A stretch of 34,629 bases of DNA from a virus (lineage: Duplodnaviria; Caudoviricetes), in the IMG/VR virus record IMGVR_UViG_3300032320_002793, positions 1 to 34,629 of that record, one strand, 5' to 3'. This document shows, in pieces, positions 1 through 34,629 of the stretch (position 1 is the first letter of the stretch; every line of letters begins with the position of its first letter). The notes under the pieces were generated by a model. It did no database searches and was not told the origin of the DNA. It saw nothing but the letters and a program-made list of their open reading frames with translations. Position numbers and translations under genes: made by a program.

Positions 1-639
1 CGTTCATTTTGTACTAATAATAATGCAGCTTATGTAGCAGTAGAAGAAACATATGGTGATGTTAGTTATAATGGTCATGCTAAGAAAGGTGAAGAATTTA
101 GAAATGATATGACTAACTTTGGTATATTGATGGAAATTAAAGGTATTGAAGATCCATTTAAGTGGAGTAGAGATGTTGTAGCTAAATGTAACTTTACTGA
201 AATTGGAGGTGAAGAACGTAGAATGGGAATGTATTATTCTCCATCATATGTAAATAAAGATGGAATTACATATAGTCATAGAGGTCCTTCATTAACTTCT
301 GAAGGCGAACGTGTTAAAGCAGGTATAGGTGATGGAAATGTTTTAGATAAATTTAAAGATGCATTAGGTGAATATGCGGATTACATTTTAAATTTTATCA
401 ATAATATGAATACTGTATTTGAATTTGGTGATGATTGGGGTATGTATATTCCTGAAGTAAAATATCTTAGCCCTGAACCATTAGTTAATTATCACAATTT
501 ATCATTAACAGAATATCCTAATGTGCATTTTGTAGGTGATGCTTTATCTGCTCGTGGTATCACAGTATCAGGGGCTCATGGTATTTATGTTGCTGAAAAA
601 ATGATTCAACATAGTCATCTTGTAGAATTAACTCAATAA
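1..639 (+). CDS. FAD/NAD-dependent oxidoreductase (COG2509-like), C-terminal part; 5'-truncated by the window
   Basis: Frame is open from base 1 (RSFCTNNNAAYVAVEE...YNGHAKK) into the listed 109..639 ORF. C-terminal 'PNVHFVGDALSARGITVSGAHG' resembles the second FAD-binding motif (xxGD...RGI..A). Confidence 0.7.
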   Translation, partial: RSFCTNNNAAYVAVEETYGDVSYNGHAKKGEEFRNDMTNFGILMEIKGIEDPFKWSRDVVAKCNFTEIGGEERRMGMYYSPSYVNKDGITYSHRGPSLTSEGERVKAGIGDGNVLDKFKDALGEYADYILNFINNMNTVFEFGDDWGMYIPEVKYLSPEPLVNYHNLSLTEYPNVHFVGDALSARGITVSGAHGIYVAEKMIQHSHLVELTQ

Positions 640-641
640 TA

Positions 642-673
642 TTTGGAGTAGTAAAAATAAGGTCGTACCTTTA
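642..673 (+). promoter_or_regulatory. Putative Bacteroidota-type housekeeping promoter (-33 TTTG / -7 TAnnTTTG-like)
   Basis: TTTG at 642-645, 20-nt spacer, TACCTTTA at 666-673 (one mismatch to TAnnTTTG), just upstream of ATG 686. Confidence 0.4.
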
Positions 674-685
674 AACAAAAAGGTT

Positions 686-958
686 ATGATAGAAAGACGC
701 GGACGACCAAAAGAAATAGAACAAGAACCATCACCAACCAAATATGAACGTCGTTTTGAAGATGACGATATGGTTGAAATATGGAAATATGATTTAAAGA
801 AATTTCCACGTGGACCCATTGAAGTTAATATAACTTATAAATCAGGTGCTGAAAAACGAATTAAACAACGTGCTAAAGATGCTAAACAAGAAAAGAAAAC
901 AGCACGTCAAATGAATAAAATAAATAATAAAAGTAATGTCAGTAGTAAAAAAAATTAA
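686..958 (+). CDS. Hypothetical basic protein (90 aa)
   Basis: ORF in an operon-like run; N-terminal RRGRPK (AT-hook-like) and Lys-rich C-terminus. Confidence 0.65.
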   Translation: MIERRGRPKEIEQEPSPTKYERRFEDDDMVEIWKYDLKKFPRGPIEVNITYKSGAEKRIKQRAKDAKQEKKTARQMNKINNKSNVSSKKN

Positions 959-1166
959 AACACCAGATGGAACTATTATCCATACATTAGATGGTAAGCT
1001 CCATAATTACGATGGTCCTGCAATGATACATCCAAAAGGTAGTGGTAAAAAAGATGAATATTATATTTTTGGTTTTAAAAAAACTAAAGATCAATTTTTA
1101 GAATATAAAAAAGATCAAAAAGGTTTGCCACCAGCAAAGAATCCATTATTTAAAACTCGTTTATAA
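936..1166 (+). CDS. Hypothetical protein with an 'LHxxDGPA' repeat-type motif (76 aa)
   Basis: DGKLHNYDGPAMIHPKG..EYYIFG matches the common phage/giant-virus 'G.LHR.DGPA' beta-repeat motif. Confidence 0.7.
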   Translation: MSVVKKIKTPDGTIIHTLDGKLHNYDGPAMIHPKGSGKKDEYYIFGFKKTKDQFLEYKKDQKGLPPAKNPLFKTRL

Positions 1167-1167
1167 T

Positions 1168-1686
1168 ATGAAAATAGGTTTAGCAGGAACAATGTCTGTA
1201 GGTAAAACTACATTAGCAAAAGCATTAGGTGAAATTGATCCATTTAAAGATCATAGTGTGTTTACAGAACGTAGCAAATATCTGCGTGATTTAGGTATTC
1301 CATTAAATACTGATTCTACATTAAATGGCCAGTTTGTATTTTTATCTGAACGTGCTAGTGAATTATTGCATCCAAATATTATTACAGATAGAACAATTTG
1401 GGACGTTTGTTCGTTTACTTTAGGCGCTAAATCTATTAGTGATTTTGATAAACGTACATTTGTTGAAGCTGCTATGATGCTTCGCAATCAATATGATTTA
1501 GTTATTTATGTTGATCCTCGTGGTGTTGTTATGGAAGATAACGGTGTTCGTGAAACTGATTTGCATTATAGACGTAAAATTGATGAAGTTATTCAATTAT
1601 CGTTAGCTGAGTATCCACCAACTAAATTAATTAAAGTTGAGGGTACTAATAGTGAGCGTATAGCCACTATTTTGCAGAATTTGTAA
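1168..1686 (+). CDS. P-loop NTPase/kinase of the AAA_28 (NadR/Ttd14-like) type
   Basis: N-terminal Walker A 'GLAGTMSVGKTT', 'IITDRT' motif, 'YDLVIYV', 'EDNGVR'. Confidence 0.75.
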   Translation: MKIGLAGTMSVGKTTLAKALGEIDPFKDHSVFTERSKYLRDLGIPLNTDSTLNGQFVFLSERASELLHPNIITDRTIWDVCSFTLGAKSISDFDKRTFVEAAMMLRNQYDLVIYVDPRGVVMEDNGVRETDLHYRRKIDEVIQLSLAEYPPTKLIKVEGTNSERIATILQNL

Positions 1687-1693
1687 TATTTAT
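1686..1693 (+). promoter_or_regulatory. ATATTTAT putative late promoter motif
   Basis: Exact 8-mer, 16 nt before ATG 1710; recurs in 12 intergenic positions. Confidence 0.6.
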
Positions 1694-1709
1694 CGTAAAT
1701 AACCAACTA

Positions 1710-2345
1710 ATGGCAGAATTTAACTATAGCAACTATGTTGCTACAATGGCTCAAAGAAAAGGCCCAATGCACGAAACTGATAACACATACAATAATGATA
1801 TGAATCAGTTAGATAATTCATATTTAGATCAACTTGATTTAACTACAAAAATATATGAATCTGAAACAATATATGAATTTGGTAGTGATGGTAACTGCTA
1901 TAGAATTGACGATGAAGGTAATCGCGATATAGTAAGCGACAGCTATTGCCAAAGATACGGTGGTCAAGGTGTACGTGAAGGTGATTTAGAAGAAACAGAT
2001 GTAGACGAAGCAATTGAAGATACTGATGTTGAAGTAACTGACGATGAATTTGGTTCAACTGATTTTGATAAAGAACCTTCAAAGAAAGATATTAAAGCCG
2101 CTGAAAAAGAATTTAATTTATCAATCCCAAAAGCGGATAATTCAGTTGCTGATTCAGCATTAGAAAAAGCTAAACAAATTATCAAAATCAAAGTTGGTAA
2201 AATCTTAGCTCAACCTAAAGGACAAAGATCAAAATCAACAGATTTAGTAGTATTAAGACAATTTATTCAAAGACCAGACATTAAGAAAGCTTTTAAAGCT
2301 CGTGGTTTAGATGTAATGGATTTTGTAAAAGACGTAATAGCTTAA
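1710..2345 (+). CDS. Hypothetical acidic protein, possible internal head protein (211 aa)
   Basis: Long ORF after the ATATTTAT motif; acidic middle region; several hydrophobic-x-E sites. Confidence 0.7.
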   Translation: MAEFNYSNYVATMAQRKGPMHETDNTYNNDMNQLDNSYLDQLDLTTKIYESETIYEFGSDGNCYRIDDEGNRDIVSDSYCQRYGGQGVREGDLEETDVDEAIEDTDVEVTDDEFGSTDFDKEPSKKDIKAAEKEFNLSIPKADNSVADSALEKAKQIIKIKVGKILAQPKGQRSKSTDLVVLRQFIQRPDIKKAFKARGLDVMDFVKDVIA

Positions 2346-2347
2346 TT

Positions 2348-2779
2348 ATGGCAAAAAGAGTTGATTTAGCAAGTTTAATAACTGAAGCTAGTATTAAAGA
2401 TCCATTATTACAACAAGTAATAAGATTGCAACGTACTGCTTCTAAGGTATTCAAAAATACTGCTGATAATGTTAACATTCCCCCTAGAGATAGAGCTGGC
2501 TTATTAAATGCATTTGGTGATTTAAATGACCAAATCGAAGCATTAGGTTCAGCTATTGAAATGAATGTTACTGAAAGAGCTCAAATGAAAGAAGTAGATA
2601 CTTATCATATTGATGATTCTACTTTTGAAAGAATGGATAGTTTAGTTCCTCAAAGTGCTTTACAATCACTAGTTGTTGCTATTCAATCTATTATTCGTTC
2701 TTTAAAAGAAGAAGGATTTGAGGATGATGAAATTTTTGACTACGTTTTAGCAAACGTAAAAATGTTAGATAGAAACTAA
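2348..2779 (+). CDS. Hypothetical protein, possible internal head protein (143 aa)
   Basis: ORF closely coupled to both neighbours; N-terminus MAKRVDLASLITE-A. Confidence 0.7.
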   Translation: MAKRVDLASLITEASIKDPLLQQVIRLQRTASKVFKNTADNVNIPPRDRAGLLNAFGDLNDQIEALGSAIEMNVTERAQMKEVDTYHIDDSTFERMDSLVPQSALQSLVVAIQSIIRSLKEEGFEDDEIFDYVLANVKMLDRN

Positions 2780-3453
2780 TGAAAAAATATATTTTACCCG
2801 TTGTATTAATTTTACTTTTGCTTTGGTTAGCATTTGATAAAGTATCAAATATAGGACTAACAGGTGAATTTAAAGCAAAACAAGATAGTTTAGTACACGC
2901 AGTTGACTCAATGCAATTAGTTATAGCTAAAGAAGACGCTGAAATTGATTCTTTAGATTTAGTAGCTGTTGAATTACAATACAAAGTAGATCATCAAAAA
3001 GCTAAAGTTAAAACTATTGTTGAGTATATCGAGGTAGAAAAAAATAATATTGATGGTTTTTCTAATCCTGAATTAATAAGCTCATTTAATAAACGCTACC
3101 CAGCAGACACAATCACTACCCCATTACTAGTAGCTCAACCAGTATTAGTTAGTGCTGCTAAGGATTTAGTAGAATTAGATGGTGCTAAACAAATTATAGT
3201 ATTAAAAGATAGCTCTATCAACACATTAGAAGAAAAAGTAACTATTAAAGATAGTGTTATTGCTAAGTATGTTTCTAAGGAAAATACCTATAAGAACATG
3301 GTTGCTAATCAACAAACACAAATTAAAGATTGGAAATTCCAATACAATACTCTACAATTAGAAAACGCTAAATTAAAAACTAAAAATAAATTTACTAAAA
3401 TTGGTGCTAGTTTAATAGCAGGTGGATTAGTATATTTAATGTTAGTAAAGTAA
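2779..3453 (+). CDS. Membrane-anchored coiled-coil protein (spanin-like candidate)
   Basis: N-terminal MKK + hydrophobic helix, long coiled coil, second hydrophobic segment at the C-terminus (IGASLIAGGLVYLMLVK). TAATG overlap with the upstream gene. Confidence 0.6.
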   Translation: MKKYILPVVLILLLLWLAFDKVSNIGLTGEFKAKQDSLVHAVDSMQLVIAKEDAEIDSLDLVAVELQYKVDHQKAKVKTIVEYIEVEKNNIDGFSNPELISSFNKRYPADTITTPLLVAQPVLVSAAKDLVELDGAKQIIVLKDSSINTLEEKVTIKDSVIAKYVSKENTYKNMVANQQTQIKDWKFQYNTLQLENAKLKTKNKFTKIGASLIAGGLVYLMLVK

Positions 3454-3464
3454 AAATAAATAAT

Positions 3465-3755
3465 ATGGAACGAATTAATGAAGTTAGAAGAATGCAAGAA
3501 TTAGCAGGTCTTACTAAAGAAGCCCCAACAATGCCTCCAGTACCAGGAAATAAGCCAAAAATGCCTCCAGTTCCTGGCAAATCACCATCATCAAATTTAA
3601 GTGATAGTTTAAAGGAAAAATATATACAACAAGCTTTTGATGTAGTTGGTTCTACTGCTACCTATAAGAAATATAAAGTTCTTGATGATAGTGAAATTAA
3701 AACATTAGAAACTATTTTGGATAAAGTTATGACTGGTTTCCAAAATCTTAAATAA
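3465..3755 (+). CDS. Hypothetical protein with an RMQxLAGL motif and Pro-rich repeat (96 aa)
   Basis: N-terminal INEVRRMQELAGL; MPPVPG occurs twice. Confidence 0.7.
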   Translation: MERINEVRRMQELAGLTKEAPTMPPVPGNKPKMPPVPGKSPSSNLSDSLKEKYIQQAFDVVGSTATYKKYKVLDDSEIKTLETILDKVMTGFQNLK

Positions 3756-3791
3756 TAATTGCCCCGCTATAGTCTCAGTATTATAGTTCTG

Positions 3792-3818
3792 GCCCGACCC
3801 CGTAAGGTCGGGCTTTTT
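3792..3818 (+). terminator. Rho-independent terminator
   Basis: GCCCGACC-ccgtaa-GGTCGGGC stem-loop followed by TTTTT. Confidence 0.85.
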
Positions 3819-3829
3819 AATCCTCGTGT

Positions 3830-3837
3830 ATATTTAT
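3830..3837 (+). promoter_or_regulatory. ATATTTAT putative late promoter motif
   Basis: Directly after the terminator, 16 nt before the terminase ATG. Confidence 0.65.
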
Positions 3838-3853
3838 ATATATAAAACCTGTT

Positions 3854-5446
3854 ATGGCTGAACAAAACATAAAAGACATAATCAAACAGGAGTTCGTAAA
3901 ATGTGCTCAAGATCCTGTTTACTTTATGAAAAAATATTATTGGATTCAACACCCACAAAGAGGTAGAATTCAATTTGGATTATATCCATTCCAAGAAAAG
4001 GTACTTCAAATATTCAAAAACAATTCATATTGTATAACGAATAAATCAAGACAATTAGGTATCTCCACTTTAGTATCAGCATATTCATTATGGTTGATGC
4101 TATTTAATAAAGATAAAAACGTACTTGTAATTGCTACTAAGCAGGAAACTGCTAAAAACATGGTTACTAAAGTACGTTTCGCTTATAATAACCTCCCCTC
4201 ATGGTTAAGACTAAAAGCAGTCGAAGATAATAAATTATCACTTCGATTAGCAAATGGTTCTCAAATTAAAGCAGTTTCAGCGTCTGGGGATGCTGGTCGT
4301 TCCGAAGCTGTATCTTTACTTGTAATAGATGAAGCTGCGTTCATTGATCAAATTGAAGATATATTTGCTTCTGCTCAACAAACACTAGCTACGGGTGGTG
4401 GATGTATAGCTATATCTACTCCTTATGGTACTGGTAACTGGTTTCATAAAACATGGACTAGAGCTCAATCAGCTGAAAATAAGTTTGTACCTATTAAATT
4501 ACCTTGGACAGTCCACCCTGAACGAACTCAAGAATGGCGAGATGAACAAGATTCATTATTAGGACCTAGAAACGCAGCACAGGAATGTGATTGTGACTTT
4601 ACAACTTCAGGTGATACTGTAATTGATCCTCCAACATTAAACTTTTATATAGATTCCTTTATGAAGGAACCAATGGATAAAAGAGGTATTGATGGTTCAC
4701 TTTGGATTTGGGAAATCCCAGATTACTCTAAACAATATGCTGTTATAGCCGACGTAGCTAGAGGTGATGGTAAAGACTTTTCAACATTTCATATTATTGA
4801 TGTAGAAACAGCAATACAAGTAGGTGAATTTAAACAACAACTACCGACTCGTGACTTTGGTAACTTGCTTGTTGGTATAGCTACTGAATATAATGATGCT
4901 TTACTTGTAATTGAAAATGCTAACGTAGGTTGGGCTGTAATTCAGCAAGTGATAGACAGAGGATATCGTAATCTTTATTATTCTCCAAAAATGGATATGG
5001 CAATGGGTAACGTTGAACAATACCTTACCAAATTTGAAAATTCAAGTGGTATGGTTCCTGGATTTACTACTTCTCTTCGCACAAGACCACTTGTTATCTC
5101 AAAGATGGTGTCGTATATTCACGAGAGAGCTTGTACTATACAATCTAAACGATTACTTGAGGAATTAAGAACATTTGTTTGGAAAAATGGTAAGGCACAA
5201 GCGCTTGATGGGTATAATGACGATTTGGTAATGGCTTGGGGTATCGGGATGTTTTTAAGAGATACAGCTTTATCTTTTAGACAACAAGGTCTTGATATGG
5301 CTAAAGCTTCTATTAGTGGCATTTATAAAACGGGTAATGATTTATCGCCTGTTTATTCCCCTAACAACGGGAATTTTATGCCTAACCCTTACCAAATGGA
5401 TTTACCACACGACCAATCAGAAAATATAAACTGGTTGCTAGGTTAA
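3854..5446 (+). CDS. terL: Terminase large subunit (T4 gp17-like)
   Basis: 'LYPFQ' Q-motif, Walker A variant 'KSRQLGIST', Walker B 'LLVIDEAAF', coupling motif 'ISTPYG', RNase H-like nuclease 'IADVARGDGKD' and 'YNDDLVMA'. Confidence 0.96.
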   Translation: MAEQNIKDIIKQEFVKCAQDPVYFMKKYYWIQHPQRGRIQFGLYPFQEKVLQIFKNNSYCITNKSRQLGISTLVSAYSLWLMLFNKDKNVLVIATKQETAKNMVTKVRFAYNNLPSWLRLKAVEDNKLSLRLANGSQIKAVSASGDAGRSEAVSLLVIDEAAFIDQIEDIFASAQQTLATGGGCIAISTPYGTGNWFHKTWTRAQSAENKFVPIKLPWTVHPERTQEWRDEQDSLLGPRNAAQECDCDFTTSGDTVIDPPTLNFYIDSFMKEPMDKRGIDGSLWIWEIPDYSKQYAVIADVARGDGKDFSTFHIIDVETAIQVGEFKQQLPTRDFGNLLVGIATEYNDALLVIENANVGWAVIQQVIDRGYRNLYYSPKMDMAMGNVEQYLTKFENSSGMVPGFTTSLRTRPLVISKMVSYIHERACTIQSKRLLEELRTFVWKNGKAQALDGYNDDLVMAWGIGMFLRDTALSFRQQGLDMAKASISGIYKTGNDLSPVYSPNNGNFMPNPYQMDLPHDQSENINWLLG

Positions 5447-5449
5447 TAA

Positions 5450-5457
5450 ATATTTAT
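5450..5457 (+). promoter_or_regulatory. ATATTTAT putative late promoter motif
   Basis: 17 nt before the portal ATG. Confidence 0.65.
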
Positions 5458-5474
5458 ATAATATAAACAACAAT

Positions 5475-7421
5475 ATGGCTGATACTACATTATTTGGTAG
5501 ACTTAAGAAACTCTTTTCCACAGACGTTGTGATAAGAAATGTGGGTGGTAACGAACTTAAAGTAATGGATACCGATGGCATCCAAAGACTTGGTGTTCTT
5601 CAAACCAACTCATTATACGACAAATACGCTCGTTTATACACTACATCAGGTGGGTGGAATTACAATCTATCTCAACAACTTAATTATCCTACTACAAGAA
5701 TTCAATTATATGCTGACTATGAAGCAATGGATACAGATGCTATTTGTGCATCTGCCCTTGATATTGTCGCAGATGAATGTACTTTACGCAACGAACAAGG
5801 TGAAGTATTACAAATTAGAAGTAGCGACGAAACAATTCAAAAGATTTTATATAACTTATATTATGACGTGTTAAACATTGAGTTTAACTTATGGTCTTGG
5901 ACTCGTAATATGTGTAAGTATGGTGATTTCTATCTTAAATTAGAAATTAGTGAAAAATTTGGTGTGTATGGTGTTATTCCATTCTCATCTTATAATATTT
6001 TAAGAGAAGAAGGATATGATTTACATAAACCACAATCAGTACGTTTCAAATATGATCCTACTTCACAAGCAACATCACCTTTAGGATATGTGTTATCAAC
6101 TCCTATTATCGATTCAGAGGGTAAGGGTGTTTATTTTGATAACTACGAAATGGCTCACTTTAGATTATTAAGTGACTTTAACTATTTACCTTATGGCCGT
6201 TCTTACTTATAACCAGGCCGTAAATTATATAAGCAATTAGTATTAATGGAAGATGCGATGTTAATTCATCGTATTGTTCGTGCTCCTGAAAAGAGAGTAT
6301 TCTATGTTAACGTGGGTAATATTCCACCTAACGAAGTAGAAGGTTACATGCAGAAGATGATCAACAAAATGAAGAAAACTCCAGTAGTTGATCCTCAAAC
6401 TGGCCAATATAACCTAAGATACAACATGCAGAACGTACTTGAGGATTTCTATATCCCGGTTCGTGGTGGTGATCAAACGACCAAAATTGACACTACAAAG
6501 GGTCTTGAATATGCGGCTATCGAAGACGTAACATACTTACGTGATAAACTTTTCTCCGCTTTAAAAATCCCTAAAGCGTATTTAGGCTATGAAGGTGAAT
6601 TAAGTGGTAAAGCTACATTAGCTGCTGAAGATATTCGCTTTGCTCGTACAATTGAGCGTATCCAAAAGATATTAGTTAGTGAATTGACTAAAATTGGTTT
6701 AGTTCACTTATATTCTCAAGGATATACTAACGAACAATTGACAAATTTTGAATTGTCATTAACAACCCCATCAATTATATACGATCAAGAACGTATTGAG
6801 TTATTAAAGTCTAAGATTGAATTAGCAGGCAGCATTATGGAAAATAATTTAATGCCTACTGATTGGATTTACGATAATATCTTACACTTATCTGAAGATG
6901 AAATTAGTGAAATTAGAGATTTACTTGCTGAAGATAAGAAACGTGAGTTTAGATACGAACAAATCAAAACAGAAGGTAATGACCCATTAGAATCAGGCCA
7001 AGCCTATGGTACACCACACCAATTAGCATCGCTATATGGTAAAGGTAGACAAACTACACAGACTAAAGAAGATGTACCTAAAGGATATGATGAAGATAAT
7101 GATCAATATCCAGAACAACCGGTTCCAGGAAGACCTCAAAAAGGTGTTGATCATGATGATCAAGATAGCAATTTTGGACGCGATAGATTGGGTAAAGATG
7201 ATCTTAAAGGTCCGGGTAAGGATGCTGATGGAATGGATAAATATAATGTTAAAACCCGCGCTAATACAAGTAATAACATGAAACTTGAAAACGCAGGTAC
7301 AACAGCAGTATTCTTACAAAATAAAAATATGTTTGACAGTTTAAAAAGTTCGCGAAAAATTAATTTGTTTGAGCAAAGTGGTTTATTAAACGAGGACAAC
7401 ATCCGCGAGGAAATTGAATAA
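5475..7421 (+). CDS. gp20: Portal vertex protein (T4 gp20-like), one reading frame interrupted by a single in-frame TAA at 6210-6212
   Basis: ORFs 5475..6212 and 6246..7421 are in the same frame and read YLPYGRSYL*PGRKLYKQLVLMEDAMLIHRIVRAPEKRVFYVNVGN. gp20 motifs include EDA..I.R..RAPE.RVFY, 'EDFYIPVRGG' and 'LFSALKIP'. Lies directly after terL. Confidence 0.93.
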
Positions 7422-7426
7422 TTCAA

Positions 7427-7434
7427 ATATTTAT
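7427..7434 (+). promoter_or_regulatory. ATATTTAT putative late promoter motif
   Basis: 19 nt before ATG 7454. Confidence 0.65.
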
Positions 7435-7453
7435 AATTAGTAGCATTCTACAT

Positions 7454-8308
7454 ATGAAAGTTAAACATAGTAAATTTAAAAATACCGGTATTCTTTTTGA
7501 ATTATTGGTTCGCCAAATTACGGCGGATTCAATGGCTAATCAAAACTCTAAGGCATTAAGTTTGATTAAGAAATATTTCATGAACTCTGAAATTGCCAAA
7601 GAAAATAAATTGTATCAAACTCTTGCTAATTCTGAACAATTGACTGAACAAAAAGCTAACGTGGTTATCTCAACCGCATTGGACTTATCAGGAAAAATTA
7701 ACAGAACCGAGTTAAATAAAGAGAAATTTAATTTAATTAAAGAAATCAAAAACAATTATGATATTGATGATTTTTTTAAAGCCAAGATTAATAACTACAA
7801 GACATTAGCCTCAATATACGTGTTATTTGAATCATATTCAGATAAACAATTCAAGAATCCCGAGACAATTATATCAAGCAAGATTAATATATTAGAACAC
7901 CTGACACGAAGTGCAGTAGCTGCTAATCTATCACCACTTGTTGAAGAATTTTTACAACAAGATAGAGGAACACGCTTCCTTGTTCAGAAGGTAATGCTTG
8001 AAAATTTCAATAAAAAGTTTGCTAATTTAACTGACGAACAAAAAGAAGTATTAAAAGAATACATTCAAAGTGTATCTGATTCTACTAACTTAAAGAAATT
8101 TTTAAATGAAAAATTCCAAAAAGTTAAATTAGATTTACTAGGAATGTTAAAAACAATAGACGAACCTGTAACTAAAATTAAGGTTCAAGAAGTTATAACA
8201 CTAATCAACCCAATCTTGGAATCAAAGAAAATTAAAGACGAACAAATTTCAGCTTTACTTCAATACCAAGAATTAGTTAACGAACTCAAGAAAGTCAATA
8301 ATGGCTAA
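7454..8308 (+). CDS. Hypothetical helical protein of the head module (284 aa)
   Basis: Long ORF between portal and protease (MKVKHSKFKNTGILFELLVRQIT...); function not recognisable from sequence. Confidence 0.8.
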   Translation: MKVKHSKFKNTGILFELLVRQITADSMANQNSKALSLIKKYFMNSEIAKENKLYQTLANSEQLTEQKANVVISTALDLSGKINRTELNKEKFNLIKEIKNNYDIDDFFKAKINNYKTLASIYVLFESYSDKQFKNPETIISSKINILEHLTRSAVAANLSPLVEEFLQQDRGTRFLVQKVMLENFNKKFANLTDEQKEVLKEYIQSVSDSTNLKKFLNEKFQKVKLDLLGMLKTIDEPVTKIKVQEVITLINPILESKKIKDEQISALLQYQELVNELKKVNNG

Positions 8309-9179
8309 AATTAGATTAGTAAAGAAAAAAACTAATGAGATGTCCGGAACTGGTGGTTCCGCATCTGCTACTCCGGGTATCGGAGCTCAATATGCTGCAC
8401 CAAAAGCATTCCCTAGGGTTGCTTCTGATTATAACAAAACATTCGGAACACATTTTGCTCCATCTATTCCTAATCGCCCTTCAAAAGCGATTACTTATAA
8501 GGAATTATGGGAAGCAGGTGAATATGATTCTCTAGCTGGTATTTTAAAACAATTAGGTGCCGAAGAAGATTCTATTAAAGTGCTTTTAAAAGCAGTTGAA
8601 ATGGGAGCTTTAAAACCTTCTGATGCTATTATAATCACAAAGAGAGCATTAGGTATGAAAGAAGGATATGGTGAGTTTGATATGGAAGATGATGGACCCG
8701 ATTACAATAGTATATCTGACTTAGAAGATGAATTACGTAGACTTGTACGTTGGTCTAACCAATACGGAAGTAAAGGCGCGGATGCTCAAATTGATCAACT
8801 AAGAAAAAGAATAGAATATCTAAAATCACAAGTTACAAACGAAGAAACAAGTGACGATGCTGATTTTGATAGTGCTACAACCGGTGCAAGTGGGTTACAA
8901 ACAATGAATCCACTACCAATAAAAGAAGGTCGTTATAGCGAATTTAAAAGAACAACTCAAGTAAGAACTCCAAGTGAGCAAATGCACAGAGCGGTTAGAG
9001 AAATTCGTAGAAAAATAGATGAAATCAACAAATTAGTTGATTACACAGAAAAAATGAAATCTGAAATGAAATCAGATGTTAATGAAGTTCGTTATTTGAA
9101 TAGAACTAAAGAAGCATTATCAAAAATTTCAGCTAAGGTACAAGAAACAAACAATAAAATTAAACGTTTAGTTCAATAA
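8301..9179 (+). CDS. Putative minor head/core protein carrying a capsid N-arm-like peptide (292 aa)
   Basis: N-terminal segment TPGIGAQYAA closely matches TPGTGAQYAA in the major capsid protein; C-terminal coiled coil. Confidence 0.75.
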   Translation: MAKIRLVKKKTNEMSGTGGSASATPGIGAQYAAPKAFPRVASDYNKTFGTHFAPSIPNRPSKAITYKELWEAGEYDSLAGILKQLGAEEDSIKVLLKAVEMGALKPSDAIIITKRALGMKEGYGEFDMEDDGPDYNSISDLEDELRRLVRWSNQYGSKGADAQIDQLRKRIEYLKSQVTNEETSDDADFDSATTGASGLQTMNPLPIKEGRYSEFKRTTQVRTPSEQMHRAVREIRRKIDEINKLVDYTEKMKSEMKSDVNEVRYLNRTKEALSKISAKVQETNNKIKRLVQ

Positions 9180-9307
9180 TGGCAAAGGTAAAAGCAGCAG
9201 GTAGCAGCCAAAAATTAACATTTGGCAAACGCAAAACAGGTAGCGCACAAAAATCGTATAACAAACACACTCCTCGCCCTAAGACATATCGTGGGCAAGG
9301 TCGCTAA
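9179..9307 (+). CDS. Small basic protein (42 aa) ending in YRGQGR; not in the supplied ORF track
   Basis: Translated by hand as MAKVKAAGSSQKLTFGKRKTGSAQKSYNKHTPRPKTYRGQGR. TAATG overlap with the upstream stop; fills the gap exactly. Confidence 0.8.
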   Translation: MAKVKAAGSSQKLTFGKRKTGSAQKSYNKHTPRPKTYRGQGR

Positions 9308-9314
9308 TATTTAT
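9307..9314 (+). promoter_or_regulatory. ATATTTAT putative late promoter motif (possible leaderless mRNA)
   Basis: Only 4 nt before ATG 9319. Confidence 0.55.
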
Positions 9315-9318
9315 ATAC

Positions 9319-10791
9319 ATGACAACGAAAGAACTTTATATTAAACACAAATCTGGTGACATTAGCAACCAGAAATTTCTATACGAAGTAAGACGTGATT
9401 CCAAGTTACCTTGGATTACTAACATGACTTCATACGAAGACGCAGTTAAAATCCTTAAAAATAAGGGTATCATCAACGAAGCCGATGGTAAAAAATATGG
9501 CGATGTTGAAGTAATATCTAAGACTATTGATATGGTAAATCCATATGAATACTCTAAGGGTATGAATTACGAATTAGATATGGCTGACAATGCTGTTAGA
9601 ACAGATTTGACTGAAGATGAAGTATTAGCTGCTCAAAAGATAGTATTAAAAAATATTACTAAAGATTCTAACTATTATACTAAATTATATGCTGGTTTAA
9701 ATCCAACAGCTGATACTGAAGGATATGTTGAAATTAACATTGCCGGAAAGAATTTAGAAAAAGGTATTAAAGCCGATATGGAAGGTAGAAAGGCAGATGG
9801 TTACATTAAGAAAGAATTAAAAAAAGACGCTAAATCAAATGTTAAAGATGATTTAGGTAAAAAAGAAGCTGGTACTAAAAAACCAAAAGGTGTTAGCGAA
9901 TTTAAAGCTAAAGGTGTAACCGGTTCAATTAAAGTTGTTAAAGAAGGTATTGAAGAAATTTTACGCGAAAAGTTAGCTCAAAAAAAAGCAAACGAAGCTA
10001 AAGTAGAACTTACTTCTAAAGAAAAACAAATAGTTGATGATATATTAAGTGAATTAAAAGAAGGTGTTGACTTCAAAAGTATTATTTCTAAAATTAAAGA
10101 TTATGCTAATGAAGGAGTATTAACCCCTGCAATAATAACTGCAGTAATTGCTTTATCATCACTTACTCCTCCTCAAATTGAAATAATTAAAAACGTAGCA
10201 AAAGTTGCTTTTGCTGGGTTTGGTGGTGGTAGTTCAGGTGGTGGAGGTGCCAGTGGGGTATGGGAGGCTAAAGTAGACGAACACCACAACGATCCTGATT
10301 TTCCAGTAGTAAAAGGCTTGTATGAGTTATTAGACGCAATCGTTGCTGATTGGGGTAAGGAAGACTTATACCAAGTAGTAGAAGATATAATTGTTGCTTA
10401 TACAGAACCGGATGATACTATGATATCTAAAAAAGCTATCAATGTAATTAAAGACGTTCTTGAAAATTATGATGTGCTAGAAGATTATGCTGACTTAGTA
10501 AATAAAATAGCAGTTAAAGAACCAGGACAATCCCCTACGGCAATAGATAGAATGTATAATTCAGACGCTTTTGTGCAGGCTCAAAGAGATATGAACGAAA
10601 GTTCCCCTAAAAAAAGTGCTATCCAAAAAATGAAAGAAGCATTAAAAACAGCTCTTAAAACAGAAAAACTTGATCCTGCTGCTTTAAAAACAGCAGTAGA
10701 GAAAGGTACTGCACTTAATATTTCAAAATCAAACGCTTCAGATATATCTGCTGCTAAAAGCGCGAAAGCAAATTTCACTACTTATGAGTAA
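9319..10791 (+). CDS. Putative prohead core/internal head protein (490 aa)
   Basis: Immediately upstream of the prohead protease; modular, with many xxE-[AGS] sites. Confidence 0.75.
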   Translation: MTTKELYIKHKSGDISNQKFLYEVRRDSKLPWITNMTSYEDAVKILKNKGIINEADGKKYGDVEVISKTIDMVNPYEYSKGMNYELDMADNAVRTDLTEDEVLAAQKIVLKNITKDSNYYTKLYAGLNPTADTEGYVEINIAGKNLEKGIKADMEGRKADGYIKKELKKDAKSNVKDDLGKKEAGTKKPKGVSEFKAKGVTGSIKVVKEGIEEILREKLAQKKANEAKVELTSKEKQIVDDILSELKEGVDFKSIISKIKDYANEGVLTPAIITAVIALSSLTPPQIEIIKNVAKVAFAGFGGGSSGGGGASGVWEAKVDEHHNDPDFPVVKGLYELLDAIVADWGKEDLYQVVEDIIVAYTEPDDTMISKKAINVIKDVLENYDVLEDYADLVNKIAVKEPGQSPTAIDRMYNSDAFVQAQRDMNESSPKKSAIQKMKEALKTALKTEKLDPAALKTAVEKGTALNISKSNASDISAAKSAKANFTTYE

Positions 10792-11428
10792 ACAATTACT
10801 TATAGAATATATGTCGTTTAAACCGTCTCCTCAAGTATTGAGTGAGGCGATTAAGCGTCCTTCCAAGAATTTAATTGTTGAAGGATTAGTACAACGTGCA
10901 GAGGCAAAAAACCAAAACGGTCGTGTTTATCCTAAACAGGTTTTACTTCGTGAAGTAGACAAATATATTAAAGGACCTATCGCTGAAAATAGAGCATTAG
11001 GTGAATTAGATCACCCTGAATCATCCGTTATTAATTTAAAAAACGCTTGCCATAATATCTTAGATTTATGGTGGGACGGAGATGATTTAGTAGGTAAAAT
11101 TGAAGTATTACCTACTCCAAGTGGTAATATCTTAAAATCATTATTCTTAAATAATATTACTGTTGGCATTTCTTCTCGTGGTATGGGTTCAGTACAACCA
11201 TTAGGAGAAGGTACAGTTGAAGTACAAGATGACTTCGAATTATTATGTTGGGATTTCGTTTCTACACCATCAACTTACGGTGCGTTTATGAAGCCAGTTG
11301 GCTTAACTGAAGGCATGATTAGTGAAGGTATAAATTATAAAAATAAAAACCAAAACAAATACGACAATGCAAATTCATTATTATATGAAATCATTTGCAC
11401 TCAAACAGGTATTTGTTGCTTAAGATAA
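10784..11428 (+). CDS. gp21: Prohead core protease (T4 gp21-like)
   Basis: 'KNQNGRVYP', catalytic His in 'ALGELDHP', Ser in 'GISSRGMGS', Asp in 'WDFVSTPS'. Confidence 0.95.
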   Translation: MSKQLLIEYMSFKPSPQVLSEAIKRPSKNLIVEGLVQRAEAKNQNGRVYPKQVLLREVDKYIKGPIAENRALGELDHPESSVINLKNACHNILDLWWDGDDLVGKIEVLPTPSGNILKSLFLNNITVGISSRGMGSVQPLGEGTVEVQDDFELLCWDFVSTPSTYGAFMKPVGLTEGMISEGINYKNKNQNKYDNANSLLYEIICTQTGICCLR

Positions 11429-11429
11429 T

Positions 11430-11936
11430 ATGGCAAAGTATAAATTAAAAAACTTCATAAGCGAAGACGTAAATCCACTTAAGATCAGTAATAGACTATT
11501 TGATCATACAGCAACTACTGCTAACATAGGTAGTACCGGTGAAGAACTTCATTTCAACATAATTGAAATTACTCCCGAAACTTTTACTATTGAATATAGA
11601 ATTACTTCTAATTCCCCAAATAGACCTATAGGTGCTTCTAGAAATTATAGAAGTGAACCAAAAGAAGGAGTAACAGATATCAAAAAAGATTTCCAAAATC
11701 CAAAGAATATTCAAGTACGAGGTACTAATTTCACAGTTCAATCAGGTGAATTTATGGACCAAGTTTATGGTGATGCTGCTAGTGTAGCAGAAGGTGAATT
11801 TAAATTTAGACCAACTGAAACAGACGCCCCAGGTATGCAAGCAAGACCTGATGGATATTTAAAAGAAAAAACAGAAGTTGATGAATCTATTGATTTCCAT
11901 CACATGATGAAAGTAAGAGCAGGAATTATTAAGTAA
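11430..11936 (+). CDS. Hypothetical protein, possible internal head protein (168 aa)
   Basis: N-terminus MAKYKLKNFISE; C-terminus MMKVRAGIIK resembles the scaffold C-terminus. Confidence 0.7.
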   Translation: MAKYKLKNFISEDVNPLKISNRLFDHTATTANIGSTGEELHFNIIEITPETFTIEYRITSNSPNRPIGASRNYRSEPKEGVTDIKKDFQNPKNIQVRGTNFTVQSGEFMDQVYGDAASVAEGEFKFRPTETDAPGMQARPDGYLKEKTEVDESIDFHHMMKVRAGIIK

Positions 11937-11962
11937 CTTAAAACGCTACTTATTAGTAAATA

Positions 11963-11994
11963 GATCCAGCCCCGTAAGGCTGGGTCATTTTTTT
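11963..11994 (+). terminator. Rho-independent terminator
   Basis: GATCCAGCC-ccgtaa-GGCTGGGTC hairpin (one G-U pair) followed by ATTTTTTT. Confidence 0.8.
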
Positions 11995-12024
11995 AGAGCC
12001 CTGTGCGGTTTCCATCCTCTATAT

Positions 12025-12032
12025 ATATTTAT
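12025..12032 (+). promoter_or_regulatory. ATATTTAT putative late promoter motif for the scaffold-capsid operon
   Basis: After the terminator, 101 nt before the scaffold ATG. Confidence 0.6.
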
Positions 12033-12044
12033 GACTATCAAGAT

Positions 12045-12112
12045 AGATTATCATCTAATATAATCTCCCTCTCAAATACAATCCCTATATTACTTCTCTA
12101 ATAAGTAATCCC
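12045..12112 (+). promoter_or_regulatory. Twin stem-loop 5' leader (candidate cis-regulatory RNA)
   Basis: AGATTAT-catctaat-ATAATCT-ccc (12045-12069) and ATTACTT-ctctaat-AAGTAAT-ccc (12089-12112). Confidence 0.45.
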
Positions 12113-12133
12113 GAAAAAAAAAGGAGTCCCAAA

Positions 12134-13387
12134 ATGACAAACAAACAATTTTTTCAAGAAGCTCTTCTTGAGGCTAAAGCTATCCGTGAGACAGCACTAG
12201 CATCAGCTAAAGCATCTTTGGAAGAAGCTTTTACTCCAAGAATCAAATCAATGATTGACGCTAAATTATCTTTAATGGAAGATGATGCATCAGACGACAA
12301 TGAAATTGATGAAACTAAAGAAATGGATGAAGCAAAAGCCAAAGCTGAAGAAGCTAAAAAAGTAGAAGAGAAAAAAGACATGGAAGAAGCTAAAGACATG
12401 GACGAAGCAAAAGTCGATGAGACCAAGGACATGGAAGAAGGCGCTGACATGGATGAAAATGCCGAATTGGACGAAATGGAATTAGACGAAATCTTAGCAG
12501 AACTTGAAAGAGCAGATGCTAATGAAGGCGTTGCTCCAGCTGGTGTTCCAGTTAATCCTTTAAATCTTGAAGCTAAAAAAGTTGACGAAAAGAAAGAAGT
12601 TGACGAAGCTAAAGAAGATGTTAAAGAAGGCGAAGCCGCTTATGAGTACGAAAAAGGAAAACAAGCAGGTGAAAAGTTAGGCGAAGGCGAAGAAGGCGAT
12701 GAGGAAATGACTGAATTAACAGTTGACGAACTTAAAGATCTTATCCGCGACGTATTAGCTGACGTTTTAGGTAGCGAAGGTGCTGCTGAAGACGATTTAG
12801 AAGCTGACGTAGATGTTGACGCTGATGGCGCTGACGTTGAAGTAAGCGACGACGAAACAGTTTCTGATGACATGGAACTTGAAACTATTTTACGTGAACT
12901 TGACAAAAAAGTTGAAGGTAAAGTAGATGAAAAGAAAGATGTTGAGGAAGCTAAGAAAAAGGTTGATGAAAAGAAAGTTGAAGAAAAGAAAGACGTAGAA
13001 GAAGCGAAGAAAGAAGTTGAAGAAGCTAAAAAAGAAGTTGATGAAGCCGTTAAGGTTATCAAAGCTTTGAAAAACGAGCTTAACGAAGTAAACTTATTAA
13101 ACGCTAAATTACTTTATGTTAACAAGATCTTCAAATCTAAGTCATTAACTGAATCACAAAAAGTAAAGGTAATTAACGCCTTTGACAGAGCAGAATCTGT
13201 AAAAGAAGTTAAGAACACTTACGAAACATTGAAAGAATCTTTCAATGGTACTTCTCAAAAGAGTACAATTAAAGAATCAGTTGGTTTTGCATCTAAAACC
13301 GTATTAGGTAATTCTACAACATCTGCTCCAATTGTTGAAACAGATTCATTTGTAGCTAGAATGCAAAGATTAGCTGGTATCAAGTAA
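12134..13387 (+). CDS. Prohead scaffolding protein (functional equivalent of T4 gp22)
   Basis: Highly acidic, helical, with [VM][DE]E-[AK]K repeats; lies between the protease and the major capsid gene; AAGGAG upstream. Confidence 0.82.
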   Translation: MTNKQFFQEALLEAKAIRETALASAKASLEEAFTPRIKSMIDAKLSLMEDDASDDNEIDETKEMDEAKAKAEEAKKVEEKKDMEEAKDMDEAKVDETKDMEEGADMDENAELDEMELDEILAELERADANEGVAPAGVPVNPLNLEAKKVDEKKEVDEAKEDVKEGEAAYEYEKGKQAGEKLGEGEEGDEEMTELTVDELKDLIRDVLADVLGSEGAAEDDLEADVDVDADGADVEVSDDETVSDDMELETILRELDKKVEGKVDEKKDVEEAKKKVDEKKVEEKKDVEEAKKEVEEAKKEVDEAVKVIKALKNELNEVNLLNAKLLYVNKIFKSKSLTESQKVKVINAFDRAESVKEVKNTYETLKESFNGTSQKSTIKESVGFASKTVLGNSTTSAPIVETDSFVARMQRLAGIK

Positions 13388-13418
13388 ACCAAATTTTAAA
13401 ATTAAATTTTTTAACAAA

Positions 13419-15080
13419 ATGTCAAACGTAATTAATCAATTACTAGAATCTGCAAACCCATGGCAGAGTATGCAATCAGACGCACAGCGTCTTAGCAAAA
13501 AATGGGGAAAATCAGGTTTGTTAGAAGGCATTAGAACTGACGTTGAAAAAAACAACATGTCAGTTTTATTAGAGAACCAAGCTAAGCAATTAGTTGTTGA
13601 GCAATCACAAACTGGTCCTTCTTCTGCAACTTTCACTCCAGGTACTGGTGCTCAGTACGCTGCAGTAGCTTTACCTTTAGTGCGTAAAGTATTCGGTCAA
13701 ATCGCTGCTAAAGAATTCGTTTCTGTACAGCCAATGTCTTTACCTGCTGGTTTAGTATTCTTCTTGGATTTCCAATATGGTACTAATGGTAAGGTAAATT
13801 TCGTTAACGGTCAATCATTATATGGTTCGTCTTCAGCTAACTTCGGTAACGCTGCTTCAGGTGGTCTTTATGGTGCTGGTCGTTTCGGTTACTCAACAAA
13901 CCAGTTCTCATCTTCAGTTATCTCTCAATCAGTAACTGTAGGTTCAGCTTCATGGGCTCAAACAAACTGGGATGGTCAATACTCAGCTTCATTAGATGGT
14001 TCTGGTAACGTATTAGGCTTAGTTGCTATTACAATCGCTACTTCATCTATCAGCACAGTATTAGATACAAACGGTGTTCGTGCTTTCTTCGCTGTTAACA
14101 CAGCTATCGATGCAAACGATATCCAACCTGCTTACACTTCATTAGTTAACAACGGTGGTTCTATCACATGGATCGGTGTTGGTGCTCCAGGTCAAAACGT
14201 TACAGATTGGACAGTTTACTATAACAAGTTAACTAACTTCCAAACTGCTGGTGATTTTGAAGATGGTAACCCTTACGCTGTACCGAATGATATCTCTTCT
14301 TCAGTAATCGCGATCCCTCAGATCAACGTTCAAATGAGAAGTGAGACTATCAGTGCGAAAACTAAAAAGTTAAAAGCACAATGGACTCCAGAATTTGCTC
14401 AAGACTTAAACGCTTACCAATCAATTGATGCAGAAGCTGAATTAACTTCTATGTTATCAGAGTACATCTCTTTAGAGATTGACTTAGAAATCTTAGATAT
14501 GTTAATTGTTAACGCTCCTACAGTTGAATATTGGTCAGCTAAAGTTGGTGCGCAAATCGCTGCTCCAGGTACTTCATATAGCAACTACTCAGAAGGTAAC
14601 ACTGCTGGTTTGTTCTATACTCAAATGAGTTGGTTCCAAACAATTGGTATCAAATTACAAAAAGTTTCTAACATCATTCACCAACGTACTTTACGTGGTG
14701 GTGCTAATTTCATGGTAGTTTCTCCTGCTGTAGCTACAATTTTGGAATCAATCCCAGGATTCGCAGCTGATACAGATGGCGATGCAGCTAAAATGGAATA
14801 TGCTTTCGGTGTACAAAAAGTAGGTGCTTTAAATAGCCGTTACAAAGTATACAAGAATCCATACATGTTAGAAAACGTAATCTTAATGGGCTTCAAAGGT
14901 TCTCAGTTCTTAGAAACTGGTGCTGTTTATGCTCCTTATATTCCATTGATCATGACACCGTTAGTGTACGATCCAGAAACCTTCACTCCAAGAAAAGGTA
15001 TCATGACTCGTTACGCTAAGAAAATGGTTCGTCCTGAATTCTATGGTAAAGTGTACGTGAACGACTTAAACATTATCTAA
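13419..15080 (+). CDS. gp23: Major capsid protein (T4 gp23-like)
   Basis: 'LLENQ', 'VSVQPMSLPAGLVF', 'AKTKKLKAQWTPEFAQDL', 'AEAELTSMLSEYISLEID', 'GAVYAPYIPL', 'DPETFTPRKGIMTRYA'. Codon usage typical of a highly expressed gene. Confidence 0.97.
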   Translation: MSNVINQLLESANPWQSMQSDAQRLSKKWGKSGLLEGIRTDVEKNNMSVLLENQAKQLVVEQSQTGPSSATFTPGTGAQYAAVALPLVRKVFGQIAAKEFVSVQPMSLPAGLVFFLDFQYGTNGKVNFVNGQSLYGSSSANFGNAASGGLYGAGRFGYSTNQFSSSVISQSVTVGSASWAQTNWDGQYSASLDGSGNVLGLVAITIATSSISTVLDTNGVRAFFAVNTAIDANDIQPAYTSLVNNGGSITWIGVGAPGQNVTDWTVYYNKLTNFQTAGDFEDGNPYAVPNDISSSVIAIPQINVQMRSETISAKTKKLKAQWTPEFAQDLNAYQSIDAEAELTSMLSEYISLEIDLEILDMLIVNAPTVEYWSAKVGAQIAAPGTSYSNYSEGNTAGLFYTQMSWFQTIGIKLQKVSNIIHQRTLRGGANFMVVSPAVATILESIPGFAADTDGDAAKMEYAFGVQKVGALNSRYKVYKNPYMLENVILMGFKGSQFLETGAVYAPYIPLIMTPLVYDPETFTPRKGIMTRYAKKMVRPEFYGKVYVNDLNII

Positions 15081-15110
15081 TCTTAGATAATTAAGAGTGA
15101 ATAAAAAAGG

Positions 15111-15137
15111 GCCCGGCTTTTTAGCCGGGCTTTTTTT
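15111..15137 (+). terminator. Rho-independent terminator (possibly bidirectional)
   Basis: GCCCGGCT-tttt-AGCCGGGC followed by T7; A-run upstream. Confidence 0.9.
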
Positions 15138-15245
15138 GTCTATATGGATATATAGAGTATTTGTTGTTTGTTATTATGTAATATGTATTGCCGTACACAA
15201 TATCGCGATTAAGTTATACTTTAACCTTAAAAAACATTTTAACAA

Positions 15246-15359
15246 ATGGAAGTATTAGCATTTTTAGTACACTTACCTTTTTGGTTCGGTGTATTAGTAG
15301 GATTTTTCGCAGCACCTACAATCAACAAATTAGTTGCTAAGTTTAAAAAACCAAAATAA
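15246..15359 (+). CDS. Small single-pass membrane protein (37 aa); not in the supplied ORF track
   Basis: MEVLAFLVHLPFWFGVLVGFFAAPTINKLVAKFKKPK. Start context TTTTAACAAATG is almost the same as the capsid gene's (TTTTAACAAAATG). Flanked by two terminators. Confidence 0.7.
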   Translation: MEVLAFLVHLPFWFGVLVGFFAAPTINKLVAKFKKPK

Positions 15360-15364
15360 AAAAG

Positions 15365-15388
15365 AAGCCCCCATTTTGGGGGCTTTTT
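15365..15388 (+). terminator. Rho-independent terminator
   Basis: AAGCCCCCA-ttt-TGGGGGCTT followed by TTT. Confidence 0.85.
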
Positions 15389-15394
15389 AATTTC

Positions 15395-15402
15395 ATATTT
15401 AT
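15395..15402 (+). promoter_or_regulatory. ATATTTAT putative late promoter motif
   Basis: After the terminator, 14 nt before the phoH ATG. Confidence 0.65.
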
Positions 15403-15416
15403 ATAAAACGTTACAA

Positions 15417-16100
15417 ATGAGTTCAAGCGGTACAAGTGGTTTTGCTCAAAAGCGCAAACCAAAAAATCCAATCAAGTTTCAAGTTTCTCTAAATGAAGAA
15501 CAAAAACAAGCTAAGTCAACAATTTTAGAAAATAAAATTACTGTTTTAAGAGGACAAGCCGGTAGTGGTAAATCAATGCTTGCTGCACAAGCAGCTTTAG
15601 ATCTTCTTTTTAAACACGAAGTAGAAAAAGTAATATTAACTCGACCCGCAGTAACATCAGGCGAGGAAATCGGCTTTTTACCGGGTGATAAAGATGCTAA
15701 ATTAGCTCCTTACACGGCTGCTATATATGATAACATGTATCGTTTATATAACAAAGAAAAAATTGATAATGAAATCATGAATGGTAAAATTGAAGTTATT
15801 CCTTTAGCATTCATGAGAGGTAGAAACTTATCTAATTGCTGTGTTGTAGTAGATGAGGGACAAAATATAACTCATAGACAAATGGAATTACTTTTAGGTC
15901 GTATTTGTGAAGGATCAAGAATGATAATTTGTGGCGATTCAGCTCAAATTGACCTTAAAGAGAAAAAAATGTCTGGTTTCAATTTTATATGTAATAACTT
16001 AACTAAAATCTCTGGATTCAGTGTAGTAACATTAAAAACTAATCACCGCGATCCGATAGTTGAAGACATAATTAAAATATATACAGACCACAGGGATTAA
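15417..16100 (+). CDS. phoH: PhoH-family ATPase
   Basis: 'GQAGSGKS', 'ILTRPAV', 'IGFLPGD', 'PLAFMRGR', 'VVDEGQN', 'GDSAQID', 'NHRDPIV'. Confidence 0.95.
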   Translation: MSSSGTSGFAQKRKPKNPIKFQVSLNEEQKQAKSTILENKITVLRGQAGSGKSMLAAQAALDLLFKHEVEKVILTRPAVTSGEEIGFLPGDKDAKLAPYTAAIYDNMYRLYNKEKIDNEIMNGKIEVIPLAFMRGRNLSNCCVVVDEGQNITHRQMELLLGRICEGSRMIICGDSAQIDLKEKKMSGFNFICNNLTKISGFSVVTLKTNHRDPIVEDIIKIYTDHRD

Positions 16101-16101
16101 T

Positions 16102-16109
16102 ATATTTAT
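16102..16109 (+). promoter_or_regulatory. ATATTTAT putative late promoter motif
   Basis: 18 nt before ATG 16128. Confidence 0.65.
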
Positions 16110-16127
16110 ATGAGTAAAATTGTATAA

Positions 16128-17336
16128 ATGGCAACAACCCCAATATGGACCGGTACTAGCTCGTTTGCTCCAGGTCAAACACCATTCGGTTTTTATGATA
16201 ATGATACACAGTTTCAGACTGATGCTAATAAAGTATCAGTATTCTGTGCTAATCGTATGGGTTATCCTTTAGTTGATATTGAACTTCAATCAGGCTCATT
16301 TTTCACAGCATTTGAAGAAGCAGTTACCACTTATGGTAACGAAATGTACTTATGGCAAATTAGAAATAACTTTCTAACATTTGAAGGTAATACAACAGGT
16401 TCAGCCAACTATCAAACTCCCGGATTTAATTATAATAATTCTGTTATTACTCCTAACTTAGGTAACCTAGTTAGATTAGCTGAAGATTATGCTTCAGAAG
16501 CAGGTGTAGGTGGTTATACAACTTACTATTCAGGTGCTATCATGTTAACAGCATCTCTCCAAACATACGATATGAATGCTTGGGCTGCTTTATCAGCAAG
16601 TTTAATACCTGGAGATTCAATCGAAATTAAACAAATTTTCTACGAAGCATTACCTGAATCACTTTATTCAGTTTATGGTTTTGATAACTACTATCCTCAA
16701 TTAGGAGGTTCTGCTGGTTTAGCCTCACCAGGTTTATTTGGTGGTGCTGGATATGGTGCTTATGGTGGTTTAGGAAATATGGCTACAATTTATCCTGTAT
16801 ATTGGGATTTAGAAAGAATTAATGAATTAAAGGCAAGTAACCAAGTTAGAAGAGTAGGATTTAGTTTTGAGTTAATTAATAATCAACTTAGAATTTTCCC
16901 TGTTCCTACAGTTAACTATCCTTTATATTTTAAATATATTAAACGTTCGGAAAGAGCAAATCCAGTAGCATCACCATATTCGGGTTCTAATTTGATAGCA
17001 GATATGAGTAAGGTTCCTTATAACAACCCAACTTATAGCTTTATTAATGCTCCTGGTAGATATTGGATTTTTGAATATACTTTAGCTATTGCAAAGGAAC
17101 TTTTAGGATATGTAAGAGGTAAGTATGGCACAGTACCTATTCCAGGTGCTGAAGTTACCTTAAACCAAGATACTTTAATAACCGCAGCAACAGCAGAAAA
17201 AACAGCTTTAATTGAAAAACTAAGAGGTGATTTAGAAGAAGTGAGTAGGCAAAAACAATTAGAGAGAAAAGCAGCTGAGACAACAGCAATGAAATCAACA
17301 TTAAACGAAGTACCTTTACCAATTTATATCGGATAG
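16128..17336 (+). CDS. Neck/head-tail adaptor protein (T4 gp13-like)
   Basis: 'RMGYPLVDIEL' near the N-terminus, 'WIFEYTLAIAKELLGYVRGKY...PGAEVTLN', C-terminal 'PLPIYIG'; synteny. Confidence 0.8.
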   Translation: MATTPIWTGTSSFAPGQTPFGFYDNDTQFQTDANKVSVFCANRMGYPLVDIELQSGSFFTAFEEAVTTYGNEMYLWQIRNNFLTFEGNTTGSANYQTPGFNYNNSVITPNLGNLVRLAEDYASEAGVGGYTTYYSGAIMLTASLQTYDMNAWAALSASLIPGDSIEIKQIFYEALPESLYSVYGFDNYYPQLGGSAGLASPGLFGGAGYGAYGGLGNMATIYPVYWDLERINELKASNQVRRVGFSFELINNQLRIFPVPTVNYPLYFKYIKRSERANPVASPYSGSNLIADMSKVPYNNPTYSFINAPGRYWIFEYTLAIAKELLGYVRGKYGTVPIPGAEVTLNQDTLITAATAEKTALIEKLRGDLEEVSRQKQLERKAAETTAMKSTLNEVPLPIYIG

Positions 17337-17339
17337 ACT

Positions 17340-17831
17340 ATGGCAATGTTCGGCAGACAGAGAGATGTTCAATTATTTAATAGTGTCAATCAAGAATTGA
17401 TACATGATATTATTGAACAACTTGTTGGATACTATAAAGTAATATTAGGCCAAACACCCGCTAACATTTATGGTGAAGCAGGAAATAAAACCTATATGGG
17501 TCCTGTTTTATTACCTTGTTTATTAGTCAGAGGTGGTACTACATCTGAAACAGATAATTTTGGTCCTGATACATTCCGTGAACTTGAAGTTAGACTTTGG
17601 AGAGATGATTGTATTAGTGCTAATGTAGTCCCAGAAATTGGTGATATTATACTTTGGAATAACTTATATTTTGAAGTAGACAATGTAAATGAAAACCAAT
17701 TAGTAGTAGGTAAAGATCCAAGCTATCCTTATAGCAATGATGTAGTTGATTTTGGCGACAGCTTATCATTCATCTTAACTTGCCATATGACACGCCCAGA
17801 AATACCAGGCATAGAACAAACACGATTATAA
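17340..17831 (+). CDS. Neck/head-closure protein (T4 gp14-like)
   Basis: 'NIYGEA..K.Y', 'FG', 'PEIGDIILW...FEVDNV'; directly follows the gp13-like gene. Confidence 0.7.
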   Translation: MAMFGRQRDVQLFNSVNQELIHDIIEQLVGYYKVILGQTPANIYGEAGNKTYMGPVLLPCLLVRGGTTSETDNFGPDTFRELEVRLWRDDCISANVVPEIGDIILWNNLYFEVDNVNENQLVVGKDPSYPYSNDVVDFGDSLSFILTCHMTRPEIPGIEQTRL

Positions 17832-18112
17832 TGATAAAACTTAGTAATTTTTTAAACGAAAGAGAAGTAGGAGAAACAGAAATTGATTCTAAAACAGGCA
17901 TAAAAACTACTTTAACTAATATCGACCCAGAAACAGACAAGTATTCTTGGGATGTATCATATGAAGTTGACCCCCAGTTTTTATATAATAAATTAAATGA
18001 TTTAGTAATATATCTTAAAAAAGCAGAAGAGGGATCTGAATTAGCTAAATTTAGAGATATACTTAAAAATTTAAAAAATAAAACTGCTAGAGTAATAAAC
18101 CAAAAGAAATAA
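17831..18112 (+). CDS. Hypothetical protein (93 aa, start revised to ATG 17831), possible internal head protein
   Basis: TAATG overlaps at both ends; starts MIKLSNFLNE. Confidence 0.7.
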   Translation: MIKLSNFLNEREVGETEIDSKTGIKTTLTNIDPETDKYSWDVSYEVDPQFLYNKLNDLVIYLKKAEEGSELAKFRDILKNLKNKTARVINQKK

Positions 18113-18972
18113 TGGAGTTTAAACCAACACCATATACTAAACAACAATTTCTAAGTAAGTTAGTTATACCAACTGACCCACACATTGGAAACCCAAATCA
18201 GGTTGAAACTGAATTAAAACCAGGACAACCTGAGTTCAATCGTGCTTACCAAACATCATATAAAGATGAAACAAAGGTAAAACCGATTTCTATTGGTTTG
18301 CAAGATATAGATGAAACTATCTCATATTATTTTTCAAATGTAATTAAACCTACAGCTACACAAAATAATAGACAAATTCCTGTTCCAATAATTTATGGTT
18401 CTCCAGAAAAATGGAAAGCAGTACAAGCTGATGGTTATTATAGAGACGGTCAAGAAAAAATAATGGCACCTTTAATTATGTTCCAAAGAGAATCTATTAC
18501 TAAAGATAGATCAATTGGTAACAAATTAGATGGTAATAAAGTAAGAAATTTTCAATACTTTGAATTACCATACACTTCAAGAAATTACTATGATAATTTC
18601 AAGGTTTTACAAAATCAAAAGAAACAAAAAGAATTCATATTAGGAATTATTCCTGATTATCTTATTATAACATACAAAGTTATTGTTTGGACAGATTTTA
18701 TTGAAGACCAAATGAATACAGTTATAGAAGCATTTGAATTTGCTTCGGATTCATATTGGGGTGACCCAGAAAGATTTATGTTTAGAGCAAGAATCGATGA
18801 ATTTCCAACAGTTACAACAGTAAGTAATAATGCAGATAGAGCAAACAAAAGCGAATTTAACATTAAAGTTAACGCTTACATTATTCCATCAGGTATTAAC
18901 GCAGCTCAGGCGGGTCCTAACCCATTAGCGTATAATATTACCAAAACTTATTTCAAAGAAAGAACATCTTAG
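18112..18972 (+). CDS. Tail terminator/sheath stabiliser (T4 gp15-like)
   Basis: 'IPVPIIYGSPEKW', 'PLIMF', 'PDYLIITYKVIVWT....DQMNTVIE'; follows the neck genes. Confidence 0.7.
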   Translation: MEFKPTPYTKQQFLSKLVIPTDPHIGNPNQVETELKPGQPEFNRAYQTSYKDETKVKPISIGLQDIDETISYYFSNVIKPTATQNNRQIPVPIIYGSPEKWKAVQADGYYRDGQEKIMAPLIMFQRESITKDRSIGNKLDGNKVRNFQYFELPYTSRNYYDNFKVLQNQKKQKEFILGIIPDYLIITYKVIVWTDFIEDQMNTVIEAFEFASDSYWGDPERFMFRARIDEFPTVTTVSNNADRANKSEFNIKVNAYIIPSGINAAQAGPNPLAYNITKTYFKERTS

Positions 18973-18994
18973 TAAGTTCCATTTAGGGTTCGTC

Positions 18995-19002
18995 ATATTT
19001 AT
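18995..19002 (+). promoter_or_regulatory. ATATTTAT putative late promoter motif
   Basis: 29 nt before fibre gene ATG 19032. Confidence 0.6.
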
Positions 19003-19031
19003 TATAGAATAATTCTAAACGAAATTTACAC

Positions 19032-20936
19032 ATGCCGTCATTCATAAGTACAAACGGGATACAAAGTGGTAGCTTAATTGAAGCTTCACAAGTATTAAAC
19101 ATCATTAACGCACTTAATGGTGTAACCTCATCAAATGTTCAAATAGGTGGTGCCCTTATATTATCATCTTCAGCTGATCTTGTATTACAACCAGGTGCGC
19201 TTACTCAAAACAATGTTGCTCCAACAACTTTAACCTACGATACAGGTTCAGGTTTAGTATACTATAGTACAGTTACTCCAGGTGCTTCAGGTACTTCAGG
19301 TACTTCAGGTACTTCTGGTGGTGCCGGTGCTTCTGGTTCATCGGGTACATCAGGTACTTCAGGTGGAACTGGTTCATCAGGTACAAGTGGTACTTCTGGT
19401 ACTAATGGTTCTTCAGGAACTTCAGGTGGTAGTGGTTCAAGCGGTACATCAGGTACTTCAGGTGGAACTGGTTCAAGCGGTACATCAGGTACTTCAGGAA
19501 CTAATGGTTCAAGTGGTACTTCAGGTATAAACGGTACAGCAGGTACTTCAGGTACAAGTGGTATAAATGGTACATCACCTTCTTATGCTACTACTTCTAC
19601 TATGGTAGTTAACTTATCATCAGTAGTAGTAGGTAATACTTTTACTCTTACAAATTTAGCAACAACAAATTTAGCATACACAGTAGGTACAGCAATAGCT
19701 GTAGCTTATGATGTAAATAATTTCTTTGAAGGCCACGTTAGCGCATATGCTGGCGGAGCTCAGATTTCAATATATGTTGATGAAGTAACAGGCTCAGGAA
19801 GTTTTGCCACATGGAACGTAAATTTAACAGGTAACGCTGGTACTTCAGGTTCTTCAGGAACATCAGGTTCAAATGGCACTTCAGGTTCTTCAGGTACAAA
19901 CGGTACTTCAGGAACTTCAGGTACAAACGGTACAAACGGTACTTCAGGAAGTAATGGTACAAATGGTACAAGTGGTTCTTCAGGTACAAGTGGTATAAAT
20001 GGTACAAGTGGTTCTTCAGGAACTTCAGGTACAAACGGAACTTCAGGTTCAAGTGGAACTTCTGGTTCTTCAGGTAGTTCAGGTTCAAGTGGTACATCAG
20101 GAAATGGTACTTCAGGTTCATCTGGTACAAGCGGTGTAGCTGGTACTTCAGGTTCATCTGGTACATCAGGTATAAATGGTACAAGTGGTTCTTCAGGAAC
20201 TTCAGGTGCTAATGGTGCAAATGGCTCTTCAGGCACATCAGGATCTTCAGGCACATCAGGATCTTCAGGTTCATCAGGTACTTCAGGAAATGGTACTTCA
20301 GGATCAAGTGGTACAAGTGGTATAGCTGGTACTTCAGGTTCATCAGGTACTTCAGGTGCTACAGGTGCTGCTGGTTCAAGTGGAACTTCAGGTTCATCAG
20401 GTACTTCAGGTGCTACCGGTGCTTCTGGTTCAAGTGGAACTTCAGGTTCTTCAGGAACTTCAGGCATAGGCACAAATGGTTCATCAGGTACATCAGGCAC
20501 TTCAGGTGCCGGTGCTGCTGGTGCTCCTCAAATGTATCAAGTAGAAATTTTATTTAGTGGTGGTGCTATTGATACTGCAACAAATAATGGTATTGGTACT
20601 GTATTAGGACCTAATGGTGAAAACCAAGCAACTTTAGTAGCTGCGGGTTGGGTATTTACTTGCCCAACAACTTCAAGAATTACTATTACAAGACCTTCAG
20701 GTAAAAGAGTTCAACCTCTAACTGCTATATTAACTAATGGCCAAACATCATCAGGTGGTGCTCAGGTAGTTACAAAAGCACCTAATGGTATTTCATCAGC
20801 TGCTTACTCAGCAATTCAAACATATTCAGGTGGTGCATTTACTACCTTAGATATATACGCATTAACTAATGCAAATACAGGGGTAGCAGCCGCAGGTACT
20901 GCATCTTGTTGGGTTACTTTTGGTTTAATAAGTTAA
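19032..20936 (+). CDS. Ser/Thr-rich Gly-X-Y repeat fibre protein 1 (634 aa)
   Basis: Two (GTS/GSS/GTN)n tracts separated by a ~85-aa beta-rich module; non-repetitive N- and C-terminal domains. Confidence 0.85.
   Translation: MPSFISTNGIQSGSLIEASQVLNIINALNGVTSSNVQIGGALILSSSADLVLQPGALTQNNVAPTTLTYDTGSGLVYYSTVTPGASGTSGTSGTSGGAGASGSSGTSGTSGGTGSSGTSGTSGTNGSSGTSGGSGSSGTSGTSGGTGSSGTSGTSGTNGSSGTSGINGTAGTSGTSGINGTSPSYATTSTMVVNLSSVVVGNTFTLTNLATTNLAYTVGTAIAVAYDVNNFFEGHVSAYAGGAQISIYVDEVTGSGSFATWNVNLTGNAGTSGSSGTSGSNGTSGSSGTNGTSGTSGTNGTNGTSGSNGTNGTSGSSGTSGINGTSGSSGTSGTNGTSGSSGTSGSSGSSGSSGTSGNGTSGSSGTSGVAGTSGSSGTSGINGTSGSSGTSGANGANGSSGTSGSSGTSGSSGSSGTSGNGTSGSSGTSGIAGTSGSSGTSGATGAAGSSGTSGSSGTSGATGASGSSGTSGSSGTSGIGTNGSSGTSGTSGAGAAGAPQMYQVEILFSGGAIDTATNNGIGTVLGPNGENQATLVAAGWVFTCPTTSRITITRPSGKRVQPLTAILTNGQTSSGGAQVVTKAPNGISSAAYSAIQTYSGGAFTTLDIYALTNANTGVAAAGTASCWVTFGLIS
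19280..20526 (+). repeat. Degenerate 9-bp tandem repeats (GGTACTTCA/GGTTCATCA type) encoding GTS/GSS
   Basis: Visible tracts at ~19280-19577 and ~19839-20526. Confidence 0.9.
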
Positions 20937-20958
20937 AAATTTTTAATATAAAAATAAA

Positions 20959-23900
20959 ATGGCAGTACAGACTCCCGACATTTCGATAATAGGTAAAATC
21001 CCCTTTGGTGGATTTAGTGTATCACAATCTTTCAGTTCTGGAAGTAGTGATTACAATGGTACACCTTATGTATTTGAATGTACTTTTGAAATAGTACAAC
21101 AAGCAGGAGCTTCACCATATCCTGCATCCAACCCAGATGTATATAATGCTTATTCAATTAATCCTGGATTTAAATTTGCTCTTCCCTCAGGAAAAGTATA
21201 TGATGTAGTAACAGTTAATACAACAACTACTACAGCAGCAACTATAGGATTAAGAGATACAGATTTAAATATATTTGTTAACTCACAATTAGATCCACCA
21301 GATAACCTTCCCAATGAAGAACAATATGGTGTTTTCTTTCCTATAGTAAGTGGTTCAGCGCAATTATCAAATTTACAACAACAAGTTGCTAACTTTTCTC
21401 TTGCCTCTTATTGGGTTTCAGATTTAATAGGAGCTCAAATTACTAACATTGCTGAAAATGGTGGAGGAAGCGGAAGTGGCTCATCAGGTACATCAGGTAC
21501 TTCAGGAGCTAACGGCTCTTCAGGTACATCAGGTTCTAGTGGTACTTCAGGTGCTACTGGTTCTCCGGGTGCTGCCGGTTCATCAGGTACATCTGGTTCT
21601 TCAGGAACTACAGGTGCTCCAGGTGCCAATGGTTCAAGCGGTACAAGCGGTACAAGTGGTGTAAATGGTACTTCAGGTACATCAGGCGATTCAGGTACTT
21701 CAGGAACTTCAGGTGCTACAGGTGCTGCTGGTTCAAGTGGTACTTCAGGAACTTCAGGTAATTCAGGTACAAGTGGTGCTTCTGGTTCAAGTGGAACTTC
21801 AGGTTCTTCAGGAACTTCTGGTACTTCAGGTATAAGTGGAGTTAATGGTACAAGTGGTTCTTCAGGTACTTCAGGTACATCAGGTATAAATGGTACAAAT
21901 GGTTCTTCAGGTACAAGTGGTATTTCTGGTACTAATGGTTCTTCAGGTACTTCTGGTTCATCAGGTTCAAGTGGAACTTCAGGTTCATCTGGTTCATCAG
22001 GTTCAAGTGGTACTTCAGGTTCTTCAGGCACTTCAGGATCTTCAGGTGCTGATGGTACATCAGGTACTTCAGGAGCTAATGGTGACAAATATAGATCAGA
22101 CGCTACAGGTTCTTATACAATATCGGATCAGTATGGTGTTATATTTGCATCAGCTTCATTAGCATACTCTCCAGTTCAATCAATTATCGTATTAGCTTCA
22201 GGTTCAACAACAAATTATGTTGAAGCTCAAGTTACAAATTATAACGCAGGAAATGGTGAATTATCATTTACTGCAATTAACCATTATGGTTCAGGAACAT
22301 TTGTTAACTGGTCAGTTAACTTAGATGGTGCCTCTGGTGGTGATGGCTCTTCAGGTACAAGTGGTACTTCAGGCGCTAATGGTTCATCAGGTACATCAGG
22401 TATAAACGGTACAAATGGTTCTTCAGGAACTTCAGGAACAAATGGTACTTCTGGTACTAATGGTTCATCAGGTACTTCAGGTGTAGGCACAGATGGTTCA
22501 TCAGGTACTTCAGGTACTTCAGGTGCAAACGGTACTTCAGGTTCTTCAGGTACTTCAGGTGCTGCTGGTGCAAATGGTTCAAGTGGTACAAGTGGTATTG
22601 GATTTAGATGGGAAAGTATTTGGAGTTCAAGCACAACATATACTGGATACGATGTAGTTTACTATCAAGGTAGCTCATATGTTTCAATAGATAATGTTAA
22701 CCTGAATCATCAACCAGATTCAAGCCCAGCATATTGGGAATTAATGACAGCAGCTGGTTCTTCAGGAACTTCAGGTGCTAACGGTGCAAATGGCTCTTCA
22801 GGTACGTCAGGATCTTCTGGTACATCAGGTACTTCAGGAAATGGTACATCAGGTTCATCAGGTACAAGTGGTTCATCAGGTACTTCAGGTGTAGGTGTAG
22901 ATGGCTCTTCAGGTACTTCAGGTACTTCAGGAGTATCAGGCACAAATGGTACAAGTGGTGCAAACGGAACAAACGGTACTTCTGGTACTAATGGTTCATC
23001 CGGAACATCTGGTAATTCAGGTGCTGATGGTTCTTCAGGTAGTTCAGGTAGTTCAGGTACTTCAGGATCTTCAGGATCTTCAGGTTCATCTGGTAGCTCA
23101 GGTTCATCAGGTACTTCAGGATCTTCAGGAACTTCAGGTGCTTCTGGTTCTTCAGGTACATCTGGTAGTTCAGGACAAAGTGGTACTGATGGTTCATCAG
23201 GTACAAGTGGCGAAAGTGGTTCATCAGGTACAAGTGGAGAAAGCGGTAGCTCAGGTACATCAGGTGTAAGTGGTTCTTCAGGTACATCAGGATCTTCTGG
23301 TACATCAGGTTCATCTGGTACTTCTGGTTCAAGCGGTACTTCTGGTACTAATGGTTCTTCAGGAACTTCAGGTACAAACGGATCTTCAGGAACTTCGGGC
23401 ACAGCTGGTTCTTCAGGAACTTCAGGCGAATCAGGTTCATCAGGTTCTTCTGGTTCATCAGGTTCATCTGGTACAAGTGGCGAAAGCGGCTCATCAGGTT
23501 CATCTGGTTCTTCAGGTGAAAGTGGATCTTCAGGAACAAGCGGTTCTTCAGGAACTAGTGGTTCATCAGGCGTAAGTGGATCTTCAGGAACAAGCGGTTC
23601 ATCAGGTACAAGTGGAGAAAGCGGTTCATCAGGTACATCAGGTGCAAGTGGTGATTTATATAGATCAGCAGCTACAGGTTCGTTTACGATAGCTAGTTCT
23701 AATGGTACTATATTCGCATCATCTTCATTAGCTTACTCACCAGTACAATCAATTATTATAGTAGCTTCTGGTTCAATAGTAAATTATGTTGAAGCAGAAG
23801 TTGTAACATACAACACCGGAACGGGTGAATTATCATTTATTGTAATTAATCGTTTCGGTTCAGGAACATTTACCGATTGGAATATCAACTTAGATGGTGC

Positions 23901-26454
23901 TTCAGGAGGTAATGGTTCATCAGGTACTTCAGGTTCATCAGGTACTTCTGGTGCTAATGGCTCTTCAGGCACATCAGGATCTTCAGGTGCCGATGGTTCA
24001 TCTGGTACTTCAGGTATAGATGGAACAAGTGGATCTTCAGGTACTTCTGGTTCATCAGGTTCATCTGGTTCTTCAGGAACTTCAGGTAACTCAGGTTCAT
24101 CAGGTTCATCTGGTAGCTCAGGCTCATCAGGAACTTCAGGTGAATCAGGATCAAGCGGTTCAAGTGGTACAAGTGGTACTTCAGGTACAAATGGTTCAAG
24201 CGGTACTTCAGGTACATCAGGTTCATCAGGCACAAGCGGTACTTCAGGTATCAGTGGTGTAAACGGAACTAATGGTTCTTCAGGCACTTCAGGTACAAGC
24301 GGAGTAGGAACAGATGGTTCAAGTGGTACTTCAGGATCTTCAGGTACATCAGGTATAAATGGTACTTCTGGTTCTTCAGGTACATCAGGCTCATCAGGTG
24401 TAAGTGGAACAGATGGTTCAAGCGGTACTTCAGGTTTAAATGGTACTTCAGGATCTTCAGGATCTTCAGGTTCATCAGGTTCATCAGGAACATCTGGTGT
24501 TTCAGGCTCATCAGGTTCATCTGGTAGCTCAGGTTCATCAGGAACTAGTGGAGTAAGTGGTAGTTCAGGTACATCAGGTTCTAATGGTACTGATGGTTCT
24601 TCAGGAACTTCAGGAACTAATGGTACAGATGGTAGTTCTGGTACTTCAGGAAGCTCAGGTACATCTGGTTCATCAGGTACTTCAGGTTCATCAGGAACTA
24701 GTGGAGTAAGTGGTAGTTCAGGTACATCGGGTATAGATGGCTCATCAGGTACTTCAGGTTCAAGCGGAACTAGTGGTTCAAGTGGTTCTTCAGGAACAAG
24801 TGGTAGTTCAGGAACATCTGGTTCAAGCGGTAGTTCAGGAACTTCTGGTTCATCAGGAACTTCTGGCTCAAGTGGAACATCTGGTTCTAACGGAACAGAT
24901 GGTAGTTCAGGAACAAGTGGTAGTAATGGTACAGACGGTTCTTCAGGAACATCAGGAACATCTGGTAGTTCAGGAACAAGTGGTAGTTCAGGAACATCTG
25001 GTTCATCAGGAACATCTGGTTCATCAGGAACTTCAGGCGCAAATGGTGATTTATATAGAACAACATCAAGTACTTCATTTACTTTAGGTAATGCTGGAAC
25101 AATAACAGTAGGAACAGGTTTAGCTTATTCAGTAGCTCAATCTATAATCATAGCTTATGATGCTAATAATTACCAAGAATGTGAAGTCATTTCTTATAAC
25201 CCAGGAACAGGCGCAATACAATTTGCTGCTCCAACTAGAACAGTAGGTTCAGGAACACAAAGTTCATGGAACGTTAACTTAGATGGTGCTTCAGGTGGTG
25301 ATGGTAGTTCAGGTACAAGCGGTAGCTCAGGTACATCAGGTATAGATGGTTCTTCAGGAACTTCAGGATCAAGCGGTACTTCAGGTACATCAGGTTCAAG
25401 TGGAACTTCAGGTTCTTCAGGAACTTCAGGATCAAGCGGTACTTCAGGTTCATCTGGTTCAAGCGGAACATCAGGTTCATCTGGTTCAAGTGGAACTTCA
25501 GGTTCATCAGGTACATCGGGTATAGATGGCTCATCAGGTACTTCAGGTTCAAGCGGAACTAGTGGTTCAAGTGGTTCGTCAGGAACTTCAGGATCAAGTG
25601 GTTCATCAGGAACGTCAGGTTCAAGCGGAACATCAGGCTCATCTGGTTCAAGTGGAACTTCAGGTGTTGATGGTTCTTCAGGAACGTCAGGTTCAAGTGG
25701 AACATCAGGTTCATCTGGTTCAAGTGGAACTAGTGGAACAAGTGGTTCTTCAGGAACAAGTGGATCAAGTGGTACCTCAGGAACATCAGGTTCAAGTGGT
25801 ACATCAGGATCATCAGGAAGTTCAGGTTCATCAGGTTCATCAGGTACTTCAGGTTCATCTGGTAGCTCAGGTTCAAGCGGATCTTCAGGTACATCAGGCT
25901 CAAGCGGTACTTCAGGTTCAAGTGGTTCTTCAGGATCAAGTGGCTCAAGCGGTACATCAGGATCAAGTGGTACTTCAGTACAATTAGTAGCAACTAATAG
26001 TCAAGTATTATACGCAAGTGGTTCAGGTACATTGGTAGCAACAGGTTCAACAGGATTAACGTTTGACCCAAGTACAGGTGGTGGTACATTAACTGTAGGA
26101 ACGTTAAATGGTACTGTTAAAAACTTTAGAATACCACACCAAACATTAGAAGGATTCGATTTAGTATATTCATCTCTTGAAGGTCCAGAAATTGGAGTAT
26201 ATGTAAGAGGTAAGATTGAATTAGACAATACTATCGAATTACCAGAACATTGGACATGGTTAGTAGACGAAGAAACAATTTCAGTTCAATTAACACCAAT
26301 TTCAAGCCCAGTTGCTCACTATGTAATTGAAGTTAAAGACAATAAAGTAGTGATTAACAGTGAATCAGGAATAGTAAATTGTTACTATACGATTTATGGT
26401 GAACGAAAGGATGTTAATAAGTTAATAATAGAACCGAAACGTAGTTCATTATAA
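20959..26454 (+). CDS. Giant Ser/Thr-rich Gly-X-Y repeat fibre protein 2 (1831 aa)
   Basis: Five GTS/GSS tracts separated by three copies of the ~85-aa module and one Trp-rich CBM-like module. C-terminal 'KNFRIPH...EGPEIGVYVRG' domain resembles C-terminal (chaperone-like) domains of phage fibres. Confidence 0.88.
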   Translation: MAVQTPDISIIGKIPFGGFSVSQSFSSGSSDYNGTPYVFECTFEIVQQAGASPYPASNPDVYNAYSINPGFKFALPSGKVYDVVTVNTTTTTAATIGLRDTDLNIFVNSQLDPPDNLPNEEQYGVFFPIVSGSAQLSNLQQQVANFSLASYWVSDLIGAQITNIAENGGGSGSGSSGTSGTSGANGSSGTSGSSGTSGATGSPGAAGSSGTSGSSGTTGAPGANGSSGTSGTSGVNGTSGTSGDSGTSGTSGATGAAGSSGTSGTSGNSGTSGASGSSGTSGSSGTSGTSGISGVNGTSGSSGTSGTSGINGTNGSSGTSGISGTNGSSGTSGSSGSSGTSGSSGSSGSSGTSGSSGTSGSSGADGTSGTSGANGDKYRSDATGSYTISDQYGVIFASASLAYSPVQSIIVLASGSTTNYVEAQVTNYNAGNGELSFTAINHYGSGTFVNWSVNLDGASGGDGSSGTSGTSGANGSSGTSGINGTNGSSGTSGTNGTSGTNGSSGTSGVGTDGSSGTSGTSGANGTSGSSGTSGAAGANGSSGTSGIGFRWESIWSSSTTYTGYDVVYYQGSSYVSIDNVNLNHQPDSSPAYWELMTAAGSSGTSGANGANGSSGTSGSSGTSGTSGNGTSGSSGTSGSSGTSGVGVDGSSGTSGTSGVSGTNGTSGANGTNGTSGTNGSSGTSGNSGADGSSGSSGSSGTSGSSGSSGSSGSSGSSGTSGSSGTSGASGSSGTSGSSGQSGTDGSSGTSGESGSSGTSGESGSSGTSGVSGSSGTSGSSGTSGSSGTSGSSGTSGTNGSSGTSGTNGSSGTSGTAGSSGTSGESGSSGSSGSSGSSGTSGESGSSGSSGSSGESGSSGTSGSSGTSGSSGVSGSSGTSGSSGTSGESGSSGTSGASGDLYRSAATGSFTIASSNGTIFASSSLAYSPVQSIIIVASGSIVNYVEAEVVTYNTGTGELSFIVINRFGSGTFTDWNINLDGASGGNGSSGTSGSSGTSGANGSSGTSGSSGADGSSGTSGIDGTSGSSGTSGSSGSSGSSGTSGNSGSSGSSGSSGSSGTSGESGSSGSSGTSGTSGTNGSSGTSGTSGSSGTSGTSGISGVNGTNGSSGTSGTSGVGTDGSSGTSGSSGTSGINGTSGSSGTSGSSGVSGTDGSSGTSGLNGTSGSSGSSGSSGSSGTSGVSGSSGSSGSSGSSGTSGVSGSSGTSGSNGTDGSSGTSGTNGTDGSSGTSGSSGTSGSSGTSGSSGTSGVSGSSGTSGIDGSSGTSGSSGTSGSSGSSGTSGSSGTSGSSGSSGTSGSSGTSGSSGTSGSNGTDGSSGTSGSNGTDGSSGTSGTSGSSGTSGSSGTSGSSGTSGSSGTSGANGDLYRTTSSTSFTLGNAGTITVGTGLAYSVAQSIIIAYDANNYQECEVISYNPGTGAIQFAAPTRTVGSGTQSSWNVNLDGASGGDGSSGTSGSSGTSGIDGSSGTSGSSGTSGTSGSSGTSGSSGTSGSSGTSGSSGSSGTSGSSGSSGTSGSSGTSGIDGSSGTSGSSGTSGSSGSSGTSGSSGSSGTSGSSGTSGSSGSSGTSGVDGSSGTSGSSGTSGSSGSSGTSGTSGSSGTSGSSGTSGTSGSSGTSGSSGSSGSSGSSGTSGSSGSSGSSGSSGTSGSSGTSGSSGSSGSSGSSGTSGSSGTSVQLVATNSQVLYASGSGTLVATGSTGLTFDPSTGGGTLTVGTLNGTVKNFRIPHQTLEGFDLVYSSLEGPEIGVYVRGKIELDNTIELPEHWTWLVDEETISVQLTPISSPVAHYVIEVKDNKVVINSESGIVNCYYTIYGERKDVNKLIIEPKRSSL
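21460..25977 (+). repeat. Degenerate 9-bp tandem repeat arrays encoding GTS/GSS
   Basis: Tracts at ~21460-22083, 22335-22600, 22755-23653, 23905-25047 and 25295-25977. Confidence 0.9.
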
Positions 26455-26460
26455 AAAATT

Positions 26461-26490
26461 AAAACCCCTCCCTAAAAAGAGGGGTTTTTT
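26461..26490 (+). terminator. Rho-independent terminator (possibly bidirectional)
   Basis: AAAACCCCTC-cctaaaaa-GAGGGGTTTT followed by TT. Confidence 0.85.
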
Positions 26491-26508
26491 ATTCCAAAAT
26501 TTTTACGT

Positions 26509-26516
26509 ATATTTAT
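26509..26516 (+). promoter_or_regulatory. ATATTTAT putative late promoter motif
   Basis: After the terminator, 16 nt before ATG 26533; would also drive the glycosyltransferase. Confidence 0.65.
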
Positions 26517-26532
26517 ATCAAATATAGTTTAT

Positions 26533-26727
26533 ATGATCAAACAATACAAAACATCCGCTTTTTCTATTCAACATGAAGAAGAACAAAAACAAATAGCTAT
26601 TGCTGACGAAGCAAAACAATTAGAAGAAACTAAAAAAATAGAAGAACCAAAAAAAGAACAACCTAAACAAGTTGAAAAAAAAGAACAACCTAAGGAAGAA
26701 CAACCTAAGTTTGTTAACAAATTATAA
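26533..26727 (+). CDS. Small charged low-complexity protein (64 aa)
   Basis: ORF between the motif and the glycosyltransferase; [KE]EQPK repeats. Confidence 0.55.
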   Translation: MIKQYKTSAFSIQHEEEQKQIAIADEAKQLEETKKIEEPKKEQPKQVEKKEQPKEEQPKFVNKL

Positions 26728-26751
26728 TTAGTTACACATAAATCAGTTTTA

Positions 26752-29091
26752 ATGAAAATATTGGCATCAACCAGTTTTATCGGGACAACGGGCTACGCAA
26801 ATCATTCAAAGTCATTTTTTACAGAATTAGATAAGTTAACACCAGTAAAAATTAGAAATTTTACTATTGGTGAGTCATGGAATGGACATAACAAAACTCC
26901 TCATGATGGAGAACCTTATATAACAGACCAAATGAAGAAAATGTTAACTCTTCAAACATTATGGTCTGGTGAAGGTGATAATAAGAAAAGGGAAGATTTC
27001 CCAATGTATGACTATGAACCGGGTAAAATATTTGATATTAATATTGTTTTAAATGAAACAGACCATTTCTATTTCTATGATAGTTATGGTAATTATAAAA
27101 TAGCATACAACGTTTGGGAATCAACATTACAACCTGAAAATTATTTTAATCGTTTAAAAAACTATTATCACGAACTTTGGGTTCCATCTGAATGGCAAAA
27201 AGATGTAACCATTAAACAAGGATTTCCTGAAGATAAAATATTTGTAATCCCTGAAGGTGTGGATGTTGATACATTTAAACCACTTGAAAACCCACAATAT
27301 CCTGATAAATTCAGGTTTATGATTTTTGGTAGATGGGATTATAGAAAGTACATTAAAGAATGTATAGAAGCGTGGTTAAAGGCGTTCCCACGAAACAAAT
27401 ATAAGGACGTTGAGTTACTTTTATCTGTTGAAAACCCATTTAGCGTTGATGGAATGAAATCTACAGCTGAACGTTTACAACGTTATGGATTACAAGATCC
27501 TCGCATTAAAATTGTTAAATTTCCCCCACGTCAAGAATATATTAACTACCTTCAAAACGGACACGTATTTTTAAGTTGTGCTCGCAGTGAAGGATGGAAT
27601 TTGCCTCTTATTGAAGCTATGGCTTGTGGTACTCCAAGCATTTATTCTAATTGTTCTGCTCAACTTGAATTTACTAAAGGTGAAGGTTTAGCAGTAAACA
27701 TAGTTGGTGAGGAATTAGCATCTAAAGGTGACGGAAAATCATTTAGAAAAATGCCAGGTAGTTATTATAAACCTGATTTTAAACATTTAGTTGAAACTAT
27801 TAAAGATGCTTATGAAAACTTTGAAAAACATAAACAAGAAGCACTTCAAATAAGTGAACGAGTTAGACGTGATTTTTCATGGGATAAACAAGCAAAATTA
27901 GCACACGATAGATTACAAGTAATTTATGGTGAAAACTTTAAAGACGGAAAATATATTAATAAAGTTAAACCTAAAATAGCACATAATTTTATCAATAAAG
28001 CTTTTGTTCAAGTAGAAAAATCAGATGAAGATTTAACTGTTGAATTTATTGATAAAAAAGATAATAAAGAAGTATTTAAAACAATATTAAAAGAAGGACA
28101 TTGGGCTGCTCCTAATAGATCATATTTTACTGATTGGAAAATTGTAGTAAAAGATCCATCCGGGGAAATAGTTTATCAACACGATTACAATTGTGAAGGT
28201 AAACGTGTTTATGTAGCACTTGAATCAAAATCTTTAGGCGATACGTTAGCGTGGTTTCCTCAATTAGAAGAATTTAGAAAAAAACATAATTGTAAACTTA
28301 TTGCTTCAACATTCTGGAATCACTTCTTTGAAGGACAATATCCTGAGATTGAACTCATTAAACCAGGAACACCTGTAAGTGATTTATATGCAATGTATCA
28401 AGTAGGGTGGTTTTATGATGATCAAAAAATTAAATTAGATAGTAACCCTGTAGATCCAAAATCACGTCCATTACAAGCAACGGCAAGTGATATATTAGGT
28501 TTAGAATATAAAGAAATTGTACCTAAAATCAATAAACCAAACAAACCAAATCGTTATGGTAAAAAGTTTGTTTGTTTTTCTCCACATGCTTCAGCATCCG
28601 CTAAGTATTGGCATAACGACACTGGATGGCAAACAGTAATTAACTACATTAAAAATGTATTAGGTTATGAAGTAGTAATGATATCAAAAGAGTTTTATGG
28701 TAGCGATTGGGAAACAAGCAAATTGCCTGGAAATAAGCGATTTGAAGGTATTATAGATGCTACTGGCGATTTCCCAATAGAGGAAAGAATGGCAGATTTA
28801 TTACATTGTGAATTTTATATAGGCGTAGGTAGTGGTTTAAGCTGGTTAGCTTGGGCATTAAACAAACACGTAATTATGATATCAGGCTTTAGTGATACTT
28901 GGGCAGAATTTGAAACACAATGTACCCGTATCATTAATAAGGATGTATGTAATTCATGTTTTAACAATTTTAGATTAGACGCCGGAGATTGGAATTGGTG
29001 TCCTGCTCATAAAGGTACGCCAAGACAATTCGAATGTACTAAAAAAATACCCGCAACTTGGGTAGTTGATGCTATAAATCAAATAAAATAG
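26752..29091 (+). CDS. Bifunctional glycosyltransferase: N-terminal GT4-like domain plus C-terminal TibC/Aah-type (BAHT) protein O-heptosyltransferase-like domain
   Basis: GT4 signature 'RSEGWNLPLIEAMACGTP' and 'GVDVDTFKP'. BAHT-like 'KRVYVALESKSLGDTLAWFP' (Asp497), 'FYIGVGSGLSWLAWA...ISGFS', and Cys cluster C733-x2-C736...C750-PAHKGTPRQFE-C762. Confidence 0.85.
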   Translation: MKILASTSFIGTTGYANHSKSFFTELDKLTPVKIRNFTIGESWNGHNKTPHDGEPYITDQMKKMLTLQTLWSGEGDNKKREDFPMYDYEPGKIFDINIVLNETDHFYFYDSYGNYKIAYNVWESTLQPENYFNRLKNYYHELWVPSEWQKDVTIKQGFPEDKIFVIPEGVDVDTFKPLENPQYPDKFRFMIFGRWDYRKYIKECIEAWLKAFPRNKYKDVELLLSVENPFSVDGMKSTAERLQRYGLQDPRIKIVKFPPRQEYINYLQNGHVFLSCARSEGWNLPLIEAMACGTPSIYSNCSAQLEFTKGEGLAVNIVGEELASKGDGKSFRKMPGSYYKPDFKHLVETIKDAYENFEKHKQEALQISERVRRDFSWDKQAKLAHDRLQVIYGENFKDGKYINKVKPKIAHNFINKAFVQVEKSDEDLTVEFIDKKDNKEVFKTILKEGHWAAPNRSYFTDWKIVVKDPSGEIVYQHDYNCEGKRVYVALESKSLGDTLAWFPQLEEFRKKHNCKLIASTFWNHFFEGQYPEIELIKPGTPVSDLYAMYQVGWFYDDQKIKLDSNPVDPKSRPLQATASDILGLEYKEIVPKINKPNKPNRYGKKFVCFSPHASASAKYWHNDTGWQTVINYIKNVLGYEVVMISKEFYGSDWETSKLPGNKRFEGIIDATGDFPIEERMADLLHCEFYIGVGSGLSWLAWALNKHVIMISGFSDTWAEFETQCTRIINKDVCNSCFNNFRLDAGDWNWCPAHKGTPRQFECTKKIPATWVVDAINQIK

Positions 29092-29095
29092 GCGA

Positions 29096-29103
29096 ATATT
29101 TAT
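29096..29103 (+). promoter_or_regulatory. ATATTTAT putative late promoter motif
   Basis: 20 nt before ATG 29124. Confidence 0.62.
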
Positions 29104-29123
29104 TGGGGAATAACCTACAATAA

Positions 29124-30437
29124 ATGGCAAAAAATTTACGAATTATACCAGCTTCTGGTTCAATTTACTTCATACAAGATGGAGTTGCTGAAACAGATGC
29201 GATGAAGATGACGCTTAGTAATAGCTCCAACAACGTTAGAATACAAGATGGTACTACAGGTACTACATTCATGTTTTTTGATAAAACAAATTTACGAACT
29301 GAAGTTTCATCAAGTTTTGCTATCCCCAATGCTTCATCAAGCCCCGTAGCCGCCCCAGTAGGTGGAATTTATTTTAATACCGCGGATGGTAACATTTATA
29401 GAGGTAATGGCTCTTCATGGGCTGCTGCCGCTGGCTCATCAGGTACTTCAGGTGTTAATGGAGCAAAAGGACAAAAAGGTGAAGTAGGCGCTCCTGGCCC
29501 TCAAGGTAATAAGGGTAACACAGGCGCTCCTGGTCCTCAAGGTAATAAGGGTAACACAGGCGCTCCTGGTCCTCAAGGTAACAAGGGTAGTACAGGCGCT
29601 CCTGGTCCTCAAGGTAATAAAGGCCAAAAAGGTGAAGTAGGTGCTCCTGGTCCTCAAGGTGCTAAAGGTCAAAAAGGAGAAGTAGGTGTAAAGGGGGATA
29701 CAGGTGCTAAAGGTGATACTGGATCTAAGGGTGATGCTGGTGCTAAAGGTGATGCTGGTGCTAAAGGTCAAAAAGGTGAAGTAGGAGGTAATGGTCCAAA
29801 AGGTAATACCGGAGGTCCTGGTCCTAAAGGTAATACTGGTCCAAGTGCAGGTATAACTTCATTTACAAACCCAACAGATAACTATGTACTTACTGCTGTT
29901 AACTCTTCAACAATTAATGGTGAAAGTGGATTACAATATGATGGTAGTACATTAACAGTAGCTAGTCAATATAGATTTAGTGGTAATGCCTCAAATCCTG
30001 GAAACGCAACAGCAACAATTTACGATCAGGCAAGTGTAGGACCTACAATTTCAGGTCTTAACGTTAGTCTTAGAGCAGGAAATACACCAACTGAAATAGC
30101 AAGAGTAGGAGCAGGCGGTATAGATGTTTATGGTTCTGTAGTAGCATCAGGAAACGTTGTTGCCTATTCAAGTTCAGATAAACAATTAAAAGATAATATT
30201 ACACCACTTACAAACGCTTTAGAAAAAATACTTAAATTAAATGGTGTCAAATGGGATTGGAATAACAAAGCAAATGATTCAACTAAACTTCTTCCTAATA
30301 CTGGTTTAATTGCTCAGGAGGTACAAGAAGTGTTACCTGAAGTAGTTAAAGAAGGGAATGACGGATATTTAGCTTTAGATTATGAAAAAATGATAGGATT
30401 ACTAGTCGAAGCAATTAAAGAATTAGCAAATAAATAA
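29124..30437 (+). CDS. Collagen-like fibre protein with a C-terminal intramolecular chaperone (peptidase S74-type) domain
   Basis: Continuous Gly-X-Y tract (GAPGPQGNKGNT, GAKGQKGEV). Autocleavage motif 'SSSDKQLKDNITPL..ALEKILKLNGV.WDW', 'GLIAQEVQEVLPEVV', 'LLVEAIKEL'. Confidence 0.9.
   Translation: MAKNLRIIPASGSIYFIQDGVAETDAMKMTLSNSSNNVRIQDGTTGTTFMFFDKTNLRTEVSSSFAIPNASSSPVAAPVGGIYFNTADGNIYRGNGSSWAAAAGSSGTSGVNGAKGQKGEVGAPGPQGNKGNTGAPGPQGNKGNTGAPGPQGNKGSTGAPGPQGNKGQKGEVGAPGPQGAKGQKGEVGVKGDTGAKGDTGSKGDAGAKGDAGAKGQKGEVGGNGPKGNTGGPGPKGNTGPSAGITSFTNPTDNYVLTAVNSSTINGESGLQYDGSTLTVASQYRFSGNASNPGNATATIYDQASVGPTISGLNVSLRAGNTPTEIARVGAGGIDVYGSVVASGNVVAYSSSDKQLKDNITPLTNALEKILKLNGVKWDWNNKANDSTKLLPNTGLIAQEVQEVLPEVVKEGNDGYLALDYEKMIGLLVEAIKELANK
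29487..29660 (+). repeat. 36-bp tandem repeat (GGCGCTCCTGGTCCTCAAGGTAATAAGGGTAACACA) within the collagen tract
   Basis: Three near-perfect copies plus partial copies encoding GAPGPQGNKG(N/S)T. Confidence 0.9.
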
Positions 30438-30439
30438 TT

Positions 30440-31498
30440 ATGTCTTTACCTTCATCAGGTCAAATAACATTAAATGATTTTAGAGCAGAAATGTCTCAAT
30501 CAAATACTTCTAATTATGGATTTGATGGTGCGTTTTATGGTTTTCAATATCCTGCTTTTTACCCAGCAATACCTTGGTATTCTCCAATCAATGTTCATTC
30601 GGATAATGCTGATAACTTTGAAACAAATCAATATTATTGGAACATAGATGCTTGGTATGGTTATAACAACTCTGCCTACTACGAAGCATCAAATACCCCC
30701 CGACCTTGTTATTTTAATATACAACCAAACCAAACAACAGCATCATATGCTACAGCAATGATAATAATGCATGTTGGAACTAATGATGGGACTGTCTCCC
30801 TTAGAATATCAGGTTCAGCTAATGATTTTTCTTCAGCAGGAATAACTACAGCAAGTATATGGTATGGAAAACCTTGGAGCTCTAATGGTACTGGTAGTGG
30901 GTTTAATAATGCCGAGTTAATTTTAATGACTAGTAGTAATCAATTCCAGTATGATGGACTTGATATTTCTCCTTCTTACAATTACACCTATAATGCTTCT
31001 TATGGAGAATATTTGTATTGTATAATTCATAATAATCCTCCTCAACCATCAATTGTACCTTGTGGTACTACTATTACTTACACTGGTGGACAAGCATACC
31101 CAAGTGTAGGAGCTAAAGTAGTAGGAACAGGTACAGGAACTGTTTCTATAGAATTTGAAGCGTTTAATGTACCTGATAGATTTATACTTTATTGGGGTGA
31201 TAATCCTGTAATTGATACTGGGTATAGAGGATATGCTGGTGGTTACAATTATGGTCAATATGCAAGAGGTGATTTTAATGCTTCTTTAAGCGGAAGAGTA
31301 GATCCTCTTACTGGATTAACATATCCAAATACAAGTATTCCTGATACTGCCCCCGATGGTTATCCTTATGTATCAGATTTTAATAATGGCACTTCATCAT
31401 TCCAAAAAACTACAAATCAACCTATTACTACAACAACTAATGTTTATGCACCTATGGCGGGTACTGCTTGGAATTACAAAGTAGGTTGCCCCGTTTAA
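30440..31498 (+). CDS. Putative fibre-tip adhesin/receptor-binding protein (352 aa)
   Basis: Starts 2 nt after the S74 fibre gene. N-terminus MSLPSSGQITLNDF resembles proteins that follow chaperone-processed fibres; Tyr/Asn/Gly-rich beta composition. Confidence 0.6.
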   Translation: MSLPSSGQITLNDFRAEMSQSNTSNYGFDGAFYGFQYPAFYPAIPWYSPINVHSDNADNFETNQYYWNIDAWYGYNNSAYYEASNTPRPCYFNIQPNQTTASYATAMIIMHVGTNDGTVSLRISGSANDFSSAGITTASIWYGKPWSSNGTGSGFNNAELILMTSSNQFQYDGLDISPSYNYTYNASYGEYLYCIIHNNPPQPSIVPCGTTITYTGGQAYPSVGAKVVGTGTGTVSIEFEAFNVPDRFILYWGDNPVIDTGYRGYAGGYNYGQYARGDFNASLSGRVDPLTGLTYPNTSIPDTAPDGYPYVSDFNNGTSSFQKTTNQPITTTTNVYAPMAGTAWNYKVGCPV

Positions 31499-31509
31499 AA
31501 TTAAATATT

Positions 31510-31875
31510 ATGTCTACACTTCCTATTTATTTTACTGTTAATTATACCCCACCTCAATATAAAATTGATTGGAACTTTACTACTGATGCATATATTTCTG
31601 ATTTACAAATATTGGTAAATGGTACTCAAGTAGTTTATGCTACTTCAAACAATGCTGGTTTCTTCTTTATTAATCCGGGTGATTATGTTCAGGCCAATAC
31701 AAATGGTACACCTACATACCCCCTATTAGCAGATGCTTACTTGTATGTTTATGATAGTGTTAATGGTGTACTATATGAAAGTACAAATACTGCTTATTTT
31801 GGTGTCTCTAACACATATGGACCTTATTATCCCTCAGGGGATGGTGAAATAACCGCTAACATTCATGAATATTAA
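31510..31875 (+). CDS. Hypothetical Tyr-rich beta protein (121 aa, start revised to ATG 31510)
   Basis: ATG 11 nt after the upstream stop with an A-rich leader; the listed start at 31468 is a TTG overlapping the previous gene. Confidence 0.65.
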   Translation: MSTLPIYFTVNYTPPQYKIDWNFTTDAYISDLQILVNGTQVVYATSNNAGFFFINPGDYVQANTNGTPTYPLLADAYLYVYDSVNGVLYESTNTAYFGVSNTYGPYYPSGDGEITANIHEY

Positions 31876-31909
31876 TTTTTAGTTTATTTATATTCTCATG
31901 GAATCATTC

Positions 31910-31917
31910 ATATTTAT
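31910..31917 (+). promoter_or_regulatory. ATATTTAT putative late promoter motif
   Basis: 22 nt before ATG 31940. Confidence 0.62.
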
Positions 31918-31939
31918 TGTAGATAAATTCTACACATAA

Positions 31940-34629
31940 ATGGCCAAGAATATACGTATTATTCCCGAATCGGGCTCCATTATTTTGATGCAAACCGGTA
32001 AATCGGAAGAGCAATCAGTTCACTTAGAAATTAGTGGATCTGATCCTTCTGGTAGTGTCTCTGTAACAAATAATGCAGGAACCGAAATTTTCAAAATAAA
32101 CAACCAGTTTGTTTCAAACTCCGTAGTTCAGTTTACTGAAGGTGGTTTAGTATTACAAAATGCTACTACTGCATCAATCACTAGTCCGTATAACGGCCAA
32201 ATGATTTTTGACAATGTGGATGGTAAAGTATATCATTTCTGGGATGGTATTTGGCTAGATAGATCTGGTACATCTGGTACTTCTGGTACTGCTGGTTCAT
32301 CAGGTACTTCAGGTACTTCAGGTGCTACCGCCGCAGCGGGTGGTTATACACTATATATGAACTATATAGATGATCTTTCACCTAACGTTGCTTATATTAG
32401 TAATCTTGCTTTATCTACAGCTATTGGAACTGCAATCACATCTGCTTCTTCTGTTACCTATAACCCAGCACAAAATACAGATGTTAGTTTATTAAGTTTA
32501 TCTCCAGATTTAGCACAAGCTCAAACTACTATTACATTTACTACTCCAAACAGTGCTACAGTAGATGTATTAGTAAGTCAATTTGCAATATATAAAAATC
32601 AAATTCCTGCAGCATCAAATAATATTCTTCCTCCAGGTATTTGGGAAATGAATATATATGCAAAAGCAGATGGTGCTAACGATAAAGATAATATTGGATT
32701 AAGATACTTTTTATTAGGCAGAACTTCAGGTTCAAATTCATGGGTAAATTTAGTTGCTAATGGTTCGGATTTAGGATATTTGTATGACAATACAACTTCT
32801 CAGATAATTTCTCTGAACCTGTATATTCAGAATCCAATTGATATTTCTACTTATGACACTTTATTAGTTGCCATAACATCAAGAAATAGAAACGCGAATC
32901 CACATCAAGCAGAAGTTTATTTCCAATCTTCAAATACATACTCTCATATACACACTACTTTCGCACAAGTAGGTCCTGCTGGTTCATCTGGTACATCCGG
33001 CACTTCTGGTACATCAGGTTCATCAGGAACTTCTGGTGTTCAAGGTGCTAAAGGACAAAAAGGTGCAGATGGTAATGCTGGTACTTCTGGTTCATCAGGT
33101 ACTTCAGGCTCAAGTGGCTCAAGTGGTACTTCTGGTTCATCAGGTACTTCAGGCTCAAACGGAACAGATGGCTCTTCAGGAACTTCAGGTTCATCTGGTT
33201 CATCTGGTTCTTCAGGATCTTCAGGTACAAGTGGTTCTTCAGGAACTTCAGGTTCTGATGGTTCAAGTGGAACTTCAGGTTCATCTGGTTCATCAGGTTC
33301 ATCTGGTTTCTCAGGTACAAGTGGTACAGATGGTTCATCTGGTTCTTCAGGTTCATCAGGAACTTCAGGCTCAAGTGGCACTTCAGGTTCATCTGGTTCA
33401 AGCGGAACTTCAGGTTCTTCAGGAACTAGTGGTACTTCAGGTTCATCTGGTACCTCAGGTTCAAGCGGAACATCAGGTTCTGATGGTACAAGTGGTAGCT
33501 CAGGAAGTTCTGGTTCATCTGGTTCTTCAGGTACTTCAGGTTCTTCAGGTTCAAGCGGTACTTCAGGTTCAAGCGGTACTTCAGGTTCAAGCGGTACTTC
33601 AGGTTCAAATGGTACATCAGGTTCTTCAGGAACTTCAGGAACTTCAGGATCAAATGGTACAGATGGTTCATCAGGAACATCTGGTTCAAGTGGTACATCA
33701 GGTTCTTCAGGAACAAGTGGTACTTCAGGTTCATCAGGTACTTCAGGTTCAAATGGTACAAATGGTTCTTCAGGAACTTCAGGTTCTTCAGGTACAAGTG
33801 GTTCCTCAGGTTCTTCAGGTACATCAGGTTCTTCTGGAACTTCTGGTTCAAGCGGAACTTCAGGATCAAGTGGCTCATCAGGTACTTCAGGAACATCAGG
33901 TTCAAGTGGTACTTCAGGCTCAAGTGGAACATCAGGATCATCAGGCTCAAGTGGCACAAGTGGTTCATCAGGTTCATCAGGTACTTCAGGTTCATCTGGT
34001 ACTTCAGGCACTTCAGGTTCTAGTGGTACATCAGGAACTTCAGGTTCATCAGGTTCATCAGGTAGCTCAGGTAGCTCTGGTGTGAGTGGTGATTTATATA
34101 GAACAACATCAACTGATACCTTTACTTTAGGTAATGCAGGTACATTAAACGTAGCAGCAGGATTAGCATATTCTGTAGCTCAATCAATTATCGTAGTTTA
34201 CGACGCAAATAACTTCCAAGAGTGTGAGGTTATTTCATATAACCCAGGAACAGGCGATTTACAATTCGCTGCTCCAACAAGAACAGTAGGTGGTGGTCAA
34301 CATAGCTCATGGACAGTTAACCTAGATGGTGCGTCCGGAGGTGATGGTTCTTCAGGTACAAGTGGTTCTTCAGGTTCATCAGGTTCATCAGGAACATCTG
34401 GTTCAAGTGGAAGCTCAGGTTCAAGTGGAACTTCAGGTACATCTGGTTCTTCAGGTACTTCAGGTTCAAGCGGAACTTCAGGTTCATCTGGTTCATCAGG
34501 TACATCTGGTTCTTCAGGAACAAGTGGTACATCTGGTTCTTCAGGTACATCTGGTTCTTCAGGTACTTCAGGTTCAAGCGGAACTTCAGGTTCATCTGGT
34601 TCATCAGGAACAAGTGGTTCATCTGGTTC
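31940..34629 (+). CDS. Ser/Thr-rich Gly-X-Y repeat fibre protein 3 (>896 aa, runs off the window); not in the supplied ORF track
   Basis: Starts MAKNIRIIPESGSIILMQTG (paralogous to MAKNLRIIPASGSIYFIQDG at 29124), then GTS/GSS tracts and another copy of the ~85-aa module at ~34090-34340. Confidence 0.88.
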   Translation, partial: MAKNIRIIPESGSIILMQTGKSEEQSVHLEISGSDPSGSVSVTNNAGTEIFKINNQFVSNSVVQFTEGGLVLQNATTASITSPYNGQMIFDNVDGKVYHFWDGIWLDRSGTSGTSGTAGSSGTSGTSGATAAAGGYTLYMNYIDDLSPNVAYISNLALSTAIGTAITSASSVTYNPAQNTDVSLLSLSPDLAQAQTTITFTTPNSATVDVLVSQFAIYKNQIPAASNNILPPGIWEMNIYAKADGANDKDNIGLRYFLLGRTSGSNSWVNLVANGSDLGYLYDNTTSQIISLNLYIQNPIDISTYDTLLVAITSRNRNANPHQAEVYFQSSNTYSHIHTTFAQVGPAGSSGTSGTSGTSGSSGTSGVQGAKGQKGADGNAGTSGSSGTSGSSGSSGTSGSSGTSGSNGTDGSSGTSGSSGSSGSSGSSGTSGSSGTSGSDGSSGTSGSSGSSGSSGFSGTSGTDGSSGSSGSSGTSGSSGTSGSSGSSGTSGSSGTSGTSGSSGTSGSSGTSGSDGTSGSSGSSGSSGSSGTSGSSGSSGTSGSSGTSGSSGTSGSNGTSGSSGTSGTSGSNGTDGSSGTSGSSGTSGSSGTSGTSGSSGTSGSNGTNGSSGTSGSSGTSGSSGSSGTSGSSGTSGSSGTSGSSGSSGTSGTSGSSGTSGSSGTSGSSGSSGTSGSSGSSGTSGSSGTSGTSGSSGTSGTSGSSGSSGSSGSSGVSGDLYRTTSTDTFTLGNAGTLNVAAGLAYSVAQSIIVVYDANNFQECEVISYNPGTGDLQFAAPTRTVGGGQHSSWTVNLDGASGGDGSSGTSGSSGSSGSSGTSGSSGSSGSSGTSGTSGSSGTSGSSGTSGSSGSSGTSGSSGTSGTSGSSGTSGSSGTSGSSGTSGSSGSSGTSGSSG
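32975..34629 (+). repeat. Degenerate 9-bp tandem repeat arrays encoding GTS/GSS
   Basis: Tracts at ~32975-34090 and ~34340 to the window end. Confidence 0.9.

Follow-up and report, generated by a model that had tools for sequence, protein, structure and literature searches.

Which molecule does a phage modify when a large glycosyltransferase gene stands among the genes for its fibres? The question is raised by the window, the whole 34.6-kb stretch of DNA analysed here (also the entire record), which is a fragment of an uncultured T4-like myophage. A Pfam scan of its 29 proteins recovered the terminase, portal, prohead protease, gp23 capsid and PhoH, and a head-tail adaptor (PHROG match) is followed by the fibre block set out in Table 1. 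The initial annotation placed a 779-residue glycosyltransferase amid four fibre genes, and this is borne out: it is flanked by a pair of G-X-Y genes on each side, upstream those beginning at 19032 and 20959, downstream those at 29124 and 31940. In the relative L001, whose enzyme domain is 84% identical to that of the window, the tail sheath and tube genes come after the fibre block, so that the fibres and the transferase lie within the morphogenesis region; gene order in relatives positions the fusion enzyme and the fibre block between the neck and tail-sheath genes. Recruitment of relatives through the gene at 18112 yielded just 3 loci. The portal gene (window 5475-7421) is interrupted by an in-frame stop (6210-6212), which is probably an assembly error, since an intact homologue aligns through it in a single frame and contigs from two public runs have a different letter there.

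The motif ATATTTAT is enriched in the window (14 matches against 5.2 +/- 2.2 by chance) and stands 5' of most of its units, with 11 of the 12 copies on the + strand starting 12-37 nucleotides upstream of a start codon; a sigma-70 scan of the window stayed at chance level (44 against 46). The transferase had been described as lying behind the same motif as the structural genes, and a copy at 26509 does precede its unit, but the first gene there is a 64-residue ORF (26533), the transferase being the second gene of this unit, which lies downstream of the hairpin at 26461-26488. This charged ORF (26533-26727), co-transcribed ahead of the transferase, is kept in L001 as a 60-residue counterpart in the equivalent place.

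Table 1. Features of the fibre block, in window coordinates
Feature	Position	Strand	Details
ATATTTAT motif, likely late promoter	18995..19002	+	ahead of first fibre unit
Fibre 1, 634 aa	19032..20936	+	103 G-X-Y triplets, 71 GTS/GSS, no Pro
Beta-barrel spacer of fibre 1	19578-19829		one copy
Fibre 2, 1831 aa	20959..26454	+	402 triplets, 306 GTS/GSS; three beta-barrel spacers
Hairpin, terminator-like	26461..26488		separates fibre 2 from the transferase unit
ATATTTAT motif	26509..26516	+	5' of the 64-aa ORF and transferase
64-aa Lys/Glu/Gln-rich ORF	26533..26727	+	without family match
GT4 (GT-B) glycosyltransferase domain, N-terminal half of the fusion	26752..27951	+	PF00534 1.4e-10; PHROG 2170 4.9e-36
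C-terminal TibC/Aah-like domain	27952..29091	+	D497, S614, K618, R679, G693, W698, C733/736/750/762
Fibre 3, 437 aa	29124..30437	+	46 ordinary collagen triplets; Peptidase_S74 chaperone
Two genes within the fibre block, 352 aa and ~135 aa	30440..31875	+	no family match
Fibre 4, at least 896 aa	31940..34627	+	cut by window end; 165 triplets, 142 GTS/GSS; one spacer

Domain architecture and fold of the transferase

The transferase ORF (26752-29091, + strand) encodes a GT4 domain fused to a TibC-like domain. Residues ~160-380 match GT4 families in Pfam, the solved relatives of this half being only weak and none close, and residues 408-778 match TIGR04414 at 294.4 bits (cut-off 200) and align with TibC itself (E 6e-53). 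The structure predicted for the C-terminal domain (pLDDT 91.9, from a model built with 52 homologues) displays the TibC-type beta-barrel, GT-B and iron-finger fold, and matches TibC with a TM-score of 0.85 (Foldseek E 9e-36), as against ~0.5 for LPS heptosyltransferases; the suspected relationship to TibC/Aah thus holds in both profile and structure comparisons. The equivalogs of GT9 LPS heptosyltransferases stay far below their cut-offs (RfaQ 23.7 against 467; TIGR02193 16.2 against 185).

Counting the residues named for TibC in PMC4358343 along the pairwise alignment maps the catalytic D110 to D497, within the motif LGDTLAWFP (residues 495-503), and the donor-binding T226, K230, R286 and W305 to S614, K618, R679 and W698, the change of T226 to Ser being conservative; P300 is replaced by G693. 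The hallmark expected from the initial annotation, LGD..WFP, is therefore present, but with three residues rather than two between D and W, and the four-cysteine cluster is found as C733, C736, C750 and C762, which align with the four iron ligands of TibC. D110, K230, W305 and the four cysteines are invariant in all 52 aligned homologues, and R286 is retained in 6 of the 52, the window enzyme included. At the thumb tip F265-V266 of TibC, where canonical rows have I/L/Y then V/I, becomes W653-E654, and the monomer model places a helix there (pLDDT ~77) in lieu of the beta-hairpin of the canonical thumb. As V266D abolishes the TibC ring (PMC4358343), a dodecamer cannot be assumed for the phage enzyme.

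In comparison with the TibC-TibA and Aah-AIDA-I systems of E. coli (PDB 4RAP, 4RB4; PMC4358343), the fold, the catalytic Asp, K230, R286, W305 and the iron finger are common, and a Ser-rich repetitive neighbour is the likely substrate in both. The phage enzyme differs in its ~31% identity, its place in a separate clade, its fusion to GT4, the substitutions of T226 and P300 by Ser and Gly and a thumb tip of W-E rather than F-V. Its neighbours are G-X-Y phage fibres, and no autotransporter partner was found beside it by family match in the window. With neither such a partner nor a thumb tipped by two hydrophobic residues, the enzyme belongs to the TIGR04414 fold family and is not a canonical autotransporter heptosyltransferase. 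By analogy, the TibC-like half likely acts as TibC does, on a different acceptor.

Serine-rich collagen-like fibres

Three of the fibres contain in-register GTS/GSS triplets (71 + 306 + 142 = 519), within G-X-Y runs of up to 125 triplets that match PF01391. Each of the three had been credited with hundreds of these triplets; all three do carry them, but only one in such numbers. Ser occupies 73% of the collagen Y positions in the fibre at 19032, 83% in that at 20959 and 88% in that at 31940, and Pro occurs in their triplets 0, 2 and 1 times, respectively. Fibre 3 (29124) is an ordinary GAK/GAP/GPQ collagen whose C-terminal part matches tail-fibre PHROGs. Because the GTS/GSS triplets continue in register into ordinary collagen triplets (GAKGQK in the window, GPP in the phage Mel-JY01), the term collagen-like fits these filaments better than the earlier designation of mucin-like.

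Fibre 2 additionally has a 51-residue module matching tail-fibre PHROGs 5073/9851 and a C-terminal domain matching PHROG 17490/28536, whose function is unannotated. The S74 chaperone marks trimeric phage fibres; it is found on one chain with the repeats in L001, L009, L011, L013 and L256, and the L001 gene that shares the N-terminus of fibre 4 terminates in it. A 77-residue beta-barrel spacer, repeated five times across the fibres, matches collagen and tail-fibre proteins of uncultured phages in BFVD. It was modelled at pLDDT 96, and its best PDB matches are a phage depolymerase and a tail tip (best match Z 8.2, rmsd 2.4, 71-73 residues aligned), but these matches are middling and the spacer is without a Pfam family, so the model supports no function. 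From the sequences we infer a triple helix and a location in the virion for the Ser-rich fibres.

Related contigs extend the range of such genes. L191:1-11745 holds one fibre gene with at least 1,249 G-X-Y triplets, 1,205 of them with Ser at Y, that runs off the contig end. In L001 a 2OG-Fe(II) oxygenase gene and a fusion of GT4, GT25 and oxygenase domains (L001:15203-18218) lie 3' of the fibre block, and the adjoining fibre mixes GTS/GSS with GPT/GPQ triplets; these oxygenase and transferase genes possibly serve proline or lysine hydroxylation and glycosylation.

Co-occurrence of enzyme and repeats in viruses and bacteria

For 47 of the best 80 among 286 viral relatives of the enzyme, 10 or more Ser/Thr triplets lie no further than 10 kb from it (28 of 40 for loci of at least 19 kb), and searches of whole records added further repeats, often at contig ends. 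Clustering of the enzymes at 90% identity gives 41 clusters, of which 34 show repeats at the locus or record level, and the 7 without them are all fragments of 4-74 kb. Three of the four matching GenBank phage records were examined. In Mel-JY01 (PP395634) a GTS/GSS fibre lies two genes upstream of a GT4 and TibC-like fusion, which is annotated as an FkbM methyltransferase, and LR756501 has more than 1,100 matches to the repeat pattern; the 636-kb LR756504 (L089), which encodes the enzyme (223 bits) with zero G-[ST]-X runs, is a real exception. The pair is also present in complete phages of 66-69 kb, in which a search run without a positive control found no match to the T4-like capsid. The link between enzyme and repeat recurs in T4-like phages, the 66-69 kb phages, a 735-kb phage and two proteobacterial groups. 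Two further observations concern the GenBank records: the Mel-JY01 record starts inside the repeat and its GTS/GSS fibre (L087:2-3052) is mostly annotated as antisense hypothetical proteins, and LR756504 has a gmhA gene scoring above cut-off ~27 kb from the TibC-like gene.

In the reverse direction, 46 viral records of at least 50 kb were collected by the DNA pattern of GTS/GSS and 40 were searched; TIGR04414 was found in 22 of these, and in 6 of the 8 that are at least 90% complete, the two misses among the latter being a giant-virus bin and a 58-kb phage. Hence 18 of the 40 repeat-bearing records, these two included, are without the enzyme, which counts against the fibres as its substrate. 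As a control, 33 of 35 records of at least 40 kb collected by the GPQ-collagen pattern were searched, and TIGR04414 was found in 1 of the 33 and in 0 of the 18 that are at least 90% complete. Separately, two contigs with the GPQ pattern, L407 (enzyme present) and L434 (enzyme absent), were kept out of the control as members of the GTS set as well. The Fisher p of 7e-7 for this difference overstates the association, as near-copies inflate the p values and the control consists of smaller phages of different types, which leaves the comparison confounded by lineage and habitat. Tight linkage is also not the rule, the enzyme lying within ~10 kb in just 8 of 59 repeat-bearing contigs.

Within the lineage itself, 50 of 80 loci recruited by the capsid were searched, the 30 left out being mostly the shortest contigs. 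Both enzyme and repeats occur in 4 records (two of them duplicates), the enzyme only in 2, the repeats only in 5 and neither in 39 (p 0.007; 0.026 after merging duplicates), and in each of the five with repeats only the repeat gene extends to the contig end. For the 20 records followed to the sheath gene the corresponding counts are 2, 1, 0 and 17 (p 0.016), and those relatives whose long fibre blocks contain no Ser-collagen also lack the enzyme. The co-occurrence across phages that the initial annotation suggested examining is therefore observed in both directions, with exceptions.

Bacterial genomes provide a further comparison. In one betaproteobacterial family 4 of 401 genomes have a TIGR04414 match above cut-off, as do 22 of 301 genomes in the order of a Methylococcales MAG, and the bacterial matches fall into two score groups, a canonical one at ~650 bits and a second mostly at 300-335 bits. 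In trees this second group, a bacterial sister clade, falls with the phage enzymes, apart from the canonical TibC types (SH-aLRT 100), and is nested among the phage rows, though the latter may still have a single origin. None of the 7 canonical TibC-type loci has G-[ST]-X runs, AIDA-like repeats being visible by eye in five, and none of 32 weak GT9 matches adjoins such runs. By contrast, of 20 sister-clade loci, which count two partial genes and the two seed genomes among them, 15 carry G-[ST]-X repeats no more than 1.5 kb away, 3 more have poly-Ser, and the remaining 2 are cut by contig ends. The neighbouring repeat proteins examined begin, as judged by eye, with sequences resembling signal peptides, after which comes a (GTS)n tract that varies in length. 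Signal-peptide or lipoprotein-like (GTS)n or poly-Ser proteins stand beside a stand-alone TibC-like gene at L553:2699-3409, L557:429-1289, L563:654-1394, L565:519-1412 and in L516 and L517, all from the samples of the Methylococcales order and the betaproteobacteria, and the two genes are likely to constitute an undescribed bacterial O-glycosylation pair.

These bacterial loci are the strongest independent evidence for the repeat as acceptor of the sister clade. In them the repeat has the look of a variable linker for which poly-Ser can stand in, which fits glycosylation and not a triple helix, and it can evidently serve as a plain linker. The initial annotation had supposed that the phage exchanged an autotransporter substrate for its own fibres; as the bacterial branch also sits beside (GTS)n proteins, the association extends beyond this phage, and the enzyme is better viewed as one of a sister subfamily, which likely has a substrate motif of its own, than as the product of a one-off swap.

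Proposed fibre glycosylation, its alternatives and known parallels

Given that this branch of enzymes travels with Gly-Thr/Ser-Ser repeats in both phages and bacteria, we consider it probable that the TibC-like enzyme O-glycosylates Ser residues of the phage's own fibres, probably with heptose. The initial annotation had proposed that the enzyme glycosylates the Ser-rich fibres, and comparative evidence from both directions now supports this strongly. In late infection the enzyme would take up nucleotide-heptose, made by the host here and by the phage in some relatives. Its TibC-like half would modify unfolded fibre chains in the cytoplasm, with a Ser specificity like that of TibC, which is reported to modify Ser and not Thr (PMC4358343), and the GT4 half would add to the first sugar or act on Thr. 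The modified chains would then assemble as trimers into long glycosylated fibres. What purpose this serves is the least secure step: glycosylation might stabilise or solubilise a triple helix nearly devoid of proline and charge, and shielding or adhesion would be a by-product. A bolder version, which we regard as speculative and somewhat doubtful, takes (Gly-Thr/Ser-Ser)n for a portable glycosylation tag, recognised by a hitherto undescribed sister subfamily of TibC that phages and proteobacteria have in common, and has dense heptosylation of Ser at Y replace hydroxyproline, stabilising an almost proline-free collagen of up to several hundred nm.

With regard to the donor, it had been stated that this need not be ADP-heptose, but heptose now appears likelier than that allowed. 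R286, K230 and W305 are kept, and the retention of R286 makes ADP-heptose the best guess for the window enzyme; other nucleotides are open for those homologues that have lost R286. ADP-heptose synthesis by viruses has been reported (PMC11461863). HldE-like adenylyltransferase and kinase genes lie directly 3' of the enzyme in L010, L064 and L070, their best matches being rfaE domains II and I, below cut-off. Of 44 enzyme-bearing phage records, 12 show HldE-kinase-like and 5 show GmhA-like matches (15 of 44 combined), as against 0 of 4 enzyme-less records, a difference that is not significant (p 0.29). The window, a 34.6-kb fragment, has no nucleotide-sugar gene among its 29 proteins scanned against Pfam, as the initial annotation had it.

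The alternative that survives best, although we judge it unlikely, is that the TibC-like domain glycosylates another phage or host protein (the capsid, the sheath or another Ser-rich protein) and that the repeats are modified by a different transferase, enzyme and repeats co-occurring because both are carried in one surface-modification cassette. These cassettes hold GT4, GT25, GlcNAc-transferase, sulfotransferase and FkbM genes, and with so many transferases sharing them another could be the fibre enzyme. The enzyme also occurs without repeats in LR756504, in G060, which has no fibre between neck and sheath, and in G042, where no repeats were seen, and mycobacteriophage transferases glycosylate capsid and tail tube (cited in PMC12619734). 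Against this reading, in 18 of 20 bacterial loci the stand-alone enzyme directly adjoins a protein with (GTS)n or poly-Ser, the flanks examined showing no phage cassette, and the enzyme is absent from the relatives whose long fibre blocks are free of Ser-collagen.

It is less probable still that the repeats are unglycosylated, or glycosylated only by the host, and serve as bare polyproline-II or flexible tethers, the link reflecting shared ancestry and habitat. The 18 enzyme-less records among the 40 with repeats would fit such a reading, but these are mostly less than 50% complete and their contigs are often broken within the repeat; the collagen of an E. coli prophage does form a stable trimer without glycosylation, but is rich in Pro and charge (PMC3368898). 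The recurrence of the link in the phages and two proteobacterial groups named above likewise argues against shared ancestry and habitat as its source. We give little credence to an action on host LPS or another surface glycan, in the manner of the GT9 cousins, that would alter the receptor: the weak GT9/RfaQ matches, the fold common to WaaC/WaaF (TM ~0.5) and the heptose-pathway genes near the enzyme in relatives are what would be expected of it, but the domain resembles TibC much more closely, having the N-terminal barrel and the iron finger, its gene lies among virion genes behind the structural-gene motif, and none of the 32 LPS-type GT9 matches adjoins repeats. Glycosylation of phage DNA by the fusion, chiefly by its GT4 half, is scarcely credible even though DNA modification by GT-B enzymes of phages is known (PMC12619734), as the Pfam scan found no base-hydroxylating partner in the window, the gene lies within the fibre block and a DNA role for a TibC-like half is not known.

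A search of the open-access literature, covering mostly titles and abstracts, found no description of a phage TibC-like enzyme or of its pairing with GTS/GSS repeats. To our knowledge few cases of phage virion glycosylation are known, and we know of TibC-type enzymes only as partners of autotransporter adhesins. In the mycobacteriophages (Freeman et al. 2023, as described in PMC12619734 and PMC12582341) phage transferases decorate their own virion proteins, as proposed here; there the capsid and tail tube carry the glycans at their C-termini, whereas the fibres would offer hundreds of potential sites, and a TibC-like enzyme goes unmentioned in these two accounts. The Mimivirus collagen lysyl hydroxylase/glucosyltransferase L230 is likewise encoded by a virus, has two domains and glycosylates collagen-like proteins of that virus, but it belongs to a eukaryotic virus and an unrelated enzyme family, and places glucose on hydroxylysine (PMC9614988). 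The side-tail proteins EPclA/B of E. coli prophages are trimeric and, like the window fibres, have G-X-Y domains between globular modules, but they are unglycosylated and rich in Pro and charge, unlike the window fibres with almost no Pro and with Ser at Y (PMC3368898).

If the proposed glycosylation of fibres is true, it would represent a means, widespread among phages, of making heavily glycosylated fibres, the strict repeat being estimated to occur in ~4,200 stored viral stretches, with about half of the long ones tested carrying the enzyme. It would also provide a use for the heptose-synthesis genes of viruses (PMC11461863), a new acceptor motif for a clade of bacterial protein O-glycosyltransferases and a proline-free way to collagen stability. 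PP395634 supplies a GenBank phage with a named host that carries the same gene pair. The gene order and bS21 gene of Mel-JY01 resemble those of phages predicted to infect Bacteroidetes, although its listed host is Microcystis. For the window phage a gene order like that of the bS21 phages and a contig from a Bacteroidetes MAG (L083) offer a Bacteroidetes host as only a lead. Finally, genes for an APS kinase, a cytidylyltransferase-like protein and a sulfotransferase were each found near the enzyme in 8 of 80 loci (for example L059:12193-12588, L053:12563-13012 and L079:3953-4768), hinting at sulfated glycans.
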